A DNA stretch of 64,000 nt, from NCBI GenBank assembly GCA_934163035.1, contig CAKPJX010000003.1:3992-67991 (forward strand). The letters are read 5' to 3'. Positions 1 to 64,000 of the stretch are shown piece after piece. The notes below the pieces were generated by a model. It did no database searches. It was given only the letters and a program-made list of their open reading frames with translations, and was not told the origin of the DNA. How positions within the stretch are numbered: position 1 is the first letter of the stretch; each line of letters opens with the position of its first letter. The translations under genes were made by a program, and so were the position numbers. The DNA comes from an uncultured Bacilli bacterium (GTDB lineage Bacteria > Bacillota_I > Bacilli_A > RF39 > UBA660).

Positions 1-2989
1 TCTTATATTTACCATGATCTTCTTTAATTTTTGAAACTGTACCATCAATCTCAGCAATAGTTGCTTTTGCTTTTGGATTACGAGCTTCAAATAATTCTTG
101 AACACGAGGAAGACCTTGAGTAATATCAGCATCACCACCGTGAGCAACTCCACCAGAGTGGAATGTACGCATTGTAAGCTGAGTACCAGGTTCACCGATT
201 GATTGAGCAGCCATAACACCAATAGCTTCACCAACTTCTACTAAGTTACCAGTAGCTAAGTTACGACCATAACATTTTTGACATACACCGTTAGGAGTAG
301 CACAAGTTAAAATAGTACGTATTTCAACTTCAGTTATACCAGCTGCTACAATTTTATCAGCTAAAGATTCAGTAATCATTTGTAATTTATCAACAATTAC
401 TTCTTTAGTTTCTGGATTAATAATCTTCTTATTAGCAAATCTACCAACAATACGATCATGTAAGCTTTCAATTACAGAACCTGTTTTTTCATTAATAAAT
501 GCATGAACAACAACACCTTGATCAGTACCACAGTCTTCTTCACGAACAATCATGTCTTGACTGACATCAACTAAACGACGAGTCAAGTACCCAGAATCTG
601 CAGTTTTTAAAGCTGTATCTGCTAAACCTTTACGAGTACCATGAGTAGATAAGAAGAATTCAGCAACTGACAAACCTTCGATAAAGTTTGAAAGAATTGG
701 AATTTCTACTGATGTACCATCTGGCTTAGCCATAATACCACGCATACCAGCAACTTGAGTAAAGTTTGAAATATTACCACGAGCCTTAGAGTTCATCATT
801 ATGAATATTGGATTATCAATATCGGTATGTGAAATAGTTTCAAGTTCAGCTTTTACTTGGTCAGTAGCATTATTCCAAGTACTAATAACGTTGTTATAAC
901 GTTCTTCATCAGTTATTAAACCTCTCTTATACTGTTTATTAATCTTATCAACAGTCTTTTGAGCTTCAGCAACAATTTCAGGTTTCTTCTGACTAGTTTC
1001 AACATCAGCCATACTAACAGTAATACCAGAGATAGTAGAATACTTAAATCCTAAATCTTTTAAACTATCAAGCATGATAGATGTTTCAGTCGTTTTATAG
1101 CGTTTAAATATTTGTGCAATAATTTTTTCAAGAGTTCCTTTAACAAAAGGATTAACTAAAGGCATCTCTTTAATAGCCTCAGGTATATTAACTCCTCTGT
1201 CTAAGAAATACTTATTAGGAGTAATACTAGAAATATTAGTATCAGTAGGTTCATTAATATAAGCAAATGAATCTGGTAAAATCTCATTAAACTTAATCTT
1301 TCCTACAGTAGTAACTAAATATTTACCCTTCTGACTCTCTGTAAATAATTTATGTTTAAATGAATCAACTGGAATAGCAATACGAGTATGTAATGTTATT
1401 TCACGTCTTTCATAAGCCATCAAAGCTTCATTAGTATTTTTAAATACTCTACCTTCACCATCTTCTCCAGCTTTTTCCATAGTTATATAGTAATTACCTA
1501 AAACCATGTCCTGACTTGGAGTAACAATAGGATCACCACTTGAAGGTTTTAAGATGTTGTTAGCACCTAACATTAATAATCTAGCTTCTGCTTGAGCCTC
1601 TTCTGATAATGGAACGTGAACAGCCATCTGGTCACCATCAAAGTCAGCGTTAAATGCTGGGCAAACTAATGGGTGTAGACGAATAGCCTTACCACCAACT
1701 AAAATTGGTTCAAATGCTTGAATACCAAGTCTATGTAGTGTAGGAGCTCTGTTTAACATAACAGGATGTTCTTTAATAACTTCCTCTACTATATCCCAAA
1801 CAACAGGATCTTGATTATCTATTAGTCTTTTTGCGGCCTTAATATTATGAGCTATATCTTTTTTTACTAAACCATTAATAACATGAGGTTTAAATAATTC
1901 AAGAGCCATCTCTTTAGGTATACCACATTGATACATTTTTAAACTTGGTCCAACAACTATAACAGAACGACCAGAATAATCAACACGTTTACCTAATAAG
2001 TTCTGACGGAAACGACCTTGTTTACCTTTTAACATACTAGATAAAGATTTTAAAGGTCTATTTCCAGCACCAGTTATACTTCTACCACGACGTCCATTAT
2101 CAAATAAAGCGTCAACTGCCTCTTGTAACATACGTTTTTCATTTTGAATAATGATACCAGGAGCTCCTAGATCTATAAGTTTCTTTAAACGATTATTACG
2201 ATTTATTACTCTTCTATATAAATCATTTAAGTCACTAGTAGCAAATCTTCCACCATCTAATTGAATCATCGGTCTAAGATCAGGTGGAATTACAGGGATA
2301 CAATCAAGTATCATCCACTCTGGCTTATTTCCAGATTTATAGAAAGCATCTAAGACATCCAAACGTTTTAATAACCTAGTTCTCTTTTGACCTTGAGCAG
2401 TCTCTAATTCACTAGTTATTTTATCTATATCAGCCTTTAAGTCAACCTTCTTTAGCAATTCCTTAATTGCTTCAGCTCCCATGCCAACTTTAAAGCCAGT
2501 ACCATATTTTTCATAATATGCACGATATTCTTTTTCAGAAAGTGTTTGCTTATTCTCTAAAGGAGCATTTCCTTTATCAACAACAACATAACTAACAAAG
2601 TATAAAACTTCTTCCAAATCTCTAGGACTCATATCAAGAACTAATCCCATACGAGAAGGGACACCTTTAAAGAACCAAATGTGAGATACAGGAGTCGCAA
2701 GTTCAATATGACCCATACGTTCACGACGAACCTTTGATCTTGTAACTTCAACTCCACATCTATCACATACTATATTTTTATAACGAACTCGCTTATACTT
2801 ACCACAAGCACATTCAAAATCTTTAGATGGTCCAAAAATCTTTTCACAGAACAAACCATCACGTTCTGGTCTAAGAGTACGATAATTAATAGTTTCAGGT
2901 TTTTTTACTTCACCATAAGACCATTCACGAATTCTTTCTGGAGAAGCTATACCTATTTTTAAAGCATCAAATTTATTAACTTCTATCAT
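1..2989 (-). CDS. rpoC: DNA-directed RNA polymerase subunit beta-prime, N-terminal ~996 codons (3' end runs off the window)
   Basis: Manual minus-strand translation from ATG at 2989-2987 gives [38 protein letters not shown]... The catalytic [12 protein letters not shown] motif is encoded near 1621-1660. The frame stays open to position 1. The start overlaps the rpoB stop (TAATG). Absent from the ORF track because no stop lies in the window. Confidence 0.95.
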
Positions 2990-5900
2990 TAAATATCAGC
3001 TCCTTCCTCAAAACTATCTTCCATATCTTCAACAAACTCTTCGTCTAAGTCATTCATATCCTCGTCTTCATCCTCATCGATATCATCATCAACAAGTACA
3101 TCTTCATCAGTAGTAACAACATTCAAATCTTTTGTTAACTCTCTAGTTGGTGACTTTTCCAATTCATCAATAGATAAATTTAAATCTTCTCTATCTTCAG
3201 CATCTTCTATTTCTTTTAATTGTAATGTTTCACCTTCATCATTAATGATAGATATATCAAGACCTAGTGCTTGGAATTCTTTCATCAATACTCTGAATGA
3301 TTCAGGAACACCAGCTCTATTTATTTCTTGTCCCTTAATAATAGACTCATAAACTTTAACACGTCCTACAACATCATCAGATTTAACAGTTAAAATTTCT
3401 TGTAATGTATGTGCAGCACCATATGCATACAATGCCCAAACTTCCATTTCTCCAAATCTCTGTCCACCAAATTGAGCTTTTCCTCCAAGTGGTTGTTGAG
3501 TAACTAATGAATAAGGTCCAGTAGAACGAGCATGTAACTTATCATCAACCATGTGATGAAGTTTAATCATGTACATTACACCAACAGCAATTCTATGATC
3601 AAATGGTTCACCGGTACGTCCATCATAAAGAACTGTTTTACCATCTTCAGCCATTCCGGCTTCTTTCATCATTGCCTTTATATCATCTATATGTGCTCCG
3701 TCAAAAACTGGAGTAGCAATATGAACACCTAACTTCTTACAAGCCATACCCATATGGATTTCAAGAATCTGTCCAAAGTTCATACGAGAAGGAACACCCT
3801 GAGGGTTAAGCATAATATCAACAGGAGTACCATCTGGTAAGTATGGCATATCTTCTTGAGGAAGAATTAGAGAAATAACACCCTTATTACCATGACGTCC
3901 AGACATCTTATCTCCTACTTGTATCTTACGCTTTTGAATTATATATACACGAATAACTTTAGAAACACCAGCAGGTAATTCATCATTATCTTTTCTAGAA
4001 TAAATTTTAATATCATGAACAATTCCATCACCACCATGAGGAACGCGTAATGATGTATCACGAACTTCACGAGTTTTCTCACCAAATATTGCATGTAGCA
4101 ATTTTTCTTCAGAAGTAAGTTCTGCCATACCCTTAGGTGTAACTTTACCAACAAGGATATCACCTTCTTTAACTTCTGTACCAATAGCTACAATACCATT
4201 CTCATCCAAATTACGACGAGCTTCCTCACTTACATTTGGAATATCTCTAGTTATTTCTTCAGGTCCAAGTTTAGTTTCACGACATTGCATTTCATAATCT
4301 TCAAGATGTAGTGATGTATACTTATCATCTTTAACTAAGTTTTCATTTAAGATAACAGCATCTTCATAGTTATATCCATTAAATGTCATGAAGGCAACTG
4401 TCATATTTTTACCTAATGCTAATTCACCCATATCAGTAGAATTACCATCTGCTAAAATAGTTTTACCAGCTACAACTTTATCACCAGGATGAACAATAGG
4501 TCTTTGATGAGAACAAATACTAGAGTTTGCAAGTTCAAAGTTAGCTAAAGTATATGTATCTTTTCCTTCCTTTGTCTTAACAATAATTTTCTTAGCATCC
4601 GCATATTCAACAATACCATCACCCTTAGCAATTACCTCAACACCAGAATCCTTTGCTGCTATAAACTCAACACCTGTACCAACATATGGAGCTTCTGTCT
4701 TAATTAAAGGCATAGCTTGACGTTGCATGTTCGCTCCCATTGAAGCACGAGTAGCATCATCATGCTCTAGGAATGGAATACAACTAGTAGTAACAGAAAC
4801 AACCTGTTGAGGAGATACGTCAATATAATCAACTTGTTCAGGTTTAGCTAAAATATTTTCTCCACGGAAACGAGCATTTACAAACTCATCTGTAATTGTA
4901 TTATCTTCATCAGTTCCAACAGTTGATTGTGAAATAATATAATCTAATTCTTCATCAGCTGTTAAATAACATACTTCATCAGTAATATGACAATTATTAA
5001 CTTTTCTATAAGGAGTCATTATAAATCCATAATCATCAATTTTAGCATAACTTGCTAATGATGTAATAAGTCCGATGTTAGGTCCTTCTGGAGACTCAAT
5101 TGGACAAATACGACCATAGTGTGAAGAGTTAACGTCACGAACTTCAACACCAGCTCTATCACGAGAAAGACCACCAGGTCCTAATGCAGATAAACGACGT
5201 TTATTAGTAAGTTCTGCAATTGGATTTGTTTGATCCATGAATTGTGAAAGTTGACTGCTTCCAAAGAATTCTTTCATAGCAGCGGTAACTGGTCTAATAT
5301 TTATAAGAGTCTTAGGAGTAACTTCTTCCATTTCTTGAGTAGTCATTCTTTCTCTAATAACTCTCTCCATTCTAGAAACACCAATTCTAAATTGATTCTG
5401 TAAAAGTTCTCCAACTTGACGAATACGTCTATTACCTAAATGATCGATTTCATCAAAGTTTCCTACTCCACCTAATAAATTCAAATAATATGAAACAGAA
5501 GCAAAAACATCAGAAATAGTTAATCTCTTAACATTAATTGATTGATCATTACCGATAACAGAAATAGTCTTCTTTTTATCAGCAGGATCATATATTTTAA
5601 CTATTTGTACTTTATTATATTGATCTAATTCTTCATTAACTTTAACTTCACAAACACCAAAACCTTTAGAAAGAGCTTCCTTCAATTTAGGTAAGTTTGC
5701 CTTAGTTATAACATCACCCTTAGAGAAAACAACATTACCATCAACTATAATATCTTCAGCTAATGTTTGATCTAATAATCTATCAGCAACATTTAATTTA
5801 CGATTAAATTTATATCTACCAACTTTAGCTAAATCATATCTAAACTCATCGAAGAAACGAGTAATAATTTGGTTCTTTGATGAATCCAAAGTAGCAGGCT

Positions 5901-6630
5901 CACCAGGTCTTAATTTTTCATAAATTTCAATTAATGCCTCATCTGTATTCTTAGTAGAATCCTTTGCTATTGTATTTTTTAAATAGAAGTTATCACCAAA
6001 CATACCTAAAATATCTTCATCGCTAGATAAACCAAAAGCTCTAAGTAAAGTAGTTAAAGTAACTTTTCTTGTTCTATCTATACGAACATATAAAACATCT
6101 CTCGCATCTGATTCAAATTCTAACCAAGTACCACGAGTAGGTATAATTTGTGAAGTAATTAATTCACGTCCATTTTTATCTATTTCTCTATTGAAATAAA
6201 CACTAGGAGAACGTACAAGTTGAGAAACAATTACACGTTCAGCACCATTAATAACAAAAGTACCACTTTCAGTCATTATAGGCATATCACCCATAAATAT
6301 TTCTTGTTCTTTAACTTCACCAGTTTCCTGATTAAATAGACGAACTTCAACTCTTAAAGGAGCAGAATAAGTAGTTTCTCTATTCTTACTTTCTCTAATA
6401 GAATATCTTGGTTCATCAAAATGATAATCACCAAACTCAACTCTTAAAGTACCAGAAAAATTTTCAACAGGCGAAAAATCCTGTAGAACTTCCTTAATTC
6501 CAGTTTCAATAAACCAATTATATGATTTCTTTTGAATTTCTAGTAAATCTTTAAGTTCATATGAACTTCTGATTCTTGAGAAATTTCTTCTTTGTCGATG
6601 ATCACCACAATTAACTAATTTAAATGACAC
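2989..6630 (-). CDS. rpoB: DNA-directed RNA polymerase subunit beta
   Basis: ORF track 2989..6651. RpoB hallmarks are present ([34 protein letters not shown]). The likely true start is GTG at 6630, with GGTGGGGTG 6-7 nt upstream; the ATG at 6651 has no Shine-Dalgarno. The C-terminal tail is long and acidic. Confidence 0.95.
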
Positions 6631-6672
6631 TAAATTCACCCCACCTATCATAATTTTTAAAGGAAAATATAA

Positions 6673-7257
6673 CTAAACAGTACACTTAATTATAAAATAT
6701 CCCTTACTTTTTGCCAATATATCTACAGTATATAATTTTTTTAAGTCGACAATTAGCGATTTTGCACCCTGTTCTTTTCTAACTACCAAAAAAAGATGAC
6801 CATTACTTTCTAAGTAATTTTTTGCATTCATCACTATATCATAAACGACTTTTTTACCAGCCCTAATTGGAGGGTTAGTAATAATTGAATTGTATTTACC
6901 ATTAACGTTTTCATAACAGTTACTATAAAAAATATTAACATTAGAAACATGATTTTCATTTACATTCATCTCAGCTAAATGCAAAGCTCTATAGTTGACA
7001 TCAACCATATCCACTAATGCCCCAGTAACCTTTCCAACAACAATGCCAAATACTCCATATCCACATCCCATATCAAGAATTTTGCCTCCAACTTCTTCTG
7101 TCGGGATTGATTCAAGAAGAAGTCTACTGCCAAAATCCAAACCGTTCTTAGAAAACACACCATTATCAGTTAAAAAAACAAACTTTTGTCCTAAAACAAA
7201 GCACTCTGTTTTCTTAATATTACTAGGTAATTTGTCGTTTGAAAAATACTGTCCCAT
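6673..7257 (-). CDS. Class I SAM-dependent methyltransferase, RsmC/YbxB-like (rRNA small-domain methyltransferase)
   Basis: ORF track. Contains the SAM motif LDMGCGYGV and the NPP-type motif ITNPPIRAGK. It occupies the B. subtilis ybxB slot between rplL and rpoB. ATG at 7257 is preceded by AAAGGTGAG; the upstream extension in the track begins inside that SD. Confidence 0.75.
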   Translation of the reverse strand: MGQYFSNDKLPSNIKKTECFVLGQKFVFLTDNGVFSKNGLDFGSRLLLESIPTEEVGGKILDMGCGYGVFGIVVGKVTGALVDMVDVNYRALHLAEMNVNENHVSNVNIFYSNCYENVNGKYNSIITNPPIRAGKKVVYDIVMNAKNYLESNGHLFLVVRKEQGAKSLIVDLKKLYTVDILAKSKGYFIIKCTV

Positions 7258-7331
7258 GATACTCACCTTTTGACAAAAAAAGAAGGAGAAAACCATATAT
7301 AAAATACTTAGTTTTCTCCCTTTCGAAACAT

Positions 7332-7360
7332 ATATTACAACAAAAAGAAATTTATGTCAA
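7332..7360 (-). promoter_or_regulatory. Sigma-A-type promoter for the methyltransferase-rpoB-rpoC unit
   Basis: The minus strand reads TTGACA-17 nt-TAATAT, located between the rplL terminator and the methyltransferase start. Confidence 0.5.
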
Positions 7361-7411
7361 ACATTTTTATATTTTTTTACAATTTTTTACACAATTTTTA
7401 ACAACATAAAT

Positions 7412-7439
7412 AAAAAAACTGGAAATTAATTATTTCCAG
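7412..7439 (-). terminator. Rho-independent terminator after rplL
   Basis: The minus strand reads CTGGAAAT-aatta-ATTTCCAG followed by TTTTTTTATTT. Confidence 0.7.
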
Positions 7440-7455
7440 TAAGAATCTTATAAAA

Positions 7456-7824
7456 CTATTTTACTTCAACAGTAGCTCCAGCTTCTTCTAACTTAGCTTT
7501 AATTTCATCAGCTTCAGCTTTAGCAATGTTTTCCTTAACAACACCGTTTGAATCAACGATATCTTTAGATTCTTTTAATCCTAAACCAGTAATTTCTTTA
7601 ACAACTTTAATAACAGCAACTTTAGCAGCTCCAGCATCAGCTATTGAAACAGTAACTGTACTTGGGCCTTCATCAGCAGCAGCTCCAGCAGCAGGTGCAG
7701 CAACTGCAACAGCAGATGGATCAACACCAAACTCTTCTTTCATTGCATCTACTAATTCCTTAATTTCTAATAAAGTCATTTCTTTTAAACTACTGATAAA
7801 TTCATCTCTTGTTAATTTAGCCAT
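7456..7824 (-). CDS. rplL: 50S ribosomal protein L7/L12
   Basis: ORF track. Ala-rich hinge and C-terminal ...KEAKDIV...[17 protein letters not shown] is AGGAGG. Confidence 0.97.
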
Positions 7825-7845
7825 TTTTCTTTCCTCCTATTTAAA

Positions 7846-8340
7846 TTAATTTTCTTCTTTTTGCTGACTATATAAGTCTAAGCAAATTGATAAATCTCTA
7901 GCAATTCCAATCATACCGCCAGCCAACATAGTAAGTAAGCCTTCTCTTGAAGGAATAGTTGCATATTCAGCTAATTTAGCCTTATCTGCAGTTTCACCAT
8001 CAATGATACCAACTTTTAAAACTAATGCTGGGTGACTATCAGCAAACTCAGATAAAACCTTAACTGGTGCTACCTGATCCTCACCAAATGCAAAAGCACT
8101 AGGTCCATTTAAGTATTCATTAAGATCAATACCCAAATCATTGAAAGCTCTAGCCATCAAGGTATTTTTATAAACCTTATAATCTGAGTTAGTCTCTCTT
8201 AACTTACAACGTAATTCTTTAGCTTCAGCATCTGTTATACCACGATAGTCAAATAAAACTATAGAATTAGCAGACTTAATACGATCTGTTATTTCATCAA
8301 TAACTATTTGCTTTTGTTTTAAGTTTGCTTCACTTGCCAT
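7846..8340 (-). CDS. rplJ: 50S ribosomal protein L10
   Basis: ORF track. L10-like sequence, located upstream of rplL. RBS is GGGAGGTG. Confidence 0.96.
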   Translation of the reverse strand: MASEANLKQKQIVIDEITDRIKSANSIVLFDYRGITDAEAKELRCKLRETNSDYKVYKNTLMARAFNDLGIDLNEYLNGPSAFAFGEDQVAPVKVLSEFADSHPALVLKVGIIDGETADKAKLAEYATIPSREGLLTMLAGGMIGIARDLSICLDLYSQQKEEN

Positions 8341-8495
8341 AAATTCACCTCCCTAATATATTTATACATGCCATATAAAAAGTTCCAAACACCTGTGCCT
8401 GGAACTTTAACATACTAACTAAGTCCTCGGTAGGATTTATTTGTATACCTACTGTCTATGGCACTGCAATCGAATTTATTATAATCTACAAAATC
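8341..8495 (-). promoter_or_regulatory. rplJ (L10) leader with attenuator-like hairpin
   Basis: A 155-nt untranslated gap lies between rplA and rplJ. The minus strand contains GTTCCAggcacaggtgtTTGGAAC followed by TTTTTAT (about 8376-8405) and an upstream GGTAGG...CCTACC hairpin. Position and architecture fit the Firmicute L10-leader autoregulatory RNA. I could not run a covariance-model match. Confidence 0.5.
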
Positions 8496-9191
8496 CTATT
8501 TGTCAAAACTATTTTCAACTTTTATTCCAGGACCCATAGTAGATGAGATTGAAATATTCTTAACATAATCACCCTTAACACTTGCAGGTCTAAGTTTAAT
8601 TATGTTAGAAACAAATGCATTTAGGTTTAGAAGTAAATCTTCATCACTAAATGAAGTTTTCCCAATAACACCATGAATATTTCCAAAACTATCAGTTCTA
8701 TATTCAACACGTCCAGCTTTAACTTCATTAACAGCCTTTGCAACATCAACTGTAACAGTTCCTGTTTTAGGATTTGGCATTAAACCTTTAGGTCCTAAAA
8801 TCTTTCCTAATTTACCAAGTAATGGCATCATATCAGGAGTTGCTATCATTGTATCAAAATCAAACCAATTGTCTTTCTCAATTTTCTCTAACATATCAAC
8901 ATCGCCAACATAATCAGCACCAGCTTCTCTAGCTTGATTAGCCTTATCACCTTTAGCGATTACTAAAACTCTATTAGTCTTTCCAGTACCCTTAGGTAAA
9001 ACTATAGCACCTCTTAATTGTTGATCAGCTTTCTTAGTATCTAAGTTTAATCGCATAGCAACTTCAACAGATGCATCAAATGAACTAATAGAAGTTTCTT
9101 TAACTAACTTAATAGCTTCTTCTTTTGAGTATACTTTATTCTTCTCTAATTTAGAAACAGCTTCTGTATACTTTTTTCCTCTTTTTTTCAT
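8496..9191 (-). CDS. rplA: 50S ribosomal protein L1
   Basis: ORF track. L1-like sequence; rplK-rplA synteny. Confidence 0.97.
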
Positions 9192-9271
9192 TTCTATTCC
9201 TCCTTATGTGGTAAAAGCGGATTAATTAAATTCCTTCCACGTAGGTAAAACCTATATGACTATAAATTTAT

Positions 9272-9703
9272 TTATTCATTACCTTCAATAGCAATTCCCA
9301 TATTCTTAGCTGTTCCAGCAACAATATCCATTGCTTCATCTACTGTATAAGCATTTAAATCAGGTAGCTTAATATTAGCAATTTCTTTTAATTGTTCCTT
9401 AGTAATAGTAGCAACAACTTCTTTAGATCCTTTAACAGAACCCTTAGTAATCTTTGCATACTTTTTCAATAAGAAACTTGTTGGTGGAGTTTTAATAACA
9501 AAATCAAAGCTCCTATCATCATATATTGAAATCTCAACAGGTAAAACGTCACCCATTTTATCTCTAGTAGCATCATTGTACTTAGTACAAAAATCTTGAA
9601 GATTAATACCAGCTGGTCCTAACACAGTTCCTACTGGTGGAGCTGGTGTAGCCTTTCCTGCTTGAATTTGTAGTTTAATTTTCTTAATTGCTTCCTTTGC
9701 CAC
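9272..9703 (-). CDS. rplK: 50S ribosomal protein L11
   Basis: ORF track 9272..9712. Contains the L11 motif GKATPAPPVGTVLGPAGIN. The likely start is GTG at 9703, 6 nt after AGGAGGTG; the track start codon lies inside the SD. Confidence 0.96.
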   Translation of the reverse strand: MAKEAIKKIKLQIQAGKATPAPPVGTVLGPAGINLQDFCTKYNDATRDKMGDVLPVEISIYDDRSFDFVIKTPPTSFLLKKYAKITKGSVKGSKEVVATITKEQLKEIANIKLPDLNAYTVDEAMDIVAGTAKNMGIAIEGNE

Positions 9704-9857
9704 GAAAAACACCTCCTATATAATTTTAGTTTTCGCGAGTGGTCCAAATAGCTTGATTCCCGCTTTTAATAAATGCAAACCATGCTTCCCACTAAATCTA
9801 TATTAACTAAATATAGCCATTAAATAATAACATAAAGTTATCCTATTTGCAAGAATA

Positions 9858-10391
9858 TTATGCATTTTCTATTTGATTTAGTTCAACTTCAACTGAAGTT
9901 TCTTGTCCAAATAGGTCAACATTAAGCATAACTTTTTGATTAGGTAAATCAACTGATTCAACCTTACCAAACATTCCACTAAATGGACCACTAATAATTT
10001 TAACTTTTGATCCAGGTTCAAGTTCAGTCTCAACATTGATTCTACTAATTCCCATATTACCAAGGATTTTATCTACTTCATATGGTTGTAAAGGAGTTGG
10101 TTTTGCTCCCTTACCACTCGATCCTATAAATCCTGTTACTCCAGGAGTATTACGAACTACATACCAAGCTTCATCTGTCATAACCATTTCAACTAAAATA
10201 TAACCAGGAAACATCTTTTTAACTCTTTCCTTAGTAACTCCATCTTTTACTTCTACTACCTTTTCCTCTGGAATAACAACCCTAAAAATATAGTCTTGCA
10301 TATCCATGGATTCAGCTCTCATTTCTAATTTTTCTTTAACCTTGTTCTCATGACCAGAATAAGTGTTAACTACATACCATTGCTTTTCCAT
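9858..10391 (-). CDS. nusG: Transcription termination/antitermination factor NusG
   Basis: ORF track. WYVVNTYSGHENKV N-terminus and a C-terminal KOW region; secE-nusG-rplK synteny. Confidence 0.95.
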   Translation of the reverse strand: MEKQWYVVNTYSGHENKVKEKLEMRAESMDMQDYIFRVVIPEEKVVEVKDGVTKERVKKMFPGYILVEMVMTDEAWYVVRNTPGVTGFIGSSGKGAKPTPLQPYEVDKILGNMGISRINVETELEPGSKVKIISGPFSGMFGKVESVDLPNQKVMLNVDLFGQETSVEVELNQIENA

Positions 10392-10403
10392 AAATTAACT
10401 CCT

Positions 10404-10730
10404 TTAACTAAATAATGATTGAACTAATGCAAAAAGAACATCAATCAAGTAAAAGAATAAAGAACAAAAGACAATAAAACATATTGTAGCAACAGAATAC
10501 TTAAACATATCAGACTTGCTTGTCCAATGAACCTTTTTAGTCTCATCACCTACGCCATTACAAAATATTCTAAATTTTGCCCATAAACTTTTCTTAGATT
10601 TTGAGGAATTATCTTTCTTAGGTTTGCTTTTAGTAACCTTCTTCTTATTAGGTTCCTTTTTATTCTTCTTAACATCAATATCTTCCAGTCTATATTTTTC
10701 AACTTTTTCCCTTTTTCTAACTTCAGCCAT
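10404..10730 (-). CDS. secE: Preprotein translocase subunit SecE with a lysine-rich N-terminal extension
   Basis: ORF track. The C-terminal ~55 aa are SecE-like (VHWTSKSDMFKYSVATICFIVFCSLFFYLID). It is preceded by a ~50-aa K/E-rich segment. RBS is AAAGGAG. Located upstream of nusG. Confidence 0.8.
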   Translation of the reverse strand: MAEVRKREKVEKYRLEDIDVKKNKKEPNKKKVTKSKPKKDNSSKSKKSLWAKFRIFCNGVGDETKKVHWTSKSDMFKYSVATICFIVFCSLFFYLIDVLFALVQSLFS

Positions 10731-10784
10731 AAATGATCATGCTCCTTTTAATCAAAATAAAAACACTTCCTTGTGTTCACCTCT

Positions 10785-10813
10785 AAAGTAGCATAAATAA
10801 AAGGAAATGTCAA
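10785..10813 (-). promoter_or_regulatory. Candidate extended -10 promoter for secE-nusG
   Basis: The minus strand reads TTGACA-17 nt-TACTTT, with TG one base upstream of the -10. It shares the AAAATGTTTGACAT module with the promoter at 7332-7360. Confidence 0.35.
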
Positions 10814-10819
10814 ACATTT

Positions 10820-11548
10820 TTAAGAAATATGTAGTAACCATGCCAAAACAGTAAAAATAATACCAAAAGCCGATACAAAAAGTGGTATTAATAAGAAGCT
10901 AACAAAGGCTGCATCTTTTGTCTTATTAAGATCATATATAGAACTATATTGATCATCACTCAAAATACTTTTACCATTACTTTTGGACAACATTTTATTG
11001 CCTTTACTGCTAGATTGCCCCATATTACTAATATTTGAAGATTGATTATTATTACCATCTAAATTAGCACCTAAAGCAGATAATTCTCTATTTCTTAATT
11101 CATTACAAAAATCAACTAAATAAACATTAGCACCTCTTTGAACAACACCTTTATAGTAAGGTATATCCGTACTTGGTAAAAAGGTAGAAAATTCATCAAA
11201 ATTATCAACCAAAAAATCTCTTTTTAAATAAGGTAAACAATCAGTATAAATACCAATTTGTAAAAAAGCAGTATCAAAAATATTTTGTCTAACTATATCA
11301 GTTTTAGTTTTATAATCATCAGGCATAGTATCAAGTTCATTAAATCTTACTCGAGAATACGTCCCATCTAAAACATCAATATTAGCAGGTAAAAACGAAG
11401 AGACATAATATCCTCTATTATGTATATATTTTAAAGATGAAGACATACTAATAAATAAATTACGCCTTTTTTCAGTATCACCATTAAATTGTAACCATTC
11501 ATCTAAGCTAATGACATTATCAGCATTCGATTTACCTATACCAAACAC
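10820..11548 (-). CDS. Hypothetical tail-anchored membrane protein with a degenerate kinase-like segment
   Basis: ORF track. GTG start with AGGTGA 6 nt upstream. A single C-terminal TM (FVSFLLIPLFVSAFGIIFTVLAWLL). An internal N/S/Q-rich linker. The segment LKYIHNRGYYVSSFLPANIDVL resembles a protein-kinase catalytic loop that lacks HRD. Confidence 0.6.
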   Translation of the reverse strand: MFGIGKSNADNVISLDEWLQFNGDTEKRRNLFISMSSSLKYIHNRGYYVSSFLPANIDVLDGTYSRVRFNELDTMPDDYKTKTDIVRQNIFDTAFLQIGIYTDCLPYLKRDFLVDNFDEFSTFLPSTDIPYYKGVVQRGANVYLVDFCNELRNRELSALGANLDGNNNQSSNISNMGQSSSKGNKMLSKSNGKSILSDDQYSSIYDLNKTKDAAFVSFLLIPLFVSAFGIIFTVLAWLLHIS

Positions 11549-11597
11549 GACTCATCACCTATTATTAGTTTAAAACATATTTAAAAAAATTACAACA

Positions 11598-12179
11598 CTA
11601 AGAAAATAGCTTTTCATCTTTAATTTTATTTTTGATTCTATAAATTCTTCCATCTATTGTACTAATTGGAATATCAAGCAAAGTGCTTATTTCTTTATAG
11701 GAAAAACCATTATACCTAAGTTCAAAGATACTACTATAATTAATATCAAATAAACACTTTATATGTACAAATTGTTGATATGCAAGCTTTGAAAAAATTA
11801 TCTGTTCTGGGTTAGCAAAATCTGGGGCGTTTTCATACAATGTCTCATCAAATAAACTATTATCTAAAATATAATTCTTTTTACTATTCATATTTCGACA
11901 ATACGTTATCAAATGTCTATTTATACATAAACTGGCATAAGAATAAAACAAAATACCACTATTTTCATCATAATTACAAATAGCTTGATTTAAAGCAATA
12001 TACCCTTCCTGAACTAAATCATCAAACTCCACTCCATGCCTTTTAGCAAATTCAGAATACTTAGATGCTATTTTACCAATTAGTGGTCTATATTTTTTAA
12101 ATAATAAATCCTTTGCACCATCTTCATTCTCCCTAACCATATACATAACTTCATAATCATTAACTTGTTTATAATCCAT
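11598..12179 (-). CDS. sigH: RNA polymerase sigma factor, SigH-like (sigma-70 family)
   Basis: ORF track. DLVQEGYIALNQAICNYDEN...SYASLCINRHLITYCR parallels B. subtilis SigH region 2. A C-terminal HTH is present (YKEISTLLDIPISTIDGRIYRIKNKI). Conserved rlmB-sigH-secE synteny. Confidence 0.8.
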   Translation of the reverse strand: MDYKQVNDYEVMYMVRENEDGAKDLLFKKYRPLIGKIASKYSEFAKRHGVEFDDLVQEGYIALNQAICNYDENSGILFYSYASLCINRHLITYCRNMNSKKNYILDNSLFDETLYENAPDFANPEQIIFSKLAYQQFVHIKCLFDINYSSIFELRYNGFSYKEISTLLDIPISTIDGRIYRIKNKIKDEKLFS

Positions 12180-12186
12180 AAATCCT

Positions 12187-12885
12187 CTACTTTCTATTAC
12201 GGATCATTTCATAAATCATAATTCCTGAAGCAACAGAAGCATTTAAGCTATTAGTTTTTCCATACATTGGAATTTTAGCAATATAGTCACATGCTTTAGT
12301 AACAATTTGAGACATTCCTTTTCCTTCGTTGCCGATTACTAAAGCTTTCTTTCCACTATAATCAATATCACGATAATCCAAATTACTATCCAATGCTGTA
12401 CCAACAATCCAAAAACCATTATCTTTAAGTCTCTCAATTGCATTAACCAAATTGGCAACTAAAACAATGTTCATATCATCTAAAGTACCAGCACTAGTTT
12501 TCATAACCGTTGAATTAACTTGAACTTGCCTATCCTTAGGAATAATAATAGCATCAACACCAGCAGCTTCACAGGTACGAATGATGGCTCCAAAATTATG
12601 TGGATCCTCCAAATGATCCAAAATAACTACAAATGAAGTATTATCATTCAAAATTTCTTCAATTGATTTATACTTATAATCCGGAATAGATAGTAGTATA
12701 CCTTGATGAACTCCTTTTGCCAAATTATCAATTTCTCTTTTTTGCTTATATTCAACTTTAATATTTTTACTTTCTATAAGTGAAATAATATTTTTATCAT
12801 CAAAACCCTCCTGTAAAATTATTTTTGATACTTTTTCATTTTTATTAAGCAATTCCCTCGCAACATTTCTTCCATAAACTAACAT
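12187..12885 (-). CDS. rlmB: 23S rRNA (guanosine-2'-O)-methyltransferase RlmB (TrmH/SpoU family, YacO-like)
   Basis: ORF track. SpoU motifs LDHLEDPHNFGAIIRT, LVIGNEGKGMS and SLNASVASGIMIYE. Synteny with mrnC and cysS. Confidence 0.85.
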   Translation of the reverse strand: MLVYGRNVARELLNKNEKVSKIILQEGFDDKNIISLIESKNIKVEYKQKREIDNLAKGVHQGILLSIPDYKYKSIEEILNDNTSFVVILDHLEDPHNFGAIIRTCEAAGVDAIIIPKDRQVQVNSTVMKTSAGTLDDMNIVLVANLVNAIERLKDNGFWIVGTALDSNLDYRDIDYSGKKALVIGNEGKGMSQIVTKACDYIAKIPMYGKTNSLNASVASGIMIYEMIRNRK

Positions 12886-13262
12886 ACATCTTCACCTAAA
12901 ATAAATTTCATTATTTCATTTATTCTTTCCTTTTTATTTTCAAAATCCAAATAACCTATAATAGCCTCTAAACCAGTTGCAAATTTATAAGTAATGATAT
13001 CACAACTCTTAGGATGTGATGTACTTCTATAATTTCTTGCTCGCTTAAAGACATCTATTTCATCATTATTCAAAAAATTAGCATCTAACATTTTAGTCAC
13101 AAACTTTGCTTGATTTGGAGCACTAACAAAAGAAACAGCCTTCTTTTGTAAATCATTAACATTAGCAATACCAGACTTTATCAAAAATCTTCTAACATAA
13201 TTTTCATATATTGTATCACCTAAGTATGCAAGTACTAATACATTAATTTCCTTTGTATTCAT
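12879..13262 (-). CDS. mrnC: Mini-ribonuclease 3
   Basis: ORF track. LAYLGDTIYENYVR RNase III-like signature, ~127 aa, cysS-mrnC-rlmB synteny. Confidence 0.8.
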   Translation of the reverse strand: MNTKEINVLVLAYLGDTIYENYVRRFLIKSGIANVNDLQKKAVSFVSAPNQAKFVTKMLDANFLNNDEIDVFKRARNYRSTSHPKSCDIITYKFATGLEAIIGYLDFENKKERINEIMKFILGEDVC

Positions 13263-13328
13263 AATAAAACACCATTAAACTCTTACTAACAAGTATAAAA
13301 CTGCACAAAAGAATATGCAGTCTTAATA

Positions 13329-14720
13329 TTAGATAACTTCGTAAGTTGTCCCTTCCCTAGTATCAATTAAACGAATTCCAATAGCTAAAAGCTCATCTCT
13401 TATCCTATCTGCTTCAGCAAAATCCTTCCTCTTTTTAGCATCACTTCGTAAAGTAATCTTTTCCTTTATCATTTCTTCATCAATACTAACACTACTATCA
13501 GTATCTTTTAATAAATCAAGTGACAATACTTCATCAAACTTAGCAATTAATTTTCTTTTAGTTCCATCAGTCAAATCAGAATCTTTAACAACATCATATA
13601 ATAACGTAATCATATTAGATGTATTTAAATCATCTTCAATAAATTCCTTAAATTTATTTATATAGCAATCATACTTATCTTGTTGAAGATCTCCATCGCC
13701 CAATTTCAAAATACGATTTTTAAGCTTTAAATATGCCTTTTCTGCTCCATCTAAAATATCAAATGAAAATGTTAATTGATTATGATAATATGAATTTAAA
13801 CATAAATAACGGTAACTTAAAGGATTATATCCCTTCTCTTCTAATAAAGAAACGGTCAAAAATTCTCCTTTAGATTTACTCATTTTACCAGACTTATCAT
13901 TTAAAAATCCCATATGTACCCAGTAATTACACCACTTATGTCCTAAATAACATTCACTTTGAGCAATTTCATTAGTATGATGTGGGAAAATAGCATCCTC
14001 TGCACCACAATGTATATCAAGTCTTTCTCCTAAATATTTTATTGAAATACCTGAACATTCAATATGCCAGCCAGGATATCCTCTACCCCAAGGAGAATCC
14101 CATTGTAGTTCTTGATTTTCAAACTTAGAATTTGTAAACCATAAACCAAAATCAAATGGATTCTTTTTAGCAGTATCCGCTGAAATATCATCTCTAGCCG
14201 CAACAATTAAATCATCACTATTACGTCCAGATAATTCATAGTAGTTAGAAAACTTAGAAGTATCAAAATATACATTTCCATCAGAAATATAAGCATAACC
14301 TGATTCTAATAATTTAGAAATCATCTTTATATACATATCGATATTGTCAGTAGCATTAGAAACTACATCAGGCTTTTTTATGTTCAATTTATCACAGTCA
14401 TCAAAAAAACATTTTGTATAGTATTTTGCAATCTCTAAAGAAGATTTGTGTTCCCTTTTAGCCGCAACAGCCATCTTATCTTCACCTGTATCACCATCAC
14501 CAACTAAATGACCAACATCAGTAATATTCATAACTCTAGAAACATCATATCCAATAAATCTTAATCCCTTCTCCAAAACATCTTCAGATATATAGGTACG
14601 TAAATTTCCAATATGAGCATAACTGTAAACCGTTGGACCACAAGTATACATATTTACTTTTCCATCTTCATTTGGAATAAACTCTTGTACTTTTTTTGAC
14701 AACGTATTATATAATTTCAT
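13329..14720 (-). CDS. cysS: Cysteine--tRNA ligase
   Basis: ORF track 13329..14729. Class I HIGN and KMSKS motifs. ATG at 14720 follows GAGGTGA by 5 nt; the track start lies inside the SD. Confidence 0.95.
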   Translation of the reverse strand: MKLYNTLSKKVQEFIPNEDGKVNMYTCGPTVYSYAHIGNLRTYISEDVLEKGLRFIGYDVSRVMNITDVGHLVGDGDTGEDKMAVAAKREHKSSLEIAKYYTKCFFDDCDKLNIKKPDVVSNATDNIDMYIKMISKLLESGYAYISDGNVYFDTSKFSNYYELSGRNSDDLIVAARDDISADTAKKNPFDFGLWFTNSKFENQELQWDSPWGRGYPGWHIECSGISIKYLGERLDIHCGAEDAIFPHHTNEIAQSECYLGHKWCNYWVHMGFLNDKSGKMSKSKGEFLTVSLLEEKGYNPLSYRYLCLNSYYHNQLTFSFDILDGAEKAYLKLKNRILKLGDGDLQQDKYDCYINKFKEFIEDDLNTSNMITLLYDVVKDSDLTDGTKRKLIAKFDEVLSLDLLKDTDSSVSIDEEMIKEKITLRSDAKKRKDFAEADRIRDELLAIGIRLIDTREGTTYEVI

Positions 14721-14770
14721 AATTATCACCTCGATGACGATAGTATACCATAATGAATATAAAAAATAAA

Positions 14771-16999
14771 CTAACGATTAATATTTACCTCATCATTTAA
14801 ATAATTACGTAAAATTTTATCCACATGCCGAGCGCCAAATTCATTATAATTACACTCATTTTTTATTTTATCCACAAATTCTGTGGAAATAGTCTTTTTA
14901 TCAAAGCCAAATTTCAAAGCTCTATCTCGTATAATATTACCAATTGTCTTGGAATCAATTGAATTAAAATATATTATTTTATCAATTCTATTAACAAATT
15001 CCACTCCTAAAAATGATTTAAACTTATTGGAAATAATATCATTCTTACTTAAAAAGCCAACTGATTTAGAATTAGTCCCAAGATTAGAGGTCATAAATAT
15101 AGTAGTATTTGCAAAATTTATAACCTCACCAGACGAATCTGTCATATGACCATCATCAAAAACTTGTAGAAAAAGTTTTAAAACATCAGGATGAGCTTTT
15201 TCAATTTCATCAAGTAAAATAACAGAATAAGAATTATTTTTTATTCTATCCAATACATAATTATTCTCACTAAATCCTACATATCCTGGAGGAGATCCAA
15301 TTATTTTACTTATTGTATGCCTTTCTCTAAACTCACTCATATCAATTCTAATGAAAGCATCCTTAGGATATAGTAATCTAGCATACTCTTTTGCCAAAAA
15401 TGTCTTTCCAACTCCACTTTTACCAACCAATAATAATGAATTTGGTACCGTTTTATTAACTTTACGGCTTAAAGTTACATCCAGTAAATTGTTAATAGCC
15501 GCATCTTGCCCCTTAACAACATCACATAAACTCTTATAAATACTATTTCTATCAAATTTAACTAACTCTTTAACCGGAATTTTTGTCTTAGCATAAACAA
15601 CATCATAGACAATATCACTAGTGATAGATTTAACTACATTATTACCCATATTTTTAATAAAGTTCTTATTAAGCTTGCTTTCTAATTCCATTTGTTTATC
15701 TTTCAATGTACTAGCAAGTTTATAATTATGATTCATAATTGCAGTATTCTTCTCACTTTTAATATCATTTATCTTAGCCAATAATTCCTTTTGCTTTGCT
15801 TCATAAGAATTATCTACAATTGCTGCCTTACAACAAGCTTCATCTAGAATATCGATAGCCTTATCAGGAAATTTTCCCATATTAACATATCTTTCGGCTA
15901 GATCAACTATTAATTTAATAATTTCATCATCTATTTTAACTCCATGATAATTTTCATATATTTCTCTAAGTTTTAAAAGTATTTTTTCAGTATCATAAGC
16001 AGTTGGCTCCTCTATATAAATCTTTTGAAATCTCCTATCTAAGGCCTTATCCTTTTCCATATATTTTTTATATTCACCAGTAGTAGTAGCTCCTATAATT
16101 CTAATCTTTCCTCTAGCTAAATATGGTTTTAAAATATTTGAAGCATCAATTGCCCCTTCGGCACCACCAGCACCTACTAAAGTATGTATCTCATCTATAA
16201 ATAAAATTATATCTTTTTCCCTTTCCAATTCATTAATAATCTTATTTATACGTTCCTCAAATTCGCCACGATACTTAGTACCAGAAATTAATCCAGCCAT
16301 AGATATACTTAGAACCCTATTATTTTCAAGTTTTCTAGGAACTCTACCATTTACTATTCGCCTAACAAGTTCTTCAACAATAGCCGTTTTACCAACTCCT
16401 GCATCACCTATTAACAAAGGATTGTTCTTAGTTCTTCTTAATAAGATTTCAATCAGTCTCGTAACTTTGTCATCCCTACCAATAACAGGATCAAAACCAT
16501 CATCAAGATATTTCTTATTCAAATCAGTAGCATATTCCTCTAATAATAGACTACTCTTTCTTTTACCATTATGATAAGACATTCTATTAGAAAACTTTTC
16601 ATATAACAAATCGGTGTCAACATTCATACCAAGTAAAATCCTATTCGCAACACCATCGCCTTCTTCTAATAAAGAAATAAATAGTTTTTCCACAGTCACG
16701 ATACTATTATCCTCTTTACTATCTAAAACAGCATTCTCTATAATCCTCTTTAATAATGGAGTATACAAATACCAACTATTGCTAACCTTTCCCTCTCCAA
16801 TAACCTTAATAATTTCATCTCTATATTTTTCATAAGTTATCTGATATTCATTTAATAATTGCGTAACCTCTAGATCTATATTATGCAAAATTGATAATAA
16901 AAGATGCTCACTACCAACATATGGATGTTTAAGTAAACTCATTTCTTTTTTTGCCATAACTAAAACTTTTTGAGCATCCTCATCAAATTTTGAAAACAT
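14771..16999 (-). CDS. clpC: ATP-dependent Clp protease ATP-binding subunit ClpC-like (two AAA+ modules)
   Basis: ORF track 14771..17008. Clp_N repeats, two Walker A motifs (GDAGVGKT, GKSGVGKT) and a VGF ClpP-docking loop. ATG at 16999 is 9 nt after AAGGAG. Confidence 0.9.
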   Translation of the reverse strand: MFSKFDEDAQKVLVMAKKEMSLLKHPYVGSEHLLLSILHNIDLEVTQLLNEYQITYEKYRDEIIKVIGEGKVSNSWYLYTPLLKRIIENAVLDSKEDNSIVTVEKLFISLLEEGDGVANRILLGMNVDTDLLYEKFSNRMSYHNGKRKSSLLLEEYATDLNKKYLDDGFDPVIGRDDKVTRLIEILLRRTKNNPLLIGDAGVGKTAIVEELVRRIVNGRVPRKLENNRVLSISMAGLISGTKYRGEFEERINKIINELEREKDIILFIDEIHTLVGAGGAEGAIDASNILKPYLARGKIRIIGATTTGEYKKYMEKDKALDRRFQKIYIEEPTAYDTEKILLKLREIYENYHGVKIDDEIIKLIVDLAERYVNMGKFPDKAIDILDEACCKAAIVDNSYEAKQKELLAKINDIKSEKNTAIMNHNYKLASTLKDKQMELESKLNKNFIKNMGNNVVKSITSDIVYDVVYAKTKIPVKELVKFDRNSIYKSLCDVVKGQDAAINNLLDVTLSRKVNKTVPNSLLLVGKSGVGKTFLAKEYARLLYPKDAFIRIDMSEFRERHTISKIIGSPPGYVGFSENNYVLDRIKNNSYSVILLDEIEKAHPDVLKLFLQVFDDGHMTDSSGEVINFANTTIFMTSNLGTNSKSVGFLSKNDIISNKFKSFLGVEFVNRIDKIIYFNSIDSKTIGNIIRDRALKFGFDKKTISTEFVDKIKNECNYNEFGARHVDKILRNYLNDEVNINR

Positions 17000-17084
17000 T
17001 AACATCATCTCCTTAATATAATTTTAGAGCCATAACATAACCAAAATCAATAAAAGCCATACCCAAAAAAAAGACAAAATACTA

Positions 17085-17108
17085 TAAAAAAAAGAGGCTT
17101 TAGCCTCT
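17085..17108 (-). terminator. Rho-independent terminator after the 648-aa membrane protein gene
   Basis: The minus strand reads AGAGGC-taaa-GCCTCT followed by a T8 run. Confidence 0.7.
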
Positions 17109-17112
17109 AATA

Positions 17113-19059
17113 TTATTTATTGCTATATTTAGATTTATCTAGTGCTAATATCATATAGAATACGAATGGTAATAAAATAAGACCAACTGCAAAGCCATTA
17201 CTTTTACCAAATTTGTGAGCCAATTTAATATCAACTAATATCATAAATACTATATTAACAACTGGTATAAGCATAAGTAATGATAACCAACCATTATAAC
17301 CAGCAAGTTCAAATAAAACATATTCATTATAGAAAGGAACTAAAGCAGCCCAACCTTTTTGACCAGCCTTCTCAAAAACCTTCCAACAAGCAACATACAT
17401 CATAATAACTACTATTATAGCAGCTACAATACCTAAACCTGCTAAGAATGATAGACCAGATACTATGAATAATACAGTAAATATAACAAATAACTCTAAT
17501 AATAATTTCCAAATAGTTTTAATCCATTTACTATATGGAACATCTAAATAATATAGTACACACATTAGTACAACACTAGTAGGTGCTATTAACATAGAAA
17601 GTCCATAAGCAGTTTGGAATAAAGCTCCAATAACAGGATATAATTTAGTGTTATCAGTAATACTAGCTAAATAAGGTAATACACTTTGATATGCATATAA
17701 TGGTTCAACATTAAGTATACCAGTAAGCATACCAACTATCATACAAACAAAAGCATCAAGTCGTTTAGTTAGAGTAAGTAAAGCCTTATAGATAACCAAT
17801 TGGAATGGATGATAAGTTGTAATTACTAAACAAGTATAGATTAGTATAACAATAACTCCTAAAGGAAGAGCCTTTTTTAAACCATCCATAAATCCTTCAC
17901 AAATATCACGACATTTTGTCTTATATACTATTGTTAAGAATAATAATACAAAGAACATTACAACAGTAAGATCAACAATTGTCCAAGAACCAAATTCTTT
18001 AACTGTTCCTAGTAGCTTTCCAAAAAGTGGGAAACCAAACAATTCAAAATCTAAAACTGAAGATGTTGCACTTGTAAATGCAGTATTATTAAATCCAGTT
18101 GACCAGGAAATGAAAGCCAAAACCATTATAACAAATAAAATACTAAATGAAACAACAAATGGCCATATACTGTGGTTAACTTTATCATCATTTTGTGGAA
18201 CTAAATAACTATCATCAGATTGTTCCTTAACTACTATTACATCATCTTCTTTAACAGCTGCTTTTATGTCCTTACGACTAGATTTAGAAGACTTCTTAGT
18301 AGTAGTCTTTGATGAAGTAACTTTCTTCGTACTTGAAGCTTTCGAATTAGAAGTTTTAACACTAGATTTCTTAGTAGTTTTAACCTCTTTAACTGTCTCT
18401 GTTTTACTAGCGGCTTTTTTAGTCTCTTTAGTACTAGAAATTAATACTGATTCATGCCTTCTAATATATATAACTATATTAAATATTAAAAGAACCAAAC
18501 CAATTAATAGAATTACTATTCTAGTAAGCATTTCATAAGTGAAGTCAACACCAAGAACTGATAAAATAACGCTTTCATTAGAATATGCTAATGTTGTTCC
18601 AGCTAAACCAATAACTGTAGAACCAACCAAAGTTAAAGCTGCTGTCATCTTATCATATCCCATTAAAATAATAATTGAAACTAACATTGGGAAAAAGACA
18701 AGAGCTCCTATTTGTAAACCACATATTGAAACTAAAATAGCATTTATTATAGCAATAAGTGAAATTACAAATTTTCCATTTTTCTTTAATTTATCAGAAA
18801 CTTTATTTAAAAAACTATTATAAGCAGGAATCTTATATAAAACTCCATAAAAGCCTCCAATAATTAAAAGAAATAATGCAATGTGTCCAAAGTAAGACAA
18901 TGCTGTAACTGGATAATTGAATAAATCAAAAATACCCATTTGAACGCGGCCTTGTTCAGCATATCCACTTGAAAAATAAGCAGCTGGAAATATCCAAGTA
19001 AGTAGCATAATAACTAATACTGTAACAAGAACGACTTTAATTATTCTATTCTTTTTCAT
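17113..19059 (-). CDS. Polytopic membrane protein: YfcC/DcuC-like transporter body, S/T/K-rich loop and a C-terminal DUF5684-like two-TM module
   Basis: ORF track. The N-terminus (LLTWIFPAAYF...) resembles YfcC-family proteins. A ~70-aa S/T/K low-complexity insert is present. The C-terminal WKVFEKAGQKGWAALVPFYNEYVLFELAG...KFGKSNGFAVGLILLPFVFYMILAL matches a widespread small membrane protein family. RBS is GGGAGG. Confidence 0.65.
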   Translation of the reverse strand: MKKNRIIKVVLVTVLVIMLLTWIFPAAYFSSGYAEQGRVQMGIFDLFNYPVTALSYFGHIALFLLIIGGFYGVLYKIPAYNSFLNKVSDKLKKNGKFVISLIAIINAILVSICGLQIGALVFFPMLVSIIILMGYDKMTAALTLVGSTVIGLAGTTLAYSNESVILSVLGVDFTYEMLTRIVILLIGLVLLIFNIVIYIRRHESVLISSTKETKKAASKTETVKEVKTTKKSSVKTSNSKASSTKKVTSSKTTTKKSSKSSRKDIKAAVKEDDVIVVKEQSDDSYLVPQNDDKVNHSIWPFVVSFSILFVIMVLAFISWSTGFNNTAFTSATSSVLDFELFGFPLFGKLLGTVKEFGSWTIVDLTVVMFFVLLFLTIVYKTKCRDICEGFMDGLKKALPLGVIVILIYTCLVITTYHPFQLVIYKALLTLTKRLDAFVCMIVGMLTGILNVEPLYAYQSVLPYLASITDNTKLYPVIGALFQTAYGLSMLIAPTSVVLMCVLYYLDVPYSKWIKTIWKLLLELFVIFTVLFIVSGLSFLAGLGIVAAIIVVIMMYVACWKVFEKAGQKGWAALVPFYNEYVLFELAGYNGWLSLLMLIPVVNIVFMILVDIKLAHKFGKSNGFAVGLILLPFVFYMILALDKSKYSNK

Positions 19060-19138
19060 TTTTTAACCTCCCACTATAATTATACTACAAGTGCCTTATT
19101 TTACAAGGAATTTAAACGTTTTTTAGCAATTTTTTATC

Positions 19139-19168
19139 AAAAAAAGAAAACTGACCACCTCAGGTCAG
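19139..19168 (-). terminator. Rho-independent terminator after lysS
   Basis: The minus strand reads CTGACC-tgaggt-GGTCAG followed by TTTTCTTTTTTTG. Confidence 0.7.
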
Positions 19169-19178
19169 CTAATTTTAA

Positions 19179-20660
19179 CTATTTTTGTTTCATTGTAGGG
19201 AATAATAAGACATCTCTAATAGACTCTTGCTCTAAGAATAACATACACAATCTATCAATTCCATATCCAATTCCACCAGCTGGTGGCATACCATATTCAA
19301 GTGCCTCAATAAAATCCATATCAATATCATTTGCCTCTTCATTACCCTTATCTTTTTCTTCAATTTGCTTTTCAAATCTTTCAAGCTGATCAATAGGATC
19401 ATTTAATTCAGTATATGCATTAGCAAATTCTTTTCCTGCTATAAATAATTCAAATCTATCAACAAATCTTCCATCTTCAGGATTCTTTTTAGTAAGTGGA
19501 GAAACCTCAATTGGATGTCCATATAAGAATGTTGGTTGGATTAAAGTTTCCTCAACATACTTTTCAAAGAATAAATTAGTTATATGTCCAACAGTTTTCT
19601 CATGTTCTTGAACTTCAATATGATGTTCTTCAGCAAGCTTCAATGCTTCATCAACAGTCATTTCACTTCTAAAGTCAATACCAGTCTTCTCCTTAATAGC
19701 ATCAGTCATACATACTCTCTTCCAGGGTCCTTCAAGATTTATTTCATAACCACTGAAATTATATGTCATCTTACCAAAAACTTCTTTTGCTATTGTCTGA
19801 TACATCTTTTCAGTTAAATCCATCATTCCTTCTAGATCACTGTAAGCAAGATAAGCCTCCATTAAAGTAAATTCTGGATTATGTTTTGGATCCATACCTT
19901 CATTTCTAAATACGCGTCCAATTTCATAAACAGCTTCCATTCCACCAACTAATAACCTCTTTAATGGTAACTCTAGTGCTATTCTTAAATACATATCTAA
20001 ATCTTGTGCATTATGATGAGTAATAAAAGGTCTAGCAGAAGCACCAGTTAAAAGTGTAGATAAAATTGGTGTTTCAACTTCAATAAAGCCTCTATTATCC
20101 ATAAAATTTTGAATACATCTAATAATTTTAGGTCTCATAAAAGCAACACGTCTTGATTCCTCATTCATTATTAAATCAACATATCTACGTCTATATCTTT
20201 CTTCTATATCAGTTAATCCATGGAACTTTTCAGGAAGTGGTCTTAGTGCCTTAACTAGATGAGTATACTTAGTAGATCTAACACTCAATTCACCTGTATC
20301 TGTTCTAAAAATAATGCCATGTATACCTACAATATCACCAATATCAGACTTTTTAAACAATTCATAAACATCTTCACCAACTGCATCTTGTCTAATATAA
20401 ATTTGTAATTGTCCATATCTATCCTGAATATGAAAGAATCCAGCCTTTCCTTTACGTCGCTTAGTCATTATTCTTCCAGCAACAACTACAGATATTTCTT
20501 TTTCTGCTAAATCCTCCTTTGACATATCAGAATACTTTTCCTTTATCTCTAAGGAATTAGTAGTAACATCAAATCTACTACCAAATGGATCAATTCCTAA
20601 AGCCCTAATATCTAAAGCTTTTTGTCTACGAACTAATTCCTGTTCACTTAACTCTCGCAT
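19179..20660 (-). CDS. lysS: Lysine--tRNA ligase (class II)
   Basis: ORF track. Typical LysS sequence ([31 protein letters not shown]). Confidence 0.95.
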
Positions 20661-21283
20661 AATTCTCTCTCCTTTACTCCATCAGCTCTAACAACAATTG
20701 TGCCAGCTACATAATCGTGAATTCCCCTTCCACTCTTACTAAACATTATCATAATTAAACTGATAAATGTTACAACATAATCAATACTTTTAAACAACAA
20801 TCCACCATAACGATATATATTAAAATTAGAAATAGCTACAAATGCAAATATAATCATATCAACAAAAATAGAATTGATGATTAAAGATCTAAATATCATG
20901 CTATTTATAGTTAATTCACTAGAATCATATTTAACTACTTTTATTTTAAATATCTTTTTACCAAGCGTTTGTCCCCTATTGTAAAATTGATAAACAATAA
21001 AATACATTATAGATAAAAATATTGAAATTAAAGTAGCAACACCCTGTTTCTGAGCAGCCTGAAATGAAAGTGATAAACTTTCAGTCATATATGTTTTGGT
21101 ATTAATATCTTTATTAATATATTTTTGTTGTATTTCTACCATATCATCTTGAATTTTACTAACAGATTTTTGATCTACAAAAAAGCTACCTATAAGAGAA
21201 ACAACTAAAGTAACTATCATAGTATCTAATATAAATGCACCCAATCTTTGTATAAAAAAGGGTTTTATAAAGCCATCATTCAT
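20648..21283 (-). CDS. RDD family membrane protein
   Basis: ORF track. N-terminal [12 protein letters not shown] and C-terminal [12 protein letters not shown] are RDD-domain signatures. Multiple TM segments. Confidence 0.75.
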
Positions 21284-22259
21284 CTAATATTTCCTCCTTA
21301 AATTCATTTAATATAGAAATTATATCACAAACTTGATGAGTTTTATACACTTTCTTTTTAACATCACTTGAACCATTAATACCTTTTAAATACCAAGCTA
21401 TATGATTTCTAATCTCAAGACAAGCCAAACGTTCATCCCTAAAAGAACACAAATAATTTAAATGTTTCAAACACATATCTATTTTTTGAACTGGTGTAGG
21501 AATAGTTAAACTATCTCCATTTAAATAACTAACAGTGTTTTTTATAATCCAAGGGTTACCCATCGTAGCCCTGCCAATCATTATAGCATCACACTTAGTC
21601 TCATCTAACATTCTTTTAGCATCTTCTACTGTTTTTATATCACCATTTCCAATAACAGGAATTAAAACATTATTTTTTACTTCACCAATAATACTCCAGT
21701 CAGCATTCCCAGAATATCCTTGGCTTCTAGTTCTAGGATGAACAAATATCGCCTTAGCCCCTGCTTTTTCTATAATTTTAGCAACTTCGACAGCATTAAT
21801 ATGTTCACTATCCCAACCACTTCTAATCTTTACAGTTACAGGAAGGGAAACAGCTTTAACAACAGAACTAACAATATTATATATTCGATCAGAAAATTTA
21901 AGTAATCCAGAACCTGCCGCTGCTCTAACGGCAACCTTAGGCACAGGACACCCCATATTAATATCTATTAACGAAATATTATAACGATCCGCAATAATTT
22001 TAGCAGCCCTTGCCATAACATCAGGATCAGACCCAAATATCTGAACCCCAACCGGCATATCAATTGTATCAATACCATTAAGCATTTCAAATGTCTTTTT
22101 ATTGCCTCTTACTATAGCTTCTGAACTAATAAGTTCAGTAATTGCTAATCCACACCTCATCTCAGATAATATCTTCATATAAGCAGGATTAGAAATTCCA
22201 GCCATTGGAGCCAAGACCACCTGATTTTTAATTTGTAAATCCCCAATTTTCCATTCCAT
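21276..22259 (-). CDS. dusB: tRNA-dihydrouridine synthase
   Basis: ORF track 21276..22265. VLAPMAGISN and INMGCP motifs. ATG at 22259 is 7 nt after AGGAA. Confidence 0.9.
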   Translation of the reverse strand: MEWKIGDLQIKNQVVLAPMAGISNPAYMKILSEMRCGLAITELISSEAIVRGNKKTFEMLNGIDTIDMPVGVQIFGSDPDVMARAAKIIADRYNISLIDINMGCPVPKVAVRAAAGSGLLKFSDRIYNIVSSVVKAVSLPVTVKIRSGWDSEHINAVEVAKIIEKAGAKAIFVHPRTRSQGYSGNADWSIIGEVKNNVLIPVIGNGDIKTVEDAKRMLDETKCDAIMIGRATMGNPWIIKNTVSYLNGDSLTIPTPVQKIDMCLKHLNYLCSFRDERLACLEIRNHIAWYLKGINGSSDVKKKVYKTHQVCDIISILNEFKEEILDE

Positions 22260-22276
22260 ATACAAATTCCTAACTA

Positions 22277-22687
22277 TTATTTTTTTAATAAATCTCTAAT
22301 TTCTTCCAGTAATAATACCTCGTCACTTTTAACTGCAGCAACTGTTTCTTCTTTCTTCTTAAAATTTTCAAATAATTTTATCACCATAAATATACAAAAA
22401 GATATAATTAGAAAGTCAACAATCGTTTGAATAAAACTACCGTACGCTACTTTAACTCCAAGTACTGTAAAAGTCAAGGAATTAAATTTAAGTCCACCTA
22501 ATATAATACCAATCAAAGGCATTAAAATATCATTTACTAAACTTGTAATAATTTTACTAAAGGCAGTACCAACAATAACACCAACAGCCATGTCAACAAC
22601 ATTTCCTCTAGAAATAAAACTTTTAAATTCTAAAATATAATTAGTTACCAATTCTTTATTCTTATTTTTTCTGTTTTTAGAACTCAT
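22277..22687 (-). CDS. mscL: Large-conductance mechanosensitive channel
   Basis: ORF track. FKSFISRGNVVDMAVGVIVGTAFSKIITSLVNDILMPLIG is the canonical MscL N-terminus. Confidence 0.9.
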   Translation of the reverse strand: MSSKNRKNKNKELVTNYILEFKSFISRGNVVDMAVGVIVGTAFSKIITSLVNDILMPLIGIILGGLKFNSLTFTVLGVKVAYGSFIQTIVDFLIISFCIFMVIKLFENFKKKEETVAAVKSDEVLLLEEIRDLLKK

Positions 22688-22747
22688 TTTTTCACCACCA
22701 AAATTTAAATCTCAATAAAGATTATAATATATTTAAATAAATTTGCA

Positions 22748-22773
22748 AAGAAAAAGAACTATCTAATTAGTTC
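22748..22773 (-). terminator. Candidate terminator overlapping the ftsH stop codon
   Basis: The minus strand reads GAACTA-attaga-TAGTTC followed by TTTTTCTTT. The 5' arm includes the last sense codon and the stop codon. Confidence 0.45.
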
Positions 22774-24731
22774 AAATTATCTAGTTCTTTTAATATTTCG
22801 GCCTTTGTTAATTTATCATAGTCTTTAATGTTCTTCTCTTTAGCTATTTTTCTAAGCTTAGTAATAGACATTAATTCATAATTATTATCTGAATCTTCAG
22901 GCATTTTTTTATTTTCTACTAAGTAATCAATTTGTTCTTTAGTTAAAGTCTCATACTCTAATAAAGATTCAGCAATTAATTTTAATAATTCTTTATTTTC
23001 TTTAATAATTTTAGTTGCTCTATCATGACAAGAATTGATTATCTTACGCATTTCCATATCTATTTCATTAGCAACCTCATTTGAAAAGTGCTGTGCTTTA
23101 TTATAATCTCTACCTAAAAAGACACTACCTTCTTGTTGTTCAAATTGAAGAGGACCTAAATCACTCATTCCATATTCACAAACCATAGCTCTAGCAATCT
23201 TAGTAGCTTTTTCAAAGTCGTTATGTGCTCCTGTTGTTATTTCCCCAAAAGTAATCTCTTCAGCAGTTCTACCACCTAGTAAGCCAACTATTTCTTCTAG
23301 TAAATCAGTCTTAGTAGAGCATAATTTTTCTTCACTAGGAACCATCATATTATACCCACCTGCTGAGCCTCTAGGAATTATAGTAACCTTTTGAACATCA
23401 TTAGCATTTTTTAATTTTAAACCAATAACAGCATGACCAGCTTCGTGGTAAGCAACAAGTTTTCTATCATTTTCACTATACTTACGAGACGTTTTAGCAG
23501 GACCCATAAGTACTCTATCAGTAGCCTCATCTATTTCACTCATAGTAATACTTTCTTTATTACGACGAACTGCTAAAAGTGCAGCTTCATTTAATAGGTT
23601 TTCAAGATCAGCACCACTGAAACCAGGAGTTCTCTTAGCTAAATTAGCAAGTGTTATTCCATCAGCAAGTACTTTATTTTTTGCATGTACTGCTAAAATT
23701 TCTTGTCTTTCTTTTATATCTGGTAAATTAACCGTAACCTGTCTATCAAATCTTCCTGGACGAAGTAATGCAGGATCTAATACATCAGGCCTATTAGTAG
23801 CCGCAATAATAATTATTCCCTCATTAGCACCAAATCCATCCATTTCAGTAAGTAATTGATTTAAGGTTTGTTCACGTTCATCATGACCTCCACCTAAACC
23901 AGTACCTCTTTGACGACCAACTGCATCAATTTCATCAATAAATATTAAACAAGGAGCATTGCGTTTAGCTTGTTGGAACATATCTCTAACACGACTAGCA
24001 CCAACACCAACAAATAACTCAACAAAGTCAGATCCACTTATAAAGTAAAATGGAACATTAGCTTCTCCTGCTACAGCCTTAGCTAATAAAGTTTTACCAG
24101 TTCCTGGAGGACCAAATAATAACACACCTTTAGGAATTCTAGCACCTAATTTTTGGAATTTCTTAGGATTCTTTAAGAAATCAATAAGTTCTTTTACTTC
24201 TTCTTTTTCCTCTTTTAATCCAGCAACATCTTTAAAAGTAACTTTATTTTTATCACTATTAAGTCTTGCTCTACTTTTTCCAAAATCAAGCGAACTCTTA
24301 TTACCAGCCATTTGTCTAGTTAAAAACCAGAATGCGCCAACAATTAATAATAAGATTGGTAATACATTAACTACAAAAAGTAAAACTGTTGATGAATCAG
24401 GATCAGGAATTGTAGTAAACTTAAATCCTTGTTCATCACTTGCACTAACTATCTTCTTCATTACTTCATCGCTTAGTGGAAGTCTAACAAAGAATGACTC
24501 ATTATCTTTATACCCTTTTAAAGTACCTCTAACTTCATAAGTATAAGCATTAGCTCTAGCAACAAGCTCTAATTCTTTTACTTCACCTTTATTCATTACA
24601 TCAATAAATTCATTATAAGTTAAATCATTAACCACTTTATTCATTACATTAAAAGTATAAAATATAGCTAACATAGCTAATGCTAAAAATAAATATGGCA
24701 ACAATCCTCTCTTAACATTTTTTTTCTTCAT
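22767..24731 (-). CDS. ftsH: ATP-dependent zinc metalloprotease FtsH
   Basis: ORF track. Walker [12 protein letters not shown], and the zinc motif HEAGHA. Confidence 0.97.
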
Positions 24732-24740
24732 AAATTCCTC

Positions 24741-26054
24741 CTAACTATATTTCAATATTATATCATAGTCTTCACTTTTTTTCTTATCAAATTTAGATTT
24801 CTTAATTCCAGGTATCCATACAACTTTACCAACAGAATCAACAACAATTGGCCAAGAATCCCTATCATCTAATTTAATCTTTTTGTCAATAAAAACATCC
24901 TTAACCTTCCCGGAACCAGTTATACCCTTAAGCCTTATCTTATCACCGATCCTTCTAGTCCTAACAATCAAAGGTAAAACAATATCAGAACTATTAAGTC
25001 TACATATACTATTACTGTTACTATCACAACTATCTACTTTCTCAATCACATGATTATTTGGTAAAGTAACATAATCATTAAACTCAATTTCATAATTAGT
25101 AATTGCATTAGTAACCAAGACTAATTCTAACACATTATAACTTTTTTTCGCAACAACATCATTAGGTAAATTAACAAAACTGTTAACTTTTTTACTATAA
25201 ATCAAATTCATAATAAGATCAATATGCTTATTATTTAGAAGAATCAAATCATCTTGATAAAAACTATCAAGTAAATAATATAATATTTCTTTTTGTAAAA
25301 ATTGATCTTCTAACTTAAACTTTTCAATATCAACAACACCATTATTAATAACTCTCTTAATTGCATTATTTCTAGCTCTATCTATAAACTTTTCGGCATC
25401 ACTTAAAGTCTCACTAAATTTATAAAATTTTAAATGTACATTATTGTCTTCACTCTTTAAGAATGGAAGTATATATTTTCTATATCTATTTCTAGTATAT
25501 TTATCTTTTAAATTAGATTGATCAATAAAGTAGGGAACATTATTTTTCTTATCATACTCTTCTAACTCTGCCTTTGTGTATAAAATAAGCGGTCTAACAA
25601 TCTTATAAGTACCCATATCAACAATCTTTTTAAAACCACTATATCCATTTAAATTAGAGCCCCTAACAATTCTCATCAAAACAGTTTCCATCAAGTCATC
25701 TCCATGATGAGCAGTCATTAAATAATTAGCATTATATTTTTTTACTACCTCTTCAAAGAAATGATATCTAATATTTCTAGCTTCATTATGAAAATTATCA
25801 TCACCATACTCTTCAATTACCATTGTCTCAAAAGCAATATTATTTTCTTCACAATACTTTTGCATAAATATTGCCTCATCATAACTCTCAGCCCTTACAT
25901 TATGATTTACATGAGCAACAATCAAAGACAATTTATACTTAGTACGTATCGATAAAAGCATATGCAATAAAGCCATTGAATCTGGTCCAGTTGAACATCC
26001 AACAACAATTATATCTCCACCATTAAAGGAAAAATTCTTATCAATATCAATCAT
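24741..26054 (-). CDS. tilS: tRNA(Ile)-lysidine synthase
   Basis: ORF track. PP-loop (GCSTGPDSMALL). tilS-ftsH synteny, with no hprT between them. Confidence 0.9.
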   Translation of the reverse strand: MIDIDKNFSFNGGDIIVVGCSTGPDSMALLHMLLSIRTKYKLSLIVAHVNHNVRAESYDEAIFMQKYCEENNIAFETMVIEEYGDDNFHNEARNIRYHFFEEVVKKYNANYLMTAHHGDDLMETVLMRIVRGSNLNGYSGFKKIVDMGTYKIVRPLILYTKAELEEYDKKNNVPYFIDQSNLKDKYTRNRYRKYILPFLKSEDNNVHLKFYKFSETLSDAEKFIDRARNNAIKRVINNGVVDIEKFKLEDQFLQKEILYYLLDSFYQDDLILLNNKHIDLIMNLIYSKKVNSFVNLPNDVVAKKSYNVLELVLVTNAITNYEIEFNDYVTLPNNHVIEKVDSCDSNSNSICRLNSSDIVLPLIVRTRRIGDKIRLKGITGSGKVKDVFIDKKIKLDDRDSWPIVVDSVGKVVWIPGIKKSKFDKKKSEDYDIILKYS

Positions 26055-26108
26055 ATATACTCCTCCAAGCTAATGTATAGTATATCACAAAAAAAGAAAA
26101 AGAGATAA

Positions 26109-26477
26109 CTATTTAGATTCCTCTGGAATTTTAATAATAAACTCCCCATCTTTAGAATATAAATATTTCTCTCTCGCATATCTCGCAATATAATCAGGAT
26201 CCTTTAATCTATCTGCATCAGCTCTAAGTTCATCCTCTTTCTCTCTCAAGTTGACTAGCTCTTTGTCCAGTTGCTTTTTCTCTTTATATTTATCATATAT
26301 CTCAACCCAAGATTTTCCAATAGTAAAAGTAGTAAGTCCTATTATAAAAATAGACGTACATCCCAATAACAGCAATCTAAGTTTTTTCTTTTTAACTTTT
26401 CTACGCTTTTTTGGCAAATCACTATCACCTACCATTACACCATACATTATAATAGATGAAAATAATAGATACAACAA
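26109..26477 (-). CDS. divIC: Septum formation initiator, DivIC/FtsB family
   Basis: ORF track. Basic N-terminus, one TM, a coiled coil and DPDYIARYAREKYLYSKDGE. yabP-yabQ-divIC synteny. The start codon is uncertain (no clear SD for any candidate). Confidence 0.7.
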   Translation of the reverse strand: MLYLLFSSIIMYGVMVGDSDLPKKRRKVKKKKLRLLLLGCTSIFIIGLTTFTIGKSWVEIYDKYKEKKQLDKELVNLREKEDELRADADRLKDPDYIARYAREKYLYSKDGEFIIKIPEESK

Positions 26478-26513
26478 AAAAAGAAAAAAATATAACCACT
26501 TTACAATATTTAG

Positions 26514-26783
26514 TCACATTTTTTTACCTAAAAATAATTTAGCTACAAAAAAACCCAAAACAAATGATAGTAAAAAATATATATGTAAAATACCAGAATT
26601 AATTTTACTTATAATTATAAAGTATAATAATGAAAAATCAATTACATATATTAAGGTAAAAATAATCCTAGATACCTTTTTACCATGAAACAAAAATTTA
26701 TGATTAAGTCTAGTAATAACATAAAAACAAATTCCATAGAAAAAGGAAAAAAATAGTGATATTAACTGTGCTTTTAAATTCAT
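26514..26783 (-). CDS. yabQ: Spore cortex biosynthesis protein YabQ-like small membrane protein
   Basis: ORF track. ~89 aa, three hydrophobic segments. Located immediately downstream of yabP and overlapping it, as in B. subtilis. Confidence 0.55.
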   Translation of the reverse strand: MNLKAQLISLFFSFFYGICFYVITRLNHKFLFHGKKVSRIIFTLIYVIDFSLLYFIIISKINSGILHIYFLLSFVLGFFVAKLFLGKKM

Positions 26784-27076
26784 TACTTAAACAGTCTATT
26801 AAAAATACTATTTTCTTTATTTTTACTAGAACTATCTTCAACATAATTAATACCACTAATCATTCCCTTAATTGAAACATTTCCTTGTAAAGTATCCAGT
26901 TTTATAAGTTCAAGATCATTTCCTTTTATAATCATAAAACCAGAAATAGTTTCTAACAAAAACTGTTCATTATCAAAATTTTCAATCTTTTTTACTCCTG
27001 TTACTACCAATGACTTCCTATCTAACAAACTAATACCATGATTATAACCATTAATACTATTTTCTTGTTTATCCAT
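26783..27076 (-). CDS. yabP: Sporulation protein YabP
   Basis: ORF track. YabP/YqfC-like sequence (LVVTGVKKIENFDNEQFLLET...GNDLELIKLD). RBS is AGGAGG. Confidence 0.8.
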   Translation of the reverse strand: MDKQENSINGYNHGISLLDRKSLVVTGVKKIENFDNEQFLLETISGFMIIKGNDLELIKLDTLQGNVSIKGMISGINYVEDSSSKNKENSIFNRLFK

Positions 27077-27120
27077 AATAGCCTCCTAAAAAAGACTATG
27101 CAAACAGGAATAAAAAAATT

Positions 27121-27146
27121 ACAAAAAAAAGATGTTTCCATCTTTT
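27121..27146 (-). terminator. Rho-independent terminator after spoVG
   Basis: The minus strand reads AAAGATG-gaaa-CATCTTT followed by a T-run. Confidence 0.65.
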
Positions 27147-27152
27147 TAGAAT

Positions 27153-27434
27153 TTATTCTTCTTCCTCACTGTCTTCATCACTAGCATTTTTATATGCATC
27201 CAAAATTGCTTCTTCAAACATTGAGCGAACTTCTGGATTAATAGGGTGAGCTATATCACGATAACCTCCAGTAGTAGTTTTACGACTAGGCATAGCTATA
27301 AATAAACCGTTGTCTCCTTCAATAATACGAATATCATGTACAGCAAAGCTATCGTCGATTAGTACAGAAGCAATACCTTTCATACGAGAACCTTCCTTCT
27401 CAATTTTACGTACATTTACTGATGTAATTTTCAT
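27153..27434 (-). CDS. spoVG: Septation protein SpoVG
   Basis: ORF track. [11 protein letters not shown]...LKGIASV-type N-terminus and FIAMPSRKT...YRDIAHPIN are canonical SpoVG features. Confidence 0.95.
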
Positions 27435-27528
27435 GTAAATATTCCTCCCTCTTAAAGTTTAAAACTTTATAACTACATTTTATAATAATATTATTGAAAA
27501 TGCAACAATTTTTATAAATCTAGGAAGG

Positions 27529-27741
27529 CTAATCAACAATTTCCAAATTTTCAACTAACAAATCACTATAACTAAAAGATTTAACCTTAGAATCATCTAA
27601 TCTAATAATAAATATAGCTGGATAAACATCAGTAATTACTCCTGAAAATTCATCAATCTGATTTCTTGCTCCTTTAAATCTAAAAGAATGCAATATATCT
27701 TTATTTTGTAAGACCATCTCTCTAACCTTATCTAATGTCAT
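27529..27741 (-). CDS. veg: Veg protein (biofilm formation stimulator, DUF1021)
   Basis: ORF track. 70 aa. G..N...EF.GVI...YPAIFII...SFSYSDLL pattern. yabG-veg synteny. Confidence 0.85.
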   Translation of the reverse strand: MTLDKVREMVLQNKDILHSFRFKGARNQIDEFSGVITDVYPAIFIIRLDDSKVKSFSYSDLLVENLEIVD

Positions 27742-28520
27742 CTTGGATACCCCACATACATCATACCATTAGTAATTATTCCACCAATACCATCTTTTCC
27801 ATACTTTGTTTTTTCAATCAAATGGATTAAATCTATACTTTGATTCTTGTTAGATAACGCCAAAGAAGTTGCAATAATAGCTGGATCTAGTGCATGAATG
27901 TTAATTCTTTTAGGACTTGATGCAAAATTAGCACCAGCTCTAATCAACTCCTCATAATTTGATTGACAAGCACCAGCAATAACAATTAATTTATCCTGAC
28001 TTTTCTCATATTTTCTAGCTGCTTTAACAGCCTCAATAAAATTTGATGTATTTTGGTAACTGTCTAAGCTTTTAATATCTTTCTTTCTAGAATAATAAGC
28101 ATCATGCCCAGTAATAACAACAATATCTGGCTTAAACTCATTTAATAATTCATAAGTCTTAAAAGGCATCTCCAATTCAGATAAAGCTATACCATTAGCC
28201 TTAACTTTCATATCCTTATAAAAGGTCATACACCTTTCTAAATAATCTTCATCTCCATCAATATGTAAAATCTTACCGGGTAAATAAAAATACTCACTTC
28301 TATCAATCTTTATATCTCTAAGATTTTCCTCAATTATTTTTTTATCTTGACTACTATCTGTAGATCCTGCAGCTACCAGATCATCAATCAAGCTATCCGC
28401 GCAAAGACGTAAATCTACACCCTTTAAAAAGACAACATCACCTTCAAAACCCACAATTTTAAAAAGGACATCATGCTTATGAGAAATTCTAGTAACAATA
28501 TCTCCAATTTTAAAATCCAA
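27738..28520 (-). CDS. yabG: Sporulation peptidase YabG
   Basis: ORF track 27738..28535. FKIGDIVTR...DVLFKIVG N-terminus and ITGHDAYY match YabG. The likely start is TTG at 28520, 9 nt after GGAG, giving MDFKIGD like B. subtilis MQFQIGD. The start remains uncertain. Confidence 0.85.
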   Translation of the reverse strand: MDFKIGDIVTRISHKHDVLFKIVGFEGDVVFLKGVDLRLCADSLIDDLVAAGSTDSSQDKKIIEENLRDIKIDRSEYFYLPGKILHIDGDEDYLERCMTFYKDMKVKANGIALSELEMPFKTYELLNEFKPDIVVITGHDAYYSRKKDIKSLDSYQNTSNFIEAVKAARKYEKSQDKLIVIAGACQSNYEELIRAGANFASSPKRINIHALDPAIIATSLALSNKNQSIDLIHLIEKTKYGKDGIGGIITNGMMYVGYPR

Positions 28521-28582
28521 TAGAATCATCTCCACTTAAATATATGAAGAAAAAAGATTTATATGAAAAAAATTAGCTTACG

Positions 28583-29383
28583 CTAATCAATTAATCTATT
28601 GGCTAAATCTACAAAAACTGACAAATCAAGCTCTTCAGCTCTACTTTTAAGACTCAAATTATGTTCCAATAAAACACTTTCAAGAACTTTTAAGTCATAT
28701 TTACCTAAATTATTTTTAATTGTTTTTCTCTTAAATCTAAAACTATCTTTAACCAAACTTTGAAAAAATGAATAATCTTTTATCTTTGGCCTATCTTTTT
28801 TTTCTGTAAAAGAAATAACTACACTATCAACATTTGGTATAGGAACAAATTCATCTCTAGAAACAAAAAACTCTAATTTAATATCAAAAAAATACTGTAA
28901 TATAACAGAAATAGAACCATATTCCTTGTTTCCACATTTAGATGAAAATCTATCTCCAACTTCCCTTTGAACCATCATAACAATTTTTTTAAATTTAAGT
29001 CCACTATCTATCAATTTTAAAATAATAGGAGTCGTTATATAGTAAGGTACATTACTTATAAAGTACAAGTTATCATAATCATAACTAGATATATCATTCA
29101 TTATATTAGCTTGTAAAAAGTCCTTATAAATCACTTTTACGTTAGAAACATTAGCTAATCTTTTATTAATTTCACTCTCTAAACTACTATCAATCTCATA
29201 AGCCAAAACATTATCAGCATCTCTAGCAAGTTCTCTAGTCATAATGGCACCACCTGGTCCAACTTCCAAAACTAAAGATCTAGGAGTAATATCAGCAGAA
29301 TCAACAATCCTTTTAACAACACTATCATCTTTTAAGAAATTTTGTCCAAACTTCTTTTTAAATTTAACATTATATTTTTCCAT
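28583..29383 (-). CDS. rsmA: 16S rRNA (adenine1518/1519-N6)-dimethyltransferase
   Basis: ORF track. FGQNFL motif, VLEVGPGGAIMT SAM site and NVPYYITTPI. Confidence 0.95.
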   Translation of the reverse strand: MEKYNVKFKKKFGQNFLKDDSVVKRIVDSADITPRSLVLEVGPGGAIMTRELARDADNVLAYEIDSSLESEINKRLANVSNVKVIYKDFLQANIMNDISSYDYDNLYFISNVPYYITTPIILKLIDSGLKFKKIVMMVQREVGDRFSSKCGNKEYGSISVILQYFFDIKLEFFVSRDEFVPIPNVDSVVISFTEKKDRPKIKDYSFFQSLVKDSFRFKRKTIKNNLGKYDLKVLESVLLEHNLSLKSRAEELDLSVFVDLANRLID

Positions 29384-29395
29384 AAATCCCTCAAA

Positions 29396-30244
29396 TTATA
29401 ATATTTCTATATCTTCATCTTCATTATTTTTTTCTTTATCATCATCTATTGAATTATCATGTAAAACTTGAGTATTATCTATACTATTCAAATTATCTTC
29501 AAGCAATATTTCACCAGTATTTTGATCATTAGTTAAAACATCACTAATAGCATCATTACTTTCATAAGTAAATTCAATAATATCATCTTGTAAATTAAGT
29601 TTTTCTTCTTGAGACTCATCATAATCAACAGCATAATATTGTTTTATTTTTTTAATTAATTTTAAAACATCATAAATGATAATTGCTGCAGCAGGTAAAG
29701 CCACTAATATTAAAAACCCAGATGAAGTTGTAAGCAAATGTCTAATATAACCAAGTTTTGGTATTCTAAAAAAAACTTTACCAAACACTTTAGATTCATC
29801 TACTAAAGCTGGATCTTCAGCATTATTATTATCACCTTTAGTTCTAAATACATATCTTCCACTATCAGTAAGTTCTTTACCAATTATCCTATGTGTTACA
29901 GTCAATCCAGAATAATTGGGATCACCAGAAGAAAATGTTATAATATCACCCTTTTTTAAATTCTTAGGATTACTTCTAAATATAACTACAGCATCATTAA
30001 CATTTATATTAGGTACCATACTAGGTGAAACTATTATGAACGCTGCAAACAACGGTGATTTTCCATTATTGCTTTTCTTATTATGGATCGTGTCAACAAA
30101 ATATATCAAAACAAGAAGAACAATAAAAACAAAAAGTAAACCAATAACATACATAAGAGATTTAGCTACAAAACATAATAAGTACTTGAGTTTTGATAAA
30201 AAACTATTATTAGATTTAAAGTTTCCATACTTTTTAATATTCAT
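29396..30244 (-). CDS. sipW: SipW-type (ER/archaeal-like) signal peptidase I with a long acidic C-terminal tail
   Basis: ORF track 29396..30265. VSPSMVPNINVNDAVV (catalytic Ser), THRII (His) and KGDNN motifs are typical of S26B/SipW. A second TM is followed by ~95 D/E/N-rich residues. ATG at 30244 is 7 nt after AGGAGG. Confidence 0.8.
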   Translation of the reverse strand: MNIKKYGNFKSNNSFLSKLKYLLCFVAKSLMYVIGLLFVFIVLLVLIYFVDTIHNKKSNNGKSPLFAAFIIVSPSMVPNINVNDAVVIFRSNPKNLKKGDIITFSSGDPNYSGLTVTHRIIGKELTDSGRYVFRTKGDNNNAEDPALVDESKVFGKVFFRIPKLGYIRHLLTTSSGFLILVALPAAAIIIYDVLKLIKKIKQYYAVDYDESQEEKLNLQDDIIEFTYESNDAISDVLTNDQNTGEILLEDNLNSIDNTQVLHDNSIDDDKEKNNEDEDIEIL

Positions 30245-30330
30245 AACTACTCCTCCTATTTTCAATTATAATACGCCAATTAAAAAAAAACTATAATTTA
30301 GCAATAAAAAAAAGACGCTTTACACGTCTA

Positions 30331-30960
30331 TTATAAAACTTTACCATATACGTTTATCTTCAGTTTATATTTCCTAATAATATTATCAAGTATAGTATTA
30401 TCAGATACCCACATTCTTAATCTAAAATAATCATTAAAACTTTTTTTCTCTGCCGTATTATTTTCAAAAGATCCTTCATATAAAATCATACCATTAGCAG
30501 GACTTCCTAAAATACTTTCTTCATCATTAGGGATAAACTTTGAAGGTGTAGAAGTTATAGGAACATCAATGTACTTACCATCTTCATATTTTTGTAAGTA
30601 AATTCTTATATTATCATCAGATAAATGTTCATAATCAATAAAAGGAATCTTTTCAGCAACAACTTCATAGTTAACAGTAGTAATTCCAGCAATAGTAGAA
30701 GAAACTACAAAATCATAAACATTTCCTGAACCATCCAGTTTTTTACCAACACTATTAGACATTGGTACTGCATTTGTAATTGATATACCATCATTTTTTT
30801 CAACAAATGACATTGAAATAGTTCCAGTAGTAATTTCGTTTTCCTTAGTACCTGTCAAAGTAGTAACAAAAACTGCATAGGAAATACCAACCACAGCAAT
30901 AATCAAAATGGCAAGTCCAAGAACAGATAAAATAATTTGTCTAGATAAAGAATTTTGCAT
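30331..30960 (-). CDS. Secreted protein, paralogue A of a three-member family; SipW-type signal peptide, possibly TasA/camelysin-like
   Basis: ORF track. The N-terminal TM ends in GISYAVFVTTLTG...TTGTISMSF, which resembles the SipW-cognate signal (xYAyF...fTAGTL). The C-terminal region is shared with paralogues B and C (IRIYL...YRL+IWVSD...+I+VYGK). Confidence 0.6.
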   Translation of the reverse strand: MQNSLSRQIILSVLGLAILIIAVVGISYAVFVTTLTGTKENEITTGTISMSFVEKNDGISITNAVPMSNSVGKKLDGSGNVYDFVVSSTIAGITTVNYEVVAEKIPFIDYEHLSDDNIRIYLQKYEDGKYIDVPITSTPSKFIPNDEESILGSPANGMILYEGSFENNTAEKKSFNDYFRLRMWVSDNTILDNIIRKYKLKINVYGKVL

Positions 30961-31011
30961 ATGATCCCTTCCTACATAATATAAATTACCACAATTACTA
31001 AATTAAATCAA

Positions 31012-31614
31012 TTATCGAGCTTTTCCATAAACATCAACAGAAACAGTATAATTACTAAGTTGACTACTATCAAGACCAGAAGTATCAGATACCCAAATCT
31101 TAAGTCTATAGTTATCAGAAGAGTCCTTTTTACTAACACCCTTTAACAAAATCATAGAACCAGCCGGTGTACCAATGTCAGACTTTCCAGTTAAAGGTAC
31201 ATATTGCTTAGGTTCAAAAACCTTTGTGAATGTTCCACTTTTTTGTTTTTCTAAATATATTCTAATCTTATCATTAGATATTGTACTAGTAGGATCCTTC
31301 TTTATACTAATTTCATAATCTATCTCTTTAGAATCTTTCAATGTAGTATTAACAGTAAAATCAAAATAATAATTAACATTCTTTAATAGCATTCCATCAT
31401 TATCAGAAAAAGTCAAAGAATTATCAATAGTTAAAGAATTACTACTATTACTATACGTCATTACAATAGATCCACTATCATAAACTTTATCTTTTTTATT
31501 TTTATTACCAGCAATACAACATACAAAAGCCAAAATAATTGTAAGTAAAAACAAAATACTGACAATAATAATTGATATTAAAACTTTTTTAGACACACCA
31601 TTATTCTTTTTCAT
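31012..31614 (-). CDS. Secreted/membrane-anchored protein, paralogue B
   Basis: ORF track. N-terminal TM. Collinear similarity to paralogue A (SGSIVMTY, IRIYLEKQKSG, NYRLKIWVSD, VSVDVYGKA). RBS is AGGAGG. Confidence 0.6.
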   Translation of the reverse strand: MKKNNGVSKKVLISIIIVSILFLLTIILAFVCCIAGNKNKKDKVYDSGSIVMTYSNSSNSLTIDNSLTFSDNDGMLLKNVNYYFDFTVNTTLKDSKEIDYEISIKKDPTSTISNDKIRIYLEKQKSGTFTKVFEPKQYVPLTGKSDIGTPAGSMILLKGVSKKDSSDNYRLKIWVSDTSGLDSSQLSNYTVSVDVYGKAR

Positions 31615-31622
31615 ATTTCCTC

Positions 31623-32201
31623 CTACAATGAAGTCCTAACATTAATTTTAATTGTAAAATCTCTCTTATTTAAAGTCATAGGATAAGAGTCACTCAACCA
31701 AATCCTCAATTTAAAATTCTTAGTATCTCCATCTAACAGCTTACCAGAATATAAAGAAAGGCCTTCAGGTAAATCATTAAGCGACCTTAAACTACTATAT
31801 GTAGGAATAACATTCTTTTTATAATCAGGCAAAGGAACACCATCACCATCAGTTAAATAGATTTTAACATACTTTAAATCACTATCATCACTTGTTACAT
31901 ATATATCATATTTAGCATCACCATCAGCAGTAACTGAAAAAGAAGCTTCATCAATAATACCCTCACCCAAGTCTATAATATCTAAACTCATACCAGATTT
32001 ATCGGAAAGTGGCATTTCATTATTAATAGATAAAGTCAAATCAGAAACATCCACAATAACTCTTCCAGTATTGTTATCTACCAATTTAATAGAAAAACAA
32101 TAAATAGAAAACAATATCATACATACACAAACAAGAATAATAAAACTCTTCTTATCAAAAAAAAACTTATTTTGTTCATTTTCCAATCTTATCAACCCCA
32201 T
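31623..32201 (-). CDS. Secreted/membrane-anchored protein, paralogue C (start uncertain)
   Basis: ORF track 31623..32240. N-terminal TM. VKIYLTDGDG and NFKLRIWLSD align with paralogues A and B. The TTG at 32240 overlaps the tatD end, and the ATG at 32201 lacks a clear SD, so the start is ambiguous. Confidence 0.55.
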   Translation of the reverse strand: MGLIRLENEQNKFFFDKKSFIILVCVCMILFSIYCFSIKLVDNNTGRVIVDVSDLTLSINNEMPLSDKSGMSLDIIDLGEGIIDEASFSVTADGDAKYDIYVTSDDSDLKYVKIYLTDGDGVPLPDYKKNVIPTYSSLRSLNDLPEGLSLYSGKLLDGDTKNFKLRIWLSDSYPMTLNKRDFTIKINVRTSL

Positions 32202-32226
32202 TATCAAAATAAGATTATCATAAAAA

Positions 32227-32982
32227 CTAAAACAAGTCAAATAAATTACAAGTAGTCAAAGTAGTAACATCCTCAACATTACCTAGATCAGTATTAAATA
32301 TTTCAGCAACCTTTCCTGCTATAACAGGAATATACTTTGAACTATTTACTTTTCCCCTAAAAGGTTCTGGCGTTAAATATGGACTATCGGTTTCTAAAAC
32401 TATGTCACCTAAAGACAACTCTTTAAGAACAGAAGGTAAGTTGCAATTTTTAAAAGTTACTACTCCACCAACGCCTAATTTGTAGCCAAGCTTTGTCAAT
32501 ATATTAGCCACTTCAAGGCTACCATTAAAACAATGAATTACGCCACGATTATTATGCCTTTTTAATATTTCTATGGTATCTCCCATAGCATCTCTTGTAT
32601 GTATAACAACAGGCAAATTTAATTTTTCTGCTAATACAAGTTGCTTTTCAAATAACTGTTTCTGCAAAAATATATCATCCTTACCGTAATGATAATCTAA
32701 ACCAATTTCACCAATCGCAACTACTTTTTTATTTTTAGAAACTATTTCTTCTAATAGCTTTAAGTCATCATCACTTATACTTGAAGCTTCACTAGGATGA
32801 AAGCCTATTGCAAGAAATATATCATTATATTTAGAACATAACTCTAATGCCTCATCAATAGTATCCTTAGCACAACTGCAATTAATTATAGCTCCTATTC
32901 CATTTTTTCTGTTTTCTGAAATAATAGAAAACACGTCATCATAATCGTCACTAGATAAATGACAATGTGTATCAATAAACAT
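32227..32982 (-). CDS. tatD: TatD family metal-dependent hydrolase (YabD-like DNase)
   Basis: ORF track. FIDTHCHL N-terminus, EIGLDYHY and ETDSPYL motifs. metG-tatD synteny. Confidence 0.9.
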   Translation of the reverse strand: MFIDTHCHLSSDDYDDVFSIISENRKNGIGAIINCSCAKDTIDEALELCSKYNDIFLAIGFHPSEASSISDDDLKLLEEIVSKNKKVVAIGEIGLDYHYGKDDIFLQKQLFEKQLVLAEKLNLPVVIHTRDAMGDTIEILKRHNNRGVIHCFNGSLEVANILTKLGYKLGVGGVVTFKNCNLPSVLKELSLGDIVLETDSPYLTPEPFRGKVNSSKYIPVIAGKVAEIFNTDLGNVEDVTTLTTCNLFDLF

Positions 32983-32998
32983 AACTCCTCCAAAATCA

Positions 32999-33175
32999 TT
33001 AATGATTTTTTCTCCAACGATGTATCTTTATTCTAATATAACTAAGGATTATAAACAATAGATATGATAAATCTAAAAGACTTTTAGATTCAAAATAAAG
33101 TAAAGCAATTAATATAATCAAAAGTAAAAAAACATAGTCCAAAGAAAACAGCCTTTCATACTTATTATTATTCAT
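32999..33175 (-). CDS. Possible 58-aa small membrane protein (below the ORF-track cutoff)
   Basis: Manual translation gives MNNNKYERLFSLDYVFLLLIILIALLYFESKSLLDLSYLLFIILSYIRIKIHRWRKNH. ATG is preceded by AAGGAGA with 4-5 nt spacing. Two hydrophobic segments. No family recognised. Confidence 0.3.
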   Translation of the reverse strand: MNNNKYERLFSLDYVFLLLIILIALLYFESKSLLDLSYLLFIILSYIRIKIHRWRKNH

Positions 33176-33287
33176 ACATTCTCCTTAAAAACTGCTAAAA
33201 ACTACAAGAAAAATATAACATAAAAAAAAGAATATATTTCATAATTAGTAAAATAAATCCTCTTTTATAAACATTTTTACAAATATT

Positions 33288-34823
33288 TTACATTTTTTCC
33301 AAGAATTGTTCCTTATCAATACGTTTAAATAATATTTCCGGAATACCAAGCTCATAATTATTATTATCAAGGCAGGCTAAATCACATTTATCATTGTTAA
33401 TTTGTTTTAATATTTCAGCACTAGTACTTGGCATAAAAGGCTCTAATAAGCATGCACAAACTCTTATAGATTCAAGTAAATTATACATAACCGTTTCTAA
33501 TCTATCACGCTTATCTTCATCCTTTGCTAATACCCAAGGCGTAGTATCATCTATATATTTATTACTCAAACGAAGTACATTAAATATTTCAGTCAAAGCA
33601 TCACTAACATGATAATCATCCATTAAAGTCCCAACTTTTGAATTTAAATCATTAATTTTTTGAATAAAGTCATTATCTATATCATCACTAACATGTTTAT
33701 TATTGATAATCCCATCAAAATACTTATTTCCCATCGAAATAGTTCTTTGAACTAAATTTCCTAAAATATTTGCTAATTCACCATTTATTCTATCAATTAA
33801 CAAATCATAAGTAATATTACCATCAGTTGCATAAGAAATTTCATGAAGTAAATAGAATCTAACAGCATCAACGCCAAATTTTTCAACTAAATCATCAGCA
33901 TATATAACATTTCCCTTAGATTTACTCATTTTATCTCTATCAGTTAAAAGCCATGGATGTCCAAAAACTTGCTTTGGTAAATCAAGATTTAAAGACCATA
34001 AGAAGCAAGGCCAATAAATTGTATGAAATCTAATAATATCTTTTCCTATCAAATGAAGATCTGCTGGCCACAATTTTTTAAATTCTTCTGTTTCATTATC
34101 TACATCATAACCTATATTAGTAATGTAATTAGTTAGTGCATCTAACCATACATAAACAACATGTCCAGGATCAAAATCAACAGGTATACCCCATTTAATA
34201 GAAGTCCTTGATACACATAAATCTTGAAGACCAGGTTTAATAAAGTTATTTAGCATCTCATTCTTTCTTGACTCAGGTTGAATAAATTCTGGATGATTAT
34301 TTATATAATCTTCTAATTTTTTTTGATATTTGCTTAATCTAAAGAAATATGCTTCTTCACTTTGTTCAATAACATCACGTCCGCAATCAGGGCATTTTCC
34401 ATCAACAAGTTGAGTTTCAGTCCAAAAAGACTCACAAGGAGTACAATATAAACCCTTATATTCACCTTTATAAATATCACCATTTTCATACATTCTTTTG
34501 AATATATGTTGAACAACTTCTTTATGATGTACATCTGTAGTTCTAACAAAACGATCATAACTAGTATTCATTAGATCCCAAATATCCCTAATTGTCTTAG
34601 AAACCTCATCTACAAATTCTTGTGGTGTTTTTCCTGCTAAATTAGCCTTTTCCTCAATCTTAACACCATGCTCATCAGTACCAGTCTGAAAATAGACATC
34701 ATAGCCTTTTAGTCTCTTATATCTAGCAATTGCATCAGCCAAAACAATTTCATAAGTATTGCCTATGTGAGGTTTACCAGATGTATAAGCTATTGCTGTA
34801 GAAATATAAAATTTTTGTTTCAT
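33288..34823 (-). CDS. metG: Methionine--tRNA ligase (short form, no C-terminal tRNA-binding domain)
   Basis: ORF track 33288..34838. HIGN and KMSKS motifs and a CPDCG zinc knuckle. ATG at 34823 is 7 nt after GGAGGG. Confidence 0.95.
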   Translation of the reverse strand: MKQKFYISTAIAYTSGKPHIGNTYEIVLADAIARYKRLKGYDVYFQTGTDEHGVKIEEKANLAGKTPQEFVDEVSKTIRDIWDLMNTSYDRFVRTTDVHHKEVVQHIFKRMYENGDIYKGEYKGLYCTPCESFWTETQLVDGKCPDCGRDVIEQSEEAYFFRLSKYQKKLEDYINNHPEFIQPESRKNEMLNNFIKPGLQDLCVSRTSIKWGIPVDFDPGHVVYVWLDALTNYITNIGYDVDNETEEFKKLWPADLHLIGKDIIRFHTIYWPCFLWSLNLDLPKQVFGHPWLLTDRDKMSKSKGNVIYADDLVEKFGVDAVRFYLLHEISYATDGNITYDLLIDRINGELANILGNLVQRTISMGNKYFDGIINNKHVSDDIDNDFIQKINDLNSKVGTLMDDYHVSDALTEIFNVLRLSNKYIDDTTPWVLAKDEDKRDRLETVMYNLLESIRVCACLLEPFMPSTSAEILKQINNDKCDLACLDNNNYELGIPEILFKRIDKEQFLEKM

Positions 34824-34839
34824 AAAAAATCCCTCCAAT

Positions 34840-35068
34840 TAAAAAATTTATTATAATACAAGGACGAATATTCGCGGTACCACCTTGCTTTATAATAAAT
34901 TATCTTATTATACACTTAAATAGTTAACGCCTATATACGACCATATCTACATATCGATACAACAGTTCAGGAGCCATCTCTTATAAATAAATATACTCAT
35001 TCTCACCAAATAGAGTTCTCTTAAATATTCAAAAAATATAAGAGCCACCATCAAAACTTTTAATAAAC
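34840..35068 (-). promoter_or_regulatory. T-box leader (tRNA-sensing riboswitch) upstream of metG
   Basis: The minus strand carries the invariant T-box sequence GGTGGTACCGCG (34873-34884), followed by a hairpin and a U-rich tract. Upstream are AGAGA, GGTGAGA (distal-loop-like) and GCGTTAA (F-box-like) elements. An AUG triplet in ...AGAGAUGGCUCC... (about 34975-34977) sits where a Met specifier is expected. Confidence 0.85.
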
Positions 35069-35074
35069 AAAAAA

Positions 35075-35103
35075 ATTATAACATAATAAAACCTATTCTT
35101 CAA
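35075..35103 (-). promoter_or_regulatory. Candidate extended -10 promoter for the metG T-box leader
   Basis: The minus strand reads TTGAAG-17 nt-TATAAT, with TGT immediately upstream of the -10. The -35 lies in the last codons of spoVT. Confidence 0.45.
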
Positions 35104-35623
35104 TATGTTTAGCCAAAAATTGAGCTGTCAAACCTATAACCTTATCATCCAATTGACCAATATCATTATTATCAGATAAGGCCATAACCAGCCCTATAGC
35201 ATCACCATTCATAATAATTGGATATACAACGTAAGAAAGACTTTCCTCAATATCCTCTAAAATTTGAATTTTATTTAAAGTTTCAGACACCAAAACTTTT
35301 CTTTCCTTCATTACCCTTTCCAAAAATTTAGAAATACTTTTATCAATATATTTCTTCTTTAAACTACCTGATGCAGCAATAAATCTATCTCTATCCGTAA
35401 TTAAAACACTTTTGTTTAACGTTCCATTAATAACCTCAACTAACTGTTGAGAAATTTCTTCAATATCAGTCATCTTAGAAAATTTTTTTAAAGCTATCAT
35501 TTCCCTATCAACAAAAATTTCTAAAGACTCACCATCTCTAATTCTAAGAGTACGTCGAATTTCCTTTGGAATAACAATTCTTCCTAAATCATCTACTCTT
35601 CTAACAACACCAGTTGACTTCAT
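35093..35623 (-). CDS. spoVT: Stage V sporulation protein T (AbrB-type N-domain plus GAF-like C-domain)
   Basis: ORF track 35093..35638. MKSTGVVRRVDDLGRIVIPKEIRRTLRIRDGESLEIFVD is near-identical in pattern to B. subtilis SpoVT. ~176 aa. mfd-spoVT synteny. ATG at 35623 follows GAGGAA. Confidence 0.9.
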   Translation of the reverse strand: MKSTGVVRRVDDLGRIVIPKEIRRTLRIRDGESLEIFVDREMIALKKFSKMTDIEEISQQLVEVINGTLNKSVLITDRDRFIAASGSLKKKYIDKSISKFLERVMKERKVLVSETLNKIQILEDIEESLSYVVYPIIMNGDAIGLVMALSDNNDIGQLDDKVIGLTAQFLAKHIEE

Positions 35624-35782
35624 ACAATTATTCCTCACTTTCTACATACTATTAGTTTCTCTGTATTATGTTTATTTATACCTAATATTTACTTCTCATT
35701 TATATTATAATCAATAATAACAAGATTTTATTTGGTAATTATTTCCATATAACAAAATAAAAAAAAAGAAGCATCACAACTT

Positions 35783-36442
35783 CTATACCTGTTCATTAAA
35801 TATTCTCGAATTTTGCATAGTAAACAGATAGCGTTCTCCCTGCTCTTTAATACTATTAATTAATATTGTATCCTTAACTAATACCTTAAAATCAACATTT
35901 TCAATAATTTGCTTTATATATCCTTTTTTCAAAAATTTTTCCAACTCTAAAGTAAATTTATTTTTAGACACTTCATCAACACTTTTTGTAAATATCAAGT
36001 TTACATTATTTACAATCATATTTTCAACCGATTCAAGAACACCATTTTTAATTATTTTTTTATTATGCTTGTTAATATCAATAAAATCTTTCTTATTAAT
36101 TTTAATTATTACATTAGAATCTTCACTATATTCATCATTTACAACACTAGTTAAATACTCAATTCTATAATTAATGATTTTATCAAAAAATTTAATAACA
36201 TCGTTCCTATAATCATCAATTATTCTAGATAAATACTCTATATCCAGAACTATTTTATACTTTTTAGCAATATCTAAAAATTTACATTTAATAACATCCA
36301 TAGAGTCAAGTGGTGGCTTTTTAAATAAAGACATAATATCTTCATTAACTAAAACATTAGTATTGTTTTTTATGCTTTCTAATACAGCTTTTTTATAATT
36401 AGTCGCATGTTGCTTTTTTAATTTTTCCAATTCATCGTTCAT
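35783..36442 (-). CDS. Hypothetical K/N/I-rich soluble protein
   Basis: ORF track 35783..36493. ATG at 36442 is 8 nt after AGGAG. No TM and no motif recognised. Inserted between mfd and spoVT. Confidence 0.6.
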   Translation of the reverse strand: MNDELEKLKKQHATNYKKAVLESIKNNTNVLVNEDIMSLFKKPPLDSMDVIKCKFLDIAKKYKIVLDIEYLSRIIDDYRNDVIKFFDKIINYRIEYLTSVVNDEYSEDSNVIIKINKKDFIDINKHNKKIIKNGVLESVENMIVNNVNLIFTKSVDEVSKNKFTLELEKFLKKGYIKQIIENVDFKVLVKDTILINSIKEQGERYLFTMQNSRIFNEQV

Positions 36443-36489
36443 TAACTCAACTCCTAGCATTATCAATTTAACTAAGATTTTTAAATTAG

Positions 36490-39400
36490 TCAATAAAAAT
36501 TAAGAATTTTATCAAATAATTCTACTAAGTAATATATTGGATGTTTTTCCAATTTAATTGTATCTAAAACTATAACTAAATTCGTACCTCTGCTTACAAA
36601 CCTAAACATATTTGAAATATTAAATGCACAAACAAAGACATCATCCATTTTAAGCTTTGACACAACATTTTGAGGCAAAACAACTTCTATATAATTTCTA
36701 GTTTGACGAACATTTTTAATTCCTAATTTAACTGATATTTTTTCAAACCATTCTTCATACATATATATAATTAAGTTTTCATCCAATTTTCCAAATCTAT
36801 CTTCAAGTTCTGCTTTAATAGATAAAAATGCCCCTTCACTATCAACCTCATTAATTTTACGATGAATTTCAATCTTTAAATCATCATCTTCAACATAGTT
36901 ATTATCAATGTGAGTAGATACATTAAGTAATGGCTTACTGTCACTTTCTTCCTCAGACATCACAGACTTACCATTTCTCTTTTCTATCTCATCATTAAGC
37001 ATCTTCAAAAATAAATCTATTCCTACAGAATCAATAAATCCAGCCTGTTCACTACCCAATATATCTCCAGCACCTCTAATAGATAAATCCCTTGTAGCAA
37101 TAGAAAAGCCACTACCAAGTTCAGTAAATTCCTTTATAACATTCAAACGTTTCTTAGCCGTATCAGTTAGAATTTTATTAGAATTATACATAAGGTAGGC
37201 ATACGCAAACCTGTCACTTCTACCAACTCTACCTCTAATTTGATACAATTGACTTAAACCAAAAGTATCAGCATCAATAATAATTAAAGTATTAACATTA
37301 GGTATATCTATACCAGTTTCAATAATAGTCGTACAAATCAAAACATCATACTTATAATCAATAAAGTCCATAATTTTACTCTCAAGATCTTGCTTTTTCA
37401 TTTGACCATGAGCTATTGCAATTCTAGCCTCTGGTACTAGATTACTAATCTTACGATATTCATCATTTATAGACATTACACGATTATATAAAATATAGAC
37501 CTGTCCCTTTCTTGATAACTCTTTATATATGGCATCCCTTATAATTTGCATATTTTCTTCAATAACATAAGTCTGAACAGGATATCTATTAACTGGTGGA
37601 GTTTCAATAAGAGATAAACTTCGAATTCCAACCAAAGACATTTGTAGAGTTCTAGGTATAGGAGTAGCAGTTAAAGTAAGAACATCAACATTAGATTTAT
37701 ATTGCTTAATTTTCTCTTTATGCATAACGCCAAATCTCTGTTCTTCATCAATTATCAATAACCCCAAATTTTTAGGAACAACATCATTGCTTAACAATCT
37801 ATGAGTACCAAAAACCATATCCAAAGTTCCATCAGAAAGTTCCTTCAAAATTTCAGATGTTTCTTTTGGCGAGGTGAATCTATTAAGTAGTGCAATTGAA
37901 ACAGGAAAATCTTTAAATCTAACTTTAGCATTTTCAAAATGTTGATTAGATAAAATCGTAGTAGGACACAAAAATAAGACCTGTTTAGAATCAAGTATCG
38001 CTTTAAATGCCGCCTCAAAGGCAACTTCAGTTTTTCCAAAACCAACATCTCCACAAAGTAGTCTGTCCATAGGCAAACTAGATTCCATATCTTTTTTTAT
38101 TTGATCGATTGCAATCTTTTGATCAGTTGTTAAAGTATATGGAAAAGCTCTACTAAACTCGATTGAAAGAGAATTGTCCTTAGAAAAAGCATAACCCTTC
38201 ATTGCTTCACGAGCAGCATATAGTTCAAGTAATTTATCAGCGATGCCATCAATTTTTTTTCTAACTCTTGCCTTAGTCTTTTTCCATTCAATACCATCCA
38301 ACTTATTAATCTTAGGAATAACTCCATCTTTACCAGAATATTTGCTAAGTAAATCAATTTTTTCAACAGGAATATATATTTTATCACTGCCTTGATATAA
38401 AACCTCAAGATAATCTTTAGAAACGCCACAAGAAGTCAAGGTCTTAATACCATTATAAACACCTATTCCATGAACATTATGAACAACAAAATCACCAATA
38501 GTAAGTTTTGACATATCAGAGATTGTAGTCGAATATTTAAATCCATTATTATACTTTTTCTTTTTCTCATTAATAATAAATAATTCACTACTTGATAAAA
38601 CAACTAATTTATCATAAATAAAACCCTGATTGATATCTGCAACAATCAAGTTTACTGAATTTAGAACAATATTATCAAAATCAAAAGTAACATAGTTCAT
38701 ATTAAGTTTCTTAGACAAAGTCTTTAACTGATAATCTTTTAAACATATTAAAACTGTCTTATTATCATCAAGAGAATTTCTAATAAACCTATTTATTTGA
38801 TCCATATTTTCATTAAAACTATTTATAGTCTTAATATCAAAATTAACAGTACCAGAAGCAAAGCTTGGAGTCATATTATTTATTGACATATAATAAATAA
38901 TATAATTATTCTTAATATCAGAAAAATTATACATATAACTACCATCAAAATCAGCATCTTTTTCTTCATTATAAATATTCATTTCTTCTAGCATATTGTT
39001 ATAACTACTAGCTAATTGCTCATAGTCTTTTAATACTACATATCCATCATCAAAATAATCAGAAAGTGACATTACAGAAGTGTAATCTGGTAAATATTTT
39101 TGTTTACCAAAATGTAGTTCATCAACAGCCTTACCACATAAGAATTCTGTATATGGATTAATAGTAACTTTCTCTAATTTAGACAAAGACTTTTGTGTTT
39201 TAGCGTCAAAAAGTCGTATTGATTCGATTTCATCACCGAAAAATTCAATTCTAACAGGATTATCAAAGTTAATAGGAAAAATATCTACTACAAATCCCCT
39301 AACACCAATATCTCCAGTATTACTAACAATAGTATCTCTAATATATCCAATAGATAATAATTTTTCCACAAGTAATTTAGGACTCAAACTATCACCAATA

Positions 39401-39789
39401 GACAAATTTAAAATTGCATTTTTATAGACTTTTTTATTAGGTAAATATCTTAAATATCCAGTTAAATTCGTAATAACAATAACTGGTTCATCAGAAAAAT
39501 TAATAACATTTAACGTTTCTAAACGATTAATCTTTAAATCAGGACTTATCGCAATGGCTTCACTAGTAAGAAAATCATCCATAGGAAACAAATATACATT
39601 TTTTGTATACCCTGTTAATGATGAATAAAGGTTATTAGCTTCAAATAAACTATTAACAACAACTAGAATGTTTTTTTTCTTCTGAATTAATAAACTGTTT
39701 AAATACACACAAAAAAACTCATCAGTAAGTCCAACAATACCAATGTTTTTCTTTATATTAATTTTAATTAAATCATCAAATAATTTCAT
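36490..39789 (-). CDS. mfd: Transcription-repair coupling factor
   Basis: ORF track. 1099 aa. UvrB-homology N-terminus, CarD-like RID (FVVHNVHGIGVY), and superfamily-2 helicase motifs (GDVGFGKTEV, DEEQRFG, TATPIPRT, QLYQIRGRVGR). Confidence 0.97.
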   Translation of the reverse strand: MKLFDDLIKINIKKNIGIVGLTDEFFCVYLNSLLIQKKKNILVVVNSLFEANNLYSSLTGYTKNVYLFPMDDFLTSEAIAISPDLKINRLETLNVINFSDEPVIVITNLTGYLRYLPNKKVYKNAILNLSIGDSLSPKLLVEKLLSIGYIRDTIVSNTGDIGVRGFVVDIFPINFDNPVRIEFFGDEIESIRLFDAKTQKSLSKLEKVTINPYTEFLCGKAVDELHFGKQKYLPDYTSVMSLSDYFDDGYVVLKDYEQLASSYNNMLEEMNIYNEEKDADFDGSYMYNFSDIKNNYIIYYMSINNMTPSFASGTVNFDIKTINSFNENMDQINRFIRNSLDDNKTVLICLKDYQLKTLSKKLNMNYVTFDFDNIVLNSVNLIVADINQGFIYDKLVVLSSSELFIINEKKKKYNNGFKYSTTISDMSKLTIGDFVVHNVHGIGVYNGIKTLTSCGVSKDYLEVLYQGSDKIYIPVEKIDLLSKYSGKDGVIPKINKLDGIEWKKTKARVRKKIDGIADKLLELYAAREAMKGYAFSKDNSLSIEFSRAFPYTLTTDQKIAIDQIKKDMESSLPMDRLLCGDVGFGKTEVAFEAAFKAILDSKQVLFLCPTTILSNQHFENAKVRFKDFPVSIALLNRFTSPKETSEILKELSDGTLDMVFGTHRLLSNDVVPKNLGLLIIDEEQRFGVMHKEKIKQYKSNVDVLTLTATPIPRTLQMSLVGIRSLSLIETPPVNRYPVQTYVIEENMQIIRDAIYKELSRKGQVYILYNRVMSINDEYRKISNLVPEARIAIAHGQMKKQDLESKIMDFIDYKYDVLICTTIIETGIDIPNVNTLIIIDADTFGLSQLYQIRGRVGRSDRFAYAYLMYNSNKILTDTAKKRLNVIKEFTELGSGFSIATRDLSIRGAGDILGSEQAGFIDSVGIDLFLKMLNDEIEKRNGKSVMSEEESDSKPLLNVSTHIDNNYVEDDDLKIEIHRKINEVDSEGAFLSIKAELEDRFGKLDENLIIYMYEEWFEKISVKLGIKNVRQTRNYIEVVLPQNVVSKLKMDDVFVCAFNISNMFRFVSRGTNLVIVLDTIKLEKHPIYYLVELFDKILNFY

Positions 39790-39793
39790 ATCA

Positions 39794-40363
39794 TCACCTA
39801 TTTTTGTGATTATACCTACTCATTAAATCAGAAAATTTCAAACTAAAATATTGATCAAGCATAGGAATCAACTCATTAAATAAATTATCAAGCTTATTTA
39901 ACTCTTCTTTTGAAAAAGTACCTAAAACATAATCCTTAGCATCTAAAAAATCACGTTTAGATATACCAATTTTAAGTCTTTTATAACAATTCGTACCAAG
40001 ACATAATTCAATGTTTCTCAAACCATTATGACCACCGCACGAACCATGATCTTTAAGCTTAAAATTACCAATATTTAAATCCATATCATCCGAAATAATC
40101 AAAACATCATCAACATTTATTCTAAAATAATCAACAAACTTTTTTACAACTTCACCAGACAAATTCATATAAGATAAAGGCTTTAAGAAAATAGTTTTTT
40201 CACCAAAAATTACAGTCTGAAAATAAGAACCATTAAATTTAACTTTCCATTCTATATTTTTAAACTTGCTATTCAAATATTTATCAACAAGCATAAAACC
40301 TATATTGTGTCTAGTTTTTTCATATTCTCTACCAGGATTACCTAAACCAACAATTAACTTCAT
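39794..40363 (-). CDS. pth: Peptidyl-tRNA hydrolase
   Basis: ORF track. MKLIVGLGNPG...YEKTRHNIGF. Confidence 0.95.
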   Translation of the reverse strand: MKLIVGLGNPGREYEKTRHNIGFMLVDKYLNSKFKNIEWKVKFNGSYFQTVIFGEKTIFLKPLSYMNLSGEVVKKFVDYFRINVDDVLIISDDMDLNIGNFKLKDHGSCGGHNGLRNIELCLGTNCYKRLKIGISKRDFLDAKDYVLGTFSKEELNKLDNLFNELIPMLDQYFSLKFSDLMSRYNHKNR

Positions 40364-40367
40364 AATA

Positions 40368-41207
40368 TCACTTTTCCTTACACATTTCTTTATAAACTAC
40401 AGACTTAGCAATGTTTCTTTCTTTTGCTACTAGTTTTATTGCATCACTCTTACTCATACCATCACTAACATATAACATAACGTGTTCACTAATACTCATA
40501 TCAGAAAAATTATTTAATTCATTATTACCAGATACAACAATGACAAATTCCCCCTTTAAAGTAGAAACATTATCAATTAAATTACTAACTCTATCTCTAA
40601 TTATTTCTTCATGAATCTTAGATATTTCTCTATTGATACTAATATATCTATCTCCAAAAATATCATAAATATTCTTCAAAGTCTGATTAAGTCTATGAAC
40701 GGACTCATACAGTATTATTGTATATGGTAAATTTTTTAAGTTTTCTAATTCTCTTAATTGCTTAGAACTCTTTGCATTTAAAAAACCATAAAACAGAAAA
40801 GGTGAAGGATTAATGCCAGATGAAATAAGTGCTGGAACAAAAGCTGTCGCCCCAGGTAAAGCAATAACATTATAATTATTCTTAATAACCTCATCAACAA
40901 CAGTATAACCAGGATCACTAATAATTGGAGTACCTTGATCAGTAACCAAAGCAAGATTTAAACCAGCATCCAACTTACTAACTATAACAGACTTCATTTT
41001 TTCTTCATTATACTTATGGCAACTAACAAGTTTTTTCTTTATATCATAAAAACTTAGTAATTTTAAAGTCTCTCTAGTATCCTCACACAAAACTAAATCT
41101 ACCATCTTTAAAACATTTAAAGAACGTATAGTAATATCCTCTAAATTACCTATTGGTGTAGGGACTAAATATAAACTTGGTCTTCCATCATAACTCTTTT
41201 GATTCAT
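40368..41207 (-). CDS. rsmI: 16S rRNA (cytidine1402-2'-O)-methyltransferase
   Basis: ORF track. LYLVPTPIGNLEDIT and CEDTR motifs (tetrapyrrole-methylase fold, YabC-like). Confidence 0.9.
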   Translation of the reverse strand: MNQKSYDGRPSLYLVPTPIGNLEDITIRSLNVLKMVDLVLCEDTRETLKLLSFYDIKKKLVSCHKYNEEKMKSVIVSKLDAGLNLALVTDQGTPIISDPGYTVVDEVIKNNYNVIALPGATAFVPALISSGINPSPFLFYGFLNAKSSKQLRELENLKNLPYTIILYESVHRLNQTLKNIYDIFGDRYISINREISKIHEEIIRDRVSNLIDNVSTLKGEFVIVVSGNNELNNFSDMSISEHVMLYVSDGMSKSDAIKLVAKERNIAKSVVYKEMCKEK

Positions 41208-41932
41208 CTTGCAACCTCCTTCATCAATAATTCATACTCAGAAGAAAATGTACCATCATTATCATATAAAACAAATGGTTTTTCAATCTTTAAACCTGGT
41301 TTCCCATTTTTTATTCCCTCAATTAAAATCATTATAGAATTCTTTTCTAACTTAGAGTAGACAAATCTAATTCTTTTAGGTTCAATTTTATTTAATCTAA
41401 ACTGATCAATTATTTCTAAAAGTCTATCTGGTCTATGAACAATAGCAAAAAGACCATTATTTTTCAAAATTTTTCTAGTAACAGAAAAGACACCACTCAA
41501 ATCTATTGCTACTTCATGCCTAGCTATAACCTTTTCTTCACTCAAATTAAGACAACTATTCTCAGTATATTTAAAAAATGGAGGATTACAGGTTACTACA
41601 TCAAAAGTCTCACAATTACTATCAGCAAAATCTTTCATATCCTGATTAATAATTGAAATTTGTTCTGAAAGATTATTACATTTAATCGATTCAGTTGCTA
41701 AAGATGCCAATTTTTCTTGTATTTCTACTCCAACAATCTTTTTATCAGTGCGCAAAGATAAAATTAAAGGAATAACTCCATTTCCACAACCTAAATCAGC
41801 ATAATTTTTATCCCGTAACCTTATGCTAACAAAATTAGCAAGCATAACACTATCAAGAGAAAAAGAAAAATAATCATCTTCTTGCAAAATTTTTAGATTT
41901 TTATATCCAAGTATATCATTAATTCTCTTCAT
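41204..41932 (-). CDS. N6-adenine methyltransferase, tRNA1(Val) m6A37 TrmN6/YabB-like
   Basis: ORF track. DLGCGNGVI SAM motif and the NPPF motif (VTCNPPFF). It occupies the yabB position between ricT(yaaT) and rsmI(yabC). Confidence 0.75.
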   Translation of the reverse strand: MKRINDILGYKNLKILQEDDYFSFSLDSVMLANFVSIRLRDKNYADLGCGNGVIPLILSLRTDKKIVGVEIQEKLASLATESIKCNNLSEQISIINQDMKDFADSNCETFDVVTCNPPFFKYTENSCLNLSEEKVIARHEVAIDLSGVFSVTRKILKNNGLFAIVHRPDRLLEIIDQFRLNKIEPKRIRFVYSKLEKNSIMILIEGIKNGKPGLKIEKPFVLYDNDGTFSSEYELLMKEVAR

Positions 41933-42722
41933 TTATTAACTCTTCCACTTCAATTTCAACTATCCCATTTTCTTTTAAATCTATAGCTACCACATTTCTA
42001 AAAATATCAATAGAAGTAACCTTACCAGTACCTTTTTTTGTAGTAAGTACTGAGCCAACTTTAGGATATTTTTTTTTTATTTCTGTATATAAATCATTTT
42101 CATATCCAAGACAGCAAAAAAGTCTGCCACATACACCATTAATTTTAGAAGGATTCAAAGCCAAAAATTGATTTTTAGCCATATTAATTGAAACGCTATT
42201 AAAGTCAGTTAAAAAACTATTACAGCATAAGAACAAACCACATGGTCCTAATCCACCAATCCTTTTTGCCTTATCTCTAACACCAATTTGTCTAAGTTCA
42301 ATTCTTGTTTTATATTTTTGAGCAAGTTTCTTTGCTAATTCCCTAAAATCAATTCTATCATCAGCATTAAAATATAAAAGTAATTGTGATCTATCAAAAG
42401 TATAATAGGAATCAATAAAATTCATTGGTAATTTTAAATCTAATGCAAATTTTTTAGCATCAATTAAAGCTTTATTTGCATCACTTTTATTTTGTTCTAT
42501 AACTTTTAAATCATCAATAGTAGCTTTTCGCAAAAATTCATCATGCAAAATAACAACATTCTCATCTTTTTCAAGATACGGTTTAGACTTAACAACTCCA
42601 ACTTGATTACTTTCATCAACTCTAAGAATAACATAATCTCCTACATCAAAATTATTATTATCATAACTAACAAAAACAATTCCTTTAGTAGCTATTATTT
42701 CAATCCTGACTACATTAACCAT
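41919..42722 (-). CDS. ricT: PSP1-domain protein RicT/YaaT
   Basis: ORF track. The N-terminus MVNVVRIE parallels YaaT MYNVVGVR. Cys cluster GPCGLFLCC...GVCGRLFCCL. holB-yaaT synteny. Confidence 0.85.
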   Translation of the reverse strand: MVNVVRIEIIATKGIVFVSYDNNNFDVGDYVILRVDESNQVGVVKSKPYLEKDENVVILHDEFLRKATIDDLKVIEQNKSDANKALIDAKKFALDLKLPMNFIDSYYTFDRSQLLLYFNADDRIDFRELAKKLAQKYKTRIELRQIGVRDKAKRIGGLGPCGLFLCCNSFLTDFNSVSINMAKNQFLALNPSKINGVCGRLFCCLGYENDLYTEIKKKYPKVGSVLTTKKGTGKVTSIDIFRNVVAIDLKENGIVEIEVEELINEEN

Positions 42723-43587
42723 CTATGTTACCTCCTATTACCTTAGCAAAAAATTGATCCAACCACAATTTATAGTTAACATTAAATTCCAACTTAATAA
42801 CTTCATCATCTATTATAGAAATCATTTTAATAATTTTTTCAATTGATAAAGAAGATAAAAGCTCCAAAATATTATCAAAATTAATTATAGTTTTTTCACA
42901 AGCCCTACTATCCAAATAAATCATTAATATCTTCTCAATATCCAACAATTTCTTTTTAGTAACCAATTTATCGCTCATCAACGAGCTTATTATATCATTA
43001 TAGTTAGTAAAAAGTCTATCACCACTAAAAAGCAATTTTATTAAACTAAAATTTTCTTCAGAAAAAATATCATCAGAAATTCCATCATTAGATGTAGATA
43101 GACTTTGACATCTAGAAACAATAGTATCAAGAACTTTAAATTTATTAGTTGTTAATAGTATTGCTATTATATTATCTTCAGGTTCCTCTAAAAATTTAAG
43201 AATAGTATTAGCAGCAGACAAATTCAGTTTTTCAGCTTCTTTTATAACATATATTTGTTTATTATCAAGAAATGATTTTTTTTTAAAATCTTCCTGTAAA
43301 TTAATTATTTGTTGTTTTTTAATTTCTTTCCCATCAGGCTGAATAATTCTAAAATCAGGATAATTATTTGTATCAACTAAGTTACAAACATTGCATTTTC
43401 CACAATCTAATTCATTGGCATGATTGGAGTTCTTGCAAAGAAGCAGTTTTACAAAAATAGTAATTAAAGGAAAATCTTTATCATAATCAGAAATTTCAAT
43501 TAAATAAGCATGAGAAACAGTATTATAAAATACTGCTTTTTCTATGAAATTAATAAAATTATGATTAGATAAATTTAAATTTTCCAT
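42715..43587 (-). CDS. holB: DNA polymerase III subunit delta-prime
   Basis: ORF track. AAA+-like fold with a degenerate P-loop, zinc-module cysteines (CGKCNVCN), LKFLEEP and SRCQ motifs. Confidence 0.85.
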   Translation of the reverse strand: MENLNLSNHNFINFIEKAVFYNTVSHAYLIEISDYDKDFPLITIFVKLLLCKNSNHANELDCGKCNVCNLVDTNNYPDFRIIQPDGKEIKKQQIINLQEDFKKKSFLDNKQIYVIKEAEKLNLSAANTILKFLEEPEDNIIAILLTTNKFKVLDTIVSRCQSLSTSNDGISDDIFSEENFSLIKLLFSGDRLFTNYNDIISSLMSDKLVTKKKLLDIEKILMIYLDSRACEKTIINFDNILELLSSLSIEKIIKMISIIDDEVIKLEFNVNYKLWLDQFFAKVIGGNIDG

Positions 43588-43594
43588 AACTACC

Positions 43595-43780
43595 TCACAA
43601 AACTAGAATTTTAAATAATATAAGAGCAATCATTCCTGAAACTCCTAAGACAGCAGTAAATAAAATAGTAAAAATATTAATAGGAATAGTACTATTAAAA
43701 TTAACTGCAATTAAATTATATCCATAAAGAATAAAAGAACATAAAATAAATCTTTTTAAAATCATTAACATAGTTTTCAT
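43595..43780 (-). CDS. Small two-TM protein, BofA-like (pro-sigma-K processing inhibitor family)
   Basis: ORF track. 61 aa. ...IPINIFTILFTAVLGVSGMIALILF resembles the BofA motif (N.ft..v..lLGiPG..lL). It sits next to recR, as bofA does in B. subtilis. Strong RBS AGGAGG. Confidence 0.5.
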   Translation of the reverse strand: MKTMLMILKRFILCSFILYGYNLIAVNFNSTIPINIFTILFTAVLGVSGMIALILFKILVL

Positions 43781-43818
43781 AATAGCCTCCTAATGAAAAC
43801 TATGAAAAACAAAAAATA

Positions 43819-44415
43819 TTATTCTATTTCTTTACGATCCTTTAAGGCTCTCTCTAAAGTTAAGCTATCAACATACTCCATATCAACACCTATAGGAACA
43901 CCATTAGCCAATTTAGTAATAGAAATATTCATATCAGATAAAATCTTTTTAATATATAAAGCAGTCGTTTCACCTTCAATGCTAGGCTTAAATGCAAAAA
44001 TGATTTCAGAAAAGCCCTCCTTTTCAACCCTATCAACTAATTTATCAATACCTATATCTTCTGGATTAATACCGTCTAATGGAGATATAAGTCCTTCTAG
44101 AACATGATACTTTCCATTAAACATATTCTGCTTTTCAAATAAAAAAACTGTTTTTACATCTTCAACAACACACAAAATATTAGAATTTCTAGATAAGTCA
44201 CTGCATATAGAACAATATTCATTTTCAGTTAAAACATTACATTTCGCACATTTATGTATTTTGCTTTTTACATCAACCAAACTATTAGAAAAGAACTCCA
44301 CCTGATCACCATCCATACCTAAAACACAAAAAGCCAGCCTCTCAGCTGTTTTTTCTCCTATTCCAGGTAACATTTTAAAAGATTCTATTAAGTTTTTAAT
44401 ACTATCAGGATACAT
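43819..44415 (-). CDS. recR: Recombination protein RecR
   Basis: ORF track. HhH (LPGIGEKTAERLAF), C4 zinc finger (CAKCNVLTENEYCSIC) and a Toprim region. Confidence 0.95.
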   Translation of the reverse strand: MYPDSIKNLIESFKMLPGIGEKTAERLAFCVLGMDGDQVEFFSNSLVDVKSKIHKCAKCNVLTENEYCSICSDLSRNSNILCVVEDVKTVFLFEKQNMFNGKYHVLEGLISPLDGINPEDIGIDKLVDRVEKEGFSEIIFAFKPSIEGETTALYIKKILSDMNISITKLANGVPIGVDMEYVDSLTLERALKDRKEIE

Positions 44416-44423
44416 ATTAAATA

Positions 44424-44720
44424 TTAAAATAAACCTGGTATATTACCAAACTTTCCCATCTTTTTTTCAGTTGCTGCATCAACTTTAGAAAAAGCATCAT
44501 TCAAAGCAACCATAATCATATCTTCCAAAATTTCAAGATCATCGGTGCCAAGATTGTCTTTATCTTGAATTTCAACTTTTGTTACCTTTTTAGAACCAAG
44601 TACGGTAACTTTAACTAAAGAACTTTCACCAACAAATTCAGTAGCATCAAGTTCTTCTTTAACCTTTAACATATCTCTTTGTAAAGCTTGGGCTTGTTTC
44701 ATCATAGCTTGTATATTCAT
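44424..44720 (-). CDS. ybaB: Nucleoid-associated protein YbaB/EbfC (YaaK)
   Basis: ORF track. ~98 aa. MMKQAQALQ...; dnaX-ybaB-recR synteny. Confidence 0.9.
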   Translation of the reverse strand: MNIQAMMKQAQALQRDMLKVKEELDATEFVGESSLVKVTVLGSKKVTKVEIQDKDNLGTDDLEILEDMIMVALNDAFSKVDAATEKKMGKFGNIPGLF

Positions 44721-44734
44721 ATAATATCTCCTTT

Positions 44735-46438
44735 TTAATTAAATTCTACTAAATCACCAAATAATTTAACAGCTTCATTTTGTATTATATCATCATTTTC
44801 TAAATCATCAAACAATTCTTTTGGTTCTTCCATAACAGTATAGTTTTTTCCAGATCTAATTGCAGAAATATACTTACTTTTTTCTTCATTCCATACATCA
44901 TCACTAATAAAGGCCAATTTTTTATTAGAATTTGTTATTTTATTGAAAACTGCACTAATCTTGTCAATGATTTCTAAGTTTTTTTTCACAATTGAATCAT
45001 ATTCAAAACTTATTATAATATTATTAGTAGATGATGCTCTTATTTTTCCGTCAAGTAAACTACAAACCAAGTAACCTATTTTCTTATCAAATGTATAATC
45101 CTTCAACAATTCAAATTTTTGTTGATCATTTCTTAAAATGCTCTTGTCTGCTAACGCCAACGTATTATTAACTCTAACAATCATTATTTCTTCAATATTA
45201 TTAGGAATTTTTTGCTTTATGTTATTGTCTGCCAAAACTGAATCATTTTGAACCGAACCAGCAATACCTAAATTATTAATTTTTTCATGATAATCATCAA
45301 TATCTTTATCAGCTGCATTTTTTACATCAACAAGCGTGTTATTAATAACCGTTTCCTGATTAGAATTTATTTCCCGGGAAATAATTTTATCATTTTTACT
45401 AATAGAATCAACAAATCCAAGTAGCAATAATTCAAAAGAAATTCTAGGATTATTGCCTTTTTTAATATCGAACATTTTTTCGCACAACAATGAAGTTAAT
45501 GTTTCAACATCATTCAATTCATATGGACATAATGTGCCACTTATATAATAATCCACAAGCATATCTCTAAGAAAATACATAAGTTGAGAAGCTATTTCAA
45601 CAATATTCTTACCATTGGAATCAAATAAATTTATTTGTCTTAATAGTTCTGACATATTTTTTTGAAATATACACTGAGTAAATTTTTCCAGTTCTGAAAC
45701 ACCAATCATATCATTTAATTCATAAAAATCAGACAATTCTATCATTTCATTTTCATTCTTATAGGCTTTTAATTTATCAAGAATACCCAAAGCATCCCTT
45801 AGTCCACCATCAGATATTCTAGCTATTTCATTAAGAACATTATCATCTATTAAAATTTTTTCTTTTGAACAAACAAATCTTAATTTTTCAATTAAAGATA
45901 GCAAAGAAATCTTTTTAAATGAAAAACATTGGCATCTAGAAACAATAGTTTCAGGAACTTTTTGTGGATCCGTTGTAGCCAAAATAAAAATAATATGTTC
46001 AGGTGGCTCTTCAAGAATTTTCAATAAAGCATTGAAAGCTCCAATCGAAAGCATATGAACTTCATCAATAATGTAAACTTTAAATTTTAATTGAGATGGA
46101 ACAAGCATTGCATTATTTTTAAGTTCTCTTATTTCATCAACACCATTATTAGAAGCAGCATCCATTTCTATAATATCAATACAATCCCTATCCAAAGATA
46201 TAAGACAATTATCACATTTTTCACAGCAATTTCCATTAATTGGATCTAAACAATTAACAGCTCTAGCTAATATTTTAGAAACAGTAGTCTTTCCAACTCC
46301 CCTAGGGCCAAAAAACATATATGCATGACTAAAATTTTTATGCTCAATTGCATTTTTTAATGTTTTAACTATAACATCTTGTCCGACAACATCATCAAAA
46401 CTATGAGGCCTATATTTTCTATATAAAGCATGATACAT
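44735..46438 (-). CDS. dnaX: DNA polymerase III subunit gamma/tau
   Basis: ORF track. YRKYRP, Walker A GPRGVGKTT, zinc module CxxCxxC, DEVHMLS, SRCQ. Confidence 0.95.
   Translation of the reverse strand: MYHALYRKYRPHSFDDVVGQDVIVKTLKNAIEHKNFSHAYMFFGPRGVGKTTVSKILARAVNCLDPINGNCCEKCDNCLISLDRDCIDIIEMDAASNNGVDEIRELKNNAMLVPSQLKFKVYIIDEVHMLSIGAFNALLKILEEPPEHIIFILATTDPQKVPETIVSRCQCFSFKKISLLSLIEKLRFVCSKEKILIDDNVLNEIARISDGGLRDALGILDKLKAYKNENEMIELSDFYELNDMIGVSELEKFTQCIFQKNMSELLRQINLFDSNGKNIVEIASQLMYFLRDMLVDYYISGTLCPYELNDVETLTSLLCEKMFDIKKGNNPRISFELLLLGFVDSISKNDKIISREINSNQETVINNTLVDVKNAADKDIDDYHEKINNLGIAGSVQNDSVLADNNIKQKIPNNIEEIMIVRVNNTLALADKSILRNDQQKFELLKDYTFDKKIGYLVCSLLDGKIRASSTNNIIISFEYDSIVKKNLEIIDKISAVFNKITNSNKKLAFISDDVWNEEKSKYISAIRSGKNYTVMEEPKELFDDLENDDIIQNEAVKLFGDLVEFN
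45368..45383. other. Noc-binding-site-type palindrome TATTTCCCGGGAAATA inside the dnaX coding sequence
   Basis: A perfect 16-mer, with 23/24 identity to the 24-bp intergenic repeat at 47102, 47536 and 48074. It encodes ...IISREIN... in the variable linker of DnaX. Confidence 0.6.
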
Positions 46439-46495
46439 TATAAAACCTCCCTACAGACCAATTATATCACATATAAAGAAAAAAAAAGAAGACAA

Positions 46496-46945
46496 TTACA
46501 TTGTTCTTCTATCAGAAAAAAAACGTTGCATTAGACTTTTTGCTTTTAAAGGTAAAACATCATTATAAAATTCTACAGATGGATTAATTGATTCCGAATT
46601 AAATATTTTACTGATTATATCATAATTATTATCATCACTATTTTTTAGTGCTGCATAAACACGTTTAATACGGGATTGTCTAATTGCACTGGCACACATA
46701 GGACATGGTTCCAAAGTAACATACATTTCACAATCATTTAAACGCCAATTCTTTAGTTTTTTTGATGCTTTAATAATTGCTAAAATTTCAGCATGATTAA
46801 TTGAAGAATTACACTTTTCCTTAGTATTATACGCCCTTGATATTACACATCCATCTTTAACAATAACAGCACCAACAGGTACTTCACCGATAGAGCAAGC
46901 TTTCTGTGCTTGTTTCAGTGCCATATTCATATATTTAATATTCAT
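46496..46945 (-). CDS. tadA: tRNA adenosine(34) deaminase
   Basis: ORF track 46496..46954. HAEILAI and PCPMCASA zinc motifs. ATG at 46945 is 5 nt after AGGTGA. Confidence 0.9.
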   Translation of the reverse strand: MNIKYMNMALKQAQKACSIGEVPVGAVIVKDGCVISRAYNTKEKCNSSINHAEILAIIKASKKLKNWRLNDCEMYVTLEPCPMCASAIRQSRIKRVYAALKNSDDNNYDIISKIFNSESINPSVEFYNDVLPLKAKSLMQRFFSDRRTM

Positions 46946-46963
46946 AAAATTCACCTAAAATAA

Positions 46964-47038
46964 AAGTGCACATGAAAGGTTAATATTAAGGCTGCTATCT
47001 TCCGATTCTGACCTGGTTCTATCTCTCTCATTGCACGT
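46964..47038 (-). ncRNA. ffs: Signal recognition particle RNA, short 4.5S-type
   Basis: The minus strand reads ACGUGCAAUGAGAGAGAUAGAACCAGGUCAGAAUCGGAAGAUAGCAGCCUUAAUAUUAACCUUUCAUGUGCAC followed by UUUUAUUUU. The conserved domain IV (CCAGGUCAG...CGGAAG...AGCAGCC) aligns with E. coli 4.5S RNA. The 5' and 3' ends pair (GUGCA.AUGA / UCAUGUGCAC). Confidence 0.85.
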
Positions 47039-47042
47039 ATTT

Positions 47043-47071
47043 ATTCTAATACATATATTAATTTTTGTAAA
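47043..47071 (-). promoter_or_regulatory. Promoter of the SRP RNA gene
   Basis: The minus strand reads TTTACA-17 nt-TAGAAT, placing the start site about 6-7 nt downstream, at the first base of the closing helix. Confidence 0.55.
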
Positions 47072-47101
47072 CAACTTTTTTAAAATAAGTCTATTAACGC
47101 A

Positions 47102-47125
47102 AAATTATTTCCCGGGAAATAATTT
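47102..47125. other. Noc-binding-site-type palindrome 1 (AAATTATTTCCCGGGAAATAATTT)
   Basis: A perfect 24-bp palindrome. The core TATTTCCCGGGAAATA contains the B. subtilis NBS consensus ATTTCCCGGGAAAT. Confidence 0.75.
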
Positions 47126-47149
47126 AAAATATTAAGAAAGCAAATTTTC

Positions 47150-47169
47150 AATGTTCCACGTGGAACATT
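47150..47169. other. parS: parS centromere site 1 (AATGTTCCACGTGGAACATT)
   Basis: A perfect 20-bp palindrome. The core TGTTCCACGTGGAACA (47152-47167) matches the B. subtilis parS consensus TGTTNCACGTGAAACA at 15/16 positions. The one difference makes the site fully symmetric. Confidence 0.85.
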
Positions 47170-47261
47170 AGTAAAAATAGATATGTAATAGAATTAAAAT
47201 TAGCAAAACTAAAGTATTTGCTTCTTAGGTAACGTAATTTTACTATTAACACATAAACATT

Positions 47262-47283
47262 TAATGTTCCACGTGGAACATTA
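47262..47283. other. parS: parS centromere site 2 (TAATGTTCCACGTGGAACATTA)
   Basis: A perfect 22-bp palindrome with the same 16-bp core at 47265-47280. Confidence 0.85.
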
Positions 47284-47468
47284 GGTCTATATTAATGATA
47301 AATTAATTATATATCACAATTTCAATAAAAATAAGAGTCGTTATCAAGTCACTAATAAATTTCAAAGCTTAAATATTTTTTCAAAAACACCTATCATTAA
47401 AGCAAAGCAAATATTAAAATCCATATACTATAAATATAATAATAGCAAATAATATTTTTGTACTAAGC

Positions 47469-47488
47469 AATGTTCCACGTGGAACATT
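47469..47488. other. parS: parS centromere site 3 (AATGTTCCACGTGGAACATT)
   Basis: A perfect 20-bp palindrome with the same core at 47471-47486. It shares the downstream 10-mer AAAAATAGAT with site 1. Confidence 0.85.
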
Positions 47489-47535
47489 AAAAATAGATGC
47501 CTATGTTGCTAAAAAATATTAAGTTTTATTAATTC

Positions 47536-47559
47536 AAATTATTTCCCGGGAAATAATTT
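47536..47559. other. Noc-binding-site-type palindrome 2 (AAATTATTTCCCGGGAAATAATTT)
   Basis: Identical 24-bp perfect palindrome; core at 47540-47555. Confidence 0.75.
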
Positions 47560-47570
47560 ATCTTAAAATT

Positions 47571-47598
47571 TTGCAATATATTACTCTATTTTTATATT
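47571..47598 (+). promoter_or_regulatory. Promoter-like module, copy 1 (TTGCAA-16-TATATT)
   Basis: Preceded by TTAAAATT. The 15-mer TTAAAATTTTGCAAT is repeated at 47752-47766. No ORF follows. Confidence 0.3.
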
Positions 47599-47759
47599 TT
47601 ATAAATACTTACAAGTAAAATAGTTTTAATCTTTTTCACATAAAACAAATATTATATAAATAAATCTATACTATAAAACTTGTTGAATTTTCTATATTAC
47701 CTTGAAATTTAAATACCATTTTCCATTGAATACCCATAAAATGAATAAAAATTAAAATT

Positions 47760-47787
47760 TTGCAATTTTAATCAACATCTTTATAAT
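47760..47787 (+). promoter_or_regulatory. Promoter-like module, copy 2 (TTGCAA-16-TATAAT)
   Basis: Near-consensus sigma-A hexamers with an A-rich upstream tract. No SD-preceded ORF lies downstream. It points toward the 3' end of gyrA. Confidence 0.4.
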
Positions 47788-48073
47788 TAACTTATATCTA
47801 TTACTCAGCATAACACATTTTATTAAATATATATTGCTATGAAACAATATTTATATTTTCTACTATATTTTTTAAACAATTAATAATCAAAGCTAATTTT
47901 CAAATATTACCAACTTTATTAATATACTTAGCAACAAATTTAAAATCTATAATCAATATTTTACTTTATACAACTTAGCATAGATGTCTTTTAAATATCA
48001 CTTTCAATTAAAAAAGACATTTTAGTGTAATAAAAAAGCACATCAAGTGGTGCGATTGAAATTTCAATTTAAG

Positions 48074-48097
48074 AAATTATTTCCCGGGAAATAATTT
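48074..48097. other. Noc-binding-site-type palindrome 3 (AAATTATTTCCCGGGAAATAATTT)
   Basis: Identical 24-bp perfect palindrome; core at 48078-48093. A 14-bp palindrome ATTGAAATTTCAAT lies 5 nt upstream (48055-48068). Confidence 0.75.
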
Positions 48098-48223
48098 AAA
48101 CATTATAAAAGGTAAATATTGCCAATTAAAATAGTAATAAAATTTTCACAACAGAAATTTATAGCATTTTACTGAATGATCAAAAATATATCAAATTGCA
48201 TACTTTAAATAATTACTAAAACA

Positions 48224-48252
48224 AAAAAATTATTTCAAAGAAATAATTTTTT
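48224..48252 (-). terminator. Candidate gyrA terminator: AT-rich hairpin with NBS-like arms
   Basis: The minus strand reads AAAAAATTATTTC-ttt-GAAATAATTTTTT followed by TGTTTT, about 90 nt after the gyrA stop. The arms equal those of the 24-bp NBS repeat, but the CCCGGG centre is replaced by CAAAG. Confidence 0.45.
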
Positions 48253-48338
48253 ATTACCGAAAAATATTTTATCCACAAGCAAAATATTAATAAAATCTTA
48301 AACAATTATAAAGAAAGAATAGAAAAAATCATTTTCTT

Positions 48339-50774
48339 CTATTCTTCAATAGTATCATCAGAAATTTTTTCCACAACAGCAACAGTTGCAACTTTCTGGT
48401 CATCTTTTAAATTAATTAATTTTACTCCTTGCGTTGCTCTCTTCAATAATGAAATCTGTTGAATTGGCATCTTAATAACAATACCACTGTCAGTAACAAT
48501 TATTGCATCACAATCACTGTTTGCTTCTACACACATAAATGCAGTTAATAAACCATTTTTATCAGTCATGTTCAATGCTTTGACACCCTTACTACCACGA
48601 TGAGTTAAACGATATTCATCAATAGTTGTACGTTTACCATAACCATTCTCAGTAACAACTAACACCTCTTCACCAGAATTAATAACATCAGCACCAACTA
48701 CATAACTTCCATCAAGATCAATACCCTTTACACCTGAACTTCCACGACTCATAGCTCTAACTTCATTTTCATCAAACCTAACCATTCGACCGTTACTTGC
48801 ACCAATAACAATTTCATTTTTTCCACAAGTCTTTTTTACACTTATTAATTCATCATTTTCCTTTAAAACAATGGAAATTTTACCAGTTTTTCTAATATTA
48901 TCAAACTCTCTAATGGCAGTTCTCTTTACGATACCATTCTTAGTAACAAACATCAAATACTCAATACTTTCATCATTAGAATCAATATTTATTATCGAAC
49001 TAATGTTCTCCCTCTTATCTAATTGTAATAGATTAATGATAGGTAATCCCTTTGATTGTCTAGAATACTCTGGTATCTCATATCCTTTTAGTCTATAAAC
49101 CCTTCCTTTATTAGAGAAGAACAAGATATAATCATGAGTTCTCATATAAATCAAATGATCAACAAAGTCAGATTCATTAGTAGACATTCCTTTAATACCA
49201 ACTCCACCACGATTTTGAGTTTTATAAGTATCTGCCTTTAATCTCTTAATATATCCATTATTAGTAAGAGTAATTATTACATCTTCCTCAGGAATTAATG
49301 ATTCATCTTCTATATATTCAATAGCAGTCATATCAATATTTGTACGTCTCTCATCACCATATTTATCTTTAATTTCAAGTAATTCTGTTTTAATTACCTC
49401 TAAAACTCTATGATCACTAGCTAAAATAGATTTTAATTCCTCAATTGTTTTTAATAATTCATTCAAATCATTTTCTATTTTATCTCTTTCTAAACCAGTT
49501 AAACGACGTAATTTCATTTCCAAAATAGCATTAGCCTGTATTTCAGTTAAATTAAACTTAGTAGTTAAGCCTAACCTAGCCTCATCATCAGACTTAGCTG
49601 CTCTTATTAACTTGATTACCTCTTCAATATTATCTAAAGCTATTTTTAAGCCTTCCAAAATATGAACTTTCTTCTCTGCAACATCTAAGTCAAATTTAGT
49701 TCTTCTTATAATTACTTCCTTTTGAAAATCAATATATTTAGATATAATATCCTTCAATCCGAGCGTCCTAGGTACACCCTGATCTAGCATTAAAAAGATG
49801 ATACCATAAGTCGTTTGAAAAGAAGTATGCTTATATAGCTTATTTAAAACTACCTGAGCATTAGCATCCTTTTTCAAAGTAATTGTTATCTTTATGCCAT
49901 TTTTCAAATCAGAATGATAATCAGCAATACCTTCTATCGTTTTATTATGAACGAGCTCAGCAACCTTATTTTTCAACTCCAATGTGTTAACACCATAAGG
50001 TACCTCGTCAATAATAATGTGTTGTTTACCATTTACTTCTTCTATCTGAGCTTTACTTCTAATTGTAATACTGCCTCTACCAGTTTCGTAAGCTTTTCTA
50101 ATTCCACTATTTCCTAAAATAGTAGCACCAGTAGGAAAATCAGGTCCCTTAATATACTGCATCAAGCCATCAACATCAATATCAGGATTATCAATATAAG
50201 CAACACATCCATCTATAACTTCTCGTAAGTTATGAGGTGGAATATTAGTAGCCATACCAACAGCTATACCAGTAGTTCCATTAACCAAAATATTAGGAAA
50301 TCTCGAAGGCAAAACTTCAGGTTCCTTAGTTTGCTCATCAAAATTTGGAACAAAATTTACAGTATTTTTATTAATATTTCTTAATAATTCCAACGAAATT
50401 TTTGATAAACGTGATTCAGTGTAACGCATTGCTGCTGCACCATAACCTTCAATATTACCAAAATTTCCATGTCCATCTATTAACATGTAACGATATGAAA
50501 AGTCTTGTGCCATTCTAACCATAGCTTCGTATATACTAGAATCACCATGTGGATGGTAATTACCCATAACCTCTCCAACCGTTTTAGCACTCTTTTTATG
50601 AGGTTTATCAGGTGTATAACCAGATTCATACATTGAATACAAAATACGTCTGTGAACAGGCTTTAAACCGTCTCTAAGGTCAGGTAAAGCTCTTGCCACT
50701 ATAACACTCATAGAATACTCTAAAAATGAGTCACGTACCTCTTTAACTATATTATTTTGTTCTAATCTATCCAC
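48339..50774 (-). CDS. gyrA: DNA gyrase subunit A
   Basis: ORF track. AMRYTE active-site Tyr region, and a QRDR-like [20 protein letters not shown] start is 7 nt after GGAGGT. Confidence 0.97.
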
Positions 50775-50785
50775 AATGTTACCTC

Positions 50786-52714
50786 CTATATATCTAGATT
50801 TTCCACATATGTGGCATTAGTTTCAATAAATTCACGTCTAGGAGCAACTTCCTCACCCATTAACTGTGAAAACACCTCATCAGCCGCAACTGCATCATCT
50901 ATTGTAATTTGTCTTAATATACGCTTATGAATATCCATGGTTGTTTCATTCAATTCTTCAGCATCCATTTCTCCTAAACCTTTCATTCTCGCTATCTCAT
51001 ACTTAGTATTTGGAGCAAGAGTAGCCAAATATTCATCTCTTTCTTGTTCATTTAAAACATATTTAATTGTTTTTCCATGCTTAATAACAAAAAGAGGTGG
51101 CTGAGCTGCATAAACATGTCCAGCTTCTACAATTGGTTTAAAAAATCTATAAAACAATGTTAATAATAGAACTCTAATATGTGAACCATCAACATCTGCA
51201 TCCGTCATAATTATTATTTTATGGTATCTTAACTTAGAAAGATCAAATTCCCCACCTATTCCAGTACCAAAAGCAGTAATTATAGTACGAATTTCTTCAT
51301 TTGATAAAGCCCTATCTAATCTAGCCTTTTCAACATTCAATATCTTTCCTCTTAAAGGTAAAATTGCCTGTGTCATGCTATCTCTACCCTTAATAGCAGA
51401 ACCACCAGCAGAATCACCTTCGACTAAAAATATTTCACTTATTGATGCATCCTTGCTTTTACAATCAGAAAGTTTTCCATAAAAATTAGTAATATCCAAA
51501 TCACCTTTACGTCTAGTTAACTCTCTAGCCTTTTTAGCAGCTACTCTGGCTCTGCTAGCAGTCATAGATTTTTCAATAATTACTTTACCTTGATCAGGAT
51601 TTTCCATTAAAAATCTTTCAAAAGCTTCAGAAAATATTTTATCCACAATACCTCTTACCTCACTATTACCAAGTTTCGTCTTAGTTTGACCTTCAAATTG
51701 TGGATCTGGATGTTTAACAGAAACAATTAAAGTAATACCTTCTCTTACGTCATCACCAGTTAAAGGATCATCTTTATCTTTTAATGCACCAATATTAGTA
51801 GCATATTTATTTAAAACTCTAGTTAAAGCTCGTCTAACACCATCCTCATGAGTTCCTCCCTCAGGAGTTGTTATATTATTAACAAAAGAATAAATACAAG
51901 AATTATAGCTTTCATTATATTGTAAAGCTACCTCAACACTAATATCTTTATCTTTACCAGAAACATCAACTATAGTTGGATGAATTGGATTTTTATTTTT
52001 ATTTAACATTTCAACATATTCAGTAATTCCACCTTCATAGCAGAAAGAATCTTTCTTATTTGGAACTCTATCATCATATAAAGTTATCCTTAAACCTTTA
52101 TTTAAAAAAGCAAGTTCTCTTAATCTTTTCATTAAAATATCATAATCATAAACTGTAGTTTCAGTAAAAATTTCATCATCAGGTTTAAAACTAACAGTTG
52201 TACCAGTTCTATTAGCATCGCATTTGTCTATAATTTCTAATGGGTTATCAGGATGACCTCCTCTACTATATCTTTGATAATAAACATTACCATTTTTATA
52301 AACCCTTACTTCAAGCCAATCACTTAATGCATTAACAACACTGGCACCTACACCATGGAGTCCTCCTGAAACTTTGTATCCTCCACCACCAAATTTACCA
52401 CCAGCATGCAATACTGTATAAACTGTTTCAACAGTACTCTTTCCAGTCTTAGGATGAATATCAACAGGAATACCTCTACCATCATCTTTTACTGTTATAC
52501 TATTATCTTTACCAATAGTAACCTCAATGTGAGTACAATACCCAGCTAAAGCTTCATCAATAGCATTATCAACAATCTCCCAAACTAAATGATGTAATCC
52601 TCTAGAACTAGTACTACCTATATACATTCCAGGTCTTTTTCTTACAGCCTCTAACCCCTCTAAAACCTGTATAGAAGAAGAATCATAAGTTTGTTGCACC
52701 TTTTCATTATCCAT
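50786..52714 (-). CDS. gyrB: DNA gyrase subunit B
   Basis: ORF track. GHKL ATPase ([15 protein letters not shown]), Toprim ([12 protein letters not shown]), PLRGKILNV. Confidence 0.97.
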
Positions 52715-52722
52715 TTAATTAC

Positions 52723-53835
52723 CTACTTTCTTTCTACTTTTCCATTATTAACTTCATATATAAAAGCATCAGTTAAATATTTTTTATTTATATTTTTTAC
52801 ATCAGTAGTTGTTATAATACTTTGTATATTTTCATCAATAATAAGTTTTAACAATTTATTTTTTTTCTTTATATCTAATTCACCAAAAACATCATCTAAT
52901 AGTAATACAGGATCATTTCCAATAAAATCTCTAAATATTGATATTTCTGATAATTTAAAAGCTAAGACTGCTAATTTTTGTTGTCCCTGTGAACCAAACG
53001 CTTTTAAATCATTATCATTAAAATAAAAAGTAAAATCATCCCTATGTGGTCCATACATAGTCATACCATAATTAAGTTCCTTCACGTAGTTTTTATCAAA
53101 AACTTTTTTCAACTCCTGCTTTATTTCATCATCATCAAAAGAAGTCAATTTAATATTAGGAACATATTGAACTTTCAAGCCATCATTACCACTTATATTT
53201 TTATAATAATAATTAATTCTGCTATTAATTATATCTAGGTATTCCTGCCTCTTTTTATAAATAATCACCGCTGATGATATAAGTTTTTCTGTAATTATAT
53301 CTAAATATTTTTTATCAGCTATACTGTTATTAAAAAGAATTTTAAGATATTCATTTCTTGTTTTTAATATTTTATTATACTCGTTATAAACATTTAAATA
53401 TGTATTTGATATCTGTGATAATTCAATATTTAACATATTTCTTCGTATACTAGGTGATCCTTTTATAAGCTCTAAATCATCAGGTGAAAACAATATAATA
53501 TTTAAATTAGAAATATAATCTGATAACTTTCTAATTTCAGTACCATTAACACTGATTTTTTTATAACCATCACCTAGCTCAACTTCTAAATTAGAAATAA
53601 GCCTATTTTTTTTAACAGTACCCTTAATTATGGACTTTTTTTTATTAAATTGTATAATATCAGGATTAGTAATAGATCTATGTGACTTTGTAAGTGCCAA
53701 AACTACGATAGATTCTAATATATTAGTCTTACCTTGAGCGTTATCTCCTATAAATATATTTATTTTAGACCCAAGGTTAATATTAACTTTAGAATAATTT
53801 CTAAAATTAGTAAGATTAATTTTAGTTAAATTCAT
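52723..53835 (-). CDS. recF: DNA replication and repair protein RecF
   Basis: ORF track. Walker A GDNAQGKTNILE, signature SQGQQKL, Walker B LLLDDV. Confidence 0.95.
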   Translation of the reverse strand: MNLTKINLTNFRNYSKVNINLGSKINIFIGDNAQGKTNILESIVVLALTKSHRSITNPDIIQFNKKKSIIKGTVKKNRLISNLEVELGDGYKKISVNGTEIRKLSDYISNLNIILFSPDDLELIKGSPSIRRNMLNIELSQISNTYLNVYNEYNKILKTRNEYLKILFNNSIADKKYLDIITEKLISSAVIIYKKRQEYLDIINSRINYYYKNISGNDGLKVQYVPNIKLTSFDDDEIKQELKKVFDKNYVKELNYGMTMYGPHRDDFTFYFNDNDLKAFGSQGQQKLAVLAFKLSEISIFRDFIGNDPVLLLDDVFGELDIKKKNKLLKLIIDENIQSIITTTDVKNINKKYLTDAFIYEVNNGKVERK

Positions 53836-53933
53836 TTAAAACCCACAAAGAGGCTCATACAATCACCTATCCCCTACTACAGTAGTCCTATACATACATG
53901 AATATTATATCATAAAAATGCAAATAAACCATG

Positions 53934-53961
53934 AAAAAATAGTTATTAATAACTATTTTTT
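53934..53961 (-). terminator. Weak AT-rich hairpin after the comK-like gene (28-bp perfect palindrome)
   Basis: AAAAAATAGTTATT|AATAACTATTTTTT with only one G-C pair. Flanking A and T runs on both strands would allow bidirectional action. Confidence 0.3.
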
Positions 53962-53969
53962 CTATAAAT

Positions 53970-54416
53970 TTATACTTTTTTTCTATTTCTCATTATTAGA
54001 TCCAATCTAGATGCTCTTGATATCTGATTTTCTATTGTTCTATACGAACACGGAACTATCAATTCAATATTATTATCAAAAATTAATTTAGTATTGTTAA
54101 AATCAATTTTTTCAAATCTCTTTACTCTTTTTAAAGAAACCCAAATACAATCTTCAGCTAGAGGTGAAGTTGTTGGAAAAACAATCAAATCATTTGAATT
54201 ATCAATAACTATTGGCACTTTATACTCAGCACCAAGTATTTCCTTTGCTCCATCCTTACGTCCATTATATGTACTACCAAAATATTTACAACTATCTTCC
54301 ATTATTTTAAATGGCAAATCATCTATAATGTATCTCTCCTCATCTTCATAAACAACACTTGAATTACCATCATTTGGAACTATTGCTAAAGTTCCATTAC
54401 TTATTTCATATTTCAT
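53970..54416 (-). CDS. comK: ComK-family protein (short form, 148 aa)
   Basis: ORF track. YEISNGTLAIVPN, SCKYFGSTYNGRKDGAKEILG..YKVPIVID.SNDLIVFPTTSP and ELIVPCSYRTIENQISRASRL align collinearly with B. subtilis ComK (YEVNGATIAVLPE, SCRFFGSSYAGRKAGTYEVT..HKPPIMVDPSNQIFLFPTLS, ELPISYNSFENQVYRTAWL). It lacks the ~40-aa C-terminal tail of B. subtilis ComK. Confidence 0.75.
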   Translation of the reverse strand: MKYEISNGTLAIVPNDGNSSVVYEDEERYIIDDLPFKIMEDSCKYFGSTYNGRKDGAKEILGAEYKVPIVIDNSNDLIVFPTTSPLAEDCIWVSLKRVKRFEKIDFNNTKLIFDNNIELIVPCSYRTIENQISRASRLDLIMRNRKKV

Positions 54417-54499
54417 ATTTTTTCCCCCTCAATGAAAACTAATTTGTTTTCGACAATAAAATACCATATTTCTTTGTCAAAAAATGACGTTTTTTGTAA

Positions 54500-54523
54500 A
54501 ATGAAAAGAAGATTTTCATCTTC
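54500..54523 (-). terminator. Rho-independent terminator after dnaN
   Basis: The minus strand reads GAAGAT-gaaa-ATCTTC followed by TTTTCATTTT. Confidence 0.55.
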
Positions 54524-54570
54524 TCTATTAATATAATTAACAATTTTTACACAAATTCTACAAAATAGTA

Positions 54571-55692
54571 TTAATATGTTCTAATTGGTAAGACAAGTTG
54601 AGTTAAGGTCTCATCTTCACTAGACTTTATTAATATGGGTTTTATTTCACCTACAAAATGAATATCAACAGTTTCTGTGGAAAAACTTTTTAATGCTTCC
54701 ATCATATACTTTGCACTGAAAGAAATCTTAATATTTTCATCATTGTTCTTAGTAATTTTCATTTTTTCTTCCACTCTACCTATTTCTACTGAACTACTCT
54801 TTAATATTAAAGTATCACCATCTGTTTCTAATGTAACTATATTTTTTTCTTTATCACTAGTTAATATACTAACACGATCAATTACATCATAAAAATCAGA
54901 TAATTTAGTACTTATTACTAGGAATGAATTTTCTGGTAATAAATTAGCAGTATTAGGATATGTACCATTTATTAATCGTGATTCAAACTTTAAATTACCA
55001 GTTTTAAATAAGATTTTGTTATTAAATATATGGATTTCAACAAGCTCATCATCATTAATAATTCTTGAAAATTCTATAATATTATGACTAGGTATAACAA
55101 TGTTATAGTTATCTTCACTAGGTTTTTCTAGACTAACAACTTTTCTAGCCAATCTATACGAATCTGTAGAATTACATTCCAATAAATTTCCTACAATATT
55201 AAAGTTTATTCCAGTTAATACCGGCTTACTTTCTTCATTAGATGCAGCAAAAGCAGTTTGATTAACTATACTCTTTAATATATTAGCTTTAATAGTAATT
55301 TTCTTCTTACTTTCTTCTAAACCAATATTTGGATATTCGCTTTCGCTAATTCCATTTAAATTAAATTCACTATTTTCTGTATAAATACGAATTTTTAATT
55401 CATCTATAACTTCAATATTTATATATTTATCAGGAAGTTTCCTAACAATATCTAAAATATATTTTCCTTGAACTATAATACTACCCTCTTTTTCTATTAT
55501 AAAATCATCATTCACAGACTCTATAACAGTTTGAATAGTAATATCATTATCACTTGCTGTTAGAGTTAATTTTTTCTTCTTAAGTTCAAATTTAATTCCA
55601 GCAAGAACAGGTATTAAATTTTTAGTTGAAATAGCTTTTGATACCTTATTTAAAGCCTCTAATAATAAATCTTTTTTAATTTTTAATTTCAT
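54571..55692 (-). CDS. dnaN: DNA polymerase III subunit beta (sliding clamp)
   Basis: ORF track. 373 aa. Typical clamp N-terminus and a C-terminal ...LVLPIRTY. dnaA-dnaN synteny. Confidence 0.96.
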   Translation of the reverse strand: MKLKIKKDLLLEALNKVSKAISTKNLIPVLAGIKFELKKKKLTLTASDNDITIQTVIESVNDDFIIEKEGSIIVQGKYILDIVRKLPDKYINIEVIDELKIRIYTENSEFNLNGISESEYPNIGLEESKKKITIKANILKSIVNQTAFAASNEESKPVLTGINFNIVGNLLECNSTDSYRLARKVVSLEKPSEDNYNIVIPSHNIIEFSRIINDDELVEIHIFNNKILFKTGNLKFESRLINGTYPNTANLLPENSFLVISTKLSDFYDVIDRVSILTSDKEKNIVTLETDGDTLILKSSSVEIGRVEEKMKITKNNDENIKISFSAKYMMEALKSFSTETVDIHFVGEIKPILIKSSEDETLTQLVLPIRTY

Positions 55693-55824
55693 ATATAATT
55701 CCTTCCTTCTTTTAATATATTTATATTATTACTGTGGAAAAAGTTAAAAACTAACTTTTTCTTTATAAATTAAAGACTAAACATAAAATTTAATCTGTGG
55801 AAAAATTGTTAATAGGATATATTT
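55693..55824 (-). other. oriC: oriC, dnaA-dnaN intergenic part: two DnaA boxes flanking and preceding AT-rich DNA
   Basis: The minus strand has TTTTCCACA at about 55796-55804 and 55733-55741 in the same orientation. They are separated by 54 bp of almost pure A/T. The second box is followed by GTAATAATATAAATATATTAAAAG before the dnaN RBS. Confidence 0.75.
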
Positions 55825-57186
55825 TTACACAACCCCTATATCTTTCTTTAACTTTTCAATTATATTTGATAAGTCTTTATTTACTTTTATTTCATTTTCA
55901 ATCTTTTCAACAGAATGCATTACTGTAGAATGGTCCTTTCCACCAAATTCAGTTCCTATCTTAGGAAATGATTCACTGGTCATATTTCTACATAAGTACA
56001 TAGCAATTTGCCGTGGAAAAGAAATATTTGAGCTTCTTTTTTTACTTCTAATATCTTCAACAGATATTTGAAAATACTCTGCTACAATCTTTTGTATTCT
56101 GTGGATATCATTTTTTTCTCCCATACCTTTACTTATAAAGTCTTTTAATGCCTCAATAGCTAAATCTAAGGTAATTTCTACTCCACCCATTATTGTGGAA
56201 TATGCTATTAATCTTGTTATAGAACCCTCTAGTTGCCTAACATCCGTTCCTATGTTAGAAGCAATATATTCTATAACATCTTCTGGTATTTCCTTTTCAA
56301 AATTCCCCCCTACTATCTTTTTCCTTAATATTTCAGTTCTCATTGAAAAATCAGGAGGAAAAATATTAACTGTAAGTCCCCAACAAAATCTAGTTCTTAA
56401 ACGATCTTCTAACAATTTTAAATCGTCTGGAGACCTATCCGATGATATTATAATTTGTTTACTATCATTATACAAAGTGTTAAATGTATGAAAAAATTCT
56501 TGTTGCGTTTGTGTGGCCCCACCTAAAAATTGGATATCATCTATTATCAAAACATCAACATTCCGGTACTTGTTCTTAAAAAAATCAACATAATTAAAGT
56601 TTGTCCCACTATTATCTTTTTTATTAATTCCAATAAAATCTTGAATAAATTGATCACTTGTTACATACAAAACACGTTTATTACTATTTGAAACTATATA
56701 ATTTCCAATAGCATGCATCAGATGTGTTTTACCAAGCCCACTATTACCATAAATAAACAAAGGATTATACATACTACCTGGATTCTCTGCAACTGACAAT
56801 GCCGCCGCTTGTGCAAATTTATTGCTATTACCTACTATAAAATTATCAAAGTTATATTTTGAATTTAAATTAGAATTAATTGCATTGTCATTTTTATTAT
56901 TTTGTATAACAACCTTTTCAGGTGGAAATTCTTTTTCTATTTCCTCTTTCAATAACAGGATTATCTCATATTGACTACCAGTTATTTCAGATAAATTATC
57001 TTTAATCAATTGTGAATAATTATCTATAAGATGTTTCTTGTGAATTGGCATTGGTACTACAATGTAAGCTTTATCATTAATTAATTTATAAAGTTGAGTA
57101 TCGGCAAACCAAGTGTCAAAAGCAAGAGAAGTTAATTCATCTTTTGCTAGACCTAAGAACTTAGCCCATAAAATATCGACATTCAT
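55825..57186 (-). CDS. dnaA: Chromosomal replication initiator protein DnaA
   Basis: ORF track 55825..57204. Walker A GNSGLGKTHL, box VII, and a domain IV (DHSTVMHSVEKI). ATG at 57186 is 7 nt after GGAGA. Confidence 0.97.
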   Translation of the reverse strand: MNVDILWAKFLGLAKDELTSLAFDTWFADTQLYKLINDKAYIVVPMPIHKKHLIDNYSQLIKDNLSEITGSQYEIILLLKEEIEKEFPPEKVVIQNNKNDNAINSNLNSKYNFDNFIVGNSNKFAQAAALSVAENPGSMYNPLFIYGNSGLGKTHLMHAIGNYIVSNSNKRVLYVTSDQFIQDFIGINKKDNSGTNFNYVDFFKNKYRNVDVLIIDDIQFLGGATQTQQEFFHTFNTLYNDSKQIIISSDRSPDDLKLLEDRLRTRFCWGLTVNIFPPDFSMRTEILRKKIVGGNFEKEIPEDVIEYIASNIGTDVRQLEGSITRLIAYSTIMGGVEITLDLAIEALKDFISKGMGEKNDIHRIQKIVAEYFQISVEDIRSKKRSSNISFPRQIAMYLCRNMTSESFPKIGTEFGGKDHSTVMHSVEKIENEIKVNKDLSNIIEKLKKDIGVV

Positions 57187-57445
57187 TCTACCATCTCCCC
57201 ACAAGATAACTAATAAACTACGAATAGTTTACCTTAAATTGTGGAAAAAAGAAACAATTTTATAATAAAAAATTTAATTCACATGCTTTCCACAATTTTT
57301 TCCACATTTAAACACTTGTAATATAATGATAAAATTAAGTTTTCCACATTTTCCACAGATTTTTAATTCACATATTAATAAAAGTTTTAAACAGAATTGT
57401 GGATATTGTTGAAATAACAATTTTTACAATTATTTAAAGTTTTAT
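57187..57445. other. oriC: oriC, dnaA-upstream part: cluster of six DnaA boxes between dnaA and rpmH
   Basis: Boxes (approximate positions): TGTGGAAAA 57240-57248, CTTTCCACA 57286-57294, TTTTCCACA 57297-57305, TTTTCCACA 57339-57347 and 57348-57356 (directly abutting), TGTGGATAT 57397-57405. Two TTAATTCACA near-boxes are also present. Gene orientation switches here. Confidence 0.85.
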
Positions 57446-57474
57446 TTGACAAATACAATAATATATTATTATAA
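57445..57474 (+). promoter_or_regulatory. rpmH promoter
   Basis: TTGACA-18 nt-TATAAT, about 30 nt upstream of the rpmH SD (GGAGGTGGAG). Confidence 0.55.
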
Positions 57475-57505
57475 TAATGTAGATTTATGTCTGGAGGTGG
57501 AGCAA

Positions 57506-57628
57506 ATGAAAAGAACATATCAACCAAATAATCGTAAAAAAGCAAAAAAACTAGGCTTTTTTGCAAGAAAAAAAACTAATATTTTAAATCGTCGTCGTCG
57601 CAAGGGACGTAAAAAACTTTGCAAATAA
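57506..57628 (+). CDS. rpmH: 50S ribosomal protein L34
   Basis: ORF track 57446..57628. The internal Met gives MKRTYQPNNRKKAKKLGFFARKKTNILNRRRRKGRKKLCK, preceded by GGAGGTGGAG. The upstream part of the track ORF is promoter DNA. Confidence 0.9.
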   Translation: MKRTYQPNNRKKAKKLGFFARKKTNILNRRRRKGRKKLCK

Positions 57629-57631
57629 AAT

Positions 57632-57659
57632 AACCGCTGGGATAAAACAGTGGTTTTTT
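57632..57659 (+). terminator. Hairpin plus T-run between rpmH and rnpA (partial terminator/attenuator)
   Basis: AACCGCTG-ggataaaa-CAGTGGTT (one G-U pair) followed by TTTTTA. Confidence 0.5.
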
Positions 57660-57678
57660 ACTATCATAGAGGTGAATT

Positions 57679-58038
57679 ATGAGAAAATTATATATAGTAA
57701 AATCAACAAGAGATTTTGAAAAAATAATTAAAACAGGAAACCTAAATAAAAATAAGTATTTTATATTATATTCAAAACCAAATAATTTACCATATGCAAG
57801 GTACGGCATATCTGTAGGTAAAAAGGTTGGAAATGCTGTACATAGAAATAAATATAAAAGGATAATAAGACAAATTGTCGATAATTGTAAAAAAAGCTAT
57901 ATAAAAAATAGAGATTATATTATAATATTAAGAGGAAGTGCAAAGGATTGTAATTATCAAGAATTAAATAATTCTCTTGCCTCATTAATATATAGTATAA
58001 GAAAGGATACAAACTATGAAAAAAGTACAAGCAAGTAA
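57679..58038 (+). CDS. rnpA: Ribonuclease P protein component
   Basis: ORF track. Basic ~119 aa. ...RYGISVGKKVGNAVHRNKYKRIIRQ (RNR-like motif). rpmH-rnpA synteny. Confidence 0.93.
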   Translation: MRKLYIVKSTRDFEKIIKTGNLNKNKYFILYSKPNNLPYARYGISVGKKVGNAVHRNKYKRIIRQIVDNCKKSYIKNRDYIIILRGSAKDCNYQELNNSLASLIYSIRKDTNYEKSTSK

Positions 58039-58960
58039 CAAAAAAATTAAAATATTATTAATAGTACTGTTACTTTTAATCACAACGGGTTGTACAACAA
58101 CATTAACTGACAAGAACAAAAAACCTGTAAAAAATGAAGCAACAGGTCAAAACCTAACCAAAAACATCATATGTCAGCCAGCAAACAAAGAAACAATAAA
58201 AGCATATGAAAAGAATGGAGTAAATATAGAAAAACTTCCAAAATGTGAAAACTTTAAAGTTAATTCAGGAAAATATGAAGGATTATGGACTGGCCTTTTT
58301 GTAAAACCATTAGCATTTATTTTAATTACATTGGGAATAAAAGTTAAGAATTATGCAATTTCGTTAATAATAATAAGCTTAATAATTAGACTAATTGCTT
58401 TCCCTATAACCAAAAAAACTGCAATTCAATCAGAATTAATAAAAAAAGCTCAACCAGAGCTAGATAGATTGCAAAAAAAATATAAAGATAAGCAAGATCA
58501 AGAATCAATGATGAAACAAAATCAAGAAATGTTAATGATTTATAAAAAATACAATATTAATCCAATGGCTGGTTGCTTATTCTCAATGTTACAATTGCCT
58601 TTATTCATTGCTTTCTTTGAAGCAGTCCAAAGAACACCAGCTATATTTGAAGGAAAATTTTTAGGCCTACAGTTAGGAACAACTCCATCAGTAGGAATAA
58701 TGACTGGTAATTGGTATGTATATTTAATTCTAGTAGCACTAATAGGACTTTCAACATTCTATTCATTTAAACTAAATGCTACTGGTAATATGTCAGCTCC
58801 TAATATGCAAATGATGCCAGTAATGATGACAGTAATGATAGTATTTACGTCAATATTAATGCCATCTGCTTTAGGTATATATTGGGTAACATCCAATGCT
58901 TTTACAATAGTTCAAAATATTTTAATTAAAAGGAGTAAGGAAGTAAATGGAAAAAAATAA
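58016..58960 (+). CDS. yidC: Membrane protein insertase YidC/SpoIIIJ (lipoprotein form)
   Basis: ORF track. Lipobox LLITTGC. 60-kDa-IMP core (PITKKTAIQSELIKKAQPELDRLQKKYK..., MAGCLFSMLQLPLFIAFF). Confidence 0.93.
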   Translation: MKKVQASNKKIKILLIVLLLLITTGCTTTLTDKNKKPVKNEATGQNLTKNIICQPANKETIKAYEKNGVNIEKLPKCENFKVNSGKYEGLWTGLFVKPLAFILITLGIKVKNYAISLIIISLIIRLIAFPITKKTAIQSELIKKAQPELDRLQKKYKDKQDQESMMKQNQEMLMIYKKYNINPMAGCLFSMLQLPLFIAFFEAVQRTPAIFEGKFLGLQLGTTPSVGIMTGNWYVYLILVALIGLSTFYSFKLNATGNMSAPNMQMMPVMMTVMIVFTSILMPSALGIYWVTSNAFTIVQNILIKRSKEVNGKK

Positions 58961-59561
58961 ATATAGCGGAAAAACTATTGATGAGGCCATTTCAAATGCA
59001 ACTATAGCATTACAAGAAACAAAAGATAATTTAATTATTAAAGAATTAGAAACAAAAAAGGCAGGATTATTTAAAGGAAAAAAGGTTGAAATAGAAGTAA
59101 TAGAGAAAAGGGAAGTAGTAAGATACATAAAAGAATATCTTCTAAAACTTCTAAAAGACTTAGGATTTGCTGCCAATATAGAAGTTAAAAATCAAAATGA
59201 AACAGTAAAATATACGATATATTCTGATAAAGATAACCTATTGATAGGAAAAGGTGGAAAAAACTTAAAAGCATTATCAATAATAACTAGTCAACATATT
59301 TTAAAAGAACTTGGAACAACATTTAAATTTGTAATAGATGTAAACGAATATAAGGAAAAACATGAAAAAAGCTTAGAGTCTTTAGCACGACGCCTAGCAA
59401 GGGACGTAAAAAATACAAAAGTAGAAGTAAAATTAGACTCAATGAACTCATATGAAAGAAGAATTATTCATAATGCATTAACAAATAATAAATTCGTATA
59501 TACAGAAAGCGAAGGAGAAGAACCTAATCGTTACGTAGTAATAAAACCAAAAGAAGATTAA
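58947..59561 (+). CDS. jag: RNA-binding protein Jag/KhpB (Jag_N, KH, R3H)
   Basis: ORF track. LIGKGGKNLKALS (KH GXXG) and a C-terminal R3H (SYERRIIHNAL). yidC-jag synteny. Confidence 0.9.
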   Translation: MEKNKYSGKTIDEAISNATIALQETKDNLIIKELETKKAGLFKGKKVEIEVIEKREVVRYIKEYLLKLLKDLGFAANIEVKNQNETVKYTIYSDKDNLLIGKGGKNLKALSIITSQHILKELGTTFKFVIDVNEYKEKHEKSLESLARRLARDVKNTKVEVKLDSMNSYERRIIHNALTNNKFVYTESEGEEPNRYVVIKPKED

Positions 59562-59573
59562 TCTTCTTTTTTT
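59551..59573 (+). terminator. Rho-independent terminator overlapping the jag stop codon
   Basis: AAGAAGA-ttaa-TCTTCTT followed by TTTTTG. Confidence 0.55.
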
Positions 59574-59642
59574 GAAGTAAAAGAATAAGTAGAAAGGAAG
59601 CTAATAAAAATCTATAAGATTGAATTAGATTATAAATATATT

Positions 59643-60995
59643 ATGGAAGACACAATAGTAGCCATTTCAACTGCGGTAGCAACAGGAGCCATATCGATTA
59701 TAAGACTAAGTGGAAATGAAGCAATTAAAATAGTAAATAAATGCTTTAAAGGTAAAGATTTAACGAAGGTTTCATCTCATACTATAAATTATGGTTATAT
59801 CATAGATGACAATGAAGTAATAGATGAAGTGTTAGTTTCAATAATGAAAAAGCCCAAAACATTTACAACAGAAGATGTAGTAGAAATAAATTGCCATGGA
59901 GGAATAACTACAACAAATAGAATACTAGAAACAATGCTAAATAATGGAGCCAGATTAGCTGAACCCGGTGAATTCACTAAGAGAGCTTTCTTAAATGGAA
60001 GAATAGACTTAATAGAAAGTGAATCAATAATGGATATAGTTAACAGTAAAAGTGAAGAAGCTAGAAAAATGGCTTTATCAGGAGTAGAAGGAAAAATATC
60101 AACACTAGTAACAAACTTTAGAGAGTCCCTAAAACAATTACTATCATCGATAGAAGTTAATATTGATTATCCAGAATACTATGATATTGAAGTAGTAACC
60201 AGAAACGATATAGCAAAAAATATAAGCACAATGAAAGAAAAACTATCTATTTTAATTAATGAATCAAAAGATGCAAATATAATAAAAAATGGAATAAAGA
60301 CCATTATCATAGGAAAACCAAATGTTGGTAAAAGCAGTATTCTAAATAAACTATTACAACAAGAAAAAGCCATAGTAACAGATATTCCAGGAACAACAAG
60401 AGATATAGTAGAAGGTGAAATATATCTAGATGGAATTCTGCTAAACATCATAGATACTGCTGGTATTAGAAAAACAGAAGATGTAGTAGAAAAAATAGGT
60501 GTTGAAAAAAGTCTTTCCCTAATAGATGAAGCTGATCTTGTAATAGTAGTTTTAAATAATAATTCTGAATTATCAGATGAAGATAAAATTATATTAGAAA
60601 AAACAAAAAATACTCAAAGAATAATTGTTGTAAATAAAACAGATTTAGAAAACAAATTACAAATTTCAGATAAATTAGACAACATTGTTAGAACTACAAC
60701 AGCAACAAGAGAAGGAATCGAACCATTAAGAAAAAAAATAAAGGAGTTATTTAATACAGATAAATTAAAAACAAAGGATTATACTTATTTAAGTTCAAGT
60801 AGACAAATATCCTTAGCCAAACGTGCATATCAAAGTTTAATCTCAGCCGAAGAAGCACTTAAAAATGATATGCCAATAGATATGATTGAAATAGACTTAA
60901 AAGAATGTTTTGAACTGCTAGGTGAAATAATAGGTATAACATATAGTGATGAAATAATAGATAATTTATTTAAAAATTTCTGTGTTGGAAAATAA
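59643..60995 (+). CDS. mnmE: tRNA modification GTPase MnmE
   Basis: ORF track. G1 GKPNVGKSS, DTAGIR, NKTD and a C-terminal FCVGK. Confidence 0.96.
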   Translation: MEDTIVAISTAVATGAISIIRLSGNEAIKIVNKCFKGKDLTKVSSHTINYGYIIDDNEVIDEVLVSIMKKPKTFTTEDVVEINCHGGITTTNRILETMLNNGARLAEPGEFTKRAFLNGRIDLIESESIMDIVNSKSEEARKMALSGVEGKISTLVTNFRESLKQLLSSIEVNIDYPEYYDIEVVTRNDIAKNISTMKEKLSILINESKDANIIKNGIKTIIIGKPNVGKSSILNKLLQQEKAIVTDIPGTTRDIVEGEIYLDGILLNIIDTAGIRKTEDVVEKIGVEKSLSLIDEADLVIVVLNNNSELSDEDKIILEKTKNTQRIIVVNKTDLENKLQISDKLDNIVRTTTATREGIEPLRKKIKELFNTDKLKTKDYTYLSSSRQISLAKRAYQSLISAEEALKNDMPIDMIEIDLKECFELLGEIIGITYSDEIIDNLFKNFCVGK

Positions 60996-61024
60996 TAGTC
61001 TAAAGCAAAAAAGAAGGTGAAAAA

Positions 61025-62887
61025 ATGGAATATGAAATTATAGTAGTAGGTGGAGGCCATGCAGGGTGTGAAGCTGCTTTAGCAAGTGCCAGAAAAAATC
61101 ATAAGACTCTATTAATAACAGGTAATATAAATAATATAGCCGACATGCCATGTAATCCATCAATAGGTGGTCCAGCTAAAGGTATTGTTGTAAGAGAAAT
61201 AGATGCTCTAGGTGGTGAAATGGCAAAAATAGCAGATAAAGCTACACTTCAAATTAAAATGTTAAATACAAAAAAGGGACCAGCCGTACAAGCATTAAGA
61301 GCACAAATTGACAAAATAGTATATCCAAAAGAAATGTTACAAGTACTTCAAGATGAAAAAAATCTAGATATAAAAGAAGCTATGGTAGAAAACTTAATTA
61401 CAGAAGATAATAAAATAAAAGGTGTGGTTTTAGAAGATAGTACAAAAATACTTTCGAAAGCCGTAATATTAACAACAGGAACATATTTAAGAGCAGTTAT
61501 ATTAAGAGGTTCTGAAAAAAATTCTGGTGGGCCTCATGGAGAAAAAGAATCCAAAGATTTAAGTAATAAATTAAAAGAATTAGGTTTTAAAATATTGAGA
61601 CTAAAAACAGGAACTCCTCCAAGAGTTGCTAAAGACTCGATAGATTATACAAAAACTAAATTAGAAACAGGGGATGAAGAAATAAGAACATTCTCCTACG
61701 ATAATAAATCATACTACGATGTATCAAATCAAATTCCATGTCACTTAATCTATACAACTCCAACAACTCATGAAATAATAAAAAATCATCTAAAAGAATC
61801 AAGTATGTATGGAGGTTACGTAGAAGGAGTAGGTCCAAGATATTGCCCATCAATAGAAGATAAAATAGTAAGATTCAGTGATAAAGAACGCCATCAACTT
61901 TTTTTAGAACCAGAAAGCATATATTATGATGATATTTATATTCAAGGCTTTTCAACTAGTATGCCAAGAAATATTCAAGAACTAATGGTTCATTCTTTAC
62001 CAGGTTTAGAAAATGCTAAAATATTGAAATATGCTTATGCAATAGAGTATGATGCTATAGATCCAACACAATTAAAGCAATCATTAGAAACTAAATTAAT
62101 ATCTGGACTATATACAGCAGGACAAATTAATGGAACAAGTGGATATGAAGAGGCTGCAGGTCAAGGTTTAATAGCTGGAATAAACGCTGCATTAAAGCTA
62201 GAAAATAAAGAACCATTAGTTTTAAAAAGAAATGAATCATATATAGGTGTATTAATAGATGACTTAGTAACAAAAGGAATAAAGGACCCATATCGTTTAT
62301 TAACTTCCAGAGCAGAGTATAGACTATTATTAAGAAACGATAATGCCGATATAAGATTAACTAAATATGGATACGAAATAGGACTAGTAAATGAAAAAAA
62401 ATATAAAAATTTTGAATTAAAATTAGCCAACATAAAAGAATTGGAAGAATTATTAAAGAATACTAGAATAACACCACAACCAGAAATAAATAAATATATA
62501 GAATCAATAAATTCAACTCCATTAAAAGATGGAATCTCATTATATGAATTACTAAAACGCCCAGAAATAAATATTGAGCAATTAAAAAGATTTGTAGAAT
62601 TAAATTATACCAAAGAAGAACAAGAGCAAGTGGAAATAAATGCTAAATATGAAGGATATATCAAAAAAGCAGTAAAAGAAGCTGAAAAAATGCTTTCTTT
62701 AGAAAAAAAACAAATTCCAGACACAATAGATTATGCTAAAGTGCCTAATCTAGCAAGTGAAGCACGTCAAAAATTAACTGAAATTAAGCCTACAACAATA
62801 GGCCAAGCTTCAAGAATCAGTGGTGTAAACCCATCTGATATATCAATATTAATGGTATATTTAAAAAGGAATGGTCAGAATGGATAG
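61025..62887 (+). CDS. mnmG: tRNA uridine 5-carboxymethylaminomethyl modification enzyme MnmG
   Basis: ORF track. FAD motif [35 protein letters not shown]. Confidence 0.97.
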
Positions 62888-63518
62888 AGAACAGTTTATA
62901 AATGAATTAGCCAAAATAAATGTATTTTTAAATGAAAATCAACTTTCTCAATTAGAAGAATACTATGAACTTTTATTAGAGTGGAATAAAAAAATTAATC
63001 TAACACGAATAACAGAAAAAAAAGAAGTGTATTTAAAACACTTTTATGACAGTTTATCTGTAGTTAAAGCAGTGGATTTAGAAAAACAAGAAAAGTTATG
63101 TGATGTGGGTAGTGGAGCTGGTTTCCCTGGTATAGTTTTAAAAATTGCTTATCCACACTTAAAAATAAAGCTAATAGATTCAAAAAACAAGCGAGTAATT
63201 TACTTAAATGAAATAATAAAAGAATTAGGATTAAAAGATATTGAAGCAATTCATGTAAGATCAGAAGAGTATAATGAAAAGTTTGATGTAGTAACAGTAA
63301 GAGCAGTTGCTTCACTAGATAAGCTAATTATATGGTGTAGCCATTTACTAAAAAAAGAAGGTAAATTAATAGCTATGAAAGCAAATATTGATAATGAACT
63401 GGAAGCATCAAAAAAAATATTAAAAAAATATAATTGTAATATATCTAATATTATAAATTTCCATCTGCCACTAGAAAATAGTCTAAGAAATCTTGTTATT
63501 ATAGAGAATGTAAAATAG
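62880..63518 (+). CDS. rsmG: 16S rRNA (guanine527-N7)-methyltransferase
   Basis: ORF track 62871..63518. NLTRI, HFYDSL and [10 protein letters not shown] motifs. ATG at 62880 has better spacing to AAGGA than the ATG at 62871. Confidence 0.93.
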
Positions 63519-63613
63519 ACACTTCAGTGCTAAAACAATGCTAAAACAATTCGTATTATAAATTTACATTTATATATATATATGATACACTTGAGCTAAT
63601 GAGGAGGAAAATT

Positions 63614-64000
63614 ATGGAAGAAGGAAAGAAAAAGAATAATACAGCTTTAATAATTTTAGTTGTACTGTTAATGGTAGTTTGTTTAGGTATGGGAGGCTAC
63701 ATTTTTATTAGCAAAGATAATAAATCAACTAATTTTGAAAAAACTAATAATGATGCAAACCGTGTTCAAAGTAATAATACCCAAAATAACACAACTAAAA
63801 ATACAAATGCTGAAAACTCAGTAAAAAACAATATAATAATATTTGATGGTTCAAAATCTTTAAATAGCTCTGAAAAAAGTTATACATTATCTTGTCAAGG
63901 AAATGCAGGTATTTGGATTAATGCCACACAAAAAGAGCTAACATTTAGTTTTACGCCTTCAAAAGTAGTTCAATTTTATCAGCTAAATTGGACTAGTAGC
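63614..64000 (+). CDS. Hypothetical N-terminally membrane-anchored, Asn/Thr-rich protein (5' part; runs off the window)
   Basis: Manual translation from ATG 63614, 5 nt after GAGGAGG, gives [82 protein letters not shown]... The frame stays open to the window end. Confidence 0.6.
   Translation, partial: MEEGKKKNNTALIILVVLLMVVCLGMGGYIFISKDNKSTNFEKTNNDANRVQSNNTQNNTTKNTNAENSVKNNIIIFDGSKSLNSSEKSYTLSCQGNAGIWINATQKELTFSFTPSKVVQFYQLNWTSS

Follow-up and report, generated by a model that had tools for sequence, protein, structure and literature searches.

The window analysed here, a 64-kb (64,000-nucleotide) stretch of DNA from an uncultured Bacilli bacterium, contains a 1384-bp gap between a tadA ORF (46496–46954) and gyrA (48339–50774), approximately three times as long as any other gap there. 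The second-largest, 474 bp between dnaA and rnpA, holds oriC and probably also rpmH, and the remaining gaps measure at most 305 bp; the upper limit of about 300 bp given for all other gaps in a preliminary description of this DNA thus stood for most of them and failed for dnaA-rnpA. The longest ORF touching the tadA-gyrA gap is 39 aa long, and a search of the gap for small ORFs preceded by an SD sequence gave no convincing candidate, confirming that the gap is gene-free as previously described. The same gap was found with equal length and 98–99% identity in three contigs from other samples, and its sequence is therefore not an assembly artefact.

The elements listed in the preliminary description (an SRP RNA with its promoter, three parS, three NBS and a terminator-like hairpin) were all recovered, and a decayed NBS, a DnaA box and an NBS within dnaX, which had not been listed, could be added (Table 1). 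The 3' end of the SRP RNA abuts the ribosome-binding site of tadA, and the RNA is conserved in relatives. At the opposite end of the gap, the gyrA hairpin has a folding energy of −11.2 kcal/mol (z = −1.7).

Table 1 Features in and around the tadA-gyrA gap. Positions refer to the 64-kb window.
Feature	Position	Strand	Description
dnaX NBS	45369..45382		In dnaX coding sequence, outside the island; 23/24 positions of the extended palindrome
Small SRP RNA (ffs/scr)	46952..47045	-	Rfam RF00169, 53.2 bits vs gathering score 40
Sigma-70-like SRP RNA promoter	47043..47071	-	TTTACA, 17-nt spacer, TAGAAT; 10/12 positions, consensus match only
NBS1	47102..47125		Perfect 24-bp palindrome
parS1	47150..47169		20-bp palindrome AATGTTCCACGTGGAACATT, 46 bp from NBS1
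parS2	47263..47282		20-bp palindrome AATGTTCCACGTGGAACATT
parS3	47469..47488		20-bp palindrome AATGTTCCACGTGGAACATT
NBS2	47536..47559		Perfect 24-bp palindrome
Site-free spacer	47560..48073		Approximately 515 bp, 17.9% GC; no ORF, no Rfam family, no significant structure
NBS3	48074..48097		Perfect 24-bp palindrome AAATTATTTCCCGGGAAATAATTT, contains TATTTCCCGGGAAATA
Decayed NBS	48226..48250		Arms AAATTATTTC / GAAATAATTT retained; AAA instead of CCGG core
DnaA box	48269..48277	+	Perfect box TTATCCACA, antisense to gyrA and 62 bp past its stop codon
gyrA intrinsic-terminator-like hairpin	48316..48345	-	13-bp stem, U-rich tail, overlaps gyrA stop codon

Three perfect 16-bp parS sites, starting at positions 47152, 47265 and 47471, are the only ones in the 64 kb, where 0.06 would be expected by chance. 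All three match TGTTNCACGTGNAACA, the 16-bp palindrome by which a site was counted as parS, as well as the parS oligonucleotide used in published experiments (TGTTTCACGTGAAACA). The NBS palindrome AAATTATTTCCCGGGAAATAATTT is present in three perfect copies in the gap, each including the 16-bp Noc-binding site TATTTCCCGGGAAATA, and the NBS oligonucleotide of published crystal and biochemical work is identical to the NBS of the window. The gap carries three of the three parS and three of the four NBS of the window, with NBS (N), parS (P) and the decayed NBS (n) in the order N-P-P-P-N-N-(n), whereas the arrangement in relatives is more regular. The unit containing parS1 is homologous to the arrays of two relatives (L016 and L020), and the unit made up of parS3 and NBS2 (69 bp start to start) has homologues among the tandem units of three others (L015, L024 and L012); no tandem array was detected by TRF in the window gap. 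Among the same-species sequences L086–L088, one of approximately 35 variable columns falls inside a site, although these sequences, being 98–99% identical to the window, are too similar to it to gauge differential constraint between sites and spacers. One strain (L086) reads CCCAGG at the NBS2 position, and the sequence of the decayed NBS is unchanged across four strains. The NBS located in the linker of dnaX is found in 18 of 48 relatives and reads ISREI in one frame and YFPGN in another; its retention in two different reading frames in different relatives points to selection on NBS at the DNA level.

The origin was placed at approximately 55.7–57.6 kb from the switch in GC skew, the position of dnaA and the clusters of DnaA boxes, and the sites at 47.1–48.3 kb thus lie some 9–10 kb from oriC. 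Perfect DnaA boxes also occur in the corresponding gaps of relatives (25 observed vs 0.58 expected, present in 17 of 50 gaps), often 85–220 bp after gyrA and in the same orientation.

The locus was compared to that of 50 relatives with complete gaps, which together contained 189 parS and 86 NBS in 43.5 kb of gap, compared to 22 parS and 68 NBS in 981 kb of flanking DNA, NBS being approximately 29-fold denser in the gaps than in the flanks. At least two parS were found in 44 of the gaps and NBS in 31, and in five of the six gaps with fewer than two parS, such sites were instead located immediately past tadA, between it and dnaX. More distant relatives have arrays of parS only, and the interleaved NBS are found in closer ones. 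Gap length varies from approximately 200 to 2200 bp, the spacers are unalignable, and conservation across the relatives is confined to the sites and the SRP RNA. The alignment across relatives proposed in the preliminary description thus supported conservation of the position, the parS cluster and, among closer relatives, the interleaved NBS, but not of gap length or spacer sequence.

Some relatives encode true tandem arrays at this position, with up to 21 alternating sites or up to 10 parS in 1.3 kb. Each repeat unit comprises one parS and one NBS in L034 (10.7 copies of a 125-bp unit), L016 (6.4 copies of 76 bp) and L001 (2.2 copies of 118 bp), and three further relatives (L004, L007 and L048) have both site types interleaved with no detectable tandem repeats. 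The number of switches between site types, 566 vs 415 ± 13 expected, indicates interleaving above chance, a statistic that partly reflects tandem duplication and shared ancestry. Adjacent sites prefer a spacing of n+0.5 helical turns. A metagenome scan for parS-N(25-55)-NBS returned 120 contigs, preselected by possession of this very pair, with gyrA or tadA beside the array in 114 of them. Many MAG contigs, approximately one third in this lineage, end shortly after gyrA, and the breaks are located within visible parS/NBS tandem arrays; in practical terms, the arrays thus account for these breaks.

In tblastn searches with Spo0J and Noc queries, neither the window nor the 80 gyrA loci yielded a ParB-family gene. 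Two sister species, L083 (88.7% DNA identity to the window) and L081, encode rsmG, a Noc-like protein, ParA and ParB (the latter two partial in L083), with the Noc-like gene flanked by rsmG and parA, where noc is located; from the 93% RsmG identity of a sister species, we infer that ParB and a Noc-like protein are also present in the genome of the window. The ParB of L081 comprises 298 aa, carries RRALGRGLEELF as an N-terminal motif and has R173 and G201. In the PDB, the Noc-like protein matched Noc structures best (1e-59, vs 1e-49 for ParB). At the four specificity positions, where published work assigns RTAG to ParB and QKKR to Noc, the sister-species proteins have R, M, T and G (ParB) and Q, K, S and R (Noc-like). 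The Noc-like protein accordingly possesses three of the four Noc residues (Q173 K179 K184 R201), including both specificity-switching residues, Q173 and R201, with S replacing K at position 184. It begins with MNNEIRDEVVYLHL, aligning from Noc residue 23; the start codon follows a good SD, with a stop in the same frame 18 nt before it, and the N-terminus agrees between two sister lineages. An N-terminal amphipathic membrane-targeting helix, which is required for the occlusion activity of Noc (PMC8429893), is absent from the sister-species protein, and its 431–434 aa include an N/S/P-rich linker of approximately 190 aa.

Taken together, the gap is likely a compact centromere-like island that would act as a composite ParB/Noc loading platform near oriC. 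The view in the preliminary description of a chromosome-organisation locus was strengthened, as the position and the parS cluster recur across a broad lineage of uncultured Bacilli, with NBS interleaved in closer relatives; to call the island "the" centromere of the chromosome would be an extrapolation from approximately 80 kb around oriC. The island would form an untranscribed intergenic platform reaching from the gyrA terminator to the SRP RNA promoter, in which the three parS would serve as loading sites for ParB (Spo0J) and the three intact and one decayed NBS, interleaved with the parS, as sites for a Noc-type ParB paralogue, with a DnaA box at the gyrA end. Judging by the known behaviour of the ParB and Noc protein families, ParB-CTP clamps would load at parS and then slide onto flanking DNA, where they would interact with ParA and recruit SMC, leading to segregation and organisation of the origin region. 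Noc-type CTP clamps would load onto the same DNA at the adjacent NBS, and the two paralogues would thereby be concentrated together at a single origin-proximal locus. The island probably evolves by tandem duplication and decay of 76–126-bp units with one parS and one NBS each, selection maintaining the perfect palindromes while the spacers, such as the 515-bp stretch, would drift to a constraint-free AT-rich composition. A more far-reaching proposal is that the Noc paralogue, lacking the helix and carrying a long disordered linker, serves as a second centromere protein and not as a nucleoid-occlusion factor that tethers DNA to the membrane; it would be either a pre-helix proto-Noc or a repurposed Noc, which would load alongside ParB onto alternating sites phased at n+0.5 helical turns and form a two-clamp partition/cell-cycle hub with DnaA at the adjacent box; this proposal we put forward tentatively and regard as rather doubtful.

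The arrangement of the sites could also be read as an insulator, in which an NBS-bound Noc-like dimer mainly fences sliding ParB clamps, and vice versa, the interleaving thereby determining how large the partition complex becomes, with no second function. The parS trio of the window is indeed flanked by NBS (N-PPP-N-N), many relatives show strict alternation of sites, and the favoured n+0.5-turn spacing between neighbours would fit as well; a precedent is given in a review, where DNA-bound RepA attenuates silencing by P1 ParB, presumably as a roadblock to spreading. However, NBS are also found away from the island at conserved intragenic positions (the 68 in the flanks, and dnaX), where they would be unrelated to fencing of ParB, and the distant relatives have arrays of parS without NBS. 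We therefore consider this reading unlikely.

The gap had been described as extremely AT-rich, and easily bent or unwound DNA had been suggested as its functional feature, in which case the spacer would have been selected for curvature, easy melting or as a second unwinding element aiding protein loading or origin function. The gap does contain both the 500-bp window with the lowest GC (16.6%) and the 100-bp window with the lowest stability in the 64 kb, the latter marginally (−0.968 vs −0.979 elsewhere), as well as a DnaA box. The overall GC content of the gap is on the other hand 20.5%, vs 23.3% in other intergenic regions, 28.9% in coding sequence and 7.7% at four-fold degenerate sites. With 18.1% GC, the spacer thus remains above the four-fold degenerate codon sites and is not below neutral expectation, so that mutational bias alone explains its composition. 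Neither a 10–11 bp AA/TT periodicity (p about 0.5) nor A-tract phasing was found in the spacer, neither the length nor the sequence of the gap is conserved, and the DnaA box is single rather than part of a cluster. The label of extreme AT-richness hence calls for a qualification, the curvature and melting analyses were both negative, and selection on the physical properties of the spacer appears quite improbable.

A further possibility is that the 515-bp stretch, or the whole island, encodes an unrecognized small RNA or micropeptide, with the parS and NBS as incidental neighbours. A few promoter-like hexamer pairs are present (e.g. plus strand 47759–47787, 10/12), and the minus strand of 47560–47700 folds somewhat better than shuffled sequences (z = −2.3). 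The number of promoter-like pairs is however at shuffle expectation (18 vs 16.5), the remaining segments fold no better than shuffles, and no similarity to the 515-bp stretch could be detected in 80 relatives with 70–85% GyrA identity. The covariance-model check suggested in the preliminary description, performed on both strands of the gap with permissive Rfam settings, gave nothing credible beyond the SRP RNA, and with no SD-preceded ORF either, a hidden gene of this kind is very improbable. The 515-bp stretch also shows weak residual unit homology. A degenerate-site scan of these 515 bp gave a single weak candidate (47603, with 8 mismatches over 24 positions), and a k-mer search for a third conserved spacer motif yielded no more than pieces of the SRP RNA, parts of degenerate NBS and weak words rich in purines. 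Judging from its sequence, the stretch is probably either a decayed array or filler free of constraint.

In B. subtilis, rrnO follows gyrA, and the unusual gap length for a compact genome, as well as the MAG contig breaks after gyrA, which rRNA operons also cause, could have pointed to a decayed gene or rRNA operon. This reading is effectively refuted: in agreement with the preliminary description, no rRNA (permissive Rfam scan, both strands) or tRNA (ARAGORN) signal was found in the gap, the breaks fall inside parS/NBS tandem arrays, and the only genes in the gaps of relatives, an IS200-type insertion (L002) and two small ORFs (L059), do not match the window gap.

The parS/ParB and NBS/Noc pairs are normally treated as separate systems with exclusive specificities, parS being few and origin-proximal and NBS many and scattered, and in the present lineage both kinds of site are fused in a single intergenic array whose locus is fixed. 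We interpret the island as a variant of the known ParB/Noc systems, a putative composite loading island, and the regularity of the tandem versions suggests that the juxtaposition of parS and NBS is itself selected. No prior description of parS/NBS arrays or of such interleaving was found in the literature, the coverage of which was incomplete, and novelty is thus not proven. The reason for the multiplication and clustering of parS is listed as open in a review of ParABS systems (PMC7333895), and the arrays offer a natural system for addressing it, as well as a natural test of cooperation versus blocking between ParB-family clamps of different specificity on shared DNA. The NBS-specific paralogue without the helix furthermore bears on the origin of Noc from ParB.

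The island resembles ParABS centromeres such as B. subtilis Spo0J-parS in the 16-bp consensus, the origin-proximal position, the multiple sites and, in the sister species, ParA and a parS-type ParB encoded next to rsmG. The parS sites of B. subtilis are dispersed and mostly intragenic, whereas those of the island are packed into one gene-free gap and mixed with the sites of a second paralogue, and relatives of the window carry true tandem parS arrays. Chromosomes with up to 20–23 parS are known from Streptomyces coelicolor and Listeria innocua (PMC7333895). With the Noc-NBS system of Bacillus and Staphylococcus (Wu et al. 2009; PMC4331003; PMC8429893) the lineage shares an identical 16-bp NBS and, in the sister species, a paralogue at the noc position, with Noc as best structural matches and three of the four specificity residues. 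Canonical NBS are however scattered around the chromosome and depleted near the terminus, whereas those of this lineage, although dispersed sites exist, are concentrated in an origin-proximal gap in alternation with parS; the paralogue also differs from canonical Noc by its long linker and missing membrane-targeting helix. The concentration of a regulator at the segregating origin, here with a co-occurring DnaA box, is reminiscent of ParB-MipZ in Caulobacter, of S. aureus Noc, which restrains DnaA (PMC5540599), and of Spo0J and Noc in B. subtilis, which jointly block Z rings (PMC6852036). In all of these cases the likeness is one of functional analogy only; no MipZ is involved in the island. 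Compared to the tandem-repeat centromeres of plasmids, such as F sopC (12 x 43 bp) and the contiguous repeats of pSM19035 (PMC9499535), the arrays are chromosomal and hold two site types per unit for two paralogues, and the window copy has lost detectable tandem structure; the arrays of its relatives are, like those of the plasmids, arranged head-to-tail with a ParB-family palindrome in every unit.

The gyrA-tadA interval (46955–48338) is a gene-free stretch near the origin that carries a conserved cluster of perfect predicted ParB (Spo0J) sites (parS) and predicted Noc-binding sites (NBS). At 1384 bp it is unusually long, as first noted from the sequence, compared with 474 bp for the oriC region, which is the next largest gap of the window, and at most 305 bp for the others. 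It is also real, since contigs of the same species from three other samples carry it at the same length with 98–99% identity. The lack of ORFs of at least 60 aa was also borne out, the longest ORF touching the gap being 39 aa, and there was no credible case of an SD-preceded small ORF. An Rfam scan of both strands (E up to 5) returned the SRP RNA as its sole match and no tRNA was found in the gap, in agreement with the preliminary description, which had seen no rRNA or tRNA remnant there. The SRP RNA, three parS, three NBS and terminator-like hairpin reported in that description were all located again. The three parS are identical to one another, as are the three NBS, and their 16-bp cores equal published oligonucleotides with which ParB and Noc have been studied structurally and biochemically.

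Features of the gyrA-tadA interval and associated loci (window positions unless a locus is named)
Feature	Position	Strand	Remark
NBS inside dnaX	45369-45382		codons about 353-357; 23/24 positions match
SRP RNA	46952-47045	minus	Rfam, 53 bits
Promoter-like TTTACA, 17-nt spacer, TAGAAT	47043-47071		precedes SRP RNA
NBS1	47102-47125		24-bp palindrome
parS1	47150-47169		20-bp palindrome
parS2	47263-47282		20-bp palindrome
parS3	47469-47488		20-bp palindrome
NBS2	47536-47559		24-bp palindrome
Site-free spacer	47560-48073		514 bp
NBS3	48074-48097		24-bp palindrome
Decayed NBS	48226-48250		CCGG core changed to AAA
Perfect DnaA box	48269-48277		antisense to gyrA, just downstream of gyrA
Hairpin	48316-48345		13-bp stem, overlaps gyrA stop codon
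dnaA	55825-57204	minus	
Noc-like gene	L083:7486-8781; L081:10734-12038		

The window covers the region around the replication origin of a genome low in GC (28.6%), with a switch in the sign of the GC skew near 57.3 kb and imperfect DnaA boxes clustered on either side of dnaA. The order on the minus strand is dnaA, dnaN, a small ORF, recF, gyrB, gyrA, the gap, SRP RNA, tadA, dnaX, ybaB and recR, where we infer the dnaN and recF identities from ORF sizes and from the Pfam domains of L081, a syntenic locus. The nearest database TadA is 149 aa long, and the start of tadA (window 46945–46960) is therefore probably the ATG at 46945; the SRP RNA would then reach with its 3' end (46952) into the ribosome-binding site of tadA, pointing to a shared transcript of the SRP RNA and tadA-dnaX. 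The nearest genomes are those of uncultured gut and rumen Bacilli (GyrA at most 85% identical), including 'Mycoplasma sp. CAG:877', Candidatus Onthousia and 'Clostridium sp. CAG:710'. NCBI places the candidate genera in Bacilli incertae sedis, which we take to correspond to the GTDB order RFN20.

Eighty loci were fetched around GyrA relatives (70–85% identical), and site density was counted in the 50 with a complete gap, allowing one mismatch per site. These gaps (43.5 kb) hold 189 parS and 86 NBS, compared to 22 and 68 in the flanks (981 kb), an enrichment of roughly 200-fold for parS and 29-fold for NBS. At least two parS occur in 44 of the 50 gaps and NBS in 31; in five of the six remaining cases, parS are found just past tadA, in the tadA-dnaX gap. 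Mixed parS and NBS are mostly seen in closer relatives and parS-only gaps mostly in more distant ones. When 241 million metagenome records were scanned for the pattern parS-N(25–55)-NBS, at least 120 contigs were retrieved; among the matches listed, gyrA or tadA adjoined the array in 114 of 120, and the other six carried dnaX or were too short to judge. The parS-NBS composite is restricted to the gyrA/tadA locus among the matches listed.

The cluster turns over by tandem duplication and decay. Regular arrays are found in L034 (125-bp unit, 10.7 copies, with 10 parS and 11 NBS), L016 (76-bp unit, 6.4 copies) and L001 (118-bp unit, 2.2 copies), and in L004, L007 and L048 parS alternate with NBS, the spacers there being free of tandem repeats. 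Switches between site types numbered 566 across 111 loci (415 ± 13 by permutation) and 39 in an unbiased genome set with irregular spacing (30.7 ± 3.5, p = 0.016), figures that partly reflect shared ancestry and duplication. Start-to-start distances of neighbouring sites (arrays in L001–L210) cluster at about 26, 37, 47, 58 and 69 bp, i.e. n+0.5 helical turns, which suggests that adjacent dimers would lie on opposite faces of the DNA; the Rayleigh signal is maximal at a 10.5-bp period, its significance being inflated by relatedness among loci, and the two close pairs in the window (46 and 69 bp) agree with this spacing. Of the 80 contigs, 30 stop between gyrA and tadA, with a single exception no more than 1.4 kb past gyrA and often inside visible arrays (e.g. 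L005, L008, L009, L015, L016, L020, L026 and L028); assemblies of this lineage are systematically interrupted at the tandem arrays. A same-species metagenome contig (L108) is 99.6% identical across tadA-dnaX, diverges at window position 47416 (L108:1-286), between parS2 and parS3, and continues into unrelated coding-like sequence; the island may have been rearranged here, or the contig may be a chimera.

Conservation of the gap among relatives proved partial: in BLASTN alignments with the 80 loci, the SRP RNA and short stretches spanning the sites matched and nothing else did, with essentially no match for 47620–48058. The parS3-NBS2 segment (47470–47560) aligns at 73–78% to repeat units of L015, L024 and L012, and the NBS1-parS1 segment (47101–47185) likewise to those of L016 and L020. 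Descent of the window gap from duplicated units would fit the weak internal repeats beside its NBS copies. A pseudogene or rRNA remnant was rejected, as the gap ORFs of relatives (an IS200/IS605-type TnpA ORF on the minus strand between gyrA and the array in L002, 128–595 nt past the gyrA stop; a paralogous pair of ORFs, each about 96 aa long, in L059, 278–921 nt past it; the rest read-through of palindromes) do not match it.

The preliminary description had further proposed that AT-rich, easily bent or melted DNA is itself the functional feature. This did not hold up: GC content is 18.1% in the spacers, 23.3% in other intergenic DNA, 28.9% in coding sequence and only 7.7% at four-fold degenerate positions of all window CDS (an extreme bias towards AT, either mutational or in codon use), and the AT-richness is the expectation for unconstrained DNA of this genome. 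Curvature and melting predictions revealed no 10–11-bp AA/TT periodicity (p about 0.5) and a duplex stability minimum just marginally below the rest of the window, and segments of the site-free stretch of about 515 bp showed no conserved gain in folding over shuffled sequences. We conclude that the spacer is filler without a sequence-specific role, possibly a neutral, transcription-free 'runway' for sliding clamps.

The DnaA box after gyrA was absent from the preliminary element list. Perfect boxes number 25 in the gaps of relatives against 0.58 expected (about 40-fold enriched; 17 of 50 gaps have one), often 85–220 bp past gyrA and oriented like the window's own box (L003, L006, L017, L050, L054, L066, L069–L071). 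The dnaX linker is variable, and its NBS has counterparts in 18 of 48 relatives, sometimes as two copies. Depending on the reading frame the site encodes ISREI or YFPGN, which speaks for selection at the level of the DNA rather than the peptide.

No parB-family gene is reached before the end of the window; the predicted cognate paralogues are encoded in sister species. In L083 (88.7% DNA identity to the window) and the more distant L081, rsmG is followed by a 431–434-aa ParB_N/HTH_ParB protein (Noc-like), ParA and a 298-aa ParB. In this species group a gene for a 230-aa, predicted membrane-anchored protein without Pfam match is inserted between rsmG and the Noc-like gene (L083:6534-7226; missing from L081), and the partial ORF after rsmG in the window (63615–64000) appears to be its counterpart. 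The best structure matches of the Noc-like protein are to Noc (7NFU, 7NG0 and 7OL9; 1e-59 to 4e-56), those to ParB being 1e-49 or weaker. At the four positions that specify NBS versus parS it has Q, K, S and R and the partner ParB R, M, T and G; the published rule assigns QKKR to Noc and RTAG to ParB. The linker of the Noc-like protein, N/S/P-rich and of low complexity, spans about 190 aa, and the ParA-stimulating N-terminal peptide is present in the partner ParB and missing from the Noc-like protein. As its N-terminus corresponds to Noc residue 23 and is preceded by a good SD and a stop codon in frame, it lacks the N-terminal amphipathic helix on which canonical Noc depends to bind the membrane and exert occlusion (PMC8429893), which makes classical nucleoid occlusion doubtful.

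By extension from characterised members of these families, ParB-CTP clamps would be loaded at parS and spread from there, engaging ParA and recruiting SMC, and the same DNA would receive the Noc-like protein, also a CTP clamp, at NBS. At the island the Noc-like protein may fence in ParB, join it in a mixed complex, or provide a link to DnaA of the kind described for S. aureus Noc (PMC5540599). Every component is already known, and no prior description of their combination was found in the literature searched. The combination differs in that parS and NBS are interleaved in a single intergenic island, form regular arrays in relatives, occupy a locus fixed throughout the lineage, and are accompanied by a helix-less Noc paralogue.

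Follow-up and report, generated by a model that had tools for sequence, protein, structure and literature searches.

Interleaved ParB- and Noc-type binding sites next to gyrA suggest a composite origin-proximal centromere in uncultured gut Bacilli

The window analyzed here is the whole 64-kb stretch of DNA from an uncultured Bacilli bacterium, and the genes near the locus under study, namely dnaA (55825-57204), dnaN, recF, gyrB, and gyrA, are all on the minus strand. The gyrA gene (48339..50774, minus strand), which is recognized by NF004043 with 1142 bits against a cutoff of 902, borders a 1.3-kb ORF-poor spacer (47046..48338), past which lie an SRP RNA gene, then tadA and dnaX. The SRP RNA (46952..47045, minus strand) matches RF00169 with 53 bits against a gathering score of 40 and bounds the cluster of sites described below, with a promoter-like site on its side of the spacer (47071-47043). 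An earlier note made from the sequence of this DNA had described the surroundings of the cluster as non-coding, and indeed there is no ORF longer than 34 aa in 47046-48338 and no Rfam family besides the flanking SRP RNA. The same note had assigned the cluster to a gyrA-tadA interval, but the SRP RNA intervenes and the gap does not lie directly between these two genes. A cluster of near-consensus DnaA boxes upstream of dnaA (57240..57406), together with a change of sign in the GC skew at ~57-58 kb, places the cassette 9-10 kb from oriC, in agreement with the earlier estimate of about 8-10 kb. A further perfect DnaA box, TTATCCACA, is found on the plus strand at 48269..48277, 62 nt after the gyrA stop, and may be an accessory element; DnaA boxes are included in the array repeat unit of several relatives (L002, L029, L030, L063, and L075).

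Two kinds of palindrome make up the cluster in this spacer, which is the putative centromere region. The first is the parS site TGTTCCACGTGGAACA, of which there are exactly three copies in the 64-kb window, at 47152, 47265, and 47471. Every core is nested in a 20-nt palindrome, AATGTTCCACGTGGAACATT, which likewise has three copies in the window (parS-1, 47150..47169, core 47152-47167; parS-2, 47263..47282, core 47265-47280; parS-3, 47469..47488, core 47471-47486). No further TGTTCCACGTGGAACA was found in the 64 kb even at three mismatches, and shuffled sequence contains a mean of 0.06 copies, with none of 100 shuffles reaching three. The site is fully symmetric and matches the parS consensus TGTTNCACGTGAAACA at 15 of 16 positions; in pattern form parS reads TGTTNCACGTGNAACA, with TATTTCCCGGGAAATA as the counterpart for the Noc-binding site (NBS). 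The second palindrome is the NBS ATTTCCCGGGAAAT, which has four copies in the window, at 45369, 47107, 47541, and 48079, all within 2.7 kb (mean in shuffles, 0.21; 0 of 100 shuffles reach four). At three of these positions there is a perfect 24-nt palindrome, AAATTATTTCCCGGGAAATAATTT, that contains the 16-nt NBS TATTTCCCGGGAAATA. NBS-1 (47102..47125) lies 30 bp from the promoter-like site and, together with the identical NBS-2 (47536..47559), encloses the three parS at distances of 46 and 69 bp. The third identical copy, NBS-3 (48074..48097), is found 515 bp beyond the trio and its two bracketing NBS. Most of the sites sit in the gyrA-SRP RNA spacer. NBS-0 (45368..45383), a perfect 16-nt NBS, is instead in the dnaX coding sequence, where it encodes IISREI in a variable DnaX linker, and the in-dnaX NBS and the IISREI peptide are the same in two relatives (L048 and L071). 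A decayed NBS relic, AAATTATTTCAAAGAAATAATTTTT (48227..48251), forms the inverted-repeat pairs I6 and I13 with intact NBS copies.

The three perfect parS palindromes that the earlier note had reported are confirmed and are the only parS cluster in the 64 kb, and its assignment of the two palindromes to the ParB and Noc site consensus holds, exactly so for the NBS core. Both NBS that it had placed at the ends of the trio are present, whereas the third 24-nt copy and the NBS in dnaX had escaped it. The species is also represented in a second, separate metagenome assembly (L362), which agrees with window positions 44360-47417 at 99.6% identity and carries the dnaX NBS, NBS-1, parS-1, and parS-2 as in the window. 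We also considered whether the palindromes could be transcription terminators, and rejected this, as a weak resemblance to a terminator is seen at parS-2 alone, on the minus strand, and no T-run accompanies it.

A GyrA search yielded 80 gyrA loci from different species, all of them uncultured Bacilli-type MAGs from the gut, with record titles such as Mycoplasma sp. CAG:877, Clostridium sp. CAG:710, and Candidatus Onthousia. This comparison of the interval after gyrA, which the earlier note had pointed to, bears out the locus as a conserved one: in 70 of the 80 loci gyrA is immediately succeeded by a parS cluster, which starts tens to a few hundred bp from the stop, and gyrA is the conserved upstream neighbor of the array in all relatives. 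The 10 loci without a cluster are mostly contigs ending at or just past gyrA. Many other contigs end inside arrays, and array lengths in short-read MAGs are thus probably underestimated. The parS half-sites TGTTTCAC and TGTTCCAC are interchangeable among the relatives. Exact NBS 16-mers are interleaved with parS in 35 of the 70 arrays, the other 35 containing parS only, and the mixed arrays are concentrated among the closest relatives (27 of 30 in L001-L034; for more distant relatives the figure is 8 of 40). The two site types differ in how closely they are tied to the arrays. In the 1.2 Mb that flank the 80 gyrA loci there is a single parS outside the clusters, compared with 269 inside; the NBS, sampled in origin-proximal DNA only, number 111 within ~60 kb of arrays and 60 in the same 1.2 Mb of flanks, where the copies are often intragenic, and are absent from ~100 kb of loci on the rsmG/noc side. 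Given that only one parS lies outside the clusters and that the outlying NBS are inside genes, we reject the explanation that the palindromes are a generic intergenic repeat or a mobile element.

The arrangement was also sought independently of gyrA. A scan for the pattern NBS-N25-55-parS in 185,579 species, one genome each, matched at least 120 stretches, and among the 80 matches listed nearly all are gut MAGs of uncultured Bacilli, Tenericutes, or Mollicutes. Two complete chromosomes, OZ006970.1 and CP091739.1, are among these 80, and in the first of them (L022), a complete long-read chromosome, the array comprises six parS and six NBS. Ten further mixed arrays came from a metagenome scan, and one of these reproduces the arrangement in the window at 99.6% identity. 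As a negative control we used 80 listed tadA loci (844 kb), mostly from Clostridia and of ~50% identity. Apart from four loci whose titles name Bacilli, Bacillales, or Muribaculaceae, these contain no mixed array and no exact site; of the four, three have parS-only clusters and one (L309) has parS and NBS. An assembly artefact can be dismissed, since well over 100 independent assemblies show the pattern, among them a circular long-read chromosome.

Within the mixed arrays, the two site types alternate. Neighboring sites are of unlike type in 169 of 212 pairs; when the labels were permuted 1000 times, such pairs averaged 114 and did not exceed 137. In some arrays this order is carried by tandem repeats whose unit holds a single parS and a single NBS, as in L034 (a 125-bp unit in 10.7 copies of 91% identity) and L016 (a 76-bp unit in 6.4 copies). 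Such amplified parS/NBS units across the clade support the local duplication at which the earlier note had hinted. In contrast to its suggestion that NBS brackets around a parS trio were the design, the conserved plan is a 1:1 alternation, of which the window presents a partly decayed version.

These repeats raise the possibility that the arrangement is a passive by-product, in which an ancestral spacer with one parS and one NBS was amplified by slippage or unequal recombination, the sites work independently, and their adjacency has no function. We regard this as unlikely, although several observations fit it well. Many arrays are young tandem repeats with a unit identity of 90-91%, units of different length share spacer motifs and probably go back to one ancestral unit, and the duplication of such a unit gives alternation by itself. 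Furthermore, half of the arrays lack NBS altogether, and NBS are also dispersed within genes. However, the array of L004 has the order N-P-N-P-N-P-N-P-N, which is one of 126 possible orders, and that of L007 is nearly so, and neither contains a detectable tandem repeat. In these arrays the sites have thus outlasted their spacers, and the same applies to the window, where the sites are perfect and the spacers outside the palindromes show no detectable repetition. Conservation within the units also argues against a purely passive origin. In a gapped MAFFT alignment of 41-42 units from nine species (an ungapped version was blurred by indels), both palindromes are at least 90% conserved, compared with 40-90% for the spacers. 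The four bases on each side of the NBS are also at least 90% conserved, and the palindromes with these flanks form the most conserved columns of the unit. The clade logo accordingly widens the NBS to ~24 bp, and the flanks of NBS-1 fit this extended logo. The strong enrichment of NBS in arrays over their flanks likewise speaks against mere bystanders. Apart from SRP RNA sequence, degenerate NBS, and DnaA boxes, the last in a minority of arrays, no third conserved motif was found in the array spacers. A possible helical phasing of the parS-NBS spacing was dropped because pairs of 57/68 bp and 49/27 bp are inconsistent in phase.

A search by regular expression found no ParB-like ORF in the window or in the 80 gyrA loci, as neither the window nor the flanks reach noc, soj, and parB; the window stops 1.7 kb before these genes. 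An exact-protein look-up of the rsmG product of the window returned no record. A contig that overlaps window positions 61907-64000 at 98.6% identity, and thus represents the same species (L371), encodes a 431-aa Noc-type protein (P0006), followed by a three-gene insertion and then soj at the contig end. In the congener L081, which is collinear with the window at 89.4% nucleotide identity, and in L372, the noc-type gene, soj, and parB are consecutive, and the noc-type gene lies between rsmG and soj-spo0J in L081, L082, L083, L372, and L371. The search for paralogues that the earlier note had in view therefore finds both partners across oriC from the array, a Noc-type protein (QKSR) in the same species and a ParB (RMSG) in congeners.

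Several lines of evidence relate the first of these proteins to Noc. Its best solved relatives are the Noc structures 7NFU, 7NG0, and 7OL9 (E ~1e-59 to 1e-56), compared with 1e-49 for ParB/Spo0J. Jalal et al. found that the QKKR of Noc, in which one lysine is sufficient, gives NBS specificity whereas RxxG gives parS specificity (PMC7383237). At the positions given by this rule (Q173, K179 and/or K184, and R201), both the L081 Noc-type protein and P0006 have QKSR, and QK[STGA]R is found in 119 of the 120 best homologues, the arginine position not being located in the remaining one. The source databases name the protein, if at all, only as a ParB/RepB/Spo0J family (ParB-family partition) protein. 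On the NCBIfam Noc equivalog TIGR04285 it scores 289 bits, under the cutoff of 315, with model positions 1-212 of 255 aligned, because the C-terminal domain is displaced by an insert. This insert, of ~190 residues, is rich in N, S, and P, of low complexity, and poorly conserved; it separates the DNA-binding domain from the C-terminal dimerization domain and is presumably disordered. The best 120 homologues in the databases are 357-504 aa long.

The N-terminus of the Noc-type protein differs from that of B. subtilis Noc. The alignment begins at about Noc residue 23, so the membrane-targeting helix alpha1 and the helix alpha2 are missing, and among the 120 best homologues only 17-18 residues precede the PNRFQPR motif in all but one, where the motif was not located. 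Upstream of the ATG of the noc-type gene, the reading frame stays open for only 11 codons before a stop is reached. In B. subtilis, the N-terminal amphipathic helix is required for membrane binding and occlusion by Noc (PMC8429893). The earlier note had envisaged a membrane-tether hub; in its classical form, the NBS would recruit a membrane-binding Noc, the centromere would be tethered to the membrane, and division would be occluded over unsegregated origins. Consistent with such a hub, the NBS core has exactly the consensus sequence of B. subtilis and S. aureus, Noc is the nearest relative of the paralogue, and in B. subtilis the formation of Z rings too early is prevented by Spo0J and Noc together (PMC6852036). 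Nevertheless, we consider it very improbable, since the clade variant lacks alpha1 and alpha2 and a hydrophobic-moment scan of the insert revealed neither a basic amphipathic segment nor a substitute helix. The absence of a membrane helix and the presence of a long disordered insert suggest that the role of the protein here is not that of a B. subtilis-type tether. It more likely acts as a second centromere-bound component, either bulking or delimiting the ParB complex or recruiting a partner through its disordered region. An additional canonical Noc may be encoded elsewhere in these genomes. Moreover, given the dispersed and often intragenic NBS outside the arrays, the Noc variant may still act chromosome-wide.

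The second paralogue is a canonical ParB. In L081 it is a protein of 301 aa with an N-terminal LGRGL motif, the specificity residues GKSR...NM...S...MGH (RMSG, that is, the RxxG of parS-type proteins, with the equivalents of R173 and G201), and a score of 206 bits on TIGR00180 (cutoff 58). The CTP motifs GERR and ENLQR are intact in both this ParB and the Noc-type protein. The same-species contig L371 contains Soj (ParA) but ends within soj, which is why ParB is seen in congeners only; from these, the species of the window presumably has it as well.

Based on these findings, we propose that the gyrA-SRP RNA spacer is an origin-proximal centromere of composite type, in which parS would load ParB and the NBS would load the Noc-type paralogue, a reading to which we assign a probability of roughly 55%. 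The three parS palindromes would load the canonical ParB/Spo0J CTP clamp, with its R..G specificity, its N-terminal ParA-interaction motif, and its gene beside soj. The interleaved NBS would load a second clamp, the Noc-type paralogue with Q-K-S-R specificity, whose gene in the rsmG-noc-soj-spo0J neighborhood is on the opposite side of oriC from the array. With just 46-69 bp between the sites, the two clamps would be released on the same ~1 kb of DNA and could form one mixed nucleoprotein complex, and the pairing would have been kept at ~1:1 and tandemly amplified in relatives. The sites with their conservation and alternation, the Noc-type paralogue in the same species and the ParB of congeners with their specificity residues and CTP motifs, and the missing helix are observed; which protein binds which site, their joint loading, and the effect of co-location are inferred. 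That this is a dedicated combined locus, as the earlier note had supposed, is supported by a juxtaposition that is conserved and amplified across the clade. At the same time, NBS interleaving is dispensable for a working array, as is evident from the parS-only half of the related arrays. A stronger version of our proposal would make the Noc paralogue an obligate second centromere subunit rather than a membrane-tethering occlusion factor, with the arrays enforcing ~1:1 co-loading into a mixed partition complex and the insert adding a capacity for condensation or partner recruitment that ParB lacks; this version appears doubtful to us.

Competition or roadblocking between the two clamps, a possibility raised in the earlier note, is also plausible, given that the sliding of ParB-CTP is blocked by DNA-bound proteins in vitro and in vivo (PMC7053999). 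The arrays could thus be insulators, in which Noc-type dimers at the NBS confine sliding ParB-CTP, raise its local density, and shield gyrA and the SRP RNA-tadA-dnaX transcription units. The positions of NBS-1 and NBS-2 around the parS trio in the window, and of NBS-1 close to the promoter-like site of the SRP RNA, would fit such a function, and most of the mixed arrays listed end in an NBS on one side or on both. However, strict alternation would trap ParB within ~125 bp, against the spreading that ParB normally needs, and CTP-bound Noc leaves its site as a sliding clamp and is not a static block (PMC8429893). In addition, parS-only arrays occur between the same genes without such insulation. 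For these reasons an insulator is improbable, and we favor the composite centromere.

Clustered chromosomal parS near oriC and tandem plasmid centromeres, for example F sopC with its 12 x 43-bp repeats, are well known. The arrays resemble them in that many ParB-type sites are packed into a short stretch of origin-proximal non-coding DNA, and the repeat units of the relatives are arranged head-to-tail, each with one site, as in plasmid centromeres. To our knowledge, however, the known tandem centromere arrays are built from a single kind of site bound by a single protein, whereas each unit here combines two different palindromes for what would be two paralogous clamps. The components themselves are those of the Spo0J-parS and Noc-NBS systems of B. 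subtilis (and of S. aureus Noc), with the same 16-bp palindromes TGTTNCACGTGAAACA and TATTTCCCGGGAAATA, a paralogous pair of ParB-family proteins with GERR, ENLQR, and the logic of RxxG versus QK(K)R, and the gene order rsmG-noc-soj-spo0J. In S. aureus, with 41 loci, and in B. subtilis, the NBS are spread across half to two-thirds of the chromosome on the origin-proximal side (PMC5540599, PMC8429893), whereas here they are concentrated in the parS cluster and alternate with parS at ~1:1. The proteins differ as well, the clade variant of Noc being distinguished from that of B. subtilis by the missing N-terminal helix, the ~190-aa insert, and the sub-cutoff TIGR04285 score. In mParSpot, an engineered two-colour labelling system, ParB-parS and Noc-NBS serve as separate labels in one cell (PMC11109969). 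That system is synthetic and has its site types at separate loci, as opposed to the natural, conserved interleaving at a single locus described here. Our literature search for interleaved parS/NBS arrays found no description of them. The parts, parS-ParB and NBS-Noc, are thus already known, and the interleaved arrangement appears to be a new variant whose function is unproven.

Researchers working on ParB and Noc should find these arrays clearly interesting. Among CTP-dependent DNA clamps, these two proteins have been studied most thoroughly, and in model species they have been described at separate sites with separate jobs. A putative dual-loading locus with sites tens of bp apart, present in many species, offers a way to test whether orthogonal clamps block each other, pass, or co-assemble. 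The helix-less, insert-bearing variant implies that "Noc" has a non-tether job in a major group of gut bacteria. There is also a practical aspect for genome assembly, in that an array stands right after gyrA in most of these loci and many contigs break off within it.

Finally, the repeat units may bear on the origin of the NBS itself. When the half-unit after parS is compared with the half-unit after NBS, the two share a segment of 20/23 nt, which is equalled in 22 of 2000 shuffles, this being a single post-hoc comparison. In view of this similarity, the 125-bp unit may have arisen as a dimer of 60-bp subunits that then diverged. On the basis of this shared segment, the arrays may record the origin of NBS by in-situ mutation of parS copies in a tandem centromere, and they may thereby show a new family of binding sites evolving beside its parent after gene duplication.

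Where the array downstream of gyrA is built of 125-bp tandem units, each with one parS and one NBS, the two kinds of site are followed by similar DNA. The spacers after parS and those after NBS have TATA(G)AAGnAAGTATTnATTTTA in common and agree at 20 of 23 positions in L034, L009, the complete chromosome L022 and other arrays of such units, a score that was reached by 22 of 2000 shuffles. Judged from sequence, the 125-bp unit may consist of two diverged ~60-bp subunits, a dimer in which the NBS and parS copies would be paralogous. The more distant relatives L037–L039, L043 and L046 carry very dense arrays of parS only downstream of gyrA, with a period of 26–37 bp, a gap of barely 10–20 bp between sites and the variant ...GAAACT.

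Many contigs of the metagenome-assembled genomes end inside or right at the post-gyrA array (L005, L008, L009, L013, L015, L016, L020, L026–L028, L037–L039, L041, L043, L046 and L049). Short-read assemblies are evidently broken by the tandem units and, therefore, the array copy numbers are probably underestimated. Eight array-bearing loci titled Muribaculaceae, Bacteroides or Bacteroidaceae (L012, L170, L188, L196, L205, L219, L228 and L339) are probably Bacilli contigs that were assigned to the wrong bin.

The window has a perfect DnaA box, TTATCCACA, at 48269–48277, 62 nt past the gyrA stop codon, and in several relatives (L002, L029, L030, L063 and L075) DnaA boxes recur with the period of the array; in L030, NBS, DnaA box and parS follow one another inside ~45 bp. 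Together, the box after gyrA and the periodic boxes in relatives hint at a link between the array and the control of replication initiation.

NBS palindromes are also found within genes. In the window, a perfect NBS at 45368–45383 lies in the dnaX coding sequence, where it dictates the peptide IISREI in the variable DnaX linker, and the identical site and peptide are present in two related gyrA loci, L048 and L071. Further in-gene NBS sites repeat at fixed offsets across gyrA loci (e.g., ~7708).

The Noc-type protein of the clade (congener L081:11685–12989; same-species strain L371:3700–4995; database homologues P0001–P0120), named only as a ParB-family protein in the source databases, is without an N-terminal membrane-targeting helix. 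It has a low-complexity insert of ~190 aa containing a few short conserved motifs, such as KFINYGE, VDINAIKNNAQDIN, LDSLLN and DYFxxPD. Between rsmG and noc lies a gene whose product, a membrane protein of ~230 aa with a single transmembrane pass, gave no family match (window 63616–64000; L081:10733–11425; L371:1700–2404); the gene is present in the genus of the window and missing from the locus L082. Within L371:2811–6590, a DDE_Tnp_1_assoc gene stands between this membrane-protein gene and noc, and three inserted genes, two of them weakly WXG100-like, separate noc from soj. Neither insertion occurs in the congeners L081 and L372.

On the side of the array away from gyrA, the SRP RNA gene (window 46952–47045) runs at its 3' end 3 nt into tadA (46496–46954), across the GTG annotated as the tadA start; the true start may be the ATG downstream.
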